Virus record (IMG/VR): IMGVR_UViG_3300026549_000029
Location: 160,001-224,000 of that record
Length of the DNA stretch: 64,000 nt
Reading direction: 5' to 3' (one strand)
Origin: a virus
Taxonomy: Duplodnaviria; Caudoviricetes
In this document: one piece after another, positions 1 through 64,000 of the stretch
Layout: each line of letters starts with the position of its first letter
Position numbering within the stretch: position 1 is the first letter of the stretch
The notes under the pieces: generated by a model
What the model was told of the DNA's origin: nothing
The model's input: only the letters and a program-made list of their open reading frames with translations
Database searches by the model: none
Program-made: the position numbers and the translations under genes

Positions 1-1751
1 CTAACAAAGCAGAAACTTGGTATGAAGATACCTCTAAATATGGAGAAGAATTTGTATACTGTGTTCCCTACTCTGCTGCATTAGAGCAATTATTAAAAAG
101 AAAACAAAATACTTCTTTTTCTGTAACTGAATCTGTTACTAGAAAAGAATTTAATCAAGAAATAAAGAAACTTCCTGTAACTATTACTATGGAATCAGGA
201 GATAATAATGAACCTATTATCAAAATTAATTTTGATAAATCAAAAGTATTAAAAGAAGCAATAGAGAATAATCTTTATTTACAAAGAGCTGCAGGAAATG
301 ATTTATTAAAAGGATTATCTGAATCATTTATAGTTCATGAAACCAATGAAAAATTTGCAGATCATTTAGAGAAAATTAATAAAGATACTACAGTAGTTAA
401 GTTTGATAAAACTGTTAGAGATGATGAACTTGAATGGGAAGATGATGATAAATCTGCTGCAGATGGATTAGTAAATTCTAAAGGTAAAGAATCTACTAAA
501 GTTAGAGTAAATGGTGCAGTATTAAGAGCTATTAAACATGATAGAATTATTCCTATTTATATTGAAGATACTATGTTTGGAGCATACTATATTAGATTTA
601 ATCAATTTGAAGATCTTGATTTGAATGCTACTGGAAATATAAAAGGATATAACTCTATAACTGGTATGTTTAATAATGGACAAATTTCTACACAAGTTAC
701 TACTAATGAAGATGTAGAAAATCAAAAGAATCTTCTTCTTAGAACTTTAGCAGGAAAGATTTCACAGAAAATTGATGCTGCTTTTATTAATTCTAATACA
801 GATTTAAAAGATGAGATTTATAAAATCTTGAAATTTAATGATAAATATAATCAGATTTCTCATACTTTAGATATGGATATTGTATTTATTCCAAGTGATG
901 ATATTCATCATTTAAAGTTTAAAGAAGATCCTGATACACATAGAGGAATCTCCGATCTTTGGGATGCTTTAGTACCTGCTAAGCAATGGATTACACTTAC
1001 ATTAACTTCTGTATTAGGTTGGGCTACTAGAGGTTTTGATAGAAGAGTATACTATGTAAAGCAATCTCTTGATACTAATACAGCACAGAGCTTATTGAAT
1101 GTAATTACTACTATTAAAAAAGGTAATTTTGGAGTAAGACAGATGGAATCTGTAAACAATATCTTAGGTATTGTTGGTAGGTTTAATGATTTTGTTATTC
1201 CTATGGGACCTTCTGGAGATGCTCCTATTCAGTTTGATACTATGCCTGGGCAACAGTTTGATTTTCCTACAGATCTACAATCTAACTTAGAAGAATCAGC
1301 TGTAAACTCAACTGGGGTTCCTTTAGAGATAGTAAATAGTTCAACTGGGATGGACTTTGCTGTTAGATATACTATGACTAATGCAAAGTTATTAAGAAAT
1401 GTATTAAAGAGACAACTTAAAATGGAAGATTTCTTATCTGAAGTCTTTACTAAGATTTATAGATTTGAATATGATGAGAATATTACTCTTGAAGTTACAT
1501 TACCACCACCTGCATTCTTGAGTATGACTCAGGGAACACAGCTTTTGAATTCTGCTACACAATATGCAGATTCTATTACAGAAGTAGAAATGAGCGGTCA
1601 GAGTGATGAAGCTAAAGCTTTATTTAAGAAGAGATTGATTAGAAAATTAATTCCTTCTTATATGAGTGATGAAGAAATAGAGAAGATTAAAGATCAGATT
1701 TCTCTTGATAATAGTATACAGAAATCTAAAGGTGAAGATGAGTTTGAATAA
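1..1751 (+). CDS. Portal protein (5' end outside window)
   Basis: Frame open from position 3 (NKAETWYEDTSKYGEEFVY...). RGFDRRVYYV resembles the T4 gp20 RAPERRIFY motif. Followed by a terminator. Confidence 0.75.
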   Translation, partial: NKAETWYEDTSKYGEEFVYCVPYSAALEQLLKRKQNTSFSVTESVTRKEFNQEIKKLPVTITMESGDNNEPIIKINFDKSKVLKEAIENNLYLQRAAGNDLLKGLSESFIVHETNEKFADHLEKINKDTTVVKFDKTVRDDELEWEDDDKSAADGLVNSKGKESTKVRVNGAVLRAIKHDRIIPIYIEDTMFGAYYIRFNQFEDLDLNATGNIKGYNSITGMFNNGQISTQVTTNEDVENQKNLLLRTLAGKISQKIDAAFINSNTDLKDEIYKILKFNDKYNQISHTLDMDIVFIPSDDIHHLKFKEDPDTHRGISDLWDALVPAKQWITLTLTSVLGWATRGFDRRVYYVKQSLDTNTAQSLLNVITTIKKGNFGVRQMESVNNILGIVGRFNDFVIPMGPSGDAPIQFDTMPGQQFDFPTDLQSNLEESAVNSTGVPLEIVNSSTGMDFAVRYTMTNAKLLRNVLKRQLKMEDFLSEVFTKIYRFEYDENITLEVTLPPPAFLSMTQGTQLLNSATQYADSITEVEMSGQSDEAKALFKKRLIRKLIPSYMSDEEIEKIKDQISLDNSIQKSKGEDEFE

Positions 1752-1757
1752 TATAAA

Positions 1758-1787
1758 GGGTAGGAAGCAATTCCTACCCATATTTTT
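1758..1787 (+). terminator. Intrinsic terminator
   Basis: GGGTAGGAA-gcaa-TTCCTACCC followed by a T-run. Confidence 0.8.
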
Positions 1788-1800
1788 AAATTTTTAAAAA

Positions 1801-1813
1801 GATATTATAATAT
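1801..1813 (+). promoter_or_regulatory. Early-type promoter motif
   Basis: GATATTATAATAT; the same core recurs at 23407, 29141, 40581(-), 51104(-) and 58730. Confidence 0.55.
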
Positions 1814-1848
1814 AAATAGAAAAGATATAAAAATTGGAGGATATTTTT

Positions 1849-2361
1849 ATGTGGAAGCCAAAGAAGAAAAAGAAATATAAAAACAAGAAAATCTATGTCC
1901 ATTATGGATCAGATTTTCTTAATAAAGATATGTCAATTGAAGAATGGGATAGTGGTGATAAACCTAAAGGAATCTGGGCTTCTCCGAAAAATACTAATTG
2001 GGGATGGAAAGATTGGTGTGAATATGAATATTTTGAAGTTCATAAACTTAAGTTATCTTTTGAATTTAAACTTAAAAGAAAAAGTAGAATTCTTAAAATA
2101 AGAAAAATTGAGGATATATGGCCATATTTGAAAGAGATTGAAGATGAAAGTCTTTGGTGGTGGCCAAGTCGATATGAAGATTATAAATATGAACTTGATA
2201 AGAAAAAGATATATAATAAATTTGATGGGATGGAATTATTTATGAGAAATAATTATGGATATTTCCATAACCATTCCCATATTTTTACTACATGGGATGT
2301 TGATTCTATAGTAATATGGAATCTTGATATTATAGAACTTATAAAAAAGAAAGCAGATTAA
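1849..2361 (+). CDS. Hypothetical protein, possible ADP-ribosyltransferase-like fold
   Basis: GGAGG at 1836-1840 favours ATG 1849. Motifs YVHYGS, KPKGIWASP, FDG, WDVDS. Confidence 0.55.
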   Translation: MWKPKKKKKYKNKKIYVHYGSDFLNKDMSIEEWDSGDKPKGIWASPKNTNWGWKDWCEYEYFEVHKLKLSFEFKLKRKSRILKIRKIEDIWPYLKEIEDESLWWWPSRYEDYKYELDKKKIYNKFDGMELFMRNNYGYFHNHSHIFTTWDVDSIVIWNLDIIELIKKKAD

Positions 2362-2376
2362 CCTGCTTTCTTTTTT
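2343..2376 (+). terminator. Intrinsic terminator overlapping stop codon
   Basis: AAAAAAGAAAGCAG-attaac-CTGCTTTCTTTTTT. Confidence 0.75.
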
Positions 2377-2467
2377 ATTTTAAAAGTTAAAATTTTAATT
2401 ATATAATATAATAATGAAAATAAATTAAACCCCACTTATGGGTTAAATAAGAGAAAGAAGGAAGAAA

Positions 2468-2743
2468 ATGACATTTTTAGTATATCATGTTCAGGAAGAT
2501 ACAGCTCCATCTCTTGAAGGAATTGTAGAAATTAAAGATTTTGATGATTTCAATAAAAAATATCTTTCAAGACGGTATTGTAATAATACATATAATAAAT
2601 TTCGATGGGTGACAATAATATCTTTATATAGTTCTGGTTATAAAAGCCTCATTGATGAATTAGCCTCAACTGGAGTAGTAGAGACTAATTTTGATATGGT
2701 ACAAGAAAAAGGAGAATATAATTATATTCTTATTAAAGATTAA
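2468..2743 (+). CDS. Hypothetical protein
   Basis: 91-aa ORF with AAGGA RBS and an early-like motif at ~2403. Confidence 0.65.
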   Translation: MTFLVYHVQEDTAPSLEGIVEIKDFDDFNKKYLSRRYCNNTYNKFRWVTIISLYSSGYKSLIDELASTGVVETNFDMVQEKGEYNYILIKD

Positions 2744-2780
2744 TAATATAATTATATTCTTTAATATATAAATTATTAAT

Positions 2781-2805
2781 CCCCAGCAGGATAATCCTGC
2801 TGGGG
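2781..2805. terminator. Terminator hairpin between convergent genes
   Basis: CCCCAGCAGGA-taa-TCCTGCTGGGG. Confidence 0.75.
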
Positions 2806-2846
2806 TAAATTCTTATAATCTTATTTTTTATATTAAGTTTTATTTT

Positions 2847-3773
2847 TTAGACATTTCCAAGAGGCATATTCTGGTTATACTTTTCAGCAACAGTACCTGC
2901 AAGACTAGCATTACCAAGAATGTCTTTTACAAGACCAGTATTCTCGACAATACCATCATTTCTAGTCTGACCAGTACCATCAGTCTTATAACCACCCTTC
3001 ATAACAGCCCATTCATAATCATTGAAATCAAGAACAATCTTTCTCGGACTACCATTGGTCTGAGAGATATCATTCTGCAGCATCATAGATGCATACTTAT
3101 TGACCTGGTCACCAATGATCGGGAAGCAGTTGAAGGATACATTGATTTCCTGGAATTCAATTGTACCTCTAGTAGAGTTATACAGCTGAGAGTTAGGAGC
3201 CATAGTAGGCTGAGCATTAGCCAGTAGATAAGCTCTCTCAACTTTTCTCATAGTATTATCAGTTACATAATACAAGAAAGTAAATACTTCATACTGAGGA
3301 CCAGGATCTTTATAAACAGTACCAACAAGACCATGATAAGTCTTAGCCTTGCTATAAGGATCTTTAATACCAGTGAGATAATACTGCAGATAATTAGTAA
3401 TAAGGGAACCAGATCTCTCCCAGAATGTCATTTCAACAGTAATGGAAGTATCCATAGTTACGTTATTAATAATCATAAGCTCATTAGTACCATTAGAAAT
3501 AGTACCAGCATCAGCAGTAATATCAGGAATACCAGAAAGACCTCTAAATTCACCTTCCATGATATGGACAAGTCCATCCTGAAGAGTCTTAACTGCAGCA
3601 TTCTTATTAGCAAGCTGAGTCATAAAATCAGGAACACCAACAACAGTAAGGAAGGAGTAACCTGATTCAAAGACATCAAACTGCTTTAAATTGGAAAAAT
3701 CAGTAACGCCTTTCATCAGAGTGTATTCTGTAACACTTCTGGGCATCTTAATATAATTAAGACCAGCAGCCAT
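2847..3773 (-). CDS. Tail tube protein
   Basis: Directly downstream of the sheath gene; 308 aa; highly expressed codon bias; beta-rich ITVEMTFWERSG and EINVSFNC segments; AAGGAGG RBS. Confidence 0.7.
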   Translation of the reverse strand: MAAGLNYIKMPRSVTEYTLMKGVTDFSNLKQFDVFESGYSFLTVVGVPDFMTQLANKNAAVKTLQDGLVHIMEGEFRGLSGIPDITADAGTISNGTNELMIINNVTMDTSITVEMTFWERSGSLITNYLQYYLTGIKDPYSKAKTYHGLVGTVYKDPGPQYEVFTFLYYVTDNTMRKVERAYLLANAQPTMAPNSQLYNSTRGTIEFQEINVSFNCFPIIGDQVNKYASMMLQNDISQTNGSPRKIVLDFNDYEWAVMKGGYKTDGTGQTRNDGIVENTGLVKDILGNASLAGTVAEKYNQNMPLGNV

Positions 3774-3790
3774 ATTTTACTTCCTCCTTA

Positions 3791-5659
3791 TTAATATGCT
3801 GGATTCGAATCAGGGGACCCTTCAATAGCAAAGACATCAAAGATTTCACCCTGCGGGAAGTCCTTATAATAACAATACAGGGAAGCATTGAAGATCTTCT
3901 GAGCAGTCATAACATCATCACGAGTATAGATCAGCTCAATAGACTTAAAGTACTTCTCATAGTAACTAATAACATTATCATGAATCAGCTTCTTATACTG
4001 GGCAAAATCATTTCCATCCATAAGCATGAATCTGATCTTCGGAGTATACCTTCTAATATCCTTGATACACATCTGAGTGATAATGACATTAGAAGAGAAG
4101 CTAAGAGGACCCCAATGATCCTGAGAAGTATAAGTGGACTGAACACTAACAATACCATCATCAGAGGAATAGTTAGCATAGTTTACTCTCAGGTCATCAA
4201 GTTCAGTCTTCATATCTCTGCTAGGAGTAATACGAGGAATAATATTCAAAGTATTACCAACCATTTCAGTGATAATGAAGTTATTGAATTCTCCAGCAAT
4301 AGGAGCATTCGGGTTATTCATATAATGAGATACAAGAAGAGGGGCAATACCATGAAGCATTGTAACCTTAACCTGCTTCTTAGAGAAGTCATCAATAATA
4401 TCATAAGTAGTCATATAGTCACCAACAAACGGACTATGGACCCAATCACTAGAAGTAATCTTATTGATAACTTCATCAATATTATCAGGTTCAAGGCCAA
4501 GATCTCTAAAGTAGAAGAAATCTTCTCTAAATGCAGCAAGATCAACAATAAGACTCTTAACTTCATCAGGATAGTTTGCATCTACACAGAAATCAATCTT
4601 ATGATAATCAAGATCATAGATCTCATCATAAGAATAGAAGAAGTTAGGATCTTCTGCACTCAGAAATGCTGTGGCAGCAGTAATCCAGGCATCAGTAGCA
4701 CCATTTTCACCAGGGAATGGAGCATCACCAAATGAACCATTGTCTCCACCTTTAAGAGTATATCCATAAGTAGAAGACATATCAATACCATCAGCACCAC
4801 TAAAGTCTACAGTAAATGTAGTAAGAGAATTACCCTTCTTATCCTTACCATTCAGAATATCAAGATTATAGAAAGTATCATAATCAATAGTAGTTACACC
4901 ATCAGTAGTGATAGTATAACCAGCTTCTGTAGCAAGCTTATCAACAAAGTTCTGGAAAGATTCTTTGCAGTAAGCAGCATGAAGCTGACCAATAGTAGAC
5001 TTCTGAAGAGCCATATTCTTTTTAGTAGTATAATTATAAGTAATAGCATCAGGATTAAGAGAGAATCTACCGGAATCTACAGTAGTTACCCCTTCAATGT
5101 CCTGAATAGTATAAAGCATAAAATCAAGAGTCTTAGAGCCATCATAATCAGGTGCAATTCTGACGTTCTTATAAGACATACCTCTACCATTATCACAGAT
5201 TACAAACAGAGGGAACTTGGTAGTAGTTTCAAGAGCCTCAGCTGCACCCATAACCTGATCAAAAGTAGCAGCATTCTCAATTTTCTGCTTAGTAAATTTA
5301 ACTTTTACTGATCTAGGAGTAGCATCCTGACCTTCGCCAGAAGCTTCAGTAACAACAATTTCTGCAAGAATGACAAGGTTAGCAAGAGTAGCATCCTCAG
5401 CAACAAGTCTCTTACCAAGAACTCTACCTCCAGCAGCCAGAATCTTATGAGCTTGGATTAAAGGCTGACCATGCTTAAAGAAATCAGCATTATTTCCATA
5501 CATTTTCTTAAAGTCTGTATAAGTGAAATCGGTGATTTCTTCGGTACCCTTATCTGCTGAAAAGACACAAAGAAACAGAGGAAGCGATTCATTATTACTT
5601 TCTGTAACTGCATCGCTCATCAGCACTTCATGCCAATTTACTTTGGTTCCAGCATACAT
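3791..5659 (-). CDS. Tail sheath protein
   Basis: 622 aa; motifs HGQPL, LKGGDNGSFG, DANYP, FREDFF, LDDLRVNY; sheath-tube gene order. Confidence 0.8.
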   Translation of the reverse strand: MYAGTKVNWHEVLMSDAVTESNNESLPLFLCVFSADKGTEEITDFTYTDFKKMYGNNADFFKHGQPLIQAHKILAAGGRVLGKRLVAEDATLANLVILAEIVVTEASGEGQDATPRSVKVKFTKQKIENAATFDQVMGAAEALETTTKFPLFVICDNGRGMSYKNVRIAPDYDGSKTLDFMLYTIQDIEGVTTVDSGRFSLNPDAITYNYTTKKNMALQKSTIGQLHAAYCKESFQNFVDKLATEAGYTITTDGVTTIDYDTFYNLDILNGKDKKGNSLTTFTVDFSGADGIDMSSTYGYTLKGGDNGSFGDAPFPGENGATDAWITAATAFLSAEDPNFFYSYDEIYDLDYHKIDFCVDANYPDEVKSLIVDLAAFREDFFYFRDLGLEPDNIDEVINKITSSDWVHSPFVGDYMTTYDIIDDFSKKQVKVTMLHGIAPLLVSHYMNNPNAPIAGEFNNFIITEMVGNTLNIIPRITPSRDMKTELDDLRVNYANYSSDDGIVSVQSTYTSQDHWGPLSFSSNVIITQMCIKDIRRYTPKIRFMLMDGNDFAQYKKLIHDNVISYYEKYFKSIELIYTRDDVMTAQKIFNASLYCYYKDFPQGEIFDVFAIEGSPDSNPAY

Positions 5660-5743
5660 AAGCTGTATCCTCCTTTAAGTATAGAAATCATTTATCAATA
5701 ATATTAATAATATTTTATTTTTTCTTTTCTCGTATATATTTAA

Positions 5744-6520
5744 TTACATCATAAGAACTCTCTCTAATGGACTTTCTTTATGTCTCTTACCATTCTTCTC
5801 ATCTTCAGATAATAAAACAGCAGACATTATAGATTCATCCAAATTCTCAGATGTAAGAGAAACAAATGGAGATACATATTTAGCTGCATCTTTAATAGAA
5901 ATAGATTTAAAACCATGCATTTGTTTATCAATTGTCTTAGACATTCTAAAAGGTTTAGATATATCTTCAGGATCTCTACAGATTTTTGAATAGATTAAAC
6001 CCATTGCTTGAGCATGAACAGAATATCCTTTAGAGTTTAACTCCATACTTTCAAAAGGAAATTTATAAAGAGAAGAATAGTCAAGATTATTTGGAATTCT
6101 ACCCGTTTGAATATGTAATCTAAATAATTCAGATACATTATCTATATTCTGTTCTGTATGACATCTTGTAATGAGTTGATCACCTTTCTCAAATCTTAAA
6201 ATCCTATAATTAGAAGCATCTAAATGTTCTTCTAGAGCAATATCTTTTTTCTTTTCTATGGATCTAGGTTTACAAATAAACTTAGTAGGAAAAGAAAAAG
6301 ACATTAGTTTTCCAGGAGTACCATTTTTAGAGTAGATTCTATAACAGAAAGATCCAAAGAGTTCTATATAAGAACCTTGAATGCTTGCTGATGTAGATTT
6401 ACCACCCTCAAAATATTCTTCTGGTATATAATATTCAAGATAGCCATCCTCATTAAATAAAAGAGCGTCCCCTTCTCTTTTACTAAAAGGTGGTATATCT
6501 AAATATTTAAATTCAATCAT
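5744..6520 (-). CDS. Phage multisubunit RNA polymerase beta' C-terminal fragment
   Basis: VHAQAMGLIYSKICR and SPFVSLTSENLDESIMSAV...SPLERVL resemble conserved RpoC C-terminal regions. Confidence 0.6.
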   Translation of the reverse strand: MIEFKYLDIPPFSKREGDALLFNEDGYLEYYIPEEYFEGGKSTSASIQGSYIELFGSFCYRIYSKNGTPGKLMSFSFPTKFICKPRSIEKKKDIALEEHLDASNYRILRFEKGDQLITRCHTEQNIDNVSELFRLHIQTGRIPNNLDYSSLYKFPFESMELNSKGYSVHAQAMGLIYSKICRDPEDISKPFRMSKTIDKQMHGFKSISIKDAAKYVSPFVSLTSENLDESIMSAVLLSEDEKNGKRHKESPLERVLMM

Positions 6521-6549
6521 ACCAAAATACTACCTCCAAATATAGGTAT

Positions 6550-6561
6550 TATTATGGAGTT
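6550..6561 (-). promoter_or_regulatory. Late-type promoter (AACT-N6-TA)
   Basis: AACT CCATAA TA upstream of the beta'C-sheath-tube genes; the AR9 late consensus is AACA-N6-TA. Confidence 0.5.
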
Positions 6562-6580
6562 ATAATTTATAAAAATAAAC

Positions 6581-7108
6581 TTATTTTAATACTAATGTTT
6601 CCCCATCAACTTCAGCTGTAATATATCCAATTTCAGATTTTTTAAATTCTACATTCTGTGAACCATCTATTGATTTAGTAGCTCCACCTACTGTTATACT
6701 AACAGCAGAATGTAACTTATCTGCTGTTGCAGAATTTCCTCCATAAGATGAAATAGGAATAGCTACTCCATTTGCATCAAAATAAACAGGTAATGTAGCA
6801 TCACCTTTTGATGTAACATTAGTTTTAGGTTCATAATAAGTAGAAATAATATTACCAGATGAATCTTTTTCAGCAGAAGTTGCAACAGCAGTAGATGGAA
6901 GAGCTCCAATATCAGTAGCTGTAATATTTACATAACCAGTTCTATAATCTTCTTCAGTATCACCTTTAACCCCCTTAACAGATCCTAAATTTCTTATAGC
7001 ACCTGCCATTAAAGAGGGAGTATATGTAGTTTCATTATCATTATTAACTTCTCTAATAGCATCAGCAATATCAGAGTAGTATTGATCATCTGTAGTTATG
7101 AGTCCCAT
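6581..7108 (-). CDS. Short tail-fibre-like structural protein
   Basis: DIADAIRE, GVKGD.E..YRTG.VNIT...IGA, LPVYF, SIDGSQNV; ends VDGETLVLK. Late motif at 7137-7148. Confidence 0.65.
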   Translation of the reverse strand: MGLITTDDQYYSDIADAIREVNNDNETTYTPSLMAGAIRNLGSVKGVKGDTEEDYRTGYVNITATDIGALPSTAVATSAEKDSSGNIISTYYEPKTNVTSKGDATLPVYFDANGVAIPISSYGGNSATADKLHSAVSITVGGATKSIDGSQNVEFKKSEIGYITAEVDGETLVLK

Positions 7109-7160
7109 TTATCTGACTATCCTTTCATAACATTATTAATTTAAAGTTTTCTAAATAAAG

Positions 7161-7186
7161 GAGAGGAGGAGTAATTTCCTCCTCTC
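7161..7186 (-). terminator. Intrinsic terminator
   Basis: GAGAGGAGGA-gtaatt-TCCTCCTCTC downstream of the fibre gene. Confidence 0.7.
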
Positions 7187-7229
7187 TAATATATTTAGTT
7201 AAAAATAATGCTATGAAATTTAAAAATAA

Positions 7230-10200
7230 TTAGAATACATAAAGTGTAGTTCCATCAACATATGAAGCTTTAGTAAGTCCAGCAGCAGCAGTAGTAGCAG
7301 CAGCATAAGTAGTATTAGTATCAGTATTATACTTAGTACCTGCTTGCCATCCAGCTCCAGTTAATACATAACCAGTAGTAGCCCAGCTAGTAGTACCAGA
7401 CTTAGCTGCAGGTACTAAACCATTAGCTGCAGATGTAAATGTTGCATAAGTAGTATCAGTATTATACTTGGCTCCAGCAGCCCAACCTGTACCCGTTAAT
7501 ACATAACCACTAGTAGCCTGGGTTGTAGTAGGAGCAGGTACTAAACCAGCAGATCCAGAACCGAAATTAGCATAAGTAGTATCAGTATTATACTTGGCTC
7601 CAGCAGCCCAACCTGTACCAGTAAGAACATATCCACTAGTAGCTTGGTCTGTAGTAGGAGCAGGTACTAAACCAGCAGATCCAGAACCGAAATTAGCATA
7701 AGTAGTATCAGTATTATACTTAGTACCAGATTGCCAACCAGCTCCAGTTAATACATATGCAGAAGTTAAGTAAGAAGTAGATCCATTTTTTGCAGCAGGT
7801 ACTAAACCATTAGCTGCAGAAGTAAATGTAGCATAAGTAGTATTATTATCAGTATTATACTTAGTACCAGCAGCCCAACCAGCTCCAGTTAATACATAAC
7901 CTGTAGTAGCATAATTGGTAGTACCAGACTTAGCAGCAGGAACAAGACCATTAGCTGCAGATGTAAATGTGGAATTGGAAGCAATACCTAATCCAGTAAT
8001 ATCACTCTGAGATACAGCAGTAGCACCACTTACATGTCCAGTTCCATCCACTGCTACTTTATAAAGTCCAGATGCTGCAGATGTATAAGTAGGATGAGTA
8101 TAATTATTAGCATTATCTGCTATACCATCTAATTTAGATTTATCAGTACTAGTCATAAGACCATTTGCAGCAGTAGTAACAGCAGCATAAGTAGTATTAT
8201 TATCTACATTATACTTAGTACCTGCTTGCCATCCTGCACCTGTTAATACATAACCAGTGGTAGCTAAGTTAGTAGTACCAGATTTAGCTGCAGGAACTAA
8301 ACCATTAGCTGCAGATGTAAATGTTGCATAAGTAGTATTAGTATCAGTATTATACTTAGTACCTGCTTGCCATCCAGCTCCTGTTAATACATATCCACTA
8401 GTAGCTTGGTCTGTAGTAGGAGCAGGTACTAAACCAGCAGATCCAGAACCGAAATTAGCATATGTAGTATCAGTATTATATTTAGTACCAGAAGCCCAAC
8501 CTGCACCTGTTAATACATATGCAGATGTAGCATAATTGGTAGTACCATTCTTAGCTGCAGGAACAAGTCCGCTAGCTGCAGATGTAAAATTAGCATAAGT
8601 AGTATCACTACCCGGAATACCAAGTCCAGTAATGTCTGCTTTAGCTACTGCAGCAGTAGCAGATACATGTCCAGTTCCATCTACAGTAAACTTTCTTAAT
8701 GCAGATGCTGCAGATGTATAAGTAGGATGAGTATAGTTATTAGCACTAGCTGCTATTGCATCTAATTTAGTCTTATCTGTAGATGTCATAAGACCATCTG
8801 CAGCGGTAGTGACAGCTGCATATGTAGTATTATTATCTACATTATACTTAGTACCAGCTTTCCAACCTGCACCTGTTAATACATATGCAGATGTAGCATA
8901 ATTAGTAGTACCAGACTTAGCTGCAGGTACTAAACCATTAGCTGCACTAGTAAATGTAGCATAAGTAGTATCTTGTGCAGGAATACCTAATCCAGTAATA
9001 TCATCTTTAACTATAGCAGTAGCACCACTTACATGTCCAGTTCCATCCACTGCTACTTTATAAAGTCCAGATGCTGCAGATGTATAGCTAGGATGAGTAT
9101 AATTATTAGCATTATCTGCTATACCATCTAATTTAGATTTATCAGTACTGGTCATTAATCCATCTGCACCAGTAGTGACAGCAGCATAAGTAGTATTAGT
9201 ATCTGTATTATACTTAGTACCTGCTTTCCAACCTGCACCAGTAAGAACATACGCAGAAGTTAAGTAAGAGGTAGATCCAGACTTAGCTGCAGGTACTAAA
9301 CCATTAGCTGCACTAGTAAATGTAGCATATGTAGTATCGGTATTATACTTAGTACCAGCAGCCCAACCTGTACCAGTAAGAACATATCCACTAGTAGCTT
9401 GGTCTGTAGTAGGAGCAGGTACTAAACCAGCAGATCCAGAACCAAAATTAGCATAAGTAGTATCACTACCTGGAATACCTAATCCAGTAATATCTGCTTT
9501 TGCAACAGCAGCAGTAGCAGATACATGTCCAGTACCATCTACAGTAAACTTTCTAAGAGCACTAGCAGCAGATGTATAAGTAGGATGAGTATAGTTATTA
9601 GCAGAAGTATCAATAGAATCTAACTTAGTCTTATCAGTAGATGTCATAAGACCATTAGCAGATCCTGATACTGCTGCATAAGTAGTATCAGTATTATACT
9701 TAGTACCAGCTTTCCAACCTGCACCAGTTAATACATATGCAGAAGTTAAGTAAGATGTAGATCCATTTTTAGCAGCAGGAACAAGCCCATTAGCTGCAGA
9801 TGTAAATGCTGCATAAGTAGTATCCTGTGCCGGAATACCTAAATTAGTAATATCAGTTTTTTCAACAGCAGTAGCACCACTTACATGTCCAGTTCCATCC
9901 ACTGCTACTTTATAAAGTCCAGATGCTGCAGATGTATAAGTAGGATGAGTATAATTATTAGCATTATCTGCTATACCATCTAACTTAGTCTTATCTGTAG
10001 ATGTCATAAGACCATTTACAGCAGTAGTAACAGCTGCATATGTAGTATTATTATCTACATTGTACTTAGTACCTGCTTGCCATCCAGCTCCAGTTAATAC
10101 ATAACCAGTAGTAGCATAGTTAGTAGTACCATTCTTTGCAGCAGGAACAAGACCATTTGCTATAGAAGTAAATGCTGCATAAGTAGTATCTTGTGCAGGA

Positions 10201-12932
10201 ATACCAAGTCCAGTAATATCTGCTTTAGCAACAGCTGCAGTAGCAGATACATGACCGGTTTCATCTACAGTAAACTTTCTTAATGCAGATGCAGCACTAG
10301 TATAAGTAGGATGAGTATAGTTATTAGCAGATGCAGCAATAGAATCTAATTTAGTCTTATCTGTAGATGTCATAAGACCATTAGTACCAGTAGTAACAGC
10401 AGCATAAGTAGTATCAGTTACTTCACCAGTATAGCCATTGCTACCAGTAAGTTTAATATTATTACCGGTTTTAGTAAGTGTATAAGTTGTATCAGTATTT
10501 TTAGCTAAAACAACATAAGTTGTTCCAGACCATCTATAAATATTATTTTCCTGCTGTGATGTATCTACATAAATAATTCCAGCAGTACCACTAGTTGGAA
10601 ATGCAGCAGTACCATTGAATTCAAGAACATCATCTACATAAGCAGGTAAATAAGTAGAATCAATTAATCCAGAAGCATTTAATGGAGCTACACCATTATT
10701 AGCACCAATATAGCTAGAAGGAATAGCACCGATATTAGCAGGAGTAATATTCACATTACCAGTTCTATAATTAGTTTCAGCATTACCTTTAACACCAGTT
10801 ATGCTATTAACCTGAGCACCTGCAGCAATACCATCTAACTTAGATTTATCAGTACTAGTCATAAGACCATTTGCAGCAGTAGTGACAGCAGCATAAGTAG
10901 TATTATTATCAGTATTATACTTAGTACCAGCTTTCCAACCTGCACCTGTTAATACATAGCCACTAGTAGCATAATTAGTAGTACCATTTTTAGCTGCAGG
11001 AACCAAACCATCTGCAGAAGAAGTAAATGCAGCATAAGTAGTATCTTGTGCTGGTATTCCTAATTCAGTAATATCAGCTTTAGCTACTGCTGCAGTAGCA
11101 GATACATGTCCAGTTCCATCTACAGTAAACTTTCTTAATGCAGATGCTGCAGATGTATAAGTAGGATGAGTATAATTATTAGCAGAAGTATCAATAGAAT
11201 CTAATTTAGTCTTATCAGTACTGGTCATAAGACCATTTGCAGATCCTGTAACAGCAGCATAAGTAGTATTAGTATCAGTATTATACTTAGTACCAGCAGC
11301 CCATCCAGCTCCAGTAAGAACATATGCAGATGTAGCATAATTAGTAGTACCACTTTTAGCGGCAGGTACTAAACCAGCATCGGCCGATGTAAATGCTGCA
11401 TAAGTAGTATCAGTAGCAGAAATGCCCAATGATGTAATATCATCTTTAACTATAGCAGTAGCACTACTTACATGTCCAGTTCCATCTACTGCTACTTTAT
11501 AAAGTCCAGATTCAATACTAGTATAGCTAGGATGAGTATAGTTATTAGCATTATCTGCTATACCATCTAACTTAGTCTTATCTGTAGATGTCATAAGACC
11601 ATTAGCAGATCCTGATACTGCTGCATAAGTAGTATCAGTATTATACTTAGTACCTGCTTGCCATCCAGCTCCAGTTAATACATAACCAGTAGTAGCATAA
11701 TTAGTAGTACCATTCTTTGCAGCAGGTACTAGACCATTAGCTGCACTAGTAAATGCTGCATAAGTAGTATCCTGTGCAGGAATACCTAAACTAGTAATAT
11801 CTGTTTTTTCAATATTAGTTATTTCATATACATGTCCAGTATCATCTACAGCAAATTTTTTCATTCCACTAGCAGCACTAGTATAAGTAGGATGAGTATA
11901 ATTATTAGCATTATCTGCTATACCATCCAATTTAGTCTTATCTGTAGATGTCATAAGACCATTAGCAGATCCAGATACTGCTGCATATGTAGTATCAGTA
12001 TTATACTTAGTACCAGCTTTCCAACCTGCACCAGTAAGAACATACGCAGAAGTAGCCCAGTTAGTAGAACCAGACTTAGCTGCAGGTACTAAACCATCTG
12101 CAGAAGAAGTAAATGCTGCATATGTAGTATCTTGTGCAGGAATACCAAGTCCAGTAATATCTGTTTTTGCAACAGCTGCAGTAGCAGATACATGACCGGT
12201 TCCATCTACAGTAAACTTTCTAAGAGCACTAGCAGCACTAGTATAAGTAGGATGAGTATAATTATTAGCATTATCTGCTATACCATCCAATTTAGTTTTA
12301 TCTGTAGATGTCATAAGACCATTAGCATTAGTAGTAACAGCAGCATATGTAGTATCACTACCCGGAATACCAAGTCCAGTAATATCTGCTTTAGCAACAG
12401 CTGCAGTAGCAGATACATGTCCAGTTCCATCTACAGTAAACTTTCTTAATGCAGATGCTGCAGATGTATAGCTAGGATGAGTATAATTATTAGCAGAAGT
12501 ATCAATAGAATTGAGTTTAATAACCTGATCATTAGTCATTAAACCATTAGTATTAGTAGTTGCAGCTGCATAAGTAGTATCCTGTGCAGGAATACCTAAA
12601 CTAGTAATATCAGTTTTTTCAACAGCAACAGTACTACTTACATGACCAGTTCCATCTACAGTAATTTTTTTAAGCCCATTTGCAGAACTGGTATATGTCG
12701 GATGAGTATAATTATTAGCAGAGGTAGCAATTGTATCTAATTTCTTTTTATCTACACTAGACATAAGTCCATTAGCACTAGTGGTAGCTGTATTCTTAAG
12801 ATTAGTAACTTCTGTTTGTACAGAATTACCATTATCCATTTCTACAGAATTAGCATTAGTCCACTGTGATAAGGTCTTATAGCCAGCATCAGTTAAAACA
12901 TGTCGTTTAGTTTTAACAAAGTTATCAGCCAT
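7230..12932 (-). CDS. Giant modular repeat tail fibre / adhesin (~1900 aa)
   Basis: GAAAGGA RBS favours ATG 12932 (MADNF). Repeats GLMTSTDKTKLD, NNYTHP, VDGTGHV, GLVPA and DTTY are typical of Firmicutes phage fibres. Confidence 0.8.
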   Translation of the reverse strand: MADNFVKTKRHVLTDAGYKTLSQWTNANSVEMDNGNSVQTEVTNLKNTATTSANGLMSSVDKKKLDTIATSANNYTHPTYTSSANGLKKITVDGTGHVSSTVAVEKTDITSLGIPAQDTTYAAATTNTNGLMTNDQVIKLNSIDTSANNYTHPSYTSAASALRKFTVDGTGHVSATAAVAKADITGLGIPGSDTTYAAVTTNANGLMTSTDKTKLDGIADNANNYTHPTYTSAASALRKFTVDGTGHVSATAAVAKTDITGLGIPAQDTTYAAFTSSADGLVPAAKSGSTNWATSAYVLTGAGWKAGTKYNTDTTYAAVSGSANGLMTSTDKTKLDGIADNANNYTHPTYTSAASGMKKFAVDDTGHVYEITNIEKTDITSLGIPAQDTTYAAFTSAANGLVPAAKNGTTNYATTGYVLTGAGWQAGTKYNTDTTYAAVSGSANGLMTSTDKTKLDGIADNANNYTHPSYTSIESGLYKVAVDGTGHVSSATAIVKDDITSLGISATDTTYAAFTSADAGLVPAAKSGTTNYATSAYVLTGAGWAAGTKYNTDTNTTYAAVTGSANGLMTSTDKTKLDSIDTSANNYTHPTYTSAASALRKFTVDGTGHVSATAAVAKADITELGIPAQDTTYAAFTSSADGLVPAAKNGTTNYATSGYVLTGAGWKAGTKYNTDNNTTYAAVTTAANGLMTSTDKSKLDGIAAGAQVNSITGVKGNAETNYRTGNVNITPANIGAIPSSYIGANNGVAPLNASGLIDSTYLPAYVDDVLEFNGTAAFPTSGTAGIIYVDTSQQENNIYRWSGTTYVVLAKNTDTTYTLTKTGNNIKLTGSNGYTGEVTDTTYAAVTTGTNGLMTSTDKTKLDSIAASANNYTHPTYTSAASALRKFTVDETGHVSATAAVAKADITGLGIPAQDTTYAAFTSIANGLVPAAKNGTTNYATTGYVLTGAGWQAGTKYNVDNNTTYAAVTTAVNGLMTSTDKTKLDGIADNANNYTHPTYTSAASGLYKVAVDGTGHVSGATAVEKTDITNLGIPAQDTTYAAFTSAANGLVPAAKNGSTSYLTSAYVLTGAGWKAGTKYNTDTTYAAVSGSANGLMTSTDKTKLDSIDTSANNYTHPTYTSAASALRKFTVDGTGHVSATAAVAKADITGLGIPGSDTTYANFGSGSAGLVPAPTTDQATSGYVLTGTGWAAGTKYNTDTTYATFTSAANGLVPAAKSGSTSYLTSAYVLTGAGWKAGTKYNTDTNTTYAAVTTGADGLMTSTDKSKLDGIADNANNYTHPSYTSAASGLYKVAVDGTGHVSGATAIVKDDITGLGIPAQDTTYATFTSAANGLVPAAKSGTTNYATSAYVLTGAGWKAGTKYNVDNNTTYAAVTTAADGLMTSTDKTKLDAIAASANNYTHPTYTSAASALRKFTVDGTGHVSATAAVAKADITGLGIPGSDTTYANFTSAASGLVPAAKNGTTNYATSAYVLTGAGWASGTKYNTDTTYANFGSGSAGLVPAPTTDQATSGYVLTGAGWQAGTKYNTDTNTTYATFTSAANGLVPAAKSGTTNLATTGYVLTGAGWQAGTKYNVDNNTTYAAVTTAANGLMTSTDKSKLDGIADNANNYTHPTYTSAASGLYKVAVDGTGHVSGATAVSQSDITGLGIASNSTFTSAANGLVPAAKSGTTNYATTGYVLTGAGWAAGTKYNTDNNTTYATFTSAANGLVPAAKNGSTSYLTSAYVLTGAGWQSGTKYNTDTTYANFGSGSAGLVPAPTTDQATSGYVLTGTGWAAGAKYNTDTTYANFGSGSAGLVPAPTTTQATSGYVLTGTGWAAGAKYNTDTTYATFTSAANGLVPAAKSGTTSWATTGYVLTGAGWQAGTKYNTDTNTTYAAATTAAAGLTKASYVDGTTLYVF
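7300..12790 (-). repeat. Interspersed coding repeats of three module types (about 12 A, 13 B, 4 C)
   Basis: Near-identical DNA and protein modules joined at DTTY hinges; counted from the translation. Confidence 0.9.
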
Positions 12933-12963
12933 CGTATTAATTCCTTTCACAAATTATAGTTTT

Positions 12964-13992
12964 TTATAAAGAATTAATAAAGTCTGCAAGACTGACCACT
13001 TCAATAAATTCACAATTACCAATTTCAGCTTCATGTTTAATTTTATTATAATACATAGGATCAGAATATAAGAAATTTAAAATATCATGTCTGGTACAAT
13101 TAAATTCTTTACATATTCTATTTACTGTATATTTAATAATTTTAATATTATCCTTTTTTACATTATCTGCACCTTTAGACCAAACAAAACTTTGATAATA
13201 AAAATACAAATAAAGTACAGTAGAACTTAACTGCCGAAAGAAGTAATCTTTAAGATTATTGCATTTATGATATGCCCCTAACCAAGGTTCAAGAATAGCA
13301 TATATATAATCTTTAAAATAGGTTTCGATAAATCCATTTGTAGCTCTAGCATAGCGTCTACTCATAGAATCTGCTCTATAAACCCATTTATAAGTATAGA
13401 ATTTTTCTAATTTAGTATATCCATATCCTTTAGCAACCATAGTAGCAATAACTAAACTATTGAAGTATAAGTCTTCATGAGTATACAAATTTTCCTTAAA
13501 GTCTATTCCTTCATCAATAAGCCATTGCCTATTATAAAATTTACCATGCATCCAAGTAATACCATCAAAGATTTGCATATAATTACCAGTTTCAACAAAA
13601 TAGTCTCTAAAAGGTGTATATAAAAATCTTTCTTCATTATTATCTTCAATTCCTTTTTTGATATCTTTAAACACATCTGGTTCAAACATATCATCATTAT
13701 CAATAAAAGTAATCCATTCTCCAGTTGCATGATGCCAACCATCGAATCTAGTATTACCAGGACAATGAAGCTCTCTAGGAATAGTTTGAAAATATTTTAT
13801 ATTAAGTTTATCAATATAAGGGACTACATTATCCATAAAATTATCTGTAGAATGATCATCACAGATAATAATTTCAAGATCATCATCATGCTGATCAAGA
13901 ATAGAATCAAGTAGTCTTGCTATAGTATCCCTACAATTATATGCAGGAATAATAATAGATAACCAATTTGAATTAGGATTATGTTTTTTCAT
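12964..13992 (-). CDS. Glycosyltransferase family 2
   Basis: SIIIPAYN, IIICDDHSTD, TGEWITFIDNDD (DxD), HED. Confidence 0.9.
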   Translation of the reverse strand: MKKHNPNSNWLSIIIPAYNCRDTIARLLDSILDQHDDDLEIIICDDHSTDNFMDNVVPYIDKLNIKYFQTIPRELHCPGNTRFDGWHHATGEWITFIDNDDMFEPDVFKDIKKGIEDNNEERFLYTPFRDYFVETGNYMQIFDGITWMHGKFYNRQWLIDEGIDFKENLYTHEDLYFNSLVIATMVAKGYGYTKLEKFYTYKWVYRADSMSRRYARATNGFIETYFKDYIYAILEPWLGAYHKCNNLKDYFFRQLSSTVLYLYFYYQSFVWSKGADNVKKDNIKIIKYTVNRICKEFNCTRHDILNFLYSDPMYYNKIKHEAEIGNCEFIEVVSLADFINSL

Positions 13993-14048
13993 ATTTTATT
14001 TTCTCCTAAAATAATTTATCAATTTATAGATGTGCTGATTTATCAAGT

Positions 14049-14222
14049 TTAATTAGTAATAATCTCTGTCCAAAATGCTCCAACATTTTGAGTTCCACTA
14101 GCAGGCTGAGTAGAGGAATAAATTTCATCATTTTTAAGTGCTGAAGAAGCACTATCTCTAGCAGAGAGATCTTTAATATTATATACTGTATCGTTTACTT
14201 TAAGTTTGGAAATGTCTGCCAT
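14049..14222 (-). CDS. 57-aa fibre-associated protein (not in ORF track)
   Basis: GGAGG RBS; MADISKLKVNDTVYNIKDLSAR...GAFWTEIITN; N-terminus resembles MAKLNVNGSIYWLKD of ORF 15739-17112. Confidence 0.75.
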   Translation of the reverse strand: MADISKLKVNDTVYNIKDLSARDSASSALKNDEIYSSTQPASGTQNVGAFWTEIITN

Positions 14223-14241
14223 AATATTTCCTCCAAAAGAT

Positions 14242-14493
14242 TTAAATTAGTTCTAACATTTCTTTATCTTCATGATACTTTGTTTTATATTTGGATGCCG
14301 AATGATTTTCTTGTACAAGATCTGGCAAATTATGTAGATTATCAATCCCATTACCAAATCTTATAGTTTGAGATCCATCTTCATTCTCCATAATAATAAT
14401 TGTACCAATCGGAGGAATATAGTTCTGGGCTTTTAACCAATTTACGGTGCTATCTCTTTTGACGATGGCTGCACCTCTTTTATTATTACTCAT
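14242..14493 (-). CDS. Mtd_N / hyaluronidase N-terminal-like fibre domain protein
   Basis: KRDSTVNW...YIP..GTIII...IRFGNG...LHNLP matches the Mtd N-terminal pattern; AAAGGAG RBS. Confidence 0.65.
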   Translation of the reverse strand: MSNNKRGAAIVKRDSTVNWLKAQNYIPPIGTIIIMENEDGSQTIRFGNGIDNLHNLPDLVQENHSASKYKTKYHEDKEMLELI

Positions 14494-14566
14494 CTATATT
14501 ACACTCCTTTTATCTCTTTTCAAAAAGAAAGTATGGTGCTGTATAGACATCTTTTCAGCCTATAAA

Positions 14567-15610
14567 TTATTCATTTGAAATTTTTATATTATCATAAAGA
14601 AAATCATAGAAACTTTCTCTTTCTATAAATTTATTACTTCCAATCTCAGCATCTTTTCTAATTTCAGCAAAAAAGTCTGGATTATTTGTAATATCTTTAT
14701 AGATATCATCTACAGTTTTATCAAATTCTTTACATACTCTATTGATTGTGTCTATAATAAGATTTATATTAGACTTTATTATTCCATCTTCACCTTTAGA
14801 ATATTTAAAGGCTTGAATATAAAAATACATATATAGTATCATCATTATCATGTGATCATAATACTCTTGATAATTATCAGGATATTTATGAAAACAATTA
14901 AACCAGGGGTCAACAGCTGAATGGACATAATCTTTAAAACAAGTTTCTAGTAAGCTATGTTTACTGGTATCAAACGATCTAGTGAAAGATTTAGGATTAT
15001 AGCTCCATTTATAAGTACATACATCAAACTTTCTTAATTCTGAATTTTGTCCACCTAATTCTGCCATAACTTGACCATTGAAATGCAAATCTTCATTTGT
15101 ATATAGATTTTCTTCAAAATCTATACTAGACTCAATGAGCCAGTATCTATTATAAAATTTACCATGTAACCAAGTTCCACCATCAAAAGTTAAACCATAT
15201 TGACCAATGATTGGATTATAATCCCTGAATGATGTGTATATTAATTTTTGTTCTCCAGTCTCTTCAATCAATTCTTTAATTTTCTTAAATACGTCTGGCT
15301 CAAACATATCATCATCATCGATAAAAGTAATCCATTCTCCAGTAGCTATTTTCCAGCCATCAAATCTGGTATTACTAGGACAGTGAATCTCTCTTGGTTT
15401 AGTTTTACAATATTTTATTTTGAGATTCTCCATATAAGGATAAACCTTATCCATAAAATTATCAGTAGATTGATCATCGCAGATAATTATTTCTACATCA
15501 TCTGTATCTTGAATAACTATAGAGTCTAATAATCGTTCAATAGTATCAGAACAATTGTGTGCTGGTATTAGGACTGATAGCCAATAATCACCTTTATAGT
15601 GTTTATACAT
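14567..15610 (-). CDS. Glycosyltransferase family 2 (paralog of 12964-13992)
   Basis: SVLIPAHN, ICDDQSTD, FIDDDD, HGKFYNR, NED. GGAGAG RBS favours ATG 15610. Late motif GACA-N6-TA at 15652-15663. Confidence 0.9.
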   Translation of the reverse strand: MYKHYKGDYWLSVLIPAHNCSDTIERLLDSIVIQDTDDVEIIICDDQSTDNFMDKVYPYMENLKIKYCKTKPREIHCPSNTRFDGWKIATGEWITFIDDDDMFEPDVFKKIKELIEETGEQKLIYTSFRDYNPIIGQYGLTFDGGTWLHGKFYNRYWLIESSIDFEENLYTNEDLHFNGQVMAELGGQNSELRKFDVCTYKWSYNPKSFTRSFDTSKHSLLETCFKDYVHSAVDPWFNCFHKYPDNYQEYYDHMIMMILYMYFYIQAFKYSKGEDGIIKSNINLIIDTINRVCKEFDKTVDDIYKDITNNPDFFAEIRKDAEIGSNKFIERESFYDFLYDNIKISNE

Positions 15611-15682
15611 TTTTATTCTCTCCATCTTATTATGACAATACCAATTCTGTATAATAAGATGTCAATTCAATAAAAAACTAGA

Positions 15683-15702
15683 GAGGGGAGATAACTCCCC
15701 TC
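15683..15702 (-). terminator. Intrinsic terminator
   Basis: GAGGGGAG-ataa-CTCCCCTC, with an A-run on the left that reads as a U-run on the minus strand. Confidence 0.7.
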
Positions 15703-15738
15703 CCCAATAATTCTAGTTTTATCCAAAATAAGACTAAA

Positions 15739-17112
15739 TCAGGACACAGTAACAGTCTTATCAGTCTTGTTAAGGGTAAGGCTCTTGGTCTCGGTTGCAA
15801 CAGTGATGGAACCATCAGCAAGAGCATCAGAAGTGGTGGCAGCAGTCGGAGTAACAGATTTAGCAGTACCAGAGAACTCTGCAGTGAAGGTCGGCTGAGT
15901 AACAACAGCATTAGCAGTTTCAAATGCAGGAGTAGCACCAAGAACAGTACCAACACCACTGAAGGAAGCATCACCATCATAAGCTGCAGTAGCAGAAGCA
16001 ACACTAGTAGCAACATCCTTTGTTCCAAAGGTCGGAAGAGCACCAGAAATGGTCTGCTTAGTATAAGTGATAGCACCAGCTTCAGTAACAGCATCGGTAT
16101 AGAACTCAGTATCAGTAGATGCAACATAAGCAAGGTTCAGCTGCTCAGTATCGGTAGTATCCATAGCAAAGGATACACCCTTCTTAACAAACTTAGCAGT
16201 TGTATCAGAAGCCTTAGTAACTGCACCATCACTCAGAGTATATGCAGTACCAGCATCGGTAACAGTAGCAACTGCTTCCTTACCAAGAGTAACAGTAGCA
16301 GTGATACTCGGCAGAGTAATGGAACCATCAGGAGTATAGGTAGCAGTCTGACCATCACCAACAGCACCTGCAGAAACAGTAATAGAAGAAGTCTTCTGAT
16401 AGGTAGCAGCTGCAGCAGTACCAGCAGTAAGAGCAACAGTACCAGCCGGAGTAACATCAAGAGCATTCCAAGTCTGAGGAACAGCAACGGTGTTACCACT
16501 AATAGCATACTCACCAGCCTTAGCTACAGTGATATCATCAATAGAATCAGCAGTAGCAACAGTACCAGTAGCAGTATCCTTATGTGCAAGAGCCTTAAGA
16601 TTCAGAGCAGAAGCAGCCTCAAGCTCAGAAACAGTAATACTGTGATCAAGAGCAATACCAGCAACAGTGGTGGTCTTCGGAACATAAGTAGCAGCTGCAG
16701 AAGCAATGGTCAGATAGATATTCTGGTCACCGAGCTCTTCCCATGCAGAGCCACTATAGATATATTCCTTACCATTACCCTTAATAACAACAACATCACC
16801 AGCCTCAGGATCAGTGACAACACGAGCAATAGCCTGAGTATCAGTCTCTTCATTCTGCTTTTCAACAATACCTCTAAAGTGCATAACACCTTCAAGGTCA
16901 GCAATCTGCTCCTCAACCCAAGCCTGGATTGCAGCAGAAGTTACAAGGTTAACACTATCTTCAGTAAAGGTAGTATCAACATTCTTAAGAACAGCATCAC
17001 CAAAAGTAGCAATAATACCACGAAGATCAGCATCTTTCAGCCAATAGATAGAGCCATTGACATTAAGCTTAGCCATTGTCTGATTATGCTCATAAGTAGG
17101 TGTAAAAGCCAT
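15739..17112 (-). CDS. Thr/Ala-rich fibre or decoration structural protein
   Basis: MHFRG...GDVV...EYIY.G..WEELGD, TPAGTV and FSGT motifs; strongly expressed codon bias. Confidence 0.7.
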   Translation of the reverse strand: MAFTPTYEHNQTMAKLNVNGSIYWLKDADLRGIIATFGDAVLKNVDTTFTEDSVNLVTSAAIQAWVEEQIADLEGVMHFRGIVEKQNEETDTQAIARVVTDPEAGDVVVIKGNGKEYIYSGSAWEELGDQNIYLTIASAAATYVPKTTTVAGIALDHSITVSELEAASALNLKALAHKDTATGTVATADSIDDITVAKAGEYAISGNTVAVPQTWNALDVTPAGTVALTAGTAAAATYQKTSSITVSAGAVGDGQTATYTPDGSITLPSITATVTLGKEAVATVTDAGTAYTLSDGAVTKASDTTAKFVKKGVSFAMDTTDTEQLNLAYVASTDTEFYTDAVTEAGAITYTKQTISGALPTFGTKDVATSVASATAAYDGDASFSGVGTVLGATPAFETANAVVTQPTFTAEFSGTAKSVTPTAATTSDALADGSITVATETKSLTLNKTDKTVTVS

Positions 17113-17154
17113 AATATTTATCTCCTTTGTAAGATAGTTGATTTATTAATTTAA

Positions 17155-17895
17155 TTAATTGTTTAAAAATAAGATGGTTTCTTCTGCTGCATTTGTAGTA
17201 ATTTTAAATCGCTGATTAAGTTCTTCAGTTACTATTTTTTGAGAGATGGAACCATCTGTATTTGTGCCAGTACTTTGATACAATTTAGCAATACCAGCAA
17301 GATTCTGATCTGCAAATGGTACATTAGCAATGGCAGATATATAATTTTCTCCATTGTAAATAAAAATAGTGGAGGAAGTTATATCAACATAAATTTTGTA
17401 TTCATATGGAACATATTTAATTCTATGCTCTTCATCTTGGTAAAATTGTCCTTCAAATAAATATCCACGTACTATGATAGCATTTTCCCATTGAACTTTC
17501 TCAATTGGAATTTCAGCATCATCAAGTGTAGTAAAATCAATATTATAGACACCATTAACAGAGCTAATACCTTTTCCAGCCATTGATACGCCAAAAGCTT
17601 CATGAGTGGAAAGAGGAATATCTACTGCCATGTCATTAATAGGAAGTTCTACTCCATTAATAGAAATAGATTCAATTTTACAATAAGAATATTTTTTAAA
17701 TTTACCAGTTTCAGAAGAAATTATTGCAGAATCTTTATTGTATATATAAAGATAACCATCATCTGAGCAAACAGCAAAATATTTGACAGGCATATGGTTA
17801 TCATTTATATTAAACATTTCTTGCTTTGATAATACTAAACGATTATCAATAGCCTCTCTTGTTTTAACTTCAAAACCCTGAACAATTTGTATCAT
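17155..17895 (-). CDS. Fibre-associated structural protein
   Basis: IESISING, AGIAKLY.STG.NTDGSISQK fibre motifs; cluster context. Confidence 0.6.
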   Translation of the reverse strand: MIQIVQGFEVKTREAIDNRLVLSKQEMFNINDNHMPVKYFAVCSDDGYLYIYNKDSAIISSETGKFKKYSYCKIESISINGVELPINDMAVDIPLSTHEAFGVSMAGKGISSVNGVYNIDFTTLDDAEIPIEKVQWENAIIVRGYLFEGQFYQDEEHRIKYVPYEYKIYVDITSSTIFIYNGENYISAIANVPFADQNLAGIAKLYQSTGTNTDGSISQKIVTEELNQRFKITTNAAEETILFLNN

Positions 17896-17913
17896 ATTTA
17901 CACCCCTTCCATA

Positions 17914-20793
17914 TTATCTGTAGTAAAATATAATTCTGAAATTATCAATGGTAAGAGGTTCTTTAGTGTAATAAATTGTATAATCATTATACTCTATAGA
18001 TGCCCATCCACTAAACTGTTCCAAACCAGAAAAGTCTTTAATAGAAATTAAAGGTTCAATAGATTTAGGAGTAGCAAAAACAAAATGTTCATCATTTGCA
18101 GTATAATAATAATTTGTACTTTGATTTAATACCGTAGCTTTATTCTTTTCTTGAGCAATTAATCCAGTTAGATCTGTAGGAATATCATGAGTTACACCAA
18201 AATAAAGTGTAATAGTTTCATTACTTCCTTCAGGAGCTAAAATCTGTCTCATAAGATCAAGAAGTTGAGCATTAGAATTAATAACAGTACCAGCAGGAAC
18301 TCCACCAACATCTACAGTTGTTGTAAATCCTGTTTCATAAGATGTCTTTTTATTAATAAAATCAGCAAGAGAATCATACTCCTCAGGTACTTCACCAATA
18401 AGATCAGTTACAGTTTTTCCATCAGGTAATTCTCCAATTTCATCTTTGACATCTTTAATATAATCTGCAATATTTTCATACTCATCAGGTAATTCACCAA
18501 CAATAGCAGTTACATACTCTGCTAATGAATTATATTCCTCGGGTACTTCACCTACAGAATTTTTAATGTCATCAAGATAATCAATTACAGAATTATACTT
18601 GCTAGGAACTTCACCAATCGTATCTTTGATAAAATCAACTACAGAGTCAGTACCATCAGGTAATTCTCCAATTTTATTGCTAATAGCATCTACATATTCA
18701 GATACAGAGTTATATTCATCAGGAAGATTACCAATAGTATTATTAATAAGGTCAACTACTGAAGTTGTACCATCAGGTAATTCTCCAATAAGATCAGTTA
18801 CAGAACTAACTCCATCAGGAAGATCACCAATCTTATCATTAACATAATCGGTTACAGATTTTCCATCTGGAACTTCACCAATAAGTTCAGTAACAGAATT
18901 TATACCATCTGGAAGATTACCGATAAGATCTGTTACAGATTTTCCATCTGGAACTTCACCAATAAGTTCAGTAACAGAATTTATACCATCTGGAAGATCT
19001 CCAATAAGATCGGTAATAGAATTTACCCCATCAGGTAAATTACCAATAAGATCCGTTACAGATTTTCCATCTGGCAATTCTCCAACTTTATTATCAATAA
19101 GATCAGTTACAGAACTAACTCCATCAGGTAATTCTCCAATAAGATCGGTAATAGAATTTACCCCATCAGGAAGTTCACCAATTTTATCATCAATATAATC
19201 TGCTACAGAATCATACCCATCTGGAAGATCTCCAACAGATTCTTCAATTTTCTTGTCTACATAAGATGCAACAGTTTCTCCATCTGGAAGACCAATAAGT
19301 TCTCTTACAACAGGAGCAACAATTTCAGTTTTATGTTCTTCAATATAGGTTTCTACATAAGTATTTACAAACTTAGTGATATCGATCGGATATACAATAG
19401 AAATATAAGTAGATTCGGTTGTCTCAATAGTAGTTTCATTATCATATGTATGAAGTTTTCTATACTGAGTTTGAACTTCAGGAGCAAATTCAAAGAATTC
19501 TCCATCTATTACATACTGAATTGCAGCACCATAATCAAGTTCACCAGTAGAAGAAATCCAGTCAGATATAATAGTTTCACCACTATAAGATTCAATATAC
19601 TTTATTCTTCTAAGAACACCAATCTTTCCATTATAGCTGGTAATATGATCAGCCACATACATTTCATCTTCAATGAAGAGATTAGGCTTAGCTGCAGTAT
19701 TTTTAGTAGGAACTGCTCTAAGAGTAATTGTCTCTGGAAGAATCAAAGTCTGATTGATATCTCTTATAGAAGAATAAACATCAATTCTAGAGAGTTCAAC
19801 ACTTTTAAATGTTTCTTTATCAGTATATCCAAAGATCTTCATATCAATAGGACCAATTACAGTTTCCTTCAATGTAGGATCTTTACCCATAAAGAAACTA
19901 GTTACTGCTACAGCAGATTTACCCAATGTCTGGGTAAACTCTTCTTCAGTTCCAGGATATCCTCCTTCAACTGCATATTCATATGCAGACTTACCAGGCT
20001 CACCCTGTTTTCCTTCAGGACCCACAGTAAGAGATCCAAGGTAATCATATCCTTTAACTTGTATAGGATCGGTATTGCCAGAGTCATCAATAAAACAACC
20101 ACAGCCACAATTGCAATTAGAATTACCATCCTCTTTTCTAACAAAAAGATATGTATCATCAAGCACAATAGCGACAAGTTTTCCAATAGGAACTTCACAT
20201 CTATCAGTTTCTGCTTCTATAATAGAATGAAATACTTTATAGATTTCTAAAGCTCCAGCTTCTCCAGTATCTCCTTTAGGTCCAATAAGACTAGTAAGCC
20301 ATTCTTCTTCAGTACCATTGAATCCAAGAGCTACAGCACATTCATATGCCGACATACCTTGAGATCCAACTGCAGCATTCCAAGTTATGCCATCTAAGCT
20401 ATATTGGAATACACCAACTTCATTTTCTCTAACTAATGTAATTCTTTGATCTTCATTGGATACAGAGCAAACAATATTTTCTACAACACTAGTAGAAGAT
20501 ATCACATTAATATCAAGAATTTGACTTGGCTGAACATAAATAACTTCTCCAGAATATTCAGAAGAACCATCGATTTGAATGTAAGCAGTGGTGCCAACTG
20601 CTCCAAGAGAAGAATTGAAATTGCATCCAATTTTAGTTACAATACCAATAATTGAAAATCTTTCTCCGTTCTTCTTATAAGTGCAAGAGACAGTATCTTC
20701 ATGTTTAACAGTTACAGTTTTAATTATATCATTATCAAAAGAGAGTGTAAATCTGATCTGTGGGATGATTGTATATGAACTATCTAAAAGCAT
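17914..20793 (-). CDS. Collagen-motif and IGELPDG-repeat structural protein (959 aa)
   Basis: Two G.SAYE.AV..G..GTEEE(W/F) motifs with G-X-Y triplets; more than 20 IGELPDG-type repeats; late motif at 20827-20838. Confidence 0.7.
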   Translation of the reverse strand: MLLDSSYTIIPQIRFTLSFDNDIIKTVTVKHEDTVSCTYKKNGERFSIIGIVTKIGCNFNSSLGAVGTTAYIQIDGSSEYSGEVIYVQPSQILDINVISSTSVVENIVCSVSNEDQRITLVRENEVGVFQYSLDGITWNAAVGSQGMSAYECAVALGFNGTEEEWLTSLIGPKGDTGEAGALEIYKVFHSIIEAETDRCEVPIGKLVAIVLDDTYLFVRKEDGNSNCNCGCGCFIDDSGNTDPIQVKGYDYLGSLTVGPEGKQGEPGKSAYEYAVEGGYPGTEEEFTQTLGKSAVAVTSFFMGKDPTLKETVIGPIDMKIFGYTDKETFKSVELSRIDVYSSIRDINQTLILPETITLRAVPTKNTAAKPNLFIEDEMYVADHITSYNGKIGVLRRIKYIESYSGETIISDWISSTGELDYGAAIQYVIDGEFFEFAPEVQTQYRKLHTYDNETTIETTESTYISIVYPIDITKFVNTYVETYIEEHKTEIVAPVVRELIGLPDGETVASYVDKKIEESVGDLPDGYDSVADYIDDKIGELPDGVNSITDLIGELPDGVSSVTDLIDNKVGELPDGKSVTDLIGNLPDGVNSITDLIGDLPDGINSVTELIGEVPDGKSVTDLIGNLPDGINSVTELIGEVPDGKSVTDYVNDKIGDLPDGVSSVTDLIGELPDGTTSVVDLINNTIGNLPDEYNSVSEYVDAISNKIGELPDGTDSVVDFIKDTIGEVPSKYNSVIDYLDDIKNSVGEVPEEYNSLAEYVTAIVGELPDEYENIADYIKDVKDEIGELPDGKTVTDLIGEVPEEYDSLADFINKKTSYETGFTTTVDVGGVPAGTVINSNAQLLDLMRQILAPEGSNETITLYFGVTHDIPTDLTGLIAQEKNKATVLNQSTNYYYTANDEHFVFATPKSIEPLISIKDFSGLEQFSGWASIEYNDYTIYYTKEPLTIDNFRIIFYYR
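18360..19300 (-). repeat. Tandem 13-21 aa coding repeat (IG(E/D/N)(L/V)P(D/E)G..SV.D)
   Basis: Visible in both translation and DNA. Confidence 0.85.
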
Positions 20794-20840
20794 TTTATAT
20801 ACACCATACCTTTCACTTAGTTTGATTACTATTAAGTTTC

Positions 20841-20893
20841 AATAAAAAATACAGAAGAAACCCAGTAGGGAAGGCTCCTACTGGGTCTTCTGT
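20841..20893 (-). terminator. Intrinsic terminator, minus-strand oriented
   Basis: ACAGAAGA(aa)CCCAGTAGG-7 nt loop-CCTACTGGGTCTTCTGT; the U-tract (AUUUUUUAUU) occurs only on the minus strand. Confidence 0.85.
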
Positions 20894-21105
20894 CAAAAAA
20901 TAACGAAAGGAGGTTTAGTCATGAACAACAAATAACAAGCATACAATAAATCAGAAAGGATAACGACAAGTTATGAAACACAGGAGAAAAGCATGAAACC
21001 CAACACACGCAAAATAACAAAAAGGAGGTATATATGATTGTGGAAATCACATTATTGAAAAATGCATAATTAAAGGAAATGGGCAGTAATTACACATTCT
21101 CATTT
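20841..21105 (-). ncRNA. Candidate small RNA built of antisense RBS + start-codon units
   Basis: AACA-N6-TA promoter at 21116-21105 and terminator at 20893-20841. U/C-rich, with 4-5 CAU...CCUCC/UCCUUU units. No RBS-led ORF on this strand. Confidence 0.6.
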
Positions 21106-21116
21106 ATTTATATGTT
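21105..21116 (-). promoter_or_regulatory. Late-type promoter (exact AACA-N6-TA)
   Basis: AACA TATAAA TA immediately after the stop codon of ORF 21118-22308. Confidence 0.55.
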
Positions 21117-21117
21117 A

Positions 21118-22308
21118 TTACTGTCGATTATTAAGATTTAAAATGCATTTTTTAAGATTATTTAAAAATCCATCATAGAATTTCTTAGATTTCTCATCTA
21201 AAGAATCATACATCAATCCTTTAGGATTTATTCTATCAAGAAGAATGATGTTCTTAATAAAATAATACATAAAACTATGTTCTTCTATATTATCTGGAGA
21301 ATAGTTCATACAATATTTACAAAATGCTAAACATAATTTCATATTAGATTTACTATCTCCAATAATATGTCTATCTAATACTACAGGACAATATTGAATA
21401 TCATTAATATTATTATTATGCTTTAAATATTTAGCATTAAAAGAAAGAAATACTTTTTTAGGTTTTTCTAAATCAAACTTCTTAATTTTTACATGCTTAC
21501 AATACTCAGAAAAATTAGTTAAATTATAAGCCTCATCAATAACACTTTTAATTTTCTCTAATTTCTCAACAGCTTCTTCTTTACCTTCTGCTTTACATCT
21601 AGCAATAGCAGCATCAATTTCCTTTTTTCTTTCTTCATCAAAAGACATTAAAATATTACCAAATTCTTTTGATGTTTCATTCTGAAGTTTCTGAAAATCT
21701 TGATCAAATCCAGCAAGCATAGTATCTAAGTCTATATAAGCATTTTTCTTTTCCCATTCTTTTGCTAATTCTCCAATAAGTAAATTAGCAGCATAATTAA
21801 GTCTGGTTTTATTTCCAAGAAATGCTAATGCTGGTCCATCATCAGAAGATTTTCTAACAATATCAAGTGCTGATTCTTTTAGAAAACTAGGAAGTTCATC
21901 ATAACTAATTTTTTCACCATTAAATTTTTTCTTAATGATATTATTTAAAATATTTATCTCTTCTAAATCAGTAAGTTCAGATTCTACAGTTCTAGGAAGA
22001 ATATTCTTAATTTCATCAAAAGTAAGAGAAACTTCTTCTCCACCAGTGAATCTATTAAAATGTAAATCTGATAATACTTTAGTATTTGTACTAGCAGTAT
22101 CTGCTGTTATATCTCCAGTAATAGGATTATATATACCGGTAGTAGATATAGGAGATTCAGTAGTATTAATATCTAACTCTTTTAAGTCTGCATAACTTGT
22201 ACTTCCATCTTCATTTTCTACTATACCTTTAGCAGATTCTAAAAGATTATTGTAAAGCTCATCTACTTTATTATTGTCTATATTATTCATTTTAAATATC
22301 TTCTCCAC
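21118..22308 (-). CDS. Hypothetical protein (396 aa)
   Basis: Long helical ORF; the true start may be MNNID at ~22290 (GGAG upstream). Confidence 0.75.
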   Translation of the reverse strand: MEKIFKMNNIDNNKVDELYNNLLESAKGIVENEDGSTSYADLKELDINTTESPISTTGIYNPITGDITADTASTNTKVLSDLHFNRFTGGEEVSLTFDEIKNILPRTVESELTDLEEINILNNIIKKKFNGEKISYDELPSFLKESALDIVRKSSDDGPALAFLGNKTRLNYAANLLIGELAKEWEKKNAYIDLDTMLAGFDQDFQKLQNETSKEFGNILMSFDEERKKEIDAAIARCKAEGKEEAVEKLEKIKSVIDEAYNLTNFSEYCKHVKIKKFDLEKPKKVFLSFNAKYLKHNNNINDIQYCPVVLDRHIIGDSKSNMKLCLAFCKYCMNYSPDNIEEHSFMYYFIKNIILLDRINPKGLMYDSLDEKSKKFYDGFLNNLKKCILNLNNRQ

Positions 22309-22507
22309 TATTAATTACTTCATTTTCAGGTTTAGCAATAGGCTTATACGATATACAATTACATCTAGGGCATTTTGCCCAAATTTTATCATAATATTTT
22401 CTAAATGGTTCTCTATCCGAATAAATATTTGTTCTATAAATCATAGCACATGATAAGCAAACAAATCTTTCTTCTATATCATGTTGTTTAAGCCTATCTT
22501 CAGTCAT
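22292..22507 (-). CDS. Small zinc-ribbon protein
   Basis: CLSC...CPRC. Confidence 0.65.
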   Translation of the reverse strand: MTEDRLKQHDIEERFVCLSCAMIYRTNIYSDREPFRKYYDKIWAKCPRCNCISYKPIAKPENEVINSGEDI

Positions 22508-22518
22508 TTTCTTTTACT

Positions 22519-23307
22519 CTAATCTCCCAAAGCCTCAATTTCACTTCCTAATTGTTGTAAATTTAATTTAATTAATGTAAGAATGTCTGCTGCTTCTTTA
22601 CCAAATATAAATGATTCATAATACTTTCTAAAAAACATTCCAGTTGTATCAGTAATAATACTAGCAATATAATTGCCAATATCTATATTAGATCCAGAAT
22701 AGACAGTGCTTAAAATAGTATATAGATTAATATCAAAATTACTAATTTGATCAATTACATATTCAAGATTACAATGAATACCAGCTAAGCTAGGATCTTT
22801 AAATAATTTTTTAGAATAAATATAAGTAGTTTCATTAATTTTATCCATTTCTGATAAATTTAATGCCAAATCAATAGATTTTCTTTCTCTAATTAAATAT
22901 AAAGTATAAAAATTAATTAATGAAGATGTAAAATTAGATACAAATGTATCATATAACCAATATGCAGCAGAGAATATATCTGTATCATCATTTTGAATAA
23001 ATGCAAAATCATAATAATTACAAATAATATTTATAATGTTATTATAAACTCTAGTTCTTGTAGATAGAATTTCATCTGTATTAGATGTAAATCCATCGGT
23101 TAATTCTTTAAAAGTAATTTCAAAAGCATTAACTATATTAGGTCTAGGAAGATCATATAACCTAAATCTGTTATTAATGGAATCCTTAACTATATCTAAA
23201 ATATAGTCATCACTAAACCGAGATAGAATCCCAGCAAGTTGATTATCTATATTTACATTAGTTATAGCAGGATTATATTGGAATGGAACCCCATTAAATT
23301 CTGTCAT
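22519..23307 (-). CDS. Hypothetical protein
   Basis: 262 aa; AAGGAG RBS; late motif at 23338-23349. Confidence 0.75.
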   Translation of the reverse strand: MTEFNGVPFQYNPAITNVNIDNQLAGILSRFSDDYILDIVKDSINNRFRLYDLPRPNIVNAFEITFKELTDGFTSNTDEILSTRTRVYNNIINIICNYYDFAFIQNDDTDIFSAAYWLYDTFVSNFTSSLINFYTLYLIRERKSIDLALNLSEMDKINETTYIYSKKLFKDPSLAGIHCNLEYVIDQISNFDINLYTILSTVYSGSNIDIGNYIASIITDTTGMFFRKYYESFIFGKEAADILTLIKLNLQQLGSEIEALGD

Positions 23308-23406
23308 AATTAATTCTCCTTATTACAAATTAATTTTTATAAAAAAGTACAATAAAATGTAATAATTAAAAATATAAATATATCTATTTATAAATATTTT
23401 TAGATA

Positions 23407-23426
23407 GATATTATAATAATGAAACT
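23407..23426 (+). promoter_or_regulatory. Early-type promoter
   Basis: ATATTATAATAATGAAACT, identical to 58730-58748. Confidence 0.65.
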
Positions 23427-23461
23427 GTGGGTAATATTACTATTTAGGAGGAATAGTGACC

Positions 23462-23506
23462 ATGAAAAAATTCAATAAGAGTAATAAAAGGAGGTTTAAT
23501 TTATGA
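23462..23506 (+). CDS. 14-aa leader peptide coupled to the next gene
   Basis: AGGAGG at 23446-51; MKKFNKSNKRRFNL*; ATGA overlap with ATG 23503. Confidence 0.5.
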   Translation: MKKFNKSNKRRFNL

Positions 23507-24711
23507 TTGGAGAAGAACGATCAAAAAATTTTTGGAGAATAAGAGATAAAAATATAAAAAGAGAAAAAAGAAAAGAAATGCTAAAGAGATTAAAAGATAA
23601 CTTTATTTTGATCTCTTTGACAGCAAGTTCCATAATAGCATTGCTGATAGTTATTGGATTTGGATTTAAAGCAAATCCAAAAACAGCTGTCAATGGTACC
23701 ACTATAAAAAAAGAACCAATTAAAATTGTGATGGTCAACAATAGTAAATATGTCAATGAATCTATTCCTACTAAAACTTTAGGAATAGATTATTCTAAAA
23801 GGGTGCAGTATCAGAGTTTAACATTTAGAAATATTAATGCTAGAAAGAGTCCAGATGTCAATTCAGACATTGTATCTGAAATTCCTCAAAATACATTTGT
23901 AGATGTATTGGAGGATAAGGGGGATTGGATTAAAATATTACATGATGGTTCTCCTGCATATGTAAAGTCAGATTATGTGGGAACTATTATGGAATATAAA
24001 AAATTTAATTCCATTGATAAAAAGACATTTACTAATGTAAATGTTAGAACTGGACCATCTGAAGATTCTGAATCTGCATTTGTATTAGATGCTGGAACAG
24101 ATGTAGATTTTATAAAAGAGGAAAATGGATGGTCTGAAATTCTTTATAATGACCAGACATATTATATTAAGTCTGATTATATAGGAGATGAAGATGATTA
24201 TAAGGAGTATCAAGCTAATCTTGATAAAACTCCTTATAGTAACTATTTGGTTGAGAAATATAAATTCAGTAAGGATTTACAGAAATATACATATGATCTC
24301 TGTAGAGAATTCTATCCTGCTGATCCAGAACATTATTATGCTCTCTTATTGGGAATGATGCAACAAGAGAGTGACTTTGGGAGAGAAAGATCCAACTACA
24401 ACAAAAATGGTAGTAGGGATTTAGGAATCTTACAAGTTAATAGTTGCAATTGGAAAGAGCTTAAAAAGAAAGGATTAATAAGCTCTTATGATATGTCAAC
24501 CTTAACTTGTGATGAATTGCAGTATAATGATTATATAAACATTCGTGCTGCAATGGATGAAATAAATATTTGTGTTAATAACCATGGTATCTCTGAAAAT
24601 GCTTACTGGTCATATAATACTGGTAAGCATAAAAAGAAAGGTACCAATAAAAATTCCCATAAAGTATGGAAATACTATGGGGAATGGTGCAACAGATTAT
24701 ACCAGGAATAA
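23503..24711 (+). CDS. Membrane-anchored SH3b x2 + SLT-type lytic transglycosylase
   Basis: N-terminal TM helix; two NVR.GP...W..I......Y+KSDY+ SH3b domains; MQQES, DLGILQVNS and SYN SLT motifs. Confidence 0.85.
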   Translation: MIGEERSKNFWRIRDKNIKREKRKEMLKRLKDNFILISLTASSIIALLIVIGFGFKANPKTAVNGTTIKKEPIKIVMVNNSKYVNESIPTKTLGIDYSKRVQYQSLTFRNINARKSPDVNSDIVSEIPQNTFVDVLEDKGDWIKILHDGSPAYVKSDYVGTIMEYKKFNSIDKKTFTNVNVRTGPSEDSESAFVLDAGTDVDFIKEENGWSEILYNDQTYYIKSDYIGDEDDYKEYQANLDKTPYSNYLVEKYKFSKDLQKYTYDLCREFYPADPEHYYALLLGMMQQESDFGRERSNYNKNGSRDLGILQVNSCNWKELKKKGLISSYDMSTLTCDELQYNDYINIRAAMDEINICVNNHGISENAYWSYNTGKHKKKGTNKNSHKVWKYYGEWCNRLYQE

Positions 24712-24756
24712 TATTCCTGCTATAAAATAAAACTTGATAAAAAGGAGAAAACAAAA

Positions 24757-25143
24757 ATGGCAAATGAGAAAAAGGATAATAAAATTAAGTGTTTATTTGC
24801 ACAGTGTATGGAGGATAATTTTTGTAATAATTGTAAAAAACATTGCGATGGAGCATTTAAACCAAATGGACATAATGCATTATATATGGATGCATCTGCC
24901 ATGTGTGGAATGGTAACTGGAAAGATTCCGGAGGTTTTTTATGTTAATTCTGAGCAGGCTGAAGGGTTAATAAAAGAAAGTAAAGCAGTGTATGCTTCAA
25001 TTAAAATTCCAATGGATGAGATCAGTAAGTATATTTGTGATGATGGACCAGATAAAGGTAAAGTTTATAAGATTCAATTATTCTTTGTAGTTCATAATAA
25101 CCCTGATACTTCTTCTAATAATGAAGATAAGGAGGTATTATGA
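24757..25143 (+). CDS. Cys-rich hypothetical protein
   Basis: AAAGGAG RBS; Cys cluster at the N-terminus. Confidence 0.7.
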   Translation: MANEKKDNKIKCLFAQCMEDNFCNNCKKHCDGAFKPNGHNALYMDASAMCGMVTGKIPEVFYVNSEQAEGLIKESKAVYASIKIPMDEISKYICDDGPDKGKVYKIQLFFVVHNNPDTSSNNEDKEVL

Positions 25144-25580
25144 ATTGCTATGTTCCAAAGAATGAAACAGATGTATGGGACTTGATATATAAAAATAGAC
25201 TCTATGAAGAGCTATTTTTATATCGGGCTGAAGCTGGATGCAGTATCTGTGAAAATGCATCTAATTGTAAGCCTACAGAAAATAATGAAGCATGTGAGGA
25301 TTGTTTAAATAATCCGCACAATGTTGTATCGAATTTTTCCATAAGTAGAATAACAGCTGCAAAGCTGCTAGAGCCTATGAGAAAAATTCAAAAGAGGAAC
25401 CATTTACTTTCTCTTATTATAGGAAAAGAAGGTTGCCCTCTTTGCTCTAGAAAAGACTGGACAGGGCTTATGGCAGCTTACTTCTTTGATGGTAATGGAA
25501 ATACCAGGTTTGGAGAAGTAAATGCTATGTTCTGTCCAATCTGCGGGAAAGAATATAACTATAATAAGAAAGCTGATTAA
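25140..25580 (+). CDS. Zinc-binding hypothetical protein
   Basis: AAGGAGG RBS; ATGA overlap; CxxC x4 including FCPICG. Confidence 0.75.
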   Translation: MNCYVPKNETDVWDLIYKNRLYEELFLYRAEAGCSICENASNCKPTENNEACEDCLNNPHNVVSNFSISRITAAKLLEPMRKIQKRNHLLSLIIGKEGCPLCSRKDWTGLMAAYFFDGNGNTRFGEVNAMFCPICGKEYNYNKKAD

Positions 25581-25590
25581 AAAAAAATGT

Positions 25591-25614
25591 GGGGGTAGGT
25601 TTATACCTATCCCC
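25591..25614. terminator. Bidirectional terminator
   Basis: GGGGGTAGGT-ttat-ACCTATCCCC flanked by A- and T-runs, between convergent genes. Confidence 0.75.
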
Positions 25615-25627
25615 TATTTATTTTTTC

Positions 25628-26338
25628 TTAAAATTCTTTTAGATTATCATCAAATTCTTCTACAGTACCAATAGATACTAATCTATCTAAACTAACTTCA
25701 TTATCCGTATCTTCATTATCTTTTATATCATCACTAGTATCTCTGGGTCTAAATAATTTTTCATAATCATAATTATCATATCCTTCTTTATCAGCACCAA
25801 GTTTCTTAATAAATTCTCTATATTCATTTTCTTCTTCTTCTAATTCTTTAATATTCTTTTCTATATGCTCTATATATAAATTCAATAGTACTACATCTAT
25901 CATTTTATTAGTTCTAATAGTTTCAGAGAATACTTTTTGTTTAGATTCAAATGTAGGAAAATATGGAAATTTATATAAATAAGTAAGAGGATTTTCTAAT
26001 GTAGTATTAGGAATATATTCTATATGCTCTTCATAATCTCTAGAAAAAGAATTTTCTAGAGAAGCTTTAGCCATATCTTTAAAAAGATCTGGAGAAGTAG
26101 TATTATTTTTTAATATGTTTTTAACAAATTCATTTCTTTTTATATATTCTGAAACACATGATACAAAAGAAGGTGAATTAGCAATTCTATGAAAATTTTC
26201 TTCCATAATTTTAGCTTTAACCTTTTTATATCTAAAAAATTCTTCTATCAATAATATAAGGACTCCAAGAATAATACCAAGAATAAGATAAAGAGGATTA
26301 AAATTAGAATAATTAGCATCCATATATAATAAGTCCAT
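25628..26338 (-). CDS. Membrane-anchored hypothetical protein
   Basis: N-terminal hydrophobic helix; AAGGAG RBS. Confidence 0.7.
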   Translation of the reverse strand: MDLLYMDANYSNFNPLYLILGIILGVLILLIEEFFRYKKVKAKIMEENFHRIANSPSFVSCVSEYIKRNEFVKNILKNNTTSPDLFKDMAKASLENSFSRDYEEHIEYIPNTTLENPLTYLYKFPYFPTFESKQKVFSETIRTNKMIDVVLLNLYIEHIEKNIKELEEEENEYREFIKKLGADKEGYDNYDYEKLFRPRDTSDDIKDNEDTDNEVSLDRLVSIGTVEEFDDNLKEF

Positions 26339-26394
26339 AAAGATTCTCCTTTATATTATTTTTTATATAGATATTAATCATAAAATAAAAATTT

Positions 26395-26406
26395 AACACA
26401 CCAATA
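26395..26406 (+). promoter_or_regulatory. Late-type promoter of terL
   Basis: AACA CACCAA TA, 27 nt before the ATG. Confidence 0.6.
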
Positions 26407-26433
26407 ATTTAGTATATATAAAGGATGTAATAT

Positions 26434-27856
26434 ATGGCTATAATTACAAATCCATCAATTCCTATACAAGTACATTATGATTATAATACTAAAAATGAAT
26501 CTTTTATGAAAATGCATTATTTTCTTAAAGCTAAAGGTATTAAAAATAATGCATTTTTTCTACTTCTGTATGATGGTGGTCTTATGGGAGTTAATCCATA
26601 TGATCCAAATTTATCTAGAGAAATGAAAATAAGGATTCTTAGAGAATGTATTGTTAATTTTTGGTATTATATTAGAGAAGTAGCACGTATTCCAGTTGAA
26701 GGCGCTCAATCTAAACGATATGAATTACACAGAGCTAATTTAGCTCTAAACTATATGTTTGTGTATAATATTAATAGTATTAATATTTGGCCCAGGCAAT
26801 TTGGGAAGAGCGTTAGTACGATTCAATATTATCTGTGGTGTTTTAATTTTGGTACTCAAAATAGTAGAATCATATTTAGTAACAAAAAGCACGATGATTC
26901 TAAATCTAATCTTAGATTACTTAAAAACTTTAGATCTGCTTTACCAGAATACCTTAGAATGGATCAAGTAATAGGTCCAGATGGGAAACAGATAAGAGTT
27001 CCTAATAGTTCTGAAACATTGCAAAATCCTATAAACCATAATATGATATCAACATTACCTGGTGCTAGAACAGAAGCTTTAGCTGAGGGTGCAGGAAGAG
27101 GTGCTACAGTTCCCTTATTATATTTCGACGAATTCGCATTTTTACCTTATAACGACGTTGTATATGCAGCAGCAGCTCCTGCATTTTCTACAGCATCACA
27201 AAATGCTAAGAAAAATGGTGCACCTCATAACATAACAATTACAACTACTCCTGGAGATTTAACTACTAAAGAAGGTCAATTTGCTTATAATATGGTTTCT
27301 ATAGCAACACAATGGAATGAAGCATACTATGATTACTCATATGATAAATTAGTAGCATTAATGGAATCTAATAAGCAGTCTAGTTTCATGCATATCAGAT
27401 ACACTTATCAAATGCTTGGTAAAGGTGCTAAATACTTTGATGATATGGTAAGAATGTTTGGTACTGATTATGCTAAGCTTAGAAGAGAAATTTTAATAGA
27501 ATGGTCCAAGATATCTGATAATAGTCCCTTTAATAGAGAAGATCTTGAAGTTATTTCTTCTATGGTTAAGCAAGAACCTCGTTATACACTCTTCTTTGGC
27601 AAGGCCGGACAATTCCAAATGAAATTCTGGGATACTGTTCCAATAGGATCTACATATCCATTATTAATTGGAGTTGATGTATCCTCTGGTGTACATAGAG
27701 ATGCTTCTGCTATTACAGTAGTAGATTCTGAAACTACTAAAGTTATTGCTACATTTAGAAATAACTTTATTACTATGCCAGAATTGGCAGATCTTATATA
27801 TCAATTTGTAACTAATTATGCCAAGAACGCTATTATCTGCGTGGAAAACAACGGAG
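26434..27856 (+). CDS. terL: Terminase large subunit, exon 1
   Basis: Walker A PRQFGKS, Walker B LLYFDE, coupling motif TTTP, nuclease IGVDVSSG...DASA; homology appears to end at VENNG. Confidence 0.9.
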
Positions 27857-28257
27857 CAACTAAAGTCTCACCTAGTAGAGTAATCTGCTATGGTTTCAGT
27901 GTTAATTGCTATGACTCACTGGTTAAGAGCCAAACTTACTACAACGTAGCCTGAAAAGACAAGCGTGAATGTTGAGAAATCAGAAAGAAAAGTTTGGATA
28001 AAGATATGGTTAAATCCTAAGTCTTTGTTAGAAGCCAAGATATAGCAGTGAATTAGCTTCTTTATTTTTATAAATAAAATGCTAAACATTCAACGATCAT
28101 CTCCTTACGGGAGAGTAGAACCTCAAGCTTATGGAGGAAGAAAAATACTGCCCCATATCTTATATATGGGTGAACAAATGATCTGATCACTACTTATAAT
28201 GAGAGTGTCTAGAATTAACTAGAGGGTTTAGCTTGCGACTATTCCTAAACATAAATG
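27857..28257 (+). ncRNA. Group I intron (IA2-like, ~401 nt, no homing endonuclease); boundaries +/-1 nt
   Basis: P2 TAGTAGA-gtaa-TCTGCTA; P AATTGCT and Q TAGCAG; R TTCAACGATCA and S ATGATCT (P7); P3 CAGTGTT/AATACTG; P7.1 CTCC-ttacg-GGAG; P8 CCCATAT/ATATGGG; P9 hairpins; P10 AACTAAA pairs with TTTGGTT; removal restores the frame. Confidence 0.85.
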
Positions 28258-29066
28258 GTTTTGGTTCTTCAGTACTTCAGATGTTGCTCAAAACTTCTAT
28301 TAAGAAAAATCTCTATTATGAAATTAAAGATCGTATGGATGAAGAAGTATTCGATGGTACAGCCGTACGAAGAAAAACTCGTAGAGTAAAAGTTTATGGA
28401 GGCACTTCTTCTAAGTCTACTAGAAATAAACTTATTGAACTTCTTTATCAAAGAGTGCAGCATCATAGAGATAAATTCAATTCTAAAGAAATATATGATG
28501 AACTTTCTACTATGGTAGTTAAACCAAATGGTAAAGTTGAACATGCAGAAGATGCTCATGATGATTTAGTATTCTCTTATTTATGGGCTTTATATATCTT
28601 TTATTATGGTGAAGATCTTGCCACAAGATATCACTTAATGAAGACTGAAATATATACAGATGATCATTATGATGAAACTTCTTATTCTCTTGAAGAAGAG
28701 TATATGGAAGGAGATAATATTGATCCTTCTGTATTTAGAACAGAAGATCCATCTACTCAGTTAGCAGATGAACAGTTAAAAATATTAAATTCTGTAAAGA
28801 GTATTACTTTTGAAGATTTATATAAAAAACAATTATTAGAAGATCAAAAGAGTTTGGATAAAATAAAGAGAACTCCTTATGGAAGAGAAGCTATAAGTAA
28901 TGCATATCATATACCATTAGACCATATAGAAAAAGAAATGAAAATGGGATATGTAGATATATTAGATGATATTAATAAAGAATTTTATGGAAATGATATA
29001 GAAAAAGATCCTAATAAAGATCCTACACTGACAGGAAATTTATCAGATTTATTTAATAGATTATAA
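28258..29066 (+). CDS. terL: Terminase large subunit, exon 2
   Basis: FGSSVL...HAEDAHDDLVFS nuclease C-terminal acidic motif; no RBS of its own. Confidence 0.85.
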
Positions 29067-29079
29067 AAAATAAATATAT

Positions 29080-29111
29080 AGTGAGGAAGGCTAAATACCT
29101 TCCTCACTTTT
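29080..29111 (+). terminator. Intrinsic terminator
   Basis: AGTGAGGAAGG-7-CCTTCCTCACT followed by Ts. Confidence 0.8.
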
Positions 29112-29137
29112 AATATTTTAATGTATAATCAAAATAT

Positions 29138-29161
29138 AATTATATATTATAATATTGATAA
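29138..29161 (+). promoter_or_regulatory. Early-type promoter
   Basis: 24-mer AATTATATATTATAATATTGATAA; exact reverse complement at 40581-40604. Confidence 0.65.
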
Positions 29162-29196
29162 TAGAATATAGTTTTAAGAAAGGATAGTATATAGAT

Positions 29197-29532
29197 ATGA
29201 CAGAATTTACAATAAATATATTTTATTTAAAAAATTTTGGAGTAATAGAGTTTATTATAAATACAGACATAAATAATCCATATATAATATTGAAAGATCA
29301 GAAAGATAATATTATATCTGAAATATATCTTTTTAAAGCTGAATATAAATCAAATAAAAAATTAAGTAGTATTAATAAAAATAAATTCATAGAATTTTGT
29401 AAATCTATAAATTTAAGTATAAAAGAACATAATGATTTAATAGAAACAAATTGGCAATCTGCATTGCATACATATAATGTGGTAAATAATTTAAATATAT
29501 TATATAAAATGCCAGATTATAATTTATTATAG
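29197..29532 (+). CDS. Hypothetical protein, TNW...PDY family
   Basis: Ends TNWQ...MPDYNLL; related to 39679-40086 and to the remnant at 31352-31489. Confidence 0.7.
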   Translation: MTEFTINIFYLKNFGVIEFIINTDINNPYIILKDQKDNIISEIYLFKAEYKSNKKLSSINKNKFIEFCKSINLSIKEHNDLIETNWQSALHTYNVVNNLNILYKMPDYNLL

Positions 29533-29543
29533 GAGAAAATATA

Positions 29544-30734
29544 ATGAAAGAAATTTTAATCGAAGGAATGTATAATATTGCAAAATGCTTTTGTGTTGAT
29601 AGTGATAAATATGATATTGATCAATATGCTAGAGCACAGATAAAAGCAATATGTAATAATAAAGCATATTCAGATTGTAAGATCAGAATAATGCCTGATG
29701 TTCATGCTGGTAAAGTAGGTCCTATTGGTTTATCTATTATATATAATAGATTCCCTGAAAGAATTATTCCTAATATGATAGGATCTGATATTGGTTGTGG
29801 AGTTTTATTATATAAAATAAAACCTAAAAAGAGAATTACTAAGGGTTTATTACAGGAATTAGATAGTTATATTAGAAATATTATTCCTTATGGATCTAAT
29901 AGACAGAAAGATATTGGAAGTTTAAGATTTGGATTTAATCTTGAATGTGCTGTTGAAAGATTACATAAGAAAGGAATAATTAATTTTGAATTAGGATTAT
30001 CTTATGTAGGAACTTTAGGCGGAGGAAATCATTTTATAGAAATCGATAAAGATGAAGATGATTTCTATTATATTTGTATTCACACTGGTAGTAGATATTT
30101 AGGTCAATGCGTAAATAAATATTACAATGATAAAGGACAAAAATATCTTAAAGATAATGGAATCTTTAGTATTCCATATGAATACACTTATCTGGAGAAT
30201 CACAATTTAAAACGTGATTATCTTGAAAGCACTAGAGACTGTGAAATATTTGCAGAATATAATAGAAAGACTATTGCTAATAAGATCTGTAGTTTTATTA
30301 ATGCAGAGATTATAGATGTAATAGATAATTTTCATAATTATTATGAGAGCTATTCTAAAGATCATAATGAGAAATTTGTGATAAGAAAAGGTTGTATTGC
30401 ATCAGAATTTATTGAGAAGGTTGTAATTCCAATAAATGCAAGAGATGGTATTATTATAGGAAATGGAAAGCATAATGAAGATTGGAATTGCTCAGCTCCT
30501 CATGGAGCAGGTAGAATTATAAAAAGATCTGAAGTTAAAAATACTTATAATACTTCTATGTATAAGAAAGAAATGAAGGGAATTTATTCTACTTCTATTT
30601 CTAAAGATACATTAGATGAAGCTCCTTTTGCTTATAGAGATATTGAGCTTATTAGAGAAGCTATAGAACCTAGTGTAAATATTATTAATATACTTAAACC
30701 AGTATACAATTTTAAAGCTGGAGGAAATGAATAA
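29544..30734 (+). CDS. rtcB: RtcB RNA ligase
   Basis: MPDVHAG, GSDIGCG, GTLGGGNHFIE, IHTGSR, HNY, RKG, SAPHGAGR, DEAPFAY. Confidence 0.95.
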   Translation: MKEILIEGMYNIAKCFCVDSDKYDIDQYARAQIKAICNNKAYSDCKIRIMPDVHAGKVGPIGLSIIYNRFPERIIPNMIGSDIGCGVLLYKIKPKKRITKGLLQELDSYIRNIIPYGSNRQKDIGSLRFGFNLECAVERLHKKGIINFELGLSYVGTLGGGNHFIEIDKDEDDFYYICIHTGSRYLGQCVNKYYNDKGQKYLKDNGIFSIPYEYTYLENHNLKRDYLESTRDCEIFAEYNRKTIANKICSFINAEIIDVIDNFHNYYESYSKDHNEKFVIRKGCIASEFIEKVVIPINARDGIIIGNGKHNEDWNCSAPHGAGRIIKRSEVKNTYNTSMYKKEMKGIYSTSISKDTLDEAPFAYRDIELIREAIEPSVNIINILKPVYNFKAGGNE

Positions 30735-31340
30735 ATGATATTTAGAATATCATCAGGAATAAATCCGCCACCAGAGTGTAATATGGCTATTGATTTATTT
30801 TATAAAAGATTAATAAAAGAAATCAAAGATATTAAATTAATAGATTCTAAAAAATCTAAATTTTCTAATTACAATAGTTCTATAACTTTTATGACAGATG
30901 ATAAAAAGATTAAAGAATATATAGGAACTATAGAATGGATTTGTGAAAGTCCGATAAGAAAAGGTCATAAAAGAAAGAATTGGTTTATCAGTTTATCAGA
31001 GATACCAGAAGTTAAGATTGTAGATTCTGATATTAACTCTAGCAATATAAAAATAGATATATTTAGATCTTCAGGAAATGGAGGACAAAGTGTAAATACT
31101 ACAAATTCTGCTGTAAGAGTAACTCATATTCCTACAGGAATTGTAGTAGAGAATCAAGATGAAAGATCACAATACATGAATAAAAAGAAATGCTTAGAGG
31201 AATTGAATTATAGACTTAATGAAATACAGAAAAAGAATAAAGCCTTCCAAGATAATGAATCTTGGAAGATTGGTAATAATGTAATAAGAGGAAATCCTGT
31301 AAAGATATATGAAGGATTGAATTTTAAATTAAGAAAATAG
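30735..31340 (+). CDS. prfH: Peptide chain release factor H
   Basis: [28 protein letters not shown] (PrfH signature), [21 protein letters not shown]. Confidence 0.9.
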
Positions 31341-31351
31341 TATATAAATAA

Positions 31352-31489
31352 CCATATTATAAATCAATTAATGGTTTAATTTTAACTAATTGGGAAGTTA
31401 TTAGCAAATCTTGGACAGATGCTTTTGGTAAACATTTATCTTATGCAACCATTAAGCCAGATTATACAATTATTAAACCTACAAAATAA
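31352..31489 (+). pseudogene. Start-less C-terminal remnant of a TNW...PDY family gene
   Basis: PYYKSINGLILTNWEVISKSWTDAFGKHLSYATIKPDYTIIKPTK*; preceded by an in-frame TAA; no RBS or ATG. Confidence 0.6.
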
Positions 31490-31505
31490 ATAATAAAAAT
31501 AATTT

Positions 31506-31529
31506 AGCCCAGAGAGAAATCTCTGGGCT
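31506..31529. terminator. Terminator between convergent genes
   Basis: AGCCCAGAGA-gaaa-TCTCTGGGCT followed by a T-run. Confidence 0.8.
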
Positions 31530-31536
31530 TTATTTT

Positions 31537-31938
31537 TTATTTAAATTTTTCTTCATCTAGAAAAATAATATTATCATATTTACAATTGTTTGGATTGCCA
31601 TCTATATTAACTACCTTACAACCTCTCTCTAAATAGCTATCTGGATTTCTTATATAGCTATAAGCCATAAGATCTTTAATAAGAAAGCGTTTTTTAGTAA
31701 AAGATTCTTCTTCTTTTCTTTTACATAATAAATTTACATAAGGATATTTACCTTCATATTCCCATCTTAAATATAAATCATCTGCTATGCAATAAATTTG
31801 TCCATTCTGTGTAATAATATATATACTAGGAAATACATCAGGATTAATTAAATGCTTTGCATCTATAACATTAAAATTTTCATACCCTCTGATGAAAGTT
31901 TTATTTGTTAATAGATCATAATATTCTTCCTTATTCAT
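31537..31938 (-). CDS. Degenerate HNH (I-HmuI-like) endonuclease-fold protein
   Basis: YIITQNGQI, YPYVNL, IKDLMA.SYIRNP, VVNIDGNPNNC..DNI (HRLVA and VNHIDG altered). Confidence 0.6.
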   Translation of the reverse strand: MNKEEYYDLLTNKTFIRGYENFNVIDAKHLINPDVFPSIYIITQNGQIYCIADDLYLRWEYEGKYPYVNLLCKRKEEESFTKKRFLIKDLMAYSYIRNPDSYLERGCKVVNIDGNPNNCKYDNIIFLDEEKFK

Positions 31939-31941
31939 TTA

Positions 31942-33171
31942 TTATTTTAATCCAAAAGCTTTCATAGTATCTATTTCAGTTAACTGAACTGTACTATCAT
32001 GGAAAGCTTTCATTGTTCTATTTTTGTAAATTGAGAATACTTGCATCAGAGTAAGTCCTACATTCTTGATACCTAATTTATAATAGAAATTACCAGCACA
32101 AGCATTACATGGCTTTTCATGAGGGCAAAGAAATGCCATTCTCATTTTTACTTTTTTACCAATATACTTTTCAGCATTCTGAGAATTAAGTTCTATTAAT
32201 TTACCATTAGGACCAATAATATTATTATAGATATATCTATTAAGATTCTTTTTAGTTATTACATCTTCAATACATCTAGTAGTACCACAATCAGTACCAG
32301 GCTCATCAAGAATTAAATCTTGATAAGCAGATGTAGTAAGATTCTCTAGATAGCCACCATGCTCTGTTTTCTTACCTCTAGAATATGCTCCTTCTATTCC
32401 AGAATTAGAATATAATCCATATTCTTCTCTCCTAACACCATCTGCATAATTAGAAGTAGCAATTCTAAATTCCTGTTTAGATTCTGGGTTAGGATCTCTA
32501 GTAGCACCTTTCCAAACAAAGAGATTCTTAAAATGGTTATCAATATTTGATCTTGCACCTGATAAGAAAGAATCTAATGAAGGATCATCTTTAAGAGTCT
32601 CTAATGCATAATTTAATAATTCATCCTCTATTTGCTTAGCAATAACAGTATCACCTTCATCTAATTCTTTTTTATATTTTTTAATTAATTCATCTTTCTT
32701 TTTATCTACAACTTTAGTTATAGTTAAGATAGCTTCATTATAATTAGGGGATAATACTGTAACAAATTGCATGGCAAGCTGAGTTTTCATTAGAAATTTC
32801 TTAAGAGCTTCTACATCTATTCTATCTTCCATTAAAGCATATGATAATTGCTGATTTATTTCATCTAATTGCTTACCATTAATAGTTTTATTAATATACC
32901 CAAATAAATCAAATAAATCAGGTTCTATCATCCATTTATTAAAAATCCATATTCCTACTGTAGTAGTAAAAGCATTTTTATTTTTGTGCTTTTCGGGGCC
33001 ATAAAATCCAGGTGGTATATCTATAATATCATAGGGGTTGCATTTAGCAACCCCATCATATTCTCCAAAAAGATCATATATAAAAGAGGATTTTATATCT
33101 TCTTCTTTAAGGTTGATTAAAGTATTCTTTAATTCACCATCTGTAATTTTCTTTGATATCCTCTTAGCCAT
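31942..33171 (-). CDS. Phage multisubunit RNA polymerase beta' middle fragment
   Basis: TTVG..IFN; bridge helix YSRGKKTEHGGYL; DCGT; Zn site C..C..C.G; NVGL...MKAFH trigger loop. Confidence 0.85.
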   Translation of the reverse strand: MAKRISKKITDGELKNTLINLKEEDIKSSFIYDLFGEYDGVAKCNPYDIIDIPPGFYGPEKHKNKNAFTTTVGIWIFNKWMIEPDLFDLFGYINKTINGKQLDEINQQLSYALMEDRIDVEALKKFLMKTQLAMQFVTVLSPNYNEAILTITKVVDKKKDELIKKYKKELDEGDTVIAKQIEDELLNYALETLKDDPSLDSFLSGARSNIDNHFKNLFVWKGATRDPNPESKQEFRIATSNYADGVRREEYGLYSNSGIEGAYSRGKKTEHGGYLENLTTSAYQDLILDEPGTDCGTTRCIEDVITKKNLNRYIYNNIIGPNGKLIELNSQNAEKYIGKKVKMRMAFLCPHEKPCNACAGNFYYKLGIKNVGLTLMQVFSIYKNRTMKAFHDSTVQLTEIDTMKAFGLK

Positions 33172-33195
33172 TTACATCCACCTCCTAATAGTAGA

Positions 33196-34017
33196 TTAGA
33201 AGTAGATATGATAAGTAATATCAATTCCCTTCGTGAGATCAATAAGAGCTTCATTAGGAATATTGAGCTGAGTAAGAGGAATAATATCCTGATACCACTT
33301 ATATCCAGCACCAGAAACATACCAAGCAGTAAGAATAGAGATAGAGTTAATTCTTGCATCATTAATAGAAGAGGTAGCTCTAAAATAATCTCTAAAATCA
33401 TCCTTAGTAATTCTAAGATTAAACTCTACAAAAGTTTCTGCATCAGAAGTATTCTGAGAATCATAAAGAGTAGCATCAATAGGAGTCTCATCTACATATC
33501 TCATATAAAGAGTTGGTTCTGATTCAAAAGCTTTGAAGTAATAAGCAATTCTATTTGCTTCAGCAATAGTTTTTCTTCCAAAATAAATTTCTCTCTCTGC
33601 ATCGGTCAAATCATTCTGAATAAGCTGATATCTAAACGGAACAAGATCTCCAGCAGGTTTAATTCTGTTAGTATACTGTACAGGATATACCTGAGAATTT
33701 TCAGCACCACAACCTTGAGTACCACAGCAGAAAAGACAAGCTTTAGGAATATTATCAGGATTGGAACCATGTTCAGAAGAATTCTCAAGATCAAGAGATT
33801 CATTATAAGTAGGAAGATGTACAAGTTCAGGAAGATCAAATACTTTCTGAGCAACAAATTGCGAACCAGCAATAACTACTTTATTATGAAGAGTAAGAAC
33901 AGGCTCGCCTGTATCAATATTTTTAAAAATAACTTCACCTTTAAGCCAAGTTTTCTTGAGGTTCACATCATCATTCGATTTAGCAAAATCGAATAATGTA
34001 ATATCTTTATTAGGCAT
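33196..34017 (-). CDS. Virion structural protein (baseplate/collar-like)
   Basis: GEV....HNKVV.AG, FCCGT.G; late promoter at 34051-34062. Confidence 0.55.
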   Translation of the reverse strand: MPNKDITLFDFAKSNDDVNLKKTWLKGEVIFKNIDTGEPVLTLHNKVVIAGSQFVAQKVFDLPELVHLPTYNESLDLENSSEHGSNPDNIPKACLFCCGTQGCGAENSQVYPVQYTNRIKPAGDLVPFRYQLIQNDLTDAEREIYFGRKTIAEANRIAYYFKAFESEPTLYMRYVDETPIDATLYDSQNTSDAETFVEFNLRITKDDFRDYFRATSSINDARINSISILTAWYVSGAGYKWYQDIIPLTQLNIPNEALIDLTKGIDITYHIYF

Positions 34018-34050
34018 TATAATTAACCTCCCATAATATGTTAACGTAAT

Positions 34051-34062
34051 TAATTGAATGTT
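34051..34062 (-). promoter_or_regulatory. Late-type promoter
   Basis: AACA TTCAAT TA. Confidence 0.6.
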
Positions 34063-34076
34063 CAGCTAATAAGCTA

Positions 34077-37000
34077 TTATGTATCTATAAATACATGAGC
34101 AGGAAATTCCTGAGTAATAATAGTATAACAGTTATCATAAAGTCTATATGAAGGTTCATAGAGACTTATATTATTACTTATATTCATTATAGATTCTCTA
34201 AGATTTAAAGCATAATTAAGATTAAGAGTAGATATTTTATTTAATGTATCTTTTATATTAGTAATTCTACGATATTTAGTGATAGGTTCAAATACTATAG
34301 AATTACAATATGGACAAGTAGTTGTATTAGATTCTATTTCTTTCCCACAATTAGGGCAGAAATATTTAGTACAACAAATTTCTCCATCATCTAAAGAGAG
34401 ATTCACTAATATTAAACAAGTATCTGCTATCCATTCATTAATATATTCTACTAAATACTTAGTTTCAGTCATACTATCAATAGCTTCTTCTATATTAATA
34501 TTATCTGAATATGTAATATCTACAAGCATATGTAATATAGCATCAACAGCATAAATTTCTAATTGTCTTATATAATGATTATCTGGATTGAATACATCAT
34601 CTTTAAAATAATATGTACTTCTTACATCAGCATAATCTTTAATAGCTTTATTAAAATGGGCATATTTATCAAAAGTAATAGGAACTTTATTTTCTACCCC
34701 ACAATTAGGACATACTGTATCAGAAGCACTTAATTCTGCTCCACATTGAGGGCAATAATAAATAAATTTATGTTTTCCATTATTCTCTAAAGCATTTCTA
34801 TTATTTTCATAATATTCAGAATAATTCTTTCTAAGCCACCAATCCATACTAAACCATACTTTATCTATAAGCTTAGCTCTTTCTTCTTTAGAAAGATTGA
34901 TATTAGCATTAGAAATATAATCTTCAATCTTAATAATATCAGCTTTATCAAATAAGTATTTAATTAATATATGATCTATTAATTGTATATATTGATCGAA
35001 CTTATCATCTATTACATAAATAATGGAAGACTGATGCGTAAATATTTTAAATGATTTGAAGAAGTCTATTACTTCCTCTATATAAGATTTAACAAATTCT
35101 AATGATACAGAAGGTAAACCAGAGAATACATCATCCATATATACTTCTGTCTTATCTTCATCTATATAATCTTTAATATATCCAATAATTTGTTGAATAG
35201 CATTTATACAAGTTTCTTGTCTCTTAGCTTCATCATCAATAGCAGCAACTTGTACTAAGAATTTATAAACATTTCCATCATTATATCTCATAAATTCTGT
35301 ATAAGTACTAGCCATTCTAGCAGTTGCATTTAAAGAAACAAAATCTTCATCTTCTGGATCATAAATATAAAGATCAAATAAATGAGTTTCATCAAAATCA
35401 TCTCTCATTTCAAAATATAAAGTATTTTCATCACAAGTACTAGTAAGACATTTCATATCATATTCATAGACATCAGGGTTCTGATAATTCTCTGGTCTAG
35501 GAATATTAATGAATTTAGTAGTATATCCATTAGCTTTATATGTATCTACTACATCATTATCTCCTACTAAGAAATACTCCATATTTCTATTCATAATAAA
35601 TAAAGTTTTATATAAATATCTATAAGCATCATATACTTCTTTACTAGGAGGATTAGCCATAACTTCTAATACATGTTTATAGATATCTCTGTTATTTAAA
35701 AATATAGCTCTTAATTCTTCAAAACTATATATCTTTTCATCTGGAATAGTAAATCCAGGTCTTTCTACAGCATCATGCCCATATGACAATTCTTCTAAAG
35801 TTAATCCTCTATGATTTTCATGCAAATACTGTGCTATAGTAGCAAAATCTGCTTCCATATTAAATCCTAGTATTTCTGCTACTTTAGACCTACTATCTAA
35901 AATAGTATCTTCTACTCCATAATAGATATATCCAAGAGAATATAATGCTAAAATAGCATTTACTAATTCTACTTTCTTAGTAGTAGATATATTAGGTAAG
36001 CTAATTCTTAAAGCAGATTTATCTATTTTATTATACATAAGAATATTCATAAAATAGACAAGAGAGAAATTTCTTTGTGCTAAATCTATAACAGCTTCTA
36101 TAGTATAATATTTAGATCTTAATATTGTAAAATCTAAATCTTTAACTCCAGATTTTACAGTATCATAAGTTTTATCACCAACCCAATAAGCATCAGGTAC
36201 AGTAAGCTCATCATATTCTAAAATATTAGAATCTTTCTTAGCATAATTATCATAAATTTGATCTAAAAGAGGAACTTTAATAAACTTAATATCATAATTA
36301 GAATCATTATCTGTTACTATATCTTTAGTTCCATCTTCATTAGTAATTACTTTAGTATTACTATAATAATCTAAATCGTCTGGATTATTTACATTATGAT
36401 CTTTTAAAATATAATATTTAAAAGCATTTATATTTCTAAATCCAAATATTGATATAATATCTACAATACATTTATCTGTAGATTTAAATTTAATCAATTT
36501 ATTAAGATTCTTTACAAGAGAAATTTGATATCTAAGAGGAATATCATTAAAATATTTAACCCCATTAGATTCGAAAATATATTTACAGGTTCTTGTATCA
36601 AATACATCTCTTCTAATTAAATATTCTGGTAATTCTACTATCATATCAATAATAGTTTGAATAATAAGAAATACCATCATAAAATTATCATAATAATCAG
36701 ATCTATATTTATAAGCTTCAGAATATACTGTATAAAGTAAATATAATCTATTAGCTTCTAATAAATCTTTATATCTTGTTCTTACCTCATCTGAATCACA
36801 AGAAGGACAATAAAGCATAGCAAACTTCTCTGCTACCCTAGCATCATAATAATCTACTTGCCTATCGCCCATATGAAGTAAATAAATTACATCATCTTTT
36901 GTTAATTCATTAGAAATTAGCCAAGATTCATTATTTACAATATTTTCTAATGTACCATTAGAATCAAGAATAATCTGCTTAGATAATGATAATTCATGAA

Positions 37001-37538
37001 TTAATTTATAATCTGAAATTAGATTACCATAACTATCATATTCTTCTTTATAAGTTATAGAAACATGATCAATAGAAGTAGGAATCTCTTCATCTATATA
37101 ATTATTATCTATCCAAAGACCTTCCCAGACTCCTGTCTCATCATAATTAGGTTCTCCATGAAGCATTCTATAATAATTATTATATTCTATATAATTATTC
37201 AAGAATAGTTCTTCAGCCATATTATATAACTGAGTCCTAATATCTCCTTTAGGGATCTTATCATTATCTGCAGCATATTCAATAATTTGATCCTCTGTTA
37301 ATCCAGAGATTTGTCTTAATAAAGTTTCATCATAATGAAAGTAATTAAAATTAGAATGGCCTCTCTTAATACTTATTAAAACATCTCCAGCTCTAATAGA
37401 TTCTAATGTTTCTGCATTATTAGCTCTATCTATATCTTTTAATATAGTACCAGTAGCTAATTGTCTAGCATTATAGATAATTTCATCTAATAATGGATTT
37501 TCAGTAAAAACTTTACTAGCTAAAGTTACTTTTTCCAT
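34077..37538 (-). CDS. Large virion (baseplate wedge-like) protein with two zinc-ribbon inserts
   Basis: E.NNYYRML.G; LIKFKST...I..I..IFG is baseplate-like; late motif at 37565-37576. Confidence 0.6.
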   Translation of the reverse strand: MEKVTLASKVFTENPLLDEIIYNARQLATGTILKDIDRANNAETLESIRAGDVLISIKRGHSNFNYFHYDETLLRQISGLTEDQIIEYAADNDKIPKGDIRTQLYNMAEELFLNNYIEYNNYYRMLHGEPNYDETGVWEGLWIDNNYIDEEIPTSIDHVSITYKEEYDSYGNLISDYKLIHELSLSKQIILDSNGTLENIVNNESWLISNELTKDDVIYLLHMGDRQVDYYDARVAEKFAMLYCPSCDSDEVRTRYKDLLEANRLYLLYTVYSEAYKYRSDYYDNFMMVFLIIQTIIDMIVELPEYLIRRDVFDTRTCKYIFESNGVKYFNDIPLRYQISLVKNLNKLIKFKSTDKCIVDIISIFGFRNINAFKYYILKDHNVNNPDDLDYYSNTKVITNEDGTKDIVTDNDSNYDIKFIKVPLLDQIYDNYAKKDSNILEYDELTVPDAYWVGDKTYDTVKSGVKDLDFTILRSKYYTIEAVIDLAQRNFSLVYFMNILMYNKIDKSALRISLPNISTTKKVELVNAILALYSLGYIYYGVEDTILDSRSKVAEILGFNMEADFATIAQYLHENHRGLTLEELSYGHDAVERPGFTIPDEKIYSFEELRAIFLNNRDIYKHVLEVMANPPSKEVYDAYRYLYKTLFIMNRNMEYFLVGDNDVVDTYKANGYTTKFINIPRPENYQNPDVYEYDMKCLTSTCDENTLYFEMRDDFDETHLFDLYIYDPEDEDFVSLNATARMASTYTEFMRYNDGNVYKFLVQVAAIDDEAKRQETCINAIQQIIGYIKDYIDEDKTEVYMDDVFSGLPSVSLEFVKSYIEEVIDFFKSFKIFTHQSSIIYVIDDKFDQYIQLIDHILIKYLFDKADIIKIEDYISNANINLSKEERAKLIDKVWFSMDWWLRKNYSEYYENNRNALENNGKHKFIYYCPQCGAELSASDTVCPNCGVENKVPITFDKYAHFNKAIKDYADVRSTYYFKDDVFNPDNHYIRQLEIYAVDAILHMLVDITYSDNINIEEAIDSMTETKYLVEYINEWIADTCLILVNLSLDDGEICCTKYFCPNCGKEIESNTTTCPYCNSIVFEPITKYRRITNIKDTLNKISTLNLNYALNLRESIMNISNNISLYEPSYRLYDNCYTIITQEFPAHVFIDT

Positions 37539-37581
37539 CTATTCCTCCAATACACAAGGACTATTACATAGATGTCAATTA

Positions 37582-38337
37582 TTATACTTCTTCATTTTTA
37601 TTAATATTATCTTCACAACTTAAAATATCATTATAGGAATAGGTTTCACCTTCTTCAGTAATTATTATTTTTGGATATTTTGTTTTTATTATAATTTTTT
37701 TAGAAGAATATAATTTTTTGGGTCTATGATGTGAATTAATATTTATATCGCTATGAGTATTTATATAATATTCTTTTCCAATTTCACAAAAGAAATCTCT
37801 AAAGATTTTAATATTAATACTTCTAATAGGTTTCTTAAATAAATTTTCATAATTAATACTAGTATTTACATAATTTTCAATTATTGCTCTTACAAGCTCT
37901 TCTGATTCTTCATATCCTTTAGCAATATCAGAAATGTCATAACTACAATCCATATATATTTTTATTACATCATAATCTTTCATGTCAGATATACGAGAAT
38001 GAAATTCTTTTAATCTTTTTTCTAATTCTTTTTTTCTTCTCTTCTGAATTATTGTATTAAGATGAGGTCTAATACTCTCTATACTACGTCCTGTTATATT
38101 AGATATATCAAATAAAGTTTTACCTTTTTTATATAATTCTTTAAAATATTTTGATTCTTCTTCATCAATAGGAATCTTAATATCACTTTCAAGAATAATA
38201 CATTTTCTTATTGTACTTTTTAAAAATCCTGTTGATATTGCAATTTCTTCTAATGATTTTTTTTCCTTATACATTTTAATTATAGTTTCAATTTCTTTTT
38301 CATTAGGTTCTCTAAAAGTTCTTTTTTCTCTTGGCAT
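37582..38337 (-). CDS. Tandem HTH DNA-binding protein with Veg-like C-terminus
   Basis: SLEEIAISTGFLKSTIRK, TLFDISNITGRSIESIR and a third HTH-like segment; C-terminal KYP.III....TYSYNDIL. Confidence 0.6.
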   Translation of the reverse strand: MPREKRTFREPNEKEIETIIKMYKEKKSLEEIAISTGFLKSTIRKCIILESDIKIPIDEEESKYFKELYKKGKTLFDISNITGRSIESIRPHLNTIIQKRRKKELEKRLKEFHSRISDMKDYDVIKIYMDCSYDISDIAKGYEESEELVRAIIENYVNTSINYENLFKKPIRSINIKIFRDFFCEIGKEYYINTHSDININSHHRPKKLYSSKKIIIKTKYPKIIITEEGETYSYNDILSCEDNINKNEEV

Positions 38338-38445
38338 TTTATTATTTTTCTCCTTTAATAAAATAAAAAATATAATTATTTAATTTTAAGTAGTAAAAGT
38401 AGAGAATATTTACTTTTTAATAATTATAATAGGAGATATATAAAA

Positions 38446-39324
38446 ATGAATGATTTAACATTAAATGAATCTACCAAAATAGCAGATAAAAAAGATATAG
38501 ATGTATATATGGCAAGAGAATTTATAAATCCTAATACACCTATAGCTACATTATATTTTTCAATAGCTCCATATCCATTACAGTTTTATCAAACTAGAGA
38601 AACATTAGCTGATGTAGATACATATAAAAGATTTATAGATAATTGTATTCATAGATTTAGAAAGTCTAGAGCATATAAAGGATATAAAGCATATCTGATG
38701 AGTATGGGTTTAGATAGATGCCAAATAAATGGAAATATACAAGATGGTATGGCTGATATAGAAATGCATCATAACTTCTTAACAATATATGATATTACTA
38801 TATTAATTTCTCAGCATATATTAAATACAGTGGGAAGATGTACTACCTTTGATATTATAAATTTATTAATTCAAGAACATAGAGAAAATAATATACCCAT
38901 AGTTATGCTATCTGAAACAGCACATCAGTTATATCATGCTAATCCAGATATGTATATACCAATTAATATGTGCTTTGGAAATTGGGTTTTATTATTAAAG
39001 AAATATAGTTATGGTATTACAATGGATATAGCATATAAAGTAGTAAGATATATAGAAAAATGCCAAAAAAATAATGAACTTACAGAATTACCATATTACC
39101 AACTTTCAAATACTATTAGATCTTGGGGAGATTATAATGAATATAACTTATACAACAGCAATTATACTAATTTTAGTAATTTCAACAATACTTCTAATGG
39201 CTATATTAATGGTAATTTCTATGAAGTTAACCAATTATCAAAAAATGATAATAAGCATCTCAGAAATAGTCAAGGAACGGGACAAATTTATACAGAAGAG
39301 CAATTATTCGGTTCAGGACTCTAG
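38446..39324 (+). CDS. HNH-like protein (paralog of 57813-58646)
   Basis: RCQI...IEMHH..LTIYDI...LSETAHQLYH; late motif at 38411-38422. Confidence 0.65.
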   Translation: MNDLTLNESTKIADKKDIDVYMAREFINPNTPIATLYFSIAPYPLQFYQTRETLADVDTYKRFIDNCIHRFRKSRAYKGYKAYLMSMGLDRCQINGNIQDGMADIEMHHNFLTIYDITILISQHILNTVGRCTTFDIINLLIQEHRENNIPIVMLSETAHQLYHANPDMYIPINMCFGNWVLLLKKYSYGITMDIAYKVVRYIEKCQKNNELTELPYYQLSNTIRSWGDYNEYNLYNSNYTNFSNFNNTSNGYINGNFYEVNQLSKNDNKHLRNSQGTGQIYTEEQLFGSGL

Positions 39325-39637
39325 AGCCTTAATGGATTATCTGGTAAAGCAGTCATTAATGGAATGGCAGATATATAATATAGATCCTTCTAGTGAAAAT
39401 TATATGAATGAACAAAATATGGAAGCTGCTATTCAATATATAATGAAAAAAATAATGTTAGAAATGACAGATACTATTAAATTAAAATTATCTATAGGAT
39501 ATCCATTTGAGACAGAAGAAGAGATGTTAGAGAGTATTAAGAATAGAGCTAAATTAGAAGTGTTAAATTATAGTATTCAACAGAATTCTGACTCTGATAC
39601 TGCTAATGTAGGATTAAAAAATATTAATACTTTTTAA
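39137..39637 (+). CDS. Membrane-anchored hypothetical protein
   Basis: GGGGAG RBS before ATG 39137; TM helix; overlaps the upstream gene by 188 nt. Confidence 0.65.
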   Translation: MNITYTTAIILILVISTILLMAILMVISMKLTNYQKMIISISEIVKERDKFIQKSNYSVQDSRALMDYLVKQSLMEWQIYNIDPSSENYMNEQNMEAAIQYIMKKIMLEMTDTIKLKLSIGYPFETEEEMLESIKNRAKLEVLNYSIQQNSDSDTANVGLKNINTF

Positions 39638-39671
39638 AAAATAAAGAGAGGAGTCATCCTCTCTTTATTTT
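39638..39671. terminator. Bidirectional terminator
   Basis: AAAATAAAGAGAGGA-gtca-TCCTCTCTTTATTTT. Confidence 0.8.
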
Positions 39672-39678
39672 GTTTTCA

Positions 39679-40086
39679 TTATTCTGGTAATAATAAATAA
39701 TTAGGAGGAGTTTCAGGAAATTGTCTAAACTTATGTCTGCATTCTTCTAATGTAGCAGAACAATTATCTCCACATTCTTCTTCAAACGCTTCAATAAGTT
39801 TCTCCCATCCACCATTATTAAGTATTCTCATAAGAGATTCTTTCATATCTTTAGTCAATTTATTTTTAGTCTCTATAACATATTTAGGTTCATACATAGA
39901 TATATAATATCCATATATCCCTTTTTCCTCTATATCAGGCTCATCTATAAATGGTATATAAAAACATTCTATATCATTTGGCATATGATGAATTACAGCA
40001 AGAGGTGCTATAACATCACCATCTCTATGAAACCATGATGAATTTGTATCACAGTGATAATATCTTTCATATTCAATATTAATCAT
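39679..40086 (-). CDS. Hypothetical protein, PDY/PNY family
   Basis: ISMYEPKY...KLT...GWE...PPNYLLL. Confidence 0.7.
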   Translation of the reverse strand: MINIEYERYYHCDTNSSWFHRDGDVIAPLAVIHHMPNDIECFYIPFIDEPDIEEKGIYGYYISMYEPKYVIETKNKLTKDMKESLMRILNNGGWEKLIEAFEEECGDNCSATLEECRHKFRQFPETPPNYLLLPE

Positions 40087-40087
40087 T

Positions 40088-40534
40088 TTATCTATTCTCT
40101 TTCAAATTATTTATGAATATATTAATATCTACTTTCTCTGCACATTTAAGTTTATATCTTTCTCCTGTATCATATATAAAAGCCCAAATTGCATCATATA
40201 CGATCATATTAGAATACTTTTTATTAGTTGAAGGTTTTAATAAAGTATTTATAATCCATTTTAATATAGATGAATTTATATTTAATAAAGGCTTTCCTTC
40301 ATGCGAAATATAATTTCCTGTAATAAGACTAATTCTAGCTACTTTAGTTGCTTTTCTAAAATCTGGTGAATTATAAATTTTAATATATGGATCTAATAAA
40401 AATGATGATTCTCTTCCTTCCCCAATATCAATAGATATAGAATATTTATCATTTGTATTTTTATAAATATAATCTTCTGTAATTACTATTCTTTTATTAT
40501 TTTCTTTAAAATATTTTCCATTAAATAAATCCAT
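40088..40534 (-). CDS. Hypothetical protein, distant member of the same family
   Basis: PYIKIY...ARISL....YISH; GAAAGGA RBS. Confidence 0.7.
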   Translation of the reverse strand: MDLFNGKYFKENNKRIVITEDYIYKNTNDKYSISIDIGEGRESSFLLDPYIKIYNSPDFRKATKVARISLITGNYISHEGKPLLNINSSILKWIINTLLKPSTNKKYSNMIVYDAIWAFIYDTGERYKLKCAEKVDINIFINNLKENR

Positions 40535-40580
40535 AATAAATCTATTCCTTTCTTAATAATATTGATAAATATTATATTAT

Positions 40581-40604
40581 TTATCAATATTATAATATAT
40601 AATT
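40581..40604 (-). promoter_or_regulatory. Early-type promoter
   Basis: Identical 24-mer to 29138-29161; overlaps a 16-bp inverted repeat at 40556-40593. Confidence 0.65.
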
Positions 40605-40636
40605 AAATTATAATTTATTAAAAAATAAAGATGCAG

Positions 40637-41176
40637 TCAAACTGCATCTTTATTCACATTAAATTTATCCATTAACCATTTTAAATCTTCTATTTCTTCT
40701 TTGAAAAACTCCTTTCCATCATAAGATGCTTCGACGTATTTCATAAAAATGTTGAAAACATATCTGAATGCATCGTGTAAAAACTTCCATTCGATTGGAT
40801 CTCTAGGATCCTCTTCGAAACTATTAGCAACAGTCATGATCTCATTTTTTACTTTTTCCTTCCATGCAGAATCATTGATGTCAAAACTCTTAAAAGGCCA
40901 AAAGAAGTCTGAATACTTTTTGCCTTTGTATACAGTTATGCAATTTCCGCTGAATGTATCTTCCAGCATTGCCAGAATTCTTACAATTTCAACAGGATCA
41001 TGATTAACAAAATGCAAGATATTTATATCGATTGGAATAAATTTCTCATCCGTATTTTCCATGATGATAAAACAATGATTGGTATCAAGATCAATAACCA
41101 TCTTGATATAGTCAAAGTTATAAGAATCTAACAGGTTCACAAACTGCATAATAGCTCCATTTTTCTTAATTTCCAT
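40637..41176 (-). CDS. Hypothetical protein
   Basis: 179 aa; AAAGGAG RBS; slightly more GC-rich codons. Confidence 0.7.
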   Translation of the reverse strand: MEIKKNGAIMQFVNLLDSYNFDYIKMVIDLDTNHCFIIMENTDEKFIPIDINILHFVNHDPVEIVRILAMLEDTFSGNCITVYKGKKYSDFFWPFKSFDINDSAWKEKVKNEIMTVANSFEEDPRDPIEWKFLHDAFRYVFNIFMKYVEASYDGKEFFKEEIEDLKWLMDKFNVNKDAV

Positions 41177-41271
41177 TTTTATTCTCCTTTTATCCTATTT
41201 CAAAATAAAAATTATTTATTCTTTTATTACAATTTTATATCATCTAATTAAAAATTTTAATTTTTTAAAAA

Positions 41272-41303
41272 AATAAGAAGAGGAATATTATCCTCTTCTT
41301 ATT
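41272..41303 (-). terminator. Intrinsic terminator overlapping stop codon
   Basis: AATAAGAAGAGGA-atatta-TCCTCTTCTTATT. Confidence 0.7.
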
Positions 41304-42100
41304 TTTTGTCTATATATTTCTGATACTATACCTACTAAATTTCTTATTATAGATAAATTTCTATTTATATCTACAGCATATTTCATTTCTTCAGATATAT
41401 CAGGTAGTTGAACAAATCTTGAAAATGTAGGAATTATATACATAGAGAAAGCATCAAAATTTCTATAATATTCTTTTCCCAATTCTCTATTTATAAATTT
41501 ATCATACATTATAGAAATATAACTCATAGTATCTTCTATTTTTTCTCTTTGTAATCTTCTACATATTTCACAAATAATATCTAATATTCCATATTCATGT
41601 AATATTAAATTATTATCTCCTATACCTTTAATATCGATATTTATATTGAATTCACCATTTATAAAATTATCTGAATAATATACCTCTAATTCTTGTAATT
41701 GCAAAAATATATTATATTCATTTTTAATTACAAATTTAAAAGGTGGAAATTCTGTATAAGGCAATAATTTACCTACAATAAATACTGCATCGTTTTTAAT
41801 AGATACTATATCTATATCTTCTAAATTATTAGATATAAATAATTTTCTTTTTGCTTCTTTAATACCTGTTTGAATATTAGTATAAATAGATCTATCTCTG
41901 GATATCATTTTTCCGATAATAACTTCTCTTTCTTTTTTATCCATATTATAGAATCTATCATATTCATCTTTAGATAATATTTTTTGATATAATAAAGCAT
42001 TTATATTTGCTTTAGATAAATCATATTCTCGTATATAAGTATTAATAAAATATTTTATTGGAGTTTTATAATTTATATTTCTCCATAATTCAGAAGCCAT
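41288..42100 (-). CDS. Small divergent PolB-like polymerase-domain protein
   Basis: Motif A-like IREYDLSKAN; motif C-like SIKNDAVF; later IKGI. Confidence 0.6.
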   Translation of the reverse strand: MASELWRNINYKTPIKYFINTYIREYDLSKANINALLYQKILSKDEYDRFYNMDKKEREVIIGKMISRDRSIYTNIQTGIKEAKRKLFISNNLEDIDIVSIKNDAVFIVGKLLPYTEFPPFKFVIKNEYNIFLQLQELEVYYSDNFINGEFNINIDIKGIGDNNLILHEYGILDIICEICRRLQREKIEDTMSYISIMYDKFINRELGKEYYRNFDAFSMYIIPTFSRFVQLPDISEEMKYAVDINRNLSIIRNLVGIVSEIYRQKIRRG

Positions 42101-42110
42101 TATTCTTTAC

Positions 42111-42551
42111 CTATTTATTATTGACAGTGGATAATGCTCTATAAATTGAACTATTAATTCTATTACTAAAATCTCTATCCTCTGTAATAAGATTTGAAAA
42201 TGCCCTAGCATATGCTTGAGCAAATTGACCAATTAAGATTTCTTTTATATCTTCATTAAGAATTTTTATATATTTTTCTTTAACATCTTTCATTTCTTCT
42301 GAAAAATCTATTTGATTTATTATTTTCTTAAGTTCTAATGAAGGTCCTAAAGAACTAGGTCCACTATATCTGAAACTAGTTTCTGTAAAATAATTCTTAA
42401 TTACATCATCTTTCATAAGATATTCCTTAAGAATATCTTTTACAATTATTTTTAAATCTTCATCAGATACACTATGAATAATTTTATTAAGTTCTGTCCC
42501 AAGATCAGAAGATTTAAATAATTCATCATCAATATTCAACACAAGCTGCAT
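42111..42551 (-). CDS. Hypothetical protein
   Basis: AAGGAG RBS; operon context. Confidence 0.7.
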   Translation of the reverse strand: MQLVLNIDDELFKSSDLGTELNKIIHSVSDEDLKIIVKDILKEYLMKDDVIKNYFTETSFRYSGPSSLGPSLELKKIINQIDFSEEMKDVKEKYIKILNEDIKEILIGQFAQAYARAFSNLITEDRDFSNRINSSIYRALSTVNNK

Positions 42552-42565
42552 AATTATTTTCTCCT

Positions 42566-42814
42566 TTATATATCATCATTTTCATCAGGTAATTCAATTA
42601 CTTCTACTAGCCTATTACATTCTGGACAATGATAAGAATAATTAATAGATCTTTTCTTAAAAAAGAATCCATATCTTGAAATAGTAATATTTAAATCTTT
42701 ATCATTATCTTTTACTTTAAATTTGCATTCACAATTTGGATTTTCACAAGTAAAATAAATAAACTTATTTCTTTTATCAGATAATTTACCATGCTCTATA
42801 ATCTCAGCAGGCAT
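42566..42814 (-). CDS. Zinc-ribbon protein
   Basis: FTCENPNC.C.F...HCPEC. Confidence 0.7.
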   Translation of the reverse strand: MPAEIIEHGKLSDKRNKFIYFTCENPNCECKFKVKDNDKDLNITISRYGFFFKKRSINYSYHCPECNRLVEVIELPDENDDI

Positions 42815-42816
42815 GA

Positions 42817-43317
42817 CTATATTCCTCCAGCTACAATTTTATTTTCTTCACATATTTGAAGAAATCTTTTTCTATCTTCATCAAATGTAACAATACCTTG
42901 TACTGTCATAAAATCACAGCCATCATGTGAAATATAAAAATAATCTTCAGGATCATTTATAATAGAATATTTAATATCATATCTAGTTTGAATCAATTTC
43001 ATAAATGATTCATTAACCATAGATATTCCATTATCATATGAATATTCTGATATACAGATATAGACTTTTTGTCCATTATAAATGCAATCTAAAATTGACA
43101 TTAATGAAGAACAAGCAATCGGATCATTTAATACATAATCATAATACCAAAGATCAAATTGATATTCATATCCTGTTGGATCTTGTGTCATACTAGTAGC
43201 ATAATTAGGAATCATTAATAAACCAGGCAATCTTTCGATTGCCTGATTCTGAGAAGATAAATTAAATACTGTAAAAGTATTATCTGGTATTGCTCTATAA
43301 GGACCAAATATTAACAT
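42817..43317 (-). CDS. Hypothetical protein (DUF488-like?)
   Basis: L.P...FD.WY..Y...G.KVYIC pattern shared with 43534-44244. Confidence 0.6.
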   Translation of the reverse strand: MLIFGPYRAIPDNTFTVFNLSSQNQAIERLPGLLMIPNYATSMTQDPTGYEYQFDLWYYDYVLNDPIACSSLMSILDCIYNGQKVYICISEYSYDNGISMVNESFMKLIQTRYDIKYSIINDPEDYFYISHDGCDFMTVQGIVTFDEDRKRFLQICEENKIVAGGI

Positions 43318-43547
43318 TCTATCTCCTTATCTTCATCATCTGCTGGTACACCATTAAGAAAATCTTCAATAACAAAAGCTATTTGATTAGGTGTAAATGA
43401 CAATTGTCTATAGAATTTACCATTAATAAATACATCACCAATAGCATCAATACGTACAGTAAATTCTATTGGACCTACAATCTTTTCTCTGTTTAAAAAG
43501 TTATCTTTAGTTTCATTATCCATAGTAGTCTCCTTAATATTGATCAA
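43311..43547 (-). CDS. Hypothetical protein
   Basis: Operon member; the start may be the internal MDNET (AAGGAG upstream). Confidence 0.6.
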   Translation of the reverse strand: MINIKETTMDNETKDNFLNREKIVGPIEFTVRIDAIGDVFINGKFYRQLSFTPNQIAFVIEDFLNGVPADDEDKEIEC

Positions 43548-44244
43548 AATATATAACTGGTTTAGTGATAGGAATACCAGTTGTTATATAAGCTTCCTTC
43601 ATAATTGTATATAATTCCATCGGATCATTATCTGGTCCAGAAAAGACCATAAGATCATCAACAATTTGATTATATAAAATTGGAGGAAATGTTGGATACG
43701 GATTAGTATTACAATTAATAAAATCGAATACATCTACCATCTTCTTTTGATATAACAAAGTTATGATAATGTCATCATATTTATCATCATATGCAAAATA
43801 ACTTTGATCCATTATTCCCATACTAATTCCATATCTTGTATAAAAGAACATCATTAAAGTATGAACCCAAATAGGTTCATCTTCTAAATAAGAGGGAATA
43901 TTTAATAAAATATTCCCTCCAATATGCATAAAATACAGCATAGTAGCTATGAATTCTTGAACAGAATCATCATACTCAAGATATTCATTATAAGCTTGGA
44001 TAAATCCTTCTTGATCTCCATCAATTTCTTTATACATCGCTAATGGAGGTGGACATAATAAAGTAGCTTTCATGGCTTTATCTGGAAACATCTGTTCAAG
44101 TTCATCAGAAGTTTCATCCATATCCATGCATAAAATTCTATTAGGTCCAGGCCCAGCTTTTGGTGGAAAATATATAGCAAGATTATGCTTAGTTGTTTCT
44201 ATATGATTTGCATCCATTAAATAGATACTTCCTAAGATAGTCAT
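43534..44244 (-). CDS. Hypothetical protein (DUF488-like?)
   Basis: LLCPP...EGFIQAYNEYL...GGNILL. Confidence 0.65.
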   Translation of the reverse strand: MTILGSIYLMDANHIETTKHNLAIYFPPKAGPGPNRILCMDMDETSDELEQMFPDKAMKATLLCPPPLAMYKEIDGDQEGFIQAYNEYLEYDDSVQEFIATMLYFMHIGGNILLNIPSYLEDEPIWVHTLMMFFYTRYGISMGIMDQSYFAYDDKYDDIIITLLYQKKMVDVFDFINCNTNPYPTFPPILYNQIVDDLMVFSGPDNDPMELYTIMKEAYITTGIPITKPVIYFDQY

Positions 44245-44323
44245 AATGTTCTTCCCTCTTAAATATTCTATAGTGATTAATAATCATGTTTATCGAGATA
44301 TCTCCTTTTAATATTTATCACTA

Positions 44324-46510
44324 TTATAATACATCAATGACAGAAGGTTTGCTTACTGATTTCTTAAGAGCATCTATAATAGCTGCATCATCATCTTCTT
44401 CATAAGGAATATTTGAAGTATCTACAGAGGTAGATTTACTTTTTCCAGATTCTTCATTAGAATCAGAAGAAGATTCTTCTTCATCTTCATAATATTCTTC
44501 ATCGTCATAGAGATAAGAAATATTTCCTTCTTCATCTATATCAATACTATATAATTTTCCTTCATAGGTTCCATAAAGATCATACAAAGATCTATCAATA
44601 ATTGCAAGGTTTTCAATATATTCAGTATGATTTTGATTTTCGAAGTCATTTCCTCCAGTATAAATAGCATAAATTATAGAATCTTCATAAATAGATTCAT
44701 TAGGAAATTCTCCAACAAATCTTACTTCATAATATTCTTTATCATCATCTTCTTCAGAAGTAATTTCTTGATCTACTTCTTCAGTTTCTTTTTTAGTTTC
44801 TTCCTCTTCTACTTTATCTTCAATAAGATTAGTGGATTCAGTAGATACTTCAACTTCTGTAGTTACTATAGGAGAAACTGACTTAATTATTTCTACTGCT
44901 GCATTATAAGTATCAGTAATCTTTTTAGATTCCTCCTCAGTAAGAGAATTAATAATATCCTGTTTCTCTTCTTCAGGAGCAGTAGAAGTAATTACTTCTT
45001 CTTCAATAGGCTTTTTAGTAGTTTCTGATGCAGAATCTGTAGTAATAACTACTTCTTCCTTAATAGGTTCAACTATAGTAGTAGATTTAGCACTAAATTT
45101 CTTTACTTCAGATTCAGGAATAGAGATTTTCTTTACTTTAATTACACTAGGTTTAATGGTATCATCTTTTTTAGTATTAATATCATTTGCAGAACTAGTA
45201 TTAATATTAGTATTTCCTACAATCTTGTTTACTACTACATCAGGTTTATTTCTAACTACAGTAGATTTTTTATTATCTACATAGCTACCTACATTTCTAA
45301 CCTTTTTATTCTTAAACTGGTTAGAATCATTAGGTTTAATCTTTCTCTTTACTTTGATAAGCTTAGGATCAATAGCACTAGGCTTATCATCAGATTTTGG
45401 AGGGGTCTCATATCTAAGATCAATACCTACATATTTAACTACTTCTTTTTCAGTAGTATTATTAGTCTGCTGCTGATTAGTAGTATTTCCTTTAGCTTTA
45501 ATAATAATAGTACTTCCATCTACACTAAAAGGATTTTCTGTATGTTCAAGAGTAGTTACTTTCTTAACCTTAATAAGTTTAGCAGGACGTACTTTATATT
45601 TATCTTCAGTCTTAACATACTTAGGTTTATTACGTTCTTTTCTTGTAAGATAATCTACTTCACTACCAGTTTCGATAGTTTTGATAATCTTATCCCCTCT
45701 CTTAAGACTAAATTTCATTCTTGCTTCTCCTTTCCTTCTTGTTATACTAGCTCCACTTTCTGGAGTTTTTGCTAAATCTCCTGCTCTATAAATTCTACCA
45801 CATTTTGTGCATCGTATTTCATCAAATGTTTTAGTATAATCTATCTCTCCATTACAGATAGTTCCATCATCTAATATATTCTTACAGGTCAACTTAGAAC
45901 CATCAATCTCATACATATATGGAAAGTCTAATATAACTAATCCTTTTCCTTTCCATATACCATAATTCATGAAATACTTTGCTCCAATATCATCAAATAC
46001 ATGTTTACCATCAACTAATACTTCCATTAGCAATATATAATCATCCAATACACTTAAAAATTCTTCTTCACTAGTAATCTTTTCAACTCTCTGAAAAGAA
46101 GCAATAGTTCCACATGGGGAACATTGAAATACCTTTGTACAAAAAGGTTTTAATAATTTCTGATTATAATATTCTGAAGGATTATCTCTAATACCTACAG
46201 CATCTACTGCTACTTTAAACACCATATTTGGTGCCATTGGATGTATATAAACTAGTCGATTGGTTCCTCCAGCAAATTTAGTAAAATTTCTAAATTTCAT
46301 TATCTCATCTATTTTAGAGATCCTTAGTCTGGAATTTCCAGAATATCTTGCTGAAGTAATTATTCCATGTATATAATCAATATCTTCTTGTGTGACAAGC
46401 TGATATAAATCAACATCTGGAGTTAATTGTTCCCATTCAAATTCCATTGGAGTAGTAGTACCAGTGAATAATAATCTTTCAAGAATATTCACTCTTTCTG
46501 ATTCTTTCAT
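44324..46510 (-). CDS. Protein-kinase-like domain + Zn ribbon + long basic-then-acidic disordered tail
   Basis: GGTNRLVY (G-loop), VFKVA, N.SE, DDIG...NYG, VILDF; RCTKCG. Confidence 0.65.
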   Translation of the reverse strand: MKESERVNILERLLFTGTTTPMEFEWEQLTPDVDLYQLVTQEDIDYIHGIITSARYSGNSRLRISKIDEIMKFRNFTKFAGGTNRLVYIHPMAPNMVFKVAVDAVGIRDNPSEYYNQKLLKPFCTKVFQCSPCGTIASFQRVEKITSEEEFLSVLDDYILLMEVLVDGKHVFDDIGAKYFMNYGIWKGKGLVILDFPYMYEIDGSKLTCKNILDDGTICNGEIDYTKTFDEIRCTKCGRIYRAGDLAKTPESGASITRRKGEARMKFSLKRGDKIIKTIETGSEVDYLTRKERNKPKYVKTEDKYKVRPAKLIKVKKVTTLEHTENPFSVDGSTIIIKAKGNTTNQQQTNNTTEKEVVKYVGIDLRYETPPKSDDKPSAIDPKLIKVKRKIKPNDSNQFKNKKVRNVGSYVDNKKSTVVRNKPDVVVNKIVGNTNINTSSANDINTKKDDTIKPSVIKVKKISIPESEVKKFSAKSTTIVEPIKEEVVITTDSASETTKKPIEEEVITSTAPEEEKQDIINSLTEEESKKITDTYNAAVEIIKSVSPIVTTEVEVSTESTNLIEDKVEEEETKKETEEVDQEITSEEDDDKEYYEVRFVGEFPNESIYEDSIIYAIYTGGNDFENQNHTEYIENLAIIDRSLYDLYGTYEGKLYSIDIDEEGNISYLYDDEEYYEDEEESSSDSNEESGKSKSTSVDTSNIPYEEDDDAAIIDALKKSVSKPSVIDVL

Positions 46511-48378
46511 GCTTGTTTATACTCCATTTGAATATGATTTGGATTTTGATTGAATCTCTTTTGTATAATTTCTCTCATCTCTTTTAATCTTTTTTCAAGA
46601 TCATTATCACTATAAGCAGAAACATTTAACTGTTTATTCTTTCCTGCTTCTATCATTATTCCATCAGGACCTATACTCCTATTACTTGGAGGAGTTTGTC
46701 TAAGTTCGCTAAAATTTATCATAAGAGATTCAGGATGATCTGGTGGTGTAAAAGGTATACCAGCTCTATTTTGTTCATAAGCAGATTTAAAAGCTTCTTC
46801 TAAAGTTAATACCTCCATATCTTTATTTTCTGGTATAACAGTTTCAGTATTAATAAAATTTACTTTACCAATTTTTCTATCTATAGCATTTTTATAACTC
46901 TTAGAATTATACTTTAATTTGCCATTTCGTTTCATTTGTCTCATCTCTTGTACCTTATTACTAGATACAATATTATGAGCATTAGTCAGATATGTAGATA
47001 AATCATAAGATTCACCAGGCTTTACTCCTAATGCTGCATCATGAGATTCTTTGATCTTCCACTTCATCATATTTCTGAAGACATTAAATTGATACATCTG
47101 ACGATCAAAGTTTTCAACTTGAATAGCAAGATTATTAGTTTCCATAATTCTTATATTTTCATAATATGTTTTCTTCTCCTCTTCTGTTGCACTATAGATA
47201 TTAAAAGGTTTAGGCTGATTAGCAGCAAAAGCTTCTCTAGCTTTATTATATTCTCTTAAAGGATCAAATCTTTCTTTTACTTCTTGTTCATCAAATTTTT
47301 CATTATTATAAGCATGAACAATTCTAGATATATTAGCAAAATGATTTATATAATTATTTCTAGCAGCTTCTGCAGCTTCTTGCATCTGCTGATTTGCAGC
47401 ATAATAATTATTAAATATAGGTCTACCATAATAATCTCTGCCTATTACTACAGCTCTATTATTATGATTAATTTTTTCTCTTTCCTCATCAGTAAGAACA
47501 ATCCCTTCAAGCATTTCACTTACATCTATAGGACTATTCTTATAAGGTTCATCACTATAGAGAACATCTCTGAGATAATCATCAAACTCATTCATAGCAT
47601 ATCCATGTACACCATATAATGAAGTATTATTCATATTGGCAATATAATTATTACCAAATCCTTGGTGTATAGGAAACTGCTGAAGAGGCTGTTGAGGAAT
47701 CATTGTAGGCTGAGGATAGAAAGGAGTCTGCCCATTAGGATAAGAATAAGTTCCAGTATTAGCATTATATTCAGCTTTAGGATCTCTATATCCAATTACA
47801 TTATTAGGCTGACCAGGATTAATTGTATTAGTATTTATACCAATATTATTTCTAGATTCAAAAGATGGACTTTTTACAGTTTCTACAGATATTTCTCCTG
47901 TAGCAGGATTATATCCACCACCTTTTTTGAGAATAGCACCAGAATTCATATCAAGTCTATCTATAGTACCATCTCCTTTTTCTAATTCAATATAACCAGT
48001 TTTCTGTCCAGGTACATAAGGAGAATATATCCCCTTGCTGTAAGGCTCTAAAGGATTATCTGGACCAGCTTTTAAGGGCTTATCATTTGTAATAAACTGA
48101 TAAGTTTCATTATCAAAATATCCACCATTTTGCTGCATCTCTAATTGCTGCTGTGGTGTAGGCATAGGCGGAGAATACATACTATTCATAGTATTAGGAA
48201 TAGTATTATACATCATAGGTTGCTGCATAACAGGCTGTTGATACTGTTGATACATATTATATCCAAAAGTTGTAATTTGTGGTGGATATCCATTAGGATA
48301 TCCACCATTAGTATTATTAGATTCATAGCCATTATTATATATAGGCTGTGTATTTTCATAATTAATAGGTGCTAACAT
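46507..48378 (-). CDS. Hypothetical protein with Q/N/P/Y-rich low-complexity N-terminus
   Basis: Composition; AAGGAG RBS; early-like motif at ~48471-48490. Confidence 0.75.
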   Translation of the reverse strand: MLAPINYENTQPIYNNGYESNNTNGGYPNGYPPQITTFGYNMYQQYQQPVMQQPMMYNTIPNTMNSMYSPPMPTPQQQLEMQQNGGYFDNETYQFITNDKPLKAGPDNPLEPYSKGIYSPYVPGQKTGYIELEKGDGTIDRLDMNSGAILKKGGGYNPATGEISVETVKSPSFESRNNIGINTNTINPGQPNNVIGYRDPKAEYNANTGTYSYPNGQTPFYPQPTMIPQQPLQQFPIHQGFGNNYIANMNNTSLYGVHGYAMNEFDDYLRDVLYSDEPYKNSPIDVSEMLEGIVLTDEEREKINHNNRAVVIGRDYYGRPIFNNYYAANQQMQEAAEAARNNYINHFANISRIVHAYNNEKFDEQEVKERFDPLREYNKAREAFAANQPKPFNIYSATEEEKKTYYENIRIMETNNLAIQVENFDRQMYQFNVFRNMMKWKIKESHDAALGVKPGESYDLSTYLTNAHNIVSSNKVQEMRQMKRNGKLKYNSKSYKNAIDRKIGKVNFINTETVIPENKDMEVLTLEEAFKSAYEQNRAGIPFTPPDHPESLMINFSELRQTPPSNRSIGPDGIMIEAGKNKQLNVSAYSDNDLEKRLKEMREIIQKRFNQNPNHIQMEYKQA

Positions 48379-48501
48379 ATTTTATTTTCTCCTTTAATAT
48401 TATAAATATAATTTTTCTCCTTTTTTAAAAGTTATAAGATTTATAATTTTTAATTCCAGATTCTATTTAATCATATTTATAATATTTATCTGATTCTAAT
48501 T

Positions 48502-49380
48502 TTAGCTAAGCTTAGTTGGATAGTCAAAATTAGGAATAGAAACTCCTAATTTTTTAGACAGAAACTCAGCAGGATTATAAAGAATATCAAAGTTTTCAAT
48601 AATATTATTAGAGAAAGTGCTAGCCTCATATGTAAATCCAAGCATCATAGAGCTAAACTCATCTTCAAGGAAACTAAACATTTCTAATACAATACCGTTT
48701 CCATTTCTTGTAACTTCTTCACTTTCACATAAAGTAGTAAGTTCATTTCTAAGATTATTATAAATCTTAACTCCACAAGAATTTACATAAGAAACAGCAA
48801 AACTCATTACATTATCATACATATCTACTTTAGTTTTAGGATTAGTAGAAATATAAGCAACAATAGCTCTTGCTAATGATTCTCTATCAATAAAATGATA
48901 TCCAGCACTAAAAGAAAAATAACTGATAAAACGAGAATCTACAGTATTTTCTTTTGAATAGTCGCTACCATCCATAATCCTTTTGATAAAAGGTTTAAAT
49001 TTATTATTAAGCTCATTAATCTTGACAGAATACAGATTATCTAAAGTAAGCATAAAGTTATCAATACACATACACATAGTAGTAGATACAATCATGCTAA
49101 GTGTATTAAGATCAAATCTCAAAGTATCAGAATTAACATCCTGAAGAATAAGATCAGAAGTTTTAATTCCAATAGTTGCAAATACATTGTAAATATTATT
49201 AGGAATATTTACAACTCCATTAGGTGTATAAAGATTAAAATCATCATATCTAATAGCAATATTAGGAAGCTTAATTACATTGTTATTAATTACATCAGTA
49301 TTGGGTGCAGTTACTGCTTTAGATTTACAATCTTCACAGTTACAATTCTGAATGTGAATAGGTCTGATTTTGTTATCCAT
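48502..49380 (-). CDS. Hypothetical protein
   Basis: 292 aa; N-terminal H...C.C..C; AAAGGAG RBS. Confidence 0.75.
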   Translation of the reverse strand: MDNKIRPIHIQNCNCEDCKSKAVTAPNTDVINNNVIKLPNIAIRYDDFNLYTPNGVVNIPNNIYNVFATIGIKTSDLILQDVNSDTLRFDLNTLSMIVSTTMCMCIDNFMLTLDNLYSVKINELNNKFKPFIKRIMDGSDYSKENTVDSRFISYFSFSAGYHFIDRESLARAIVAYISTNPKTKVDMYDNVMSFAVSYVNSCGVKIYNNLRNELTTLCESEEVTRNGNGIVLEMFSFLEDEFSSMMLGFTYEASTFSNNIIENFDILYNPAEFLSKKLGVSIPNFDYPTKLS

Positions 49381-49404
49381 TTTTATTTTCTCCTTTTTTG
49401 TTAT

Positions 49405-49620
49405 TTATTTAAGATTTTTTAATATACAAATTATAATTATTGTACAAATTATAATACTAACTGCTATTGTATGTATTTTTAAAAAATCAGTAATAGTAGT
49501 TGGATATTTTTTATTTTTAAAAATATATATTTGTAGTATAATTCCATAAATAATTAAAGTATATATTATACTAATTATAAGCGATATAATCATACTAAGT
49601 ATAAGTAGTATAGGATTCAT
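49405..49620 (-). CDS. Small 2-TM membrane protein
   Basis: Two hydrophobic helices; overlaps the upstream stop. Confidence 0.55.
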   Translation of the reverse strand: MNPILLILSMIISLIISIIYTLIIYGIILQIYIFKNKKYPTTITDFLKIHTIAVSIIICTIIIICILKNLK

Positions 49621-49889
49621 TTTTTATTTTCATTTCCTTTATAATTAGCATCAAGAATAGATTCATAAAGTCCTTCATATTCATCCATATCAAGATTATA
49701 ATGATTCTTAAAAATAATTTTAAAAGCAATATATTGTTTAGCCATAATTTTTCGTATATTAATATTTTCATCTAATACATTATACAAAGTTCTACTCATA
49801 TCAGCTTGAATAGCAATAAGAATACCAACAAGTATACCTATAGCAATTAATGCTGCTACAGCAAACTCAACAACTATTTTTACATCCAT
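49617..49889 (-). CDS. Small membrane protein
   Basis: N-terminal TM helix; GAAAGGA RBS. Confidence 0.65.
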   Translation of the reverse strand: MDVKIVVEFAVAALIAIGILVGILIAIQADMSRTLYNVLDENINIRKIMAKQYIAFKIIFKNHYNLDMDEYEGLYESILDANYKGNENKK

Positions 49890-49934
49890 AATTATAAATT
49901 CCTTTCTTAAAAACTTATTATTTATAAAGTAGCT

Positions 49935-50384
49935 TCAAATTTCATAACTTAATAAATTTATTAATTTATGCACTTCATATTCTGAAAATGTAATAGTATT
50001 ATTATCTATATTATTTAATACAGATATTTGAATGAAATTATTAGGTAATTTAAATAAAGATATAATACTTGGAGTCATCATATCATTTGAATAAACATCT
50101 TTTATTGTTAATAGTAATATTTTATTATTTGTTTGTTTTTCATTTTGCAATAATTGTAATAAACCATATTTTAATTTATAACAAGTATCAGTAGAAAATT
50201 TTAAATTCAATACTTTAACTCCAGTTATATTATCATAAAATGATAAATTATGTAATAATGTTGTTATAAATCTTCTTTCAGGAATTGTATCATCATAATC
50301 ATAATCTGTTATTTTAGTAGGCATATCTATATTATAAATTAAATTATAATTTATTAGTTTTAATTTATAAATTTTATTACTCAC
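49935..50384 (-). CDS. Hypothetical protein
   Basis: GTG start with AAAGGAG RBS, coupled to the RNase H gene. Confidence 0.6.
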   Translation of the reverse strand: MSNKIYKLKLINYNLIYNIDMPTKITDYDYDDTIPERRFITTLLHNLSFYDNITGVKVLNLKFSTDTCYKLKYGLLQLLQNEKQTNNKILLLTIKDVYSNDMMTPSIISLFKLPNNFIQISVLNNIDNNTITFSEYEVHKLINLLSYEI

Positions 50385-51087
50385 AATTATCTCCTTTTAC
50401 AAGTTTATAATACTGGTCAGTATTAAAATTTGCATATCCTATAGATAATACTAGTTTCAAATTATCAGTAAAATATATTGGATTAGTTATATTTTTATAA
50501 AGCATATCTGTAGAATATTTATCTACAAAATTATTATAATTTGATATCATGTAAATAAGTGCATCATCTACATATTCATTTATATTATTAGATGATTTAA
50601 AAACTTTTCTAGCATATATTGCATCTTCATAAGATTTTTTAACATGTCCTTTTACATGATAGAGTTCAATGGGCGTATCATTAGATAAAATATAATATAC
50701 TATATCCATAATATAATCTTGATTTTTAATAAATCCATTATCTCCTAGAATATTTTTCCCTTCATTAGTTTGTCTAACCCATTTAAATATTCTATCTCTA
50801 ATTCCAAATATTGACACCTGTGAATCTGAGAATAATCTAATATGTTTAAAATTTCTGTAAAAATAAGATTTCATAATTCCTAATAGAATAGCATATAATT
50901 CTCCTTGTTGAGTCGTAGAATTATGTAAAATATAAAAATCTTGATAAACTAATTTTGTACCAATATAAATACATATAGCAGGAGCTGTAACTCCTATAGC
51001 GATATTTTTATCTTTTGACATATTTTTAAAACTAGAATCTGTAAAAATACAAACTGATTCGTTATTAAATAAATCTTGTACAGTCAT
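50377..51087 (-). CDS. Ribonuclease H (RNase HI family)
   Basis: IFTDSS, TTQQGELYAI, LFSDS, HVKGH, N..VD. Both an early motif (51104-51120) and a late motif (51135-51146) lie upstream. Confidence 0.9.
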   Translation of the reverse strand: MTVQDLFNNESVCIFTDSSFKNMSKDKNIAIGVTAPAICIYIGTKLVYQDFYILHNSTTQQGELYAILLGIMKSYFYRNFKHIRLFSDSQVSIFGIRDRIFKWVRQTNEGKNILGDNGFIKNQDYIMDIVYYILSNDTPIELYHVKGHVKKSYEDAIYARKVFKSSNNINEYVDDALIYMISNYNNFVDKYSTDMLYKNITNPIYFTDNLKLVLSIGYANFNTDQYYKLVKGDNCE

Positions 51088-51169
51088 TTTATTAAATACC
51101 TTTCAATATTATAATATCTATTAGTAAAAGATTTTAGTTATCTGTTAAAAATAATATAAAAAATAAAAT

Positions 51170-51198
51170 AAGAGAAGAGAGTTAGTCTCTCTTCTCTT
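51170..51198 (-). terminator. Terminator with stop codon in loop
   Basis: AAGAGAAGAGA...TCTCTTCTCTT. Confidence 0.7.
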
Positions 51199-51571
51199 GT
51201 ATAAGATTAATTTCTTTTAAATAATTTTCTACATCTTCTATAGTAATAGGTTTCTCCATAATTTTATCTACTGAATATATAGATTCTGGATTTTTTATCT
51301 TAAAATTATGAGGAACCATTAATACTATATAAGATTTATTAAGTTCTTTAGTTTCTTCAAATTCTCTAATTTTTTTAGAAATATCTATGCCAGAAAATCC
51401 AGGCATCATCATATCAATAAATACAATATCTACATCTTTAATGTTAAAATTAACAATTTCATTCATTGCATTGATACAGTTACAGTATTCTGTAACTTGA
51501 CCAAAATTAGAGAGTACTGATTTTATATTAGTAGGTTTAATTAAATTACAATGAATAAGAACTATTTTCAT
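51182..51571 (-). CDS. Stand-alone response-regulator receiver (CheY-like)
   Basis: DIVFIDMMMPGFSG...KKIRE...IV...KPI. Confidence 0.85.
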   Translation of the reverse strand: MKIVLIHCNLIKPTNIKSVLSNFGQVTEYCNCINAMNEIVNFNIKDVDIVFIDMMMPGFSGIDISKKIREFEETKELNKSYIVLMVPHNFKIKNPESIYSVDKIMEKPITIEDVENYLKEINLIQEKRD

Positions 51572-51595
51572 AAAATCAACTCTTTTCTTTTTTGA

Positions 51596-52132
51596 TTATA
51601 ACTTAAAATCAGCTCTATGTCTAGACATTTTAGCCTCTATTTCTTCATCTGTTAATACTGGAAGATTAAGAGCTCTTTGAATAATATTAGGAATGACATA
51701 GTGAGAGTCACCAGACTTCATATAAATATCAGACAGTTCTTGTAAGGATTCATAATCAGATTGACTCATCCATTGTTTAGCAATAAGTTCATTAGCAAGT
51801 TTATATACAGCATTTCTAGAAGTTGCTTTGTTAAATTTATTAAGGTTTTCATTAATAGTTTTAATTGATTTCTCTAGTTCATCTATTCTATTTTCTATCT
51901 TATCAATACGCTCATTTTGAGCAGTAATAAGGTCTTCTACCTGCTTGATGGCATTATTAATTTCTTTATCTCTATTTTCGACTGAATTTCTTTTAATTCT
52001 ATAAGTTTCCAAAATAGAGGTTGCTTTTGTAAAAATATTATAAACACCAAAAACAGAAGAAAGAATAAGCATAAGAAAAACAATGATTGACCCTAGAGAA
52101 TATTCTGTAAATAATTTAATCAAGTCACTCAT
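51596..52132 (-). CDS. Membrane protein with coiled coil (holin-like)
   Basis: N-terminal TM helix, coiled coil, Y...G.SH; exact late promoter at 52159-52170. Confidence 0.5.
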   Translation of the reverse strand: MSDLIKLFTEYSLGSIIVFLMLILSSVFGVYNIFTKATSILETYRIKRNSVENRDKEINNAIKQVEDLITAQNERIDKIENRIDELEKSIKTINENLNKFNKATSRNAVYKLANELIAKQWMSQSDYESLQELSDIYMKSGDSHYVIPNIIQRALNLPVLTDEEIEAKMSRHRADFKL

Positions 52133-52179
52133 TATTTATAATCCTTTCCTTTGCAAATTATAAAAATGTTGAAAAGAAA

Positions 52180-52202
52180 AGAGGAAGACAAAGTCTTCCT
52201 CT
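52180..52202 (-). terminator. Intrinsic terminator
   Basis: AGAGGAAGAC-aaa-GTCTTCCTCT. Confidence 0.7.
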
Positions 52203-52229
52203 ATAATTTTAACAAAAGAAGATTAAGGA

Positions 52230-53051
52230 TCACCTCCTGAGATATTTACCAGATTTAGCTTTAAGTTCTTCTACTTTAGCTTTCACTTCATCTGTCATTT
52301 TAATATCATTTACATTAATTTTAATATAGATAAAACATATAGGAAAATCAGAATCTGAACTTGGTTCATCTACAACCATTTCTAATTTAACCATATTTCC
52401 ATTAGGATTTTTATTAAGATCATTATTACAAGCTTCTATGTATTTATCAATTTCAACTGAATCATCATAAATGTTATCACAAATATCTTCATAAAGTTTA
52501 TATAATTCATTATATTTTTCTTTATTCGTAGATAAATCTTCATCATTATTCATATTATCAATTATAAAATTACCAATGTATTTTCCAGATTTATCGGTAT
52601 ATAAATATTTAGAAAGAGCTGTAGATTTTATATATTTTTCTGGATTTGTATATAAAATTGATTCTTTAAATTTTGTATCATTACCATTTTTATCATAATC
52701 AAAACTCCATTTATCAAACTCAAATGGATATTTTTCTAAAATATTATATTTTAATTTAATTTTTTTAATAAGAAAATCTTGACTTTTGATAAAAATACTA
52801 TTAATAGCTTGCTTTAATTGAGGATATTTTTTCATTAATTTATTAAAATTTTCCTCTACTTTTTTCGTTCTTTCTGCCTGAGCATTATCAGCAATTTTAC
52901 TAAGTATCATAATAGAAGCTATTAATAAAATAAATGGAGAAAGAATAATAAAAAGTCCTATAGTTAATAATGATTCATTTAAATTCTGTTTATTATTATC
53001 TATTTTTCTTTCATTATATTCTTTAATATAGTTTTCATTAAAAATTGCCAT
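52230..53051 (-). CDS. Putative internal virion protein with hydrophobic segment
   Basis: MAIFNE...LNES leader followed by a hydrophobic helix. Confidence 0.55.
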   Translation of the reverse strand: MAIFNENYIKEYNERKIDNNKQNLNESLLTIGLFIILSPFILLIASIMILSKIADNAQAERTKKVEENFNKLMKKYPQLKQAINSIFIKSQDFLIKKIKLKYNILEKYPFEFDKWSFDYDKNGNDTKFKESILYTNPEKYIKSTALSKYLYTDKSGKYIGNFIIDNMNNDEDLSTNKEKYNELYKLYEDICDNIYDDSVEIDKYIEACNNDLNKNPNGNMVKLEMVVDEPSSDSDFPICFIYIKINVNDIKMTDEVKAKVEELKAKSGKYLRR

Positions 53052-53060
53052 ATTAATACC

Positions 53061-54437
53061 TCAACTTATTTTCTTTACAGGAATTTTAGCATATGTTTCA
53101 ATATATACAGCACCATTTAATGATGCATTTAATAATGGATCAACATATACATCTTTTATATTTTTCATACAAATATAAGTATGAGTTTTATTATTACTAA
53201 GCGGATTTATATCAGCACTAATTTTTGGCATATCTTTTTTAATAGTAAAATATATTCTTGGTTTATAATATAAATATCCTTTTTCAGACTTTCCTCTAAA
53301 TTGTGGTTCTAGTGTACTTATATTATCTACTTTACTCATATGATATAATGCTACATTATCTGGTAATGTAACTTTTTTATTATTATATGAATATTCAATA
53401 TCTAATTTATATCCATCTTTATCATTACCAGTAATGGTATGCTTAGTAATAATAGTTCCATTAGGAGCTATATGACAAAATTTACATAACTTTTCAAATG
53501 CTTTCTTATAATCTTTATATTCTTCTGCATTATGAAGTACATTAAATATCTCTTTAATTTCTTTATATTCATCTTCATCTAAAGAACTAGAAAAACTATT
53601 CTTAGATTGACTTACAGATTCTCTAGGAATAAGTGTTTTAATAATCTCTTTAGTTTCTTTATTATCTAAAAAGAACTCTTTAAGAGCTTCATTTTCTCTA
53701 AAATATTTTCCATCATATAAATATTCTACTGCAGATTCATTTTTACTAAAGAGATTAAACATCTTCTTTTCAAAAGGCATAACTCTAATAGGTTTATCAG
53801 TTTCAAGATAAATAGCTCTAGATCCAAAATCATTATAAGTTGGATCTATATAAGCTTCACTAATATCATCTACAGTACAATATCTATATAATTTCTTATT
53901 TTCTAATCCTGCTTGATTAACTTTAATATCTTTCATAATAGTAAAGAAACATCTCTTAGCAGGATAGAGATATTTACCTTTAACTTTAGACCTAAAAGAA
54001 GGTATTAATTCTGTAATTCCAGCTACTGGAGATACATGAATTAATCTAACTCCTTTAGGAATCTTAATTTTTGCTAAACCTTTAGAATATTTTATAGCAA
54101 CTTTAAAAAGATCTTTATCTTTTTTATCATTAGAAAATACAATATTTTCTATAATAACATTACCAGAGATTCCCATGAATTTTCTAATAAATTCAAAAGA
54201 TCTTTTATATACAGAATAAGTAGTTTTTTCATCGCAAATTACATCATAATGTTTAGAAATTTGTTCTTTAGTAGCAGCATTAATATATCTTTGTATCCAT
54301 TTATGAGTAACAAAAGTACCAGCAATTTTTTGATATTGATCAAATAAATCTTTTAAATTACCAGCATAAGTTTTGACATCATCTATAATAGATTCATTAA
54401 AATATTTATTAGAATTATTTTCAATAGTTATAGACAT
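53061..54437 (-). CDS. Two-domain (internally duplicated) ADP-ribosyltransferase-like protein, putative virion protein
   Basis: L.H.S....I..L.P.FR.K...YLY...R.(F/Y)FTI occurs twice; FNES leader; late motif at 54465-54476. Confidence 0.55.
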   Translation of the reverse strand: MSITIENNSNKYFNESIIDDVKTYAGNLKDLFDQYQKIAGTFVTHKWIQRYINAATKEQISKHYDVICDEKTTYSVYKRSFEFIRKFMGISGNVIIENIVFSNDKKDKDLFKVAIKYSKGLAKIKIPKGVRLIHVSPVAGITELIPSFRSKVKGKYLYPAKRCFFTIMKDIKVNQAGLENKKLYRYCTVDDISEAYIDPTYNDFGSRAIYLETDKPIRVMPFEKKMFNLFSKNESAVEYLYDGKYFRENEALKEFFLDNKETKEIIKTLIPRESVSQSKNSFSSSLDEDEYKEIKEIFNVLHNAEEYKDYKKAFEKLCKFCHIAPNGTIITKHTITGNDKDGYKLDIEYSYNNKKVTLPDNVALYHMSKVDNISTLEPQFRGKSEKGYLYYKPRIYFTIKKDMPKISADINPLSNNKTHTYICMKNIKDVYVDPLLNASLNGAVYIETYAKIPVKKIS

Positions 54438-54485
54438 ATTATAACCACCATTAATTTTATTGATTATTAAGTAGTGCTTAAAAAT

Positions 54486-54521
54486 AAAAACTCATCAGAG
54501 AATATTCTCTGATGAGTTTTT
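54486..54521. terminator. Terminator (long perfect inverted repeat)
   Basis: AAAAACTCATCAGAGAA-ta-TTCTCTGATGAGTTTTT. Confidence 0.8.
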
Positions 54522-54524
54522 ATA

Positions 54525-55274
54525 TTATTTATTCTTTTCTTTCTCAAGAGCTTTTTTATGTGCTTTTTTAAGAGTTTCAATCGATTTATTTAATGCTTCT
54601 TTCCATTCAATTAAGGATTTTTTATAATCACTAAGAATAGCTACTGTTGTTCCAGCAGCAAGAATAGCAGATATAATTAATGTTATTTTTTGAGCAGTAA
54701 TTCCTAGTTTTTTATAATCAGTATCTATTCTATTCATGCCAACATCATAGGCATCGATAAAACTATTATCTAAACTTCGTTTTGCTGTAGCTTTATATCT
54801 ATCTGAAAGAGAATCAACAAAATTTTTTCCATATTTATATTTAACATTCATATTTTGTTTAAATAAAGAAACCGTACTTACTTTATCAATTTTAAGAAGA
54901 AGCCACCCTTCAATAGAAGTTGTTGTAATTAATGCAATAAAACTTCCAAAGAAATTTTTAGCTACATAACTAGGTTTAATTTTATAATTATTATTTTTAA
55001 GATCTTTAAGCTCTTCATCAATTCGATCTCGTAATTTTTCACATCTATCAATCTGATATTCTATACTTTTTGATGTATAATTTTTCTTTCCAATAAGTTT
55101 ACCACCAATTTTTTTAGCAAGTGCAATTAAACTTGTAGCAAGCTGATAAAATCCAGAAATATGTTCAATACCTGTACCAGCTTCTGTAAGATAAGAATCT
55201 ATCTCTTCTCCATTATAACAATTTTCATTTATTAATATAGCATTAATAGTATTATCATATGAATATATAGCCAT
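54525..55274 (-). CDS. Putative internal virion protein with hydrophobic hairpin
   Basis: MAIY...INE...LTEA leader; two hydrophobic stretches; late motif at 55320-55331. Confidence 0.55.
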   Translation of the reverse strand: MAIYSYDNTINAILINENCYNGEEIDSYLTEAGTGIEHISGFYQLATSLIALAKKIGGKLIGKKNYTSKSIEYQIDRCEKLRDRIDEELKDLKNNNYKIKPSYVAKNFFGSFIALITTTSIEGWLLLKIDKVSTVSLFKQNMNVKYKYGKNFVDSLSDRYKATAKRSLDNSFIDAYDVGMNRIDTDYKKLGITAQKITLIISAILAAGTTVAILSDYKKSLIEWKEALNKSIETLKKAHKKALEKEKNK

Positions 55275-55364
55275 ATTATGTATTCTCCTTTATATATAAG
55301 ATTATAAGAATTTTTATATTAATAAAAAGTACTCAAAAAAAAAACAATTTTAAGTTTAATAAAA

Positions 55365-55394
55365 AATAATAGAGGAATAAATTCCTCTATTATT
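55365..55394 (-). terminator. Intrinsic terminator
   Basis: AATAATAGAGGAAT-aa-ATTCCTCTATTATT. Confidence 0.7.
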
Positions 55395-56094
55395 CATCAA
55401 TCCAACTATCATCCCATTCAAATGTTGTTCCGCATAAATTTCCATATTCAACAACATTTTCTTCATTTCTTTTTTCCTCATTAGAAGAGAAATATATGGG
55501 ATTACATTCTAATCCTATGTGTCTTATTTCATGACAAAGTAATGACCATAAATTACAGTCAGTTGTATCAATATTTACATATACTTCTCCATTTTCATAA
55601 TTTGCAAATCCTTTAGCATTTTCAACATTATATTTTTTACATATTTTATTCCAATCTTTATTAGAATAAATATTTATCCCTTTTAAAGGAATAAGATCCA
55701 TAATGTTAGCATACTTATATAACTGATCGGCAATTAATTTTGGTGTTAATCTTGGGTATTTATCAATTATATCATCAGATAATTTAATAATACTTCTTAA
55801 CCATTTTCTAGTTATAGTACTTGGTACTTTTAAAGAACAATTTCTTGAGTTCCAAAAATCAATTTCATCTTTATCAGATAAAATTGTTGGCTTAACAGTA
55901 ACTGTATTATATTTTTCACTATTATCTGCAATATACCAGTATGAATCAGATACTTTTATAAATATATCAAAATAAAATTGCAAATCTGTAATTCTTTTAA
56001 AATTTAATTCATGAATTTCTTCTGTTATTTCTTCAGTAGATAAAGATTGAATAAATTGTAATAATTCTTTAAACTGTTTTGTCGTTAATGCCAT
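55390..56094 (-). CDS. HExxH zincin metallopeptidase-like protein
   Basis: GF......VYVN......LCHEIRH...EE. Confidence 0.65.
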   Translation of the reverse strand: MALTTKQFKELLQFIQSLSTEEITEEIHELNFKRITDLQFYFDIFIKVSDSYWYIADNSEKYNTVTVKPTILSDKDEIDFWNSRNCSLKVPSTITRKWLRSIIKLSDDIIDKYPRLTPKLIADQLYKYANIMDLIPLKGINIYSNKDWNKICKKYNVENAKGFANYENGEVYVNIDTTDCNLWSLLCHEIRHIGLECNPIYFSSNEEKRNEENVVEYGNLCGTTFEWDDSWIDE

Positions 56095-56150
56095 ATTTAT
56101 TATTACCCCCTTTCATAATAATATTATTTATTTAAAAATATTAAAAAATA

Positions 56151-56185
56151 AATACTAGATAATAGCATAGCTATTATCTAGTATT
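56151..56185 (-). terminator. Intrinsic terminator
   Basis: AATACTAGATAATAGC-ata-GCTATTATCTAGTATT. Confidence 0.7.
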
Positions 56186-56192
56186 ATATAAA

Positions 56193-57119
56193 TTATTTAA
56201 TCCCGTTCTTTTTCTTCCATTCTTCTATCTGCTTCTTTTCTTCATCAGACAGATTCTTTTTTCCATATACATTATTAATATAATTTCCTAAATTCTTTTT
56301 ATCAAGTTTCTGACCAGGTTTAATAACTTCTTTTGCTAATCTATTTACAGGATTCCCTTTTACTTCATAAAGCATTGATACATTTGCTTCACAAAGAGTT
56401 CTAAAAATATCAAAAGATGTATCTTCAGTAATGATAACATTCAAATTCTGTGCACAAATATCACAATCTGCTTCATTAACCTTAATAATACCATTAAGGG
56501 TAGCAATAACAGATTCACAATTAAGTTCAGCACACTTCTGAACATCTTCAACATCAGTGAAGAATTCATCACCCTGCTTAGCAACTACAACATTACCATA
56601 GTCTCTCTTTACAGCATCAACAGGATTAGCTTCCTGAGGATCAGCTTCAACCTGCATGTCTTCACCATTCGGTCCAACCTGCACATCAATGCTAATATCT
56701 TCATCGGCCTCTTTGATAAACATATAAGCACCACCATGCTTTTCAATATTTCTAGCATAGTTAGCAGTACTCTCACTGATAACAACAGTAGTATTATCAG
56801 CTCTCATTCCTGCTTCTTCATAGCAATGAATAATGCTATTAAGAGCTTCAATCATAGTAAATTCATTCAGATCAGCATACTTCTCCACATCTCTAGCATC
56901 GACATAGAACTCAAGCTTCTCTTCATTACCAGCATCATTCTGGTCATCACTCTTAACAACAGCAACAGGAATATTTTCAGGTGCAGACTTAGCAATATCA
57001 ACAGGATTAACAGACTGAGTAGGAGCAGCCTCTTCAGGATCAGCACTTACATCAATCTCATCCTTAGGTCCAACCTGAACATCCATTTCGATATCTTCTT
57101 CATTAAGATATTTAATCAT
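56193..57119 (-). CDS. Acidic protein with an internal ~120-aa duplication (head core/scaffold-like)
   Basis: DI..DVQVGP...ADP.EA...NPVD...F..D..DV.K.A.LN occurs twice; highly expressed codon bias. Confidence 0.65.
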   Translation of the reverse strand: MIKYLNEEDIEMDVQVGPKDEIDVSADPEEAAPTQSVNPVDIAKSAPENIPVAVVKSDDQNDAGNEEKLEFYVDARDVEKYADLNEFTMIEALNSIIHCYEEAGMRADNTTVVISESTANYARNIEKHGGAYMFIKEADEDISIDVQVGPNGEDMQVEADPQEANPVDAVKRDYGNVVVAKQGDEFFTDVEDVQKCAELNCESVIATLNGIIKVNEADCDICAQNLNVIITEDTSFDIFRTLCEANVSMLYEVKGNPVNRLAKEVIKPGQKLDKKNLGNYINNVYGKKNLSDEEKKQIEEWKKKNGIK

Positions 57120-57133
57120 GTTTGTTTACCTCA

Positions 57134-57709
57134 TCAATTATTATAGATTTCAAATTCTACATTAGCAGCTTCAAGATTAGCCTTTTCTTCTTCTGAACAA
57201 TTATCAAATTCAGATCTTGACATGACAATCTTTAAGCCATTATTATAAAGTGATTCATCATCATTAGAATCAATGATGTTCTTCACAGCAGTATCATAAT
57301 CTCTAGTATCAGAAGCATTCATGTAGTTCTTAAGATCATCATGATGTACATAATTATTATCTTTATATCTTGCTACAATCACATTAGCAGGGTCTGCCTT
57401 AATTTGATTAATAGCATCCATAGGAGTATAATTAGGCTGTACATCAGGAGAACTTGAGCTTATATCATTATCAGGTTCATCTGAAATTTTCTGAGAACCG
57501 AAAGAGTTAAACAAATTAGATTGACTATTCTTCTCTTTATTATTTTCTTCATCATTATCGTGGAATACTTCTCTACCATCAAATTTTGGAACTTCTGTAG
57601 GAATTTTTCCAGGACCTTCTATTTCTTCTGGAGACATATAATGAACATCTACAGCATTAGAAGGTGTAGAATCTTCTTCAAGAATATATTTAATTTCTTT
57701 ATTAGTCAT
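57134..57709 (-). CDS. Acidic protein carrying one copy of the same domain
   Basis: AAAAGGAG RBS favours ATG 57709 (MTNKEIK); NVIVA...YV..DDL..Y...AV.NII...L.IV. Confidence 0.65.
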   Translation of the reverse strand: MTNKEIKYILEEDSTPSNAVDVHYMSPEEIEGPGKIPTEVPKFDGREVFHDNDEENNKEKNSQSNLFNSFGSQKISDEPDNDISSSSPDVQPNYTPMDAINQIKADPANVIVARYKDNNYVHHDDLKNYMNASDTRDYDTAVKNIIDSNDDESLYNNGLKIVMSRSEFDNCSEEEKANLEAANVEFEIYNN

Positions 57710-57812
57710 CGTATTGACTCCTTTTCTCATGCTAAATTTAATATTATAATTTATAATATTTGATAACCGTGCACCCGTTATCAAATCTTAACAAGATTAA
57801 TATTCAATCTAG

Positions 57813-58646
57813 TTAAGATTTAGGCTCATCAATACGATTACCATCATTATCTACAAAAAAGATAACTTCTTTCATTTCAGGTTCTTTCTCTTGAACTTGT
57901 TCATCTAATATAGGTAAGGAATACATATTATTCTTAATTGTCTCTATCCTATTAACAAAAGCATCTTTAATTATATTTAACCTAGGTAATTCATAAGCAC
58001 CAGCAGGATCAATATAAATATTAGATTGAGCTAGAATTTTATTTTGTTCAGTAGTATCAAAATTCTTACCATATTCTTCTATCTCTTCTAATGTTTCTTT
58101 GTCTTCTGGTTCCATAAATTGAGAATAAGTAGATACAAATAAATCATATCTACCAAATACATCTTTAGGTGGTATAAATAAATAACCATTATGAACTAAT
58201 TCATGCTCAGTAGCCGTTAAAGGATATAAACCAACTATTCCTTTATAATGACACTCCATTACTTCTTTAGCAACCGATTCAAGAGATAAATCTTCATGAT
58301 AGAATCTTCTCTTTTCATAGATAATTTTGACAATATCTTCAATAGTTAAAGGAGTATGATGGACCTCAATTTTAACTTTAGACCCATCAGAATTAGAAAT
58401 ATTTTCAGATATTCCAGATCTATCAAATCCACCATATTCTTTCAAATATCGAATTAGTTCTCTATATTCAAAAGATGTTCTTACTTCAGATTTAACGTCC
58501 TTAATAAATCTAGTAACTTCTTTTGGATTATTTAAATCATAATTCTGAGTATCTTCAATTTCTGGTAATTCTCCAATATGAAATGTCTGTCCTTTACTAT
58601 CTTTGACATCATCAAGTTTAATAAGTGATACATTAGGATTCATCAT
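57813..58646 (-). CDS. HNH-like protein (paralog of 38446-39324)
   Basis: VRTS.EY...KIEVHHTPLTIEDI...PLTATEHELVH; late motif at 58669-58680. Confidence 0.65.
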   Translation of the reverse strand: MMNPNVSLIKLDDVKDSKGQTFHIGELPEIEDTQNYDLNNPKEVTRFIKDVKSEVRTSFEYRELIRYLKEYGGFDRSGISENISNSDGSKVKIEVHHTPLTIEDIVKIIYEKRRFYHEDLSLESVAKEVMECHYKGIVGLYPLTATEHELVHNGYLFIPPKDVFGRYDLFVSTYSQFMEPEDKETLEEIEEYGKNFDTTEQNKILAQSNIYIDPAGAYELPRLNIIKDAFVNRIETIKNNMYSLPILDEQVQEKEPEMKEVIFFVDNDGNRIDEPKS

Positions 58647-58729
58647 AATAATATATAAGTCCTCCTATTATATTTTAGTTAACTTTTATTAATATTTATA
58701 AAAGGTAAAATAAAGATGTTTTTAATAAT

Positions 58730-58748
58730 ATATTATAATAATGAAACT
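58730..58748 (+). promoter_or_regulatory. Early-type promoter
   Basis: ATATTATAATAATGAAACT, identical to 23408-23426. Confidence 0.65.
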
Positions 58749-58788
58749 TGATTTATAAATTAATTATTTATTAATAGGAGGAGTAAAA

Positions 58789-59232
58789 ATGAATACAAAA
58801 AAAGTTAAAATTTCTGCAATTATTGAAATTGAAGAGAATGCTTTTAAAGATTTAATCAAATCCGATAATATTGAACTTGAAGCTAAGTTTAAAACAAAAA
58901 GAAATGATGCTGATTATAGTGTTTATTATGAACATCCTGAGATTCAATCTGCTAATAATTTGATTATTAAAGATACAGAACCTAAAAGAGCTTCTAATCC
59001 TGATGGATCTATTCAGATCGAAAAAGAAGAAGTTGAAACTTATACAGTAGGAGAAGTAATTGATATTTTATCCAAATTTCCTAGAAATTATGAATTTCTC
59101 TGCTGTGGAGAATCTGATTATGCTATATGGGTAGATCATGATTCTCAGATGGTTAGTGTAGATAGAGGAGAATTTATTGATCAAATGATGGAAAATATAA
59201 AGAATAATATATATTCTTTTAAAATTGATTAA
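58789..59232 (+). CDS. Hypothetical protein
   Basis: AGGAGGAG RBS; TVGEVI..LS.FP motif common in phage early proteins. Confidence 0.75.
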   Translation: MNTKKVKISAIIEIEENAFKDLIKSDNIELEAKFKTKRNDADYSVYYEHPEIQSANNLIIKDTEPKRASNPDGSIQIEKEEVETYTVGEVIDILSKFPRNYEFLCCGESDYAIWVDHDSQMVSVDRGEFIDQMMENIKNNIYSFKID

Positions 59233-59244
59233 GGAGATTTTTAT

Positions 59245-61956
59245 ATGCTGTTTCCAGAAATTATAAAATGTTTTGCTAATATATTAAAAAATCAACAAAG
59301 TGATAAAAATAATCATCTTATTCCAGTATTAAGAGATCTTGGTTATTATACAACTTTAGCTTTAATAAAATTATATTCAATGTATAATAATCCATATGTT
59401 GGGGATGATGAAGCTGATTATGATATGGTAAAATATACAATAGAGGAGTATGAAAAAAATCTATATATTTTTGAATATATATATAGATTAGACAATGATA
59501 CAAAGACTATATCTAAACCTGATTTTAAAAATATAGCAGTTGATATTATTGATAATGAATGGGAAGATTATACTAATGAAGATGTAAAACATTTTTCTGA
59601 TGTAGAGAGTGATAAAAAAGAATTATTTAATGATTTAAATTGTATGTTATATGCTTTTATAATCAGTACTAAATATTTTAATACAGAAAATCATACAGAT
59701 CTTCAGGTTATATTAGAAGAAACTAAAGATACTCTTGGTGAAATGAGATTTTTAATTGGATATAAAGGTAGTTTATATCATATATCTGATATTAAACTTA
59801 ATAAAAAGATTAAAACTCGTAGAAAGAGAATCTTTGCTATCATAACTGAATTAATTTCTGATATTATATTAGCACTAAAAGCTTTTGAATTAGCTATATT
59901 AGAAATTAGAAAGATAAATAAAGAATATGTTTTTTATTGTGATGATAATGACTTTTATAAAGTATTAAAATCATATACTGATAAATCATCTAGACAATAT
60001 AAATGGGTTATTGATACTAATAAAACTATTAATACAAGTAATTATAAAGAATTAGTAGAAGATTTAGTATCTGCTGAGCATTTAATAATAGAAGATTCAG
60101 CAATTATTGATAAAGATGGTATAGAAATACAAGATAATTGTATTGATGACTGCGTTGATGAAATTATAAAAAGATTTGAACAGATAGAATGTTTATATAA
60201 AGATAATTCTTTTAAATTATCTGTACCTTATAATATTAAAAATAATATAAAATCTATTGTAAGTTATCAATATGAAAAAGATAAGTATTATTTAATGAAT
60301 ATTGCAGCTGCTGAAATTTATGATGAAAAAACCAATAGTACAGTAAAATTTCCTATTGTAGTTTTAGTAGATGCAAATAATAATATTATAAATCAAGAAG
60401 ATATTCAAGATTACAATATTGCTAGTTGTTATGCTGAACTTATATCATGGTTAATGGAAGAATTAGAAAATGCTGGTATACCAGATGGAATTATTATAGC
60501 TGGATTTAATAGTTTTACAGAATCTTTGTTACAAAAATTTGAAAAAGAAAAGAAAGAAATAGCAGAGAAATTAAATATAAAAGGAAATGTAATTTTAATT
60601 GATAGAAATTCAGAAGGATCAATTGGAGATATATTAGAGCATATTTCATCTATGATTGATAATATAACTAATCCAGATAATTCTAATTTATCTTTTGATC
60701 CTTCTACATCAGATAGTAATAAGCATGTAATAAAGACTATAAAAGATAAGTCTAATAATGTAATTATATCTACTAAAACTCCTTTTGAAAATCCTATTCA
60801 ATATGGAGACTATATTAGAGATAAATTGTTACCTTACATAAAATCTATTAGAATTCAATTCTGCATGGATTCTAAAGAACTTAAAAATGTAGCGGAGTGC
60901 TTTAAAGAATTTTCTGTTATGGATGAATTGGAATATTATGATGAAAATAATATCTTTAGTGATATTGGATATGGTCAATTATTCCAGAATAATTCATTCA
61001 TAATGAATATTAATTATAAAGATATTTTATTAGATTCTCTTTATGTTTGGTATTCTGATTCTGATGATGAATACTTTATAGGTAGAATCTTTGATAAGAT
61101 CAATTATTCTGTTCCTAGAGTAAAAGAGTGGTTTAGACAAGGATGCAAGTATAATACTTCTGATGAATTAAATTTAAATCTTTGTTCTTTTGCTGGAATA
61201 GCTAATATTGATCTTACAGGATTAGTAAATTATGTTTTTGATGAAAAAGTAGATAAAAATTATTTCTTACATGCTACTACTATATTAGATAATTCAAATA
61301 AAAGATTTAAAAGTAGAAAATTATTTGAAATATCTTCTTATGTATGGCAAGTAATATGTAATATCTTTACAGAAGAATATATCAAAGATATTAATTATAG
61401 AGGAGAAGGTCAAGAAAGAAGAGAATTAAAATATCTCAAGTATAGTGATAATTATAATATATCACAGTTGCTTGATGATTTTGAAGAATTAATTAAAGAT
61501 GGTCATCTTGATTATTTTAAAATTTTAAGTCTTATTGAAATGGTAGAAATTAATTTTAATCAAGATGATAGAAAAATAAAAGATGTTGAAAAATTTGATT
61601 TTAGTCCTATTTCTGAACTTTTTTGTGCTAAATTTCCTAATGGTAATATACTTTGGTATAATAAAGCATTTGCATCTACAACTAAATCTGTAATGACTTA
61701 TTATAGGATAAAACCTGAAGCAAAATATCTTAATAAAAAATTTTATACAAATAATGAATATATTAATGAATTTAGTATAAAAGATTCTTCAACTAAAATG
61801 ATACCTGCTGAAGATAGCAAAGCTATAGGACAGATGTGTCAAGATGAACATCATCTCATGCTGATTAAGAATATTAAAGATTCTAATCAGTTTATGAAAG
61901 ACCTATTATCAGTTTTGAAATATTTTAAATATGAATTAGATAAATCCAGAGAATAA
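59245..61956 (+). CDS. Large hypothetical protein (903 aa)
   Basis: AAGGAG RBS; long ORF; no motif recognised. Confidence 0.8.
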   Translation: MLFPEIIKCFANILKNQQSDKNNHLIPVLRDLGYYTTLALIKLYSMYNNPYVGDDEADYDMVKYTIEEYEKNLYIFEYIYRLDNDTKTISKPDFKNIAVDIIDNEWEDYTNEDVKHFSDVESDKKELFNDLNCMLYAFIISTKYFNTENHTDLQVILEETKDTLGEMRFLIGYKGSLYHISDIKLNKKIKTRRKRIFAIITELISDIILALKAFELAILEIRKINKEYVFYCDDNDFYKVLKSYTDKSSRQYKWVIDTNKTINTSNYKELVEDLVSAEHLIIEDSAIIDKDGIEIQDNCIDDCVDEIIKRFEQIECLYKDNSFKLSVPYNIKNNIKSIVSYQYEKDKYYLMNIAAAEIYDEKTNSTVKFPIVVLVDANNNIINQEDIQDYNIASCYAELISWLMEELENAGIPDGIIIAGFNSFTESLLQKFEKEKKEIAEKLNIKGNVILIDRNSEGSIGDILEHISSMIDNITNPDNSNLSFDPSTSDSNKHVIKTIKDKSNNVIISTKTPFENPIQYGDYIRDKLLPYIKSIRIQFCMDSKELKNVAECFKEFSVMDELEYYDENNIFSDIGYGQLFQNNSFIMNINYKDILLDSLYVWYSDSDDEYFIGRIFDKINYSVPRVKEWFRQGCKYNTSDELNLNLCSFAGIANIDLTGLVNYVFDEKVDKNYFLHATTILDNSNKRFKSRKLFEISSYVWQVICNIFTEEYIKDINYRGEGQERRELKYLKYSDNYNISQLLDDFEELIKDGHLDYFKILSLIEMVEINFNQDDRKIKDVEKFDFSPISELFCAKFPNGNILWYNKAFASTTKSVMTYYRIKPEAKYLNKKFYTNNEYINEFSIKDSSTKMIPAEDSKAIGQMCQDEHHLMLIKNIKDSNQFMKDLLSVLKYFKYELDKSRE

Positions 61957-61976
61957 TTCTCTGGATTTATTTTTTA
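61940..61976 (+). terminator. Terminator with stop codon at loop
   Basis: ATAAATCCAGAGAA-taa-TTCTCTGGATTTAT followed by a T-run. Confidence 0.75.
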
Positions 61977-62022
61977 TTAATTTCTCTACATCTAAATATT
62001 ATTATATAAGGAGAGATAATAA

Positions 62023-62673
62023 ATGAATACTCTTTTTAGTGTTGTGTGTATGACACCCAATGGAAAATTTCTTATAGCAAAAGGAAATAATAAGTCTGTT
62101 CTTCCTGGACTTTGGACATGTGGTATATTTGAATCTAATCCCAATAAACTGATTGAAGATAGTATTAGAGATTATTATCTTGAAGAATTTAATGCTGATG
62201 TAAGTATTATTACTCAACCAGAAGGAGAGGTAAAAAGGGCATTACCACTTACTATTTTCTCTCTTAATTTTGGTACTATTGAAAAACCTGTAATTGCAAC
62301 CGGTATTTATTTTATGGCAATACTTAGAAATCCTTATCAGATTAAAGCTTTAGGAAGATATTATGATGAAATTATATTATGTGATCTTGTAGAATTAGCT
62401 ACTACAATTGCAAATAGAAATATTATTCCTGATTTATATTATAATTTAATTCAAGTACAAGAAAATTATAAAGATACATTTACTAAAGAAATACAACCTT
62501 TTAATAATCCTACAGATTCATTACTTATTGATGAATCGGAAGATAATAAAAAAGAAGAAAAAGAAAATATTGAAACAAAAGAAAATTCTTTAGATAAAGA
62601 AGAAACTGAAACTAAAGAAGTTGAAAATGGTTCCGTAGATGAAGAAACCTTAATAATTCAGAAATCTGAATAG
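62023..62673 (+). CDS. Nudix-fold protein with degenerate Nudix box and acidic tail
   Basis: GKFLIAK....LPGLW..G......IEDSIRDYYLEEF; late motif at 61987-61998. Confidence 0.6.
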   Translation: MNTLFSVVCMTPNGKFLIAKGNNKSVLPGLWTCGIFESNPNKLIEDSIRDYYLEEFNADVSIITQPEGEVKRALPLTIFSLNFGTIEKPVIATGIYFMAILRNPYQIKALGRYYDEIILCDLVELATTIANRNIIPDLYYNLIQVQENYKDTFTKEIQPFNNPTDSLLIDESEDNKKEEKENIETKENSLDKEETETKEVENGSVDEETLIIQKSE

Positions 62674-62681
62674 GATAAATA

Positions 62682-62846
62682 ATGGATAGTAAAGATTGTA
62701 TTGTTATAATGGTATCATCAGGATTAAGTAGTATAATTATATCTATTATAGATCTTATAATATATAAAGAAAATTCAGTAAATCTTTTTATAGCTGGATT
62801 ATTTTTATTAGGAATTGGAATAATAGCTAATATTATATATGAATAA
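62682..62846 (+). CDS. 54-aa 2-TM protein (not in ORF track), paralog of the next gene
   Basis: MDSKDC...SIIDLIIYKENSVNLFIAGLFLLGIGIIANI; AGGA RBS. Confidence 0.65.
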   Translation: MDSKDCIVIMVSSGLSSIIISIIDLIIYKENSVNLFIAGLFLLGIGIIANIIYE

Positions 62847-63111
62847 TAAGAAAATAGATAAGATATTTATTATTATAGAATTAATTGGTGGTACTATTAT
62901 TATTCTTTTTTCTATTTTAGATATTATAGCTTATAAAGAAAATGCTATAGGTTTTCTTGTAGCTGGACTTTGTACAATAGGAATCGGAATAATAGATAAT
63001 ATTAATAGAAAAAATAATATTTATGATTCAAGACTATCAAAATTATCTACATTATTTTCAGTATTAGTAATGAGTTTGATTTTAATAAATATATTAATTC
63101 TAATTAAATAG
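62839..63111 (+). CDS. Small 3-TM membrane protein
   Basis: SILDIIAYKENAIGFLVAGLCTIGIGIIDNI. Confidence 0.7.
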   Translation: MNNKKIDKIFIIIELIGGTIIILFSILDIIAYKENAIGFLVAGLCTIGIGIIDNINRKNNIYDSRLSKLSTLFSVLVMSLILINILILIK

Positions 63112-63136
63112 AGAGAGTAGGAAATCCTACTCTCTC
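63111..63136. terminator. Terminator between convergent genes
   Basis: GAGAGAGTAGGA-aa-TCCTACTCTCTC. Confidence 0.75.
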
Positions 63137-63147
63137 CTATATTTTTT

Positions 63148-64000
63148 TTAAATTTTAGAATCATCATAAGGTATTCCAGCAATATCTTTAATAGATCTAT
63201 CAAGTTCTACCATAAGTTTAGATGTCGCAGCGAGTAAAGGTATACTAAATGTCATTCTACCACTTATCGAGCTTAAACTCATAAAAGTATCAACTGATTC
63301 ATTAGGTCTAAAATCGGTATATGGTTCATCTTCTTTAGAAATAATATATTTAATAATTCCTTTATTACTAGAATAATATGTAATCTTATCACCAACACCT
63401 AATTTATCAATATATTTAATATAGTATATAATTTTTACACCATCATATACATTTTTAGCTTTTCCTATATTATCCATCTTACCAATAACTGGTAATGTAG
63501 AAGTATCTAAATTATATTTATTATAAATTTTCTTAGTTCTTTTTATATTACGCTCATATCCTTCTACAAAGTTTCTAAGAGATTCAGATAATTCTTCTAA
63601 TTCTACAGTTCTATATACTTCTATTCCTGTTACTATTCCAGTATATTTTGTCTTTACAGGATTTCTACCAAGTTCAGAAATACCTTCGCCATTCATAGAT
63701 AGATTCTTAAGTAATGTAGTATAAACTTCATCATCAAAATCTGCTTGATAAGCAAATAAAGTATCTCCTTCCATTACTTTATCACCTAAAGTTTTATAGA
63801 CAATAATATTAGATCCTTTATCTACAACTTTTTCAATAGGCATAATAACTTCAGTAGACATCTTAGAAGCAAAAGTTTCAGTAACTGCAGCAGAATCTTC
63901 AAATCCTTCATCTGTGTTAATTATTGCTACTTTAGCTAAAGTACCAATAGCTCCAGCAAGATTACCAGATTCTCCTAAAGATTTAGAGAAGGATAATTTA
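63148..64000 (-). CDS. Phage RNA polymerase beta subunit, C-terminal part (5' end outside window)
   Basis: Frame open to the window end: GTLAKVAI...EGFEDSAAV, GDKITYYSSNKGII, S.SGRM. Confidence 0.9.
   Translation of the reverse strand, partial: KLSFSKSLGESGNLAGAIGTLAKVAIINTDEGFEDSAAVTETFASKMSTEVIMPIEKVVDKGSNIIVYKTLGDKVMEGDTLFAYQADFDDEVYTTLLKNLSMNGEGISELGRNPVKTKYTGIVTGIEVYRTVELEELSESLRNFVEGYERNIKRTKKIYNKYNLDTSTLPVIGKMDNIGKAKNVYDGVKIIYYIKYIDKLGVGDKITYYSSNKGIIKYIISKEDEPYTDFRPNESVDTFMSLSSISGRMTFSIPLLAATSKLMVELDRSIKDIAGIPYDDSKI

Follow-up and report, generated by a model that had tools for sequence, protein, structure and literature searches.

A conserved intergenic locus of an AR9/phiKZ-like phage with a predicted small RNA carrying complements of translation start regions

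Why a gap between two minus-strand genes should carry, on its plus strand, a row of complete translation start regions that open almost no reading frame is the question raised by this locus. It lies in a window of 64,000 nt (bases 160001 to 224000 of a 287,868-bp IMG/VR phage record; G+C content, 27.7%), between a 396-aa gene, for which no PHROG family was matched, and a gene for a tail-fiber-like protein (Table 1). An initial annotation had proposed that the gap is a self-contained late RNA gene read from the minus strand, in which each start-site unit would cover the Shine-Dalgarno (SD) sequence and AUG of a different mRNA. All motifs that it listed, the promoter and hairpin among them, are present where it had placed them, and the units differ from one another rather than forming a tandem repeat, as it had also held. 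The ORFs behind the five plus-strand starts have 4, 7, 14, 11, and 20 codons, which agrees with the limit of about 21 codons noted at the outset. Two pairs of these mini-ORFs share ATGA overlaps.

Two RNA polymerase (RNAP) beta-like genes of the phage have Rpb2_6 matches above the cutoff (genome positions 133404-134201 and 223244-223789), and a weak match to Rpb1_2 is also found in the genome. The motif ATATTATAATAATGA, located upstream of many genes, fits the AR9 early-promoter consensus, TATATTAT-N6-G (PMC5312081). The presence of two multisubunit polymerases together with an AR9-type early motif places the phage in the AR9/phiKZ-like group. One Rpb2_6 match is carried by a 1944-aa ORF (window positions 63148-68979, minus strand); this length is unusual among RNAP subunits of jumbo phages, and the ORF may be a fusion. 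Three other features of the genome were noted. The 13-nt word CTATGACGCTTAC occurs upstream of 8 genes genome-wide, approximately 15-fold over expectation. Outside the window, a gene start is preceded by a 277-nt intergenic stretch (G000:C1:271471-271728, plus strand) that seems rich in G+C by the standard of this genome and seems to contain stems; it may represent a further structured RNA or what is left of an intron. The fiber-like protein (17914-20793, minus strand) contains many tandem copies of an IGELPDGxxSVTDL-like sequence of ~13 residues in its middle third.

Transcription signals, conservation, and RNA from the gap

Table 1. Features of the gap and its flanking genes, in window coordinates
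Feature	Position	Strand	Remarks
Upstream gene, 396 aa	21118..22308	-	Function unknown; synteny anchor for relatives
P1, AR9-type late promoter motif AACA-TATAAA-TA (AACATATAAATA)	21116-21105	-	Predicted start, A at 21105
Predicted small RNA, ~260 nt	20840..21105	-	Bounded by P1 and terminator
5' hairpin, 15 bp	21058..21101	-	14-nt loop CUGCCCAUUUCCUU at 21073-21086
Plus-strand unit AAAGGA-1-ATG	21072-21081	+	Sequence
Plus-strand unit AAAGGAGG-5-ATG	21021-21036	+	Sequence
Anti-start-site unit CAU-AUAUA-CCUCCUUU	21021..21036	-	Complement of AAAGGAGG-5-ATG
Plus-strand unit AGGAG-6-ATG	20982-20995	+	Sequence
Anti-start-site unit CAU-GCUUUU-CUCCU	20982..20995	-	Sequence
Plus-strand unit GAAAGGA-12-ATG	20954-20975	+	Sequence
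Anti-start-site unit CAU-12 nt-UCCUUUC	20954..20975	-	Sequence
Plus-strand unit AAAGGAGG-7-ATG	20906-20923	+	Sequence
3' box UGUUCAUG-ACUAAA-CCUCCUUUCG	20904..20927	-	Sole unit keeping its position across relatives
Intrinsic terminator	20840..20893	-	Stem 20893-20851, core CCCAGUAGG/CCUACUGGG, then UAUUUUUUAUU
P2, AACT-TAATAG-TA, probable variant late promoter of fiber gene	20827..20838	-	Conservation
Downstream tail-fiber-like gene, 959 aa	17914..20793	-	PHROG tail and tail-fiber families

P1 has the form of the AR9 late consensus, AACA-N6-TA/G, the last base of which is the transcription start (PMC5312081). Because AACA-N6-TW carries little information in this genome, with only mild enrichment in intergenic DNA (1.0 versus 0.68 per kb per strand genome-wide), the identification of P1 relies on its conservation: AACA-N6-TA is found in all 12 nonredundant relatives, 1 to 4 nt before the 5' hairpin and with a spacing to the stop codon that varies. 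At the other end of the gap, the terminator stem has 12 pairs, 6 of them G-C, and the hairpin is trailed by a T-tract on the minus strand alone, the plus strand showing an A-tract instead. A U-rich tail also follows the terminator in the relatives and is weaker (UUUUGCUG) in the two most distant of them. The early-promoter core TATTATAA was found on neither strand between window positions 15148 and 23040, and sigma-70-like sites are at the level of shuffled sequence. No terminator was found between the 396-aa gene and P1, and the sequence of the small RNA is therefore also the 3' end of the upstream operon.

The 396-aa protein, for which 86 homologues were found, served as the anchor for gathering syntenic loci from IMG/VR, JGI, ENA, NCBI, and Logan assemblies. 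Twelve nonredundant loci, with anchor proteins 38 to 95% identical, make up the set of relatives. Gap length varies from 245 to 365 nt among them, and all 12 share one layout, comprising AACA-N6-TA past the stop codon, the 5' hairpin, a U/C-rich body, the terminator, AACT-N6-TA, and the fiber gene, whose synteny is kept throughout. The body of the RNA is fast-changing and mosaic: its middle equals that of locus L015 (anchor identity, 81%) and differs from that of L014 (95%). Conservation of promoter and terminator around variable cassettes in related phages is the pattern that the initial annotation had named as favorable to its proposal. In the distant relatives L004 to L006 (anchor identity, ~30%), small coding genes take the place of the RNA; in L004 and L006 these are followed by a terminator and a canonical promoter before the fiber-like gene. 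INPHARED phages yielded no relative of the locus at either the DNA or the protein level, and Rfam 15 gave no match in 20794-21117 at an E value of <=10.

P2 is likewise conserved, with AACT-N6-TA and a highly conserved 34-nt leader in 12 of 12 relatives. Its full 18-nt motif occurs once in the genome, so that P2 is a putative promoter. The canonical AACA-TTAGTT-TA found at the same place in L004 and L006 supports P2 as a variant promoter. Across the 12 relatives, the ~46 nt before the fiber gene (20794-20839, minus strand; AACT-N6-TA and then AAUCAAACUAAGUGAAAGGUAUGG...) are better conserved than the neighboring coding sequence. The SD-like GAAAGG of the fiber gene is placed an unusual ~15 nt before the AUG.

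The 5' hairpin carries UUUCCUU in its loop, and the loop core AUUUCC occurs in 10 of the 12 relatives. Its consensus stem, obtained with RNAalifold from ten 5' regions, has 10 pairs, 7 of which show compensatory changes. Of 100 pair cells, 89 hold standard pairs when read as the minus strand and 74 when read as the plus strand. The minus strand has 15 G.U cells and no A.C cells, an asymmetry expected if that strand is the RNA. The small RNA as a whole (U, 47%; C, 18%; A, 20%; G, 15%) is predicted to fold more stably than shuffled sequences (z = -3.3), and behind the hairpin its body is weakly structured and U/C-rich. The claim of a self-contained minus-strand RNA gene has thus held up, given the retained promoter and terminator, the covariation of the hairpin, the G.U asymmetry, and RNA contigs located inside the predicted transcript. 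That the RNA gene exists, that it is read from the minus strand, and that it is conserved all have good support and are very probably correct. Expression late in infection is suggested by the promoter motif.

Stretches of the locus occur in bovine and sheep gut runs, and contigs from four metatranscriptome runs, belonging to four studies, were aligned to window positions 19800-22400. In run X14, a 127-nt contig over 20918-21024 has a depth of 332, with 4.9 for a contig of the fiber gene and 4.6 for one of the 396-aa gene, contig depth being unsuited to ranking. This contig ends at 21024 in Illumina adapter sequence, the orientation of which would suit a minus-strand RNA if the library were dUTP-stranded; no strand was deduced from it. 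In X19, a single 196-nt contig, at 20892-21087 (depth, 10; 0 mismatches), provides the only true cover of these 2.6 kb. Both contigs, from two cattle gut studies, lie inside the predicted RNA. Contigs of X10 cover the flanking genes and none lies over 20844-21104, a hole in contig cover that proves nothing, and in X20 cover is limited to part of the fiber gene, with mismatches. Such contigs give neither strand, ends, nor true levels. They support the presence of an abundant RNA from the gap in gut samples and, being mute on strand, back an abundant discrete RNA and not its orientation.

Complements of start regions and the search for targets

Between the hairpin and the promoter, 211 nt of the plus strand hold four clear SD-ATG units, against 0.40 ± 0.60 expected from 5000 dinucleotide-preserving shuffles (P = 2e-4), and 12 six-base SD-core matches, against 0.68 expected. 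No 200-nt stretch elsewhere in the 287,868-bp genome, on either strand, is as rich in SD-ATG units. On the minus strand, CAU lies 3 to 12 nt 5' of 15 of the 18 anti-SD boxes found in seven lineage representatives. The expected number is 2.2 ± 1.4, and none of 5000 permutations reached 15 when the boxes were fixed and the remaining body was permuted, in lineages that are not fully independent. The enrichment of SD and ATG elements that had been noticed in the gap was therefore borne out against shuffles, as was the linkage of CAU to the boxes across lineages. In the predicted folds of the 12 relatives, the mean unpaired probability is 0.74 for the boxes versus 0.46 for the rest of the RNA. The plus-strand mini-ORFs of most relatives have 4 to 17 codons, and neither their sequence nor their length is conserved, even among close relatives.

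The units differ in how they are retained. The unit at 21021..21036 is kept in L014 and L015, with differences in the spacer alone. In the unit at 20982..20995, CAU is replaced by CGU in these two close relatives and the box itself stays, which indicates that the AUG complement of this unit is not fixed. The unit at 20954..20975 falls in the mosaic middle, which the window has in common with L015 and not with L014. For the 3' box, 8 of the 12 relatives have CCUCCUUUC directly 5' of the terminator, with CAU located 7 to 9 nt 5' of it in 7 of these 8; the exception is L017, in which the 3' box reads CACCUCCUUUC and CAU is missing. The complement of the 3' box has no second match in the phage genome at <=5 mismatches.

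Targets within the phage were sought among 299 start regions, with gene starts and promoter classes taken from simple ORF and motif rules. The longest stretches that the five units share with these regions are 12, 11, 10, 16, and 11 nt, which is the generic level; when real start regions were compared with each other as a control, the mode was 11 nt and 11% reached at least 16 nt. The best duplex energies of the units lie at the 7th, 40th, 76th, 31st, and 95th percentiles of controls in which real start regions served as pseudo-units. Exact unit matches to phage start regions likewise gave nothing beyond the generic when set against real start-region controls. In the sister genome G001, that genome's own units match neither orthologue of the two best candidates. 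For the loop, which is the best-conserved part of the RNA, no complement was found in the phage genome, and the leader of the fiber gene, as a target in cis, ranks 68 of 299 for pairing.

The assignment of one phage mRNA to each cassette, which was central to the initial annotation, is unsupported by these searches, as all matches fall within the start-region controls. Complementarity beyond the generic SD is absent for phage genes, a result that the annotation itself had named as speaking against it. Its suggestion that phage early genes are the targets was not sustained either, since genes with early-type and late-type motifs did not differ (P = 0.94). With respect to the host, a search by way of the lysin gene found no relative in the genome contigs searched. 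An exact 22-nt search with one unit gave 0 matches in 185,579 species genomes and would miss imperfect pairing or an unsampled host.

The explanation that we favor, and consider probable by a modest measure, is a trans-acting small RNA directed against translation start sites. The RNA, running from 21105 to ~20840, is probably made late by the phage nonvirion RNA polymerase from AACA-N6-TA and ends at the intrinsic terminator. The conserved 5' hairpin shows a U/C-rich loop, and in the weakly structured body behind it several segments are predicted to be exposed, each mirroring a complete start region: CAU, 3 to 12 nt, and then CCUCC or UCCUU. Acting in trans, these segments would base-pair around the SD sequence and start codon of mRNAs, in competition with the 30S subunit and in a mode likened to that of the multisite CU-rich sRNAs of Firmicutes. 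Because the complementarity to the phage is generic, the RNA would act either as a broad brake on SD-led translation or on host mRNAs. The blocking of translation, taken by itself, appears about evenly balanced between true and false. Phage late mRNAs also use GGAGG, and it counts against the favored explanation that a generic SD blocker would also strike the phage's own late mRNAs.

Known systems and alternative explanations

The initial annotation had stated that no phage system of this design is described. This statement calls for moderation, as a short CCUCC-bearing RNA is headed by a late start in AR9 and a multisite CU-rich RNA is known in LhrC. In AR9, a very strong late start that heads a short anti-SD RNA has already been published. 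The site, 75478(-), has an AACA promoter and is classed as "antisense g090," with a step height of 3757, unsurpassed among the rows of Table S3 examined (PMC5312081). The RNA is not presented there as regulatory. It begins with AUAAUGUCCUCCUG, after which come a hairpin and a tail rich in T (KU878088, 75400-75478; L027); CCUCC occupies positions +9 to +13, and the hairpin is terminator-like. Most of it lies in the g090-g091 gap and is not antisense to coding sequence.

The likeness of the AR9 RNA to the small RNA studied here is one of layout, with no sequence similarity seen: it is a short ORF-less RNA with an AACA-N6-TA late promoter and CCUCC near its 5' end, and the two-RNAP phage group is common to both. 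The AR9 RNA differs in being short, with one anti-SD motif and no CAU partner, and in its genomic place beside an nvRNAP subunit gene. Two further CU-rich units, both ORF-less and running from an AACA motif to a terminator, were observed outside the window. One, at G000:C1:26243-26424 (plus strand; L028), runs from AACA-N6-TA to a terminator whose stem, CAGUAGG/CCUACUG, is similar to that of the small RNA described here. This unit is rich in U, contains CUCCU boxes, and shows 76% identity over 289 nt in G001. The other, of ~120 nt at G000:C1:77590-77709 (plus strand; L029), has AACAGTTATATA, a 5' hairpin, and CAU...UCUCC immediately before a terminator; its identity in G001 is 85% over 182 nt.

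LhrC of Listeria monocytogenes has three redundant CU-rich sites, placed in a stem-loop, a single-stranded stretch, and the terminator, which bind the SD region and block translation (PMC4132741). LhrC1-5 resemble the small RNA in carrying several redundant CU-rich motifs per RNA in a similar placement. LhrC, RoxS/RsaE, and RNAIII differ from it in that they are host encoded, ~100 nt long, and equipped with UCCC motifs rather than mirrors of CCUCC and CAU, whereas the RNA described here is phage encoded with a promoter for a phage polymerase. Like the anti-SD sRNAs of Firmicutes, it has C/U-rich motifs in loops and single strands of its predicted fold; with respect to the pairing of those sRNAs with the SD of defined mRNAs, its complementarity to phage starts is generic. 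On this comparison, the small RNA would resemble the CU-rich anti-SD sRNAs in mode but is not a member of the family, as there is no Rfam match.

Among phages, the c4 antisense RNA of P1 and P7 has loops that pair around a ribosome-binding site and block translation (PMC12197685). c4 acts on one defined target, ant, within the operon that encodes it, and its phages are temperate and enterobacterial, whereas the small RNA has no Rfam match and no defined target. The RegB endoribonuclease of T4 inactivates mRNAs through the GGAG of the SD sequence; it is a protein made early that acts on early mRNAs. In contrast, a late RNA would act here by pairing and not as a protein nuclease.

The mutual differences among the units, the mosaic middle that the window shares with L015 and not L014, and the presence of CAU at canonical spacing beside 15 of 18 boxes, which a purely generic SD blocker would not need, all suit a multiguide antisense RNA in which every unit complements the start of one mRNA, with host or defence genes as targets and cassettes swapped with hosts. 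The generic level of matching to phage start regions, the lack of covariation in G001, and the retention of a box whose CAU has become CGU in close relatives make this unlikely. We regard as distinctly unlikely the proposal that the RNA is a decoy for a protein or the ribosome, be it a multicopy mimic of the 16S 3' tail (CCUCCUUUC) soaking up a factor or nuclease or a pyrimidine-tract bait for a protein. It leaves the linked CAU unexplained, and the conserved loop AUUUCC differs from the 16S sequence, although the lack of a specific RNA target in the phage genome, the high depth of the RNA contigs, and the 3' box, as CCUCCUUUC in 8 of 12 relatives and CACCUCCUUUC in L017, all fit a decoy. CCUCCUUUC matches the Bacillus-type 16S 3' end.

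A role in cis alone, in which the locus would finish the transcript of the upstream operon, form a terminated leader insulating or attenuating transcription of the fiber gene, or do both, is highly improbable. A spacer or attenuator needs neither exposed anti-SD and CAU units nor a covarying hairpin with a conserved loop, pairing with the fiber leader is unremarkable (68 of 299), and the gap contigs are separate from those of the flanking genes and far deeper in X14. L004 and L006, moreover, manage with a terminator and promoter and no such RNA. Synteny with the fiber gene in all relatives and the missing terminator between the 396-aa gene and P1 are what such a role has in its favor, together with the departure of P2 from AACA and the uniqueness of its full motif in the genome, which suggest that the fiber gene might depend on read-through. 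A cis role in addition to a trans role is possible, because no terminator parts the upstream gene from P1. A product of the plus strand, acting as a ribosome sponge, as a sponge for a GGA-motif protein, or through micropeptides made from real ribosome-binding sites, would suit units that are complete, strong start regions on that strand and the two mini-ORF pairs overlapping by ATGA, and the contigs cannot give the strand. Such a product is nonetheless very improbable, as the TATTATAA core is missing from 15148-23040, sigma-70-like sites do not exceed the shuffle level, no plus-strand T-tract follows the hairpin, the 15 G.U cells of the 5' hairpin turn into A.C mismatches, and the peptides vary in sequence and length even between close relatives.

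Two specific candidates were rejected. For a plus-strand GGA sponge of the CsrB/RsmZ type, the promoter, T-tract, and G.U asymmetry all favor the other strand. The neighboring fiber gene and the A-rich plus strand of the gap had prompted a comparison with a DGR template repeat; the best 50-nt windows match 73 to 74% of non-A positions on either strand, which was taken as background.

Significance of a predicted start-site-mirroring RNA in jumbo phages

To our knowledge, hardly any regulatory RNAs have been described from lytic jumbo phages. According to a 2026 review, phiKZ expresses noncoding RNAs, the role of which is unknown (PMC13282480). The locus described here, from a clade of cattle gut jumbo phages, provides a conserved RNA that is present in RNA samples and has a testable design of exposed start-site mirrors. 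It has a likely counterpart in the cultivable Bacillus jumbo phage AR9, for which a dRNA-seq signal is published, and knockout, toeprinting, and ribosome profiling are therefore feasible.

Should the RNA prove to block translation, it would stand as the RNA equivalent of protein devices such as T4 RegB and could serve as a natural template for multisite translation silencers. In a wider and more speculative proposal, which we consider doubtful, AR9-like jumbo phages would share abundant late RNAs with multiple copies of the mRNA-docking sequence of the ribosome, enlarged at this locus to mirrors of entire start sites, which compete for start sites or act as decoys for attackers of the 16S tail and so reprogram translation globally. 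If true, global reprogramming of late translation by ribosome-mimic RNAs would be an undescribed layer of phage control.

Follow-up and report, generated by a model that had tools for sequence, protein, structure and literature searches.

Why would a bacteriophage encode PrfH (release factor H) together with an RtcB-family ligase? In living cells, the bacterial pair undoes damage of the ColE3 and CdiA types (PMC9304027; PMC9223846), and a similar rtcB–prfH pair is located in an uncultured phage genome of 287,868 bp (288 kb) from IMG/VR (record IMGVR_UViG_3300026549_000029), which is rated complete by CheckV. The window, which is the whole stretch of DNA analysed here, comprises 64,000 nucleotides with a G+C content of 27.7%, corresponding to bases 160001–224000 of this record. 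A PHROG profile search has shown that a large terminase (TerL), phage RNA polymerase (RNAP) beta-like proteins and further phage genes are encoded in the window, and the RNAP beta-like gene matches phrog_2962.

Organization of the locus

The pair and the elements around it are arranged as follows.

29080–29108, both strands: predicted bidirectional hairpin terminator with an 11–12 bp stem, 6 GC pairs and T runs on both strands
29143–29158, + strand: phage promoter motif TATATTAT-AATATT-G, with the strict form ATATTATAATATTGA at 29144–29158
29197–29532, + strand: ORF111, 111 aa, the first gene of the unit
29451–29478, + strand: sigma-70-like match TTGGCA-16-TATAAT (11/12) within the 3' end of ORF111
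29544–30734, + strand: rtcB, intact ORF of 396 aa for an RNA 3'-phosphate/5'-OH ligase (PF01139, phrog_1075)
30735–31340, + strand: prfH, intact ORF of 201 aa (PF00472, TIGR03072)
31506–31529, both strands: predicted bidirectional hairpin terminator with a 10-bp stem and 6 GC pairs, followed by TTATTTTTTA on the + strand

The operon partner of prfH is thus an RtcB-family ligase, and the prfH ATG directly follows the rtcB stop codon in the junction GAA TAA ATG, with GGAGGA a few bases 5' of the ATG. A sequence-only reading of this DNA had described an intact rtcB abutting an intact prfH at a TAA–ATG junction, and both ORFs and their coordinates prove to be exact; every motif that it had named (DVHAG, TLDEAP, GGQ and a PrfH-specific motif at residues 68–84) is found as well. 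A genome-wide gene search detected no second RtcB, no other release factor (RF)-family gene, no tubulin and no tmRNA, and no Rnl-type ligase scores above the cut-off in the phage genome. No credible Rfam match emerged, either in the window as a whole with gathering thresholds or in the terL gap with E values up to 1.

PrfH and its lesion-binding pocket

The prfH product scores 99 bits against PF00472 (cut-off 35) and 166.1 bits against the PrfH family model TIGR03072, about 0.5 bits short of the cut-off of 166.65 (165.5 in the genome search), and its orthologues in three related contigs (L002, L003 and L004) clear this cut-off with 170–178. Its best PDB matches are both of the solved PrfH structures, 9mor from Capnocytophaga gingivalis (E 1.7e-30) and 7sa4 from E. 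coli (EcPrfH; E 1e-29), and these alignments span the full length of the phage protein from residue 4–5 to residue 197–198, whereas RF1 and RF2 in the PDB match its GGQ half only. The phage protein lacks domain 1 (no PCRF match), is 201 aa long and has a divergent recognition domain with the motif SP.R..H.RKNWF at residues 72–84. Across 23 aligned PrfH sequences from viruses and bacteria, GGQ (residues 116–118) and Ser-72, Arg-75, Arg-80, Lys-81, Asn-82, Trp-83 and Phe-84 of this motif are invariant, and His-78 is conserved in at least 90%. The same motif was used in the locus scans to tell true PrfH from RF1-, RF2- and ArfB-like matches.

In the EcPrfH pocket for the cut 3' end of 16S rRNA, Arg-83, His-86 and Arg-88 bind the phosphate, Arg-88 also stacks on the ribose, Arg-189 stacks on the base and Lys-89 contacts G530 (PMC9304027). 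A phmmer alignment to 7sa4 shows that Arg-83, His-86, Arg-88, Lys-89 and Arg-189 correspond to Arg-75, His-78, Arg-80, Lys-81 and Arg-185 of the phage protein, all of which are invariant, His-78 nearly so, in the 23 PrfH sequences. His-85 of EcPrfH, with its single contact to C1054, is replaced by Gly-77 in the phage protein, and this counts against an rRNA-repair reading. The last residue of the phage protein, residue 201, aligns with residue 201 of the 204 residues of EcPrfH. The phage protein stops where E. coli PrfH stops and therefore has no basic tail of the PrfH-CT subfamily, whose hallmark, a basic C-terminal helix extending about 25 aa past the EcPrfH end, is absent. The tail-less EcPrfH works on damaged but not on intact ribosomes (PMC9304027), and intact stalled ribosomes are rescued solely by the PrfH-CT subfamily (bioRxiv 10.1101/2025.01.09.632186). 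The retention of the pocket for the A1493 phosphate together with the missing tail argues against PrfH acting as a general rescue factor. Judged from these alignments, the phage protein is a true member of the PrfH family with conserved lesion-binding residues.

The ligase in a third RtcB clade

The rtcB product scores 167.8 bits against PF01139 and 332 bits against phrog_1075. Its catalytic set is intact, and all residues compared with E. coli RtcB are conserved, namely Asp-82, Cys-85, Asn-162, His-163, His-180, Arg-184, His-264, His-320 and Arg-324, which correspond in this order to Asp-75, Cys-78, Asn-167, His-168, His-185, Arg-189, His-281, His-337 and Arg-341 of E. coli RtcB1 (EcRtcB1). 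We take Asp-82, Cys-85, His-163, His-180 and His-264 to be the metal-binding Asp/Cys/His set on the basis of their E. coli RtcB counterparts. His-320, the counterpart of the nucleophilic histidine, aligns with His-294 of E. coli RtcB2 (EcRtcB2), the histidine mutated by Tian et al. (PMC9304027).

Family models place the ligase apart from both E. coli enzymes.

E. coli RtcB2 (control): NF007153, 643 bits; TIGR03073, 618 bits; NF052663, 86 bits
E. coli RtcB1 (control): NF007153, 173 bits; TIGR03073, 144 bits; NF052663, 456 bits
Window RtcB: NF007153, 139 bits; TIGR03073, 105 bits; NF052663, 107 bits

The RtcB2 cut-offs are 271.8 bits for TIGR03073 and 407 bits for NF007153, and the RtcBs of mycobacteriophages and an Erwinia phage score 397–419 bits against NF052663. 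In phmmer, the window ligase gives 59 bits to EcRtcB2 versus 120 bits to EcRtcB1. A quick IQ-TREE phylogeny of 45 RtcB sequences with SH-aLRT support resolves four deep clades, namely the EcRtcB2-like clade (100%), a clade of long Bacteroidota PrfH-linked ligases (100%), the EcRtcB1-like clade (97%), which takes in the Erwinia and Caulobacter phage ligases, and clade III (100%). Besides a ligase from a Haloarcula virus and the solo enzymes of Listeria, Bacillus and Enterococcus phages, clade III includes every PrfH-linked ligase of the window-like type; those adjoining PrfH form a sub-clade of their own, separate from the solo phage ligases. The window ligase lies within a virus-only sub-clade with 96% support, and the cellular ligases nearest to it, both PrfH-linked, come from a Lachnospiraceae MAG and a short Myxococcota-binned contig (98%). 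Monophyly of the PrfH-linked ligases as a whole, a group defined after the tree was seen, is rejected by an AU test (p 1.6e-77).

The view that the ligase is not of the RtcB2 type thus holds, since it scores under the TIGR03073 and NF007153 cut-offs and falls outside the fully supported EcRtcB2 clade. Its earlier designation as a canonical RtcB does not, because it belongs to a separate clade with 100% support and scores 107 bits against NF052663 versus 456 bits for EcRtcB1. By profile and tree, the ligase belongs to a third RtcB clade, neither EcRtcB2 nor RtcB1 in type. To our knowledge, specificity for the damaged 30S subunit has been demonstrated for EcRtcB2 and no other ligase. Among cultured relatives, those nearest to the window ligase are solo phage RtcBs, which are usually read as tRNA ligases, and this counts against rRNA repair; rRNA is put forward here as a probable target of the clade III ligase.

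A three-gene transcription unit

The promoter motif lies 38 nt 5' of ORF111, just after the first hairpin. The genome has 25 copies of the strict motif (ATATTATAATWWTGA), whereas Markov controls give 0.3, an enrichment of about 80-fold, and 22 of the 25 copies sit no more than 100 nt upstream of an ORF on the same strand. The early promoter consensus of the Bacillus jumbo phage AR9 has been defined experimentally as AAATATATATTAT-N6-G(+1), and the virion RNA polymerase that AR9 injects is considered responsible for its early transcription (PMC5312081). The site at 29143–29157 conforms to the extended AT-rich early consensus of the AR9/phiKZ type, TATATTAT-N6-G, so that an early-type promoter is supported by analogy. 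The transcription start predicted from AR9 early promoters is G29157, and by analogy with this distantly related phage the cassette would be transcribed early. The early promoter proposed in the sequence-only reading is thus supported by an AR9-like motif upstream, but the first gene that it drives is ORF111 and not rtcB. Since the phage promoter lies upstream of ORF111, the unit consists of three genes, ORF111–rtcB–prfH, rather than two.

ORF111 has a GC content of 16% (GC3, 10%), and searches gave no Pfam or PHROG match, no usable ESM Atlas match and a weak PADLOC match only. It is missing upstream of rtcB in two related contigs (L195 and L003), where this hairpin and then the promoter motif immediately precede rtcB; hairpins analogous to that at 29080–29108 lie 5' of the promoter in L195, L003 and L199. 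Sigma-70-like matches in the region do not exceed chance (29 found versus 27.2 expected), and so the match at 29451–29478 is treated as a candidate internal host-type promoter for rtcB.

Terminator-like sites number 5 versus 0.3 expected. The hairpin at 29080–29108 is predicted to close the terminase gene and to shield the cassette from upstream transcription, and that at 31506–31529 is predicted to end both the cassette and the convergent HNH gene. The hairpin and T run at the latter position bear out the earlier suggestion that a terminator closes the pair.

Inheritance of the pair and its cellular relatives

In a PrfH tree rooted with RF-like proteins, PrfH proteins partnered with clade III ligases form one clade (91%) and those partnered with EcRtcB2-type ligases form another (94%), so that phylogeny of both genes places the ligase in clade III and groups PrfH by the type of its partner ligase. 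Acquisition of the clade III partner maps on the PrfH tree as one change, a value that none of 500 shuffles attained, and partner type requires the smallest possible number of changes, which none of 200 shuffles attained. Because partner type follows the PrfH tree, the pair appears to be co-inherited within each lineage and to travel as a cassette, and by the same trees the switches of ligase partner are old. A recent joining of prfH to a resident phage ligase is unsupported; the PrfH and ligase trees agree at the clade level and the composition is phage-like. Separate sources for the two genes are accordingly limited to their deep history, and a derivation of prfH from a GC-richer pool does not fit this genome.

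Clade III–PrfH pairs of Lachnospiraceae and Clostridia have glutamine synthetase III, MatE, PfkB, Jag/KhpB and MBOAT genes as chromosomal neighbours, and these neighbours rule out that the bacterial pairs are mis-binned phage contigs. The combination of a clade III ligase with PrfH is present on genuine Clostridia chromosomes and is therefore a native partner type, not an odd phage hybrid. The trees indicate that the phage pair shares ancestry with the Clostridia chromosomal pairs, and this kinship would point to hosts among the Bacillota. The partners of PrfH come from at least three deep RtcB clades, which poses a testable question as to what makes an RtcB ribosome-specific.

Among phages the pair is rare. 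A survey of phage databases found no PrfH at 80% coverage or more among 50,697 phage records, that is, in no cultured phage record, and a DNA search with the 3-kb region gave no match to cultured phages. A combined pattern and tblastn scan found true PrfH on about 23 IMG/VR contigs, a count that is a lower bound because the scan requires exact peptide patterns. The ligase beside these roughly 23 PrfH genes is of clade III in about 12, of clade IIIb in 1 and of the EcRtcB2 type in 4, and the rest show none within the fetched flank. These counts agree with the earlier impression that a prfH pairing is much less familiar in phages than rtcB alone. Full-text literature on PrfH or release factor H and phages yielded no description of a phage-borne PrfH pair. 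RtcB and Pth2 appear in a comparative review of 224 jumbo phages, which leaves PrfH unmentioned (PMC7824862), and a survey of release-factor evolution handles PrfH–RtcB as bacterial, the word 'phage' being absent from it.

An accessory slot and purifying selection on both genes

The GC content (26–27%) and GC3 (0.12–0.16) of rtcB and prfH are similar to those of terL and the RNAP gene. Compared with the orthologues in L002, dN/dS is 0.31 for rtcB and 0.19 for prfH, and 0.11 for the neighbouring RNAP gene; the phage orthologues compared have diverged to 66–77% identity. Purifying selection therefore acts on both rtcB and prfH. The gene order terL–cassette–HNH–RNAP beta-like is repeated on independent contigs from other samples. 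The phage-like composition, the dN/dS values of 0.19–0.31 and the conserved synteny together reject a chimeric host fragment, the alternative that the sequence-only reading had itself raised.

Relatives were compared at this site when their RNAP beta-like protein is 76–87% identical to that of the window. The cassette is carried by L195, L199, L201 and L204. It is missing in L196 (274 kb) and L209, in which the flanks are identical and terL directly adjoins the HNH gene, and in L198, L200 and L203 the slot is filled by unrelated ORFs. In L004, two ORFs separate rtcB from prfH. The slot-filling ORFs and the intervening ORFs of L004 gave no family match, except that one small ORF contains an LPD28 domain. 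This makes the site a variable slot for accessory genes, and the pattern of presence, absence and replacement suggests counter-defence cargo, of which it is typical.

Proposed function and alternative explanations

The accessory, early-transcribed unit ORF111–rtcB–prfH most likely keeps host ribosomes working during infection, a reading to which we assign a probability of about 0.6. The promoter type and the optional presence suggest that the phage repairs host ribosomes hit by rRNA-cutting toxins. In this process, a ribotoxin would cleave 16S rRNA between A1493 and G1494, and the cut ribosome would stall with an empty A site. The phage PrfH would then occupy the A site and read the 3'-phosphate end of A1493, and its GGQ loop would hydrolyse the peptidyl-tRNA. 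After release by PrfH, the ribosomal subunits would be free to separate, and the phage RtcB would rejoin the 3'-phosphate and 5'-OH ends on the free 30S subunit. The phage would in this way copy the course of events known from the bacterial pair (PMC9304027), which is the reading that needs the fewest assumptions. The damage may come from a host or a competitor toxin; candidates are an abortive-infection or toxin–antitoxin effector of the host and a colicin E3- or CdiA-type toxin of a competitor. Counter-defence as the purpose of the cassette is an interpretation drawn from its context.

It is unlikely that the unit serves tRNA repair foremost, with RtcB resealing the cuts of anticodon nucleases (PrrC-, PARIS-, retron- or HEPN-type) and PrfH clearing ribosomes stalled for want of tRNA. 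The window ligase does lie outside the 30S-specific EcRtcB2 clade, its own clade includes solo RtcBs from phages of Listeria, Bacillus and Enterococcus that are 35–40% identical to it, phage RtcBs are in general taken as tRNA ligases (PMC7824862), and the phage has five tRNA genes, Lys and Leu among them. However, PrfH conserves in full the pocket that accommodates the cut A1493 end, the phage PrfH is tail-less whereas only PrfH-CT rescues intact stalled ribosomes, and the PrfH-adjacent clade III ligases stand in a sub-clade apart from the solo ones. That the unit protects the phage against a ribosome-cutting toxin of its own or of a co-resident element, deployed for host shut-off or phage exclusion, is quite improbable: early expression would suit a take-over programme, and ORF111 and many neighbours match no known function, but a search run without a positive control found no colicin E3-type domain in the phage genome, relatives without the cassette retain the same flanks, and bacterial chromosomes carry such a pair by itself.

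Finally, the DNA might be a passenger that plays no part in infection, having arisen by recent capture of a host operon or as an assembly chimera. As this explanation would have it, Clostridia chromosomes carry the pair natively and among related phages it is optional, but GC and GC3 agree with the phage, dN/dS is far under 1 between orthologues as diverged as those above, the unit is framed by a phage promoter and terminators, the gene order recurs on independent contigs and the phage RtcBs form a virus-only sub-clade; the explanation is accordingly given very little weight.

If ribosome repair is indeed the function, 16S decoding-centre cutting is predicted to matter in phage infection, beyond bacterial warfare, and Clostridia and Bacteroidales hosts are where new defence effectors may be sought. 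The rRNA-cutting defences include the type IX retron and HEPN-MNT, and the mapped 16S fragment of the retron lies elsewhere, at A815–U863. In the literature searched, no anti-phage system is described as cutting 16S rRNA at A1493/G1494, and neither the type IX retron nor HEPN-MNT is reported to make a decoding-centre cut, which weighs against the proposed function. A more tentative idea, to which we give less than even odds, is that gut Clostridia phages face an undescribed decoding-centre-cutting immunity or inter-bacterial attack, and that a virus-adapted PrfH–ligase cassette, with a ligase from outside the RtcB2 clade, is their answer. If so, the RtcB family would have seen ribosome-repair specificity arise, or be transferred, on at least three occasions.

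Comparison with known systems

The phage pair resembles E. coli rtcB2–prfH of the ATCC 25922/CFT073 type (PMC9304027; PMC9223846) in its ligase-then-prfH order, its tight coupling and its ligase catalytic residues. The phage PrfH (201 aa) and EcPrfH (204 aa) likewise share the lesion-binding residues and GGQ, and both lack domain 1 and a C-terminal tail. Unlike the E. coli pair, the phage pair is viral, with a phage promoter and an extra leading ORF; its ligase belongs to another deep RtcB clade, and its PrfH is about 30% identical to EcPrfH, with glycine in place of His-85. PrfH-CT and RtcB of C. gingivalis (bioRxiv 10.1101/2025.01.09.632186; 9mor) also combine PrfH with a ligase that is not EcRtcB2-like. 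In contrast to the phage PrfH, C. gingivalis PrfH has a basic C-terminal helix that permits rescue of intact non-stop ribosomes too, and the Bacteroidota PrfH-linked ligases are 465–500 aa long and form a separate clade.

The Lachnospiraceae/Clostridia pairs L086 and L092 are, for both genes, the nearest relatives of cellular origin and have the same pair type and order, but they are cellular, lie among chromosomal housekeeping genes and encode PrfH proteins of about 36–42% identity. The solo RtcBs of Herelleviridae (Listeria phage LMTA-34, Bacillus phage Goe8 and Enterococcus phage 163) are clade III ligases of similar length with 35–36% identity, but they have no adjacent prfH and are presumed to be tRNA repair enzymes.

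The repair of PrrC-cut tRNA-Lys by T4 Pnkp and Rnl1 is the classical case of phage RNA repair as counter-defence. Like T4 with these enzymes, the phage would mend a translation component cut by a host suicide nuclease (PMC7824862). Unlike the phage pair, the T4 system employs other enzymes and another chemistry, targets tRNA instead of rRNA and has no ribosome-rescue factor. T4 tRNA repair is the textbook example of a virus reversing a host suicide nuclease, and the phage PrfH–RtcB pair would be its ribosome counterpart.

Variation within and around the rtcB–prfH cassette

PrfH encoded by L003, a related phage contig, is 75% identical to PrfH of the window, and the L003 RtcB protein (L003:2749-3987) shares only 46% identity with the window RtcB (29544-30734). 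This gap means either that the two proteins have evolved at very different rates or that the ligase has been swapped inside the cassette. In L004, a related 166-kb contig, two small ORFs of 179 and 162 aa (L004:3993-5017), for which no family matches were found, separate rtcB from prfH, and an AAA ATPase gene lies downstream of prfH. These extra genes may represent accessory accretion around the rtcB–prfH pair.

The following features lie beyond prfH in the window.
31383-31490, + strand: open frame that lacks a start codon, located after prfH and before the terminator
31537-31938, - strand: HNH endonuclease-like ORF with weak PHROG matches (E ~2e-4)

L195, a contig with a close RNAP beta-like protein, has two small ORFs downstream of prfH, of which the 31383-31490 frame may be a remnant. 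The HNH-like ORF, flanked by the cassette slot on one side and the RNAP beta-like gene on the other, keeps this position in every close relative and might help to make the adjoining slot variable.

On the other side of the slot, the large terminase gene terL (26434-29066) is interrupted at 27859-28256. With the intact TerL of L195 (749 aa) as reference, homology ends at residue 482 (27858) and is taken up again from that residue at 28257. The intervening sequence is 398 nt long, contains no ORF and is GC-richer. The split is identical in the relatives L196, L200 and L201 and occurs at the same place in L198 and L203, where the N-terminal part is shortened, and terL is unbroken there in L195 and L199. 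This stretch looks like an intron, against which count the lack of any Rfam match and a fold z-score of only -1.66.

Translation and repair genes in the whole genome

Five tRNA genes are encoded outside the window.
G000:C1:33915-36037: Pro-TGG, Met-CAT, Gln-TTG, Lys-TTT and Leu-TAA

A search of the whole phage genome found no tmRNA, second RtcB or tubulin, and no Rnl-type ligase scoring above cut-off.

Comparison with known systems

The promoter-class motif ATATTATAATWWTGA, with 25 copies in the whole genome, is about 80-fold enriched above Markov controls and is positioned upstream of ORFs.
23408, 29144 and 58730, + strand: ATATTATAATWWTGA copies in the window
40598 and 51117, - strand: ATATTATAATWWTGA copies in the window

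The motif agrees with the early consensus of the virion RNAP of the Bacillus jumbo phage AR9 and could serve to map this phage group's early regulon.

EcRtcB2-type ligases accompany PrfH on the IMG/VR contigs L013 (607-kb), L014, L017 and L024, which may be viral, prophage or bacterial. The PrfH-linked ligases of Bacteroidota (L087, L089, L090, L094 and L096-L098; 465-500 aa) form their own deep clade, which also holds one solo paralogue from Chitinophaga (L167), and the PrfH partner ligases are therefore polyphyletic.
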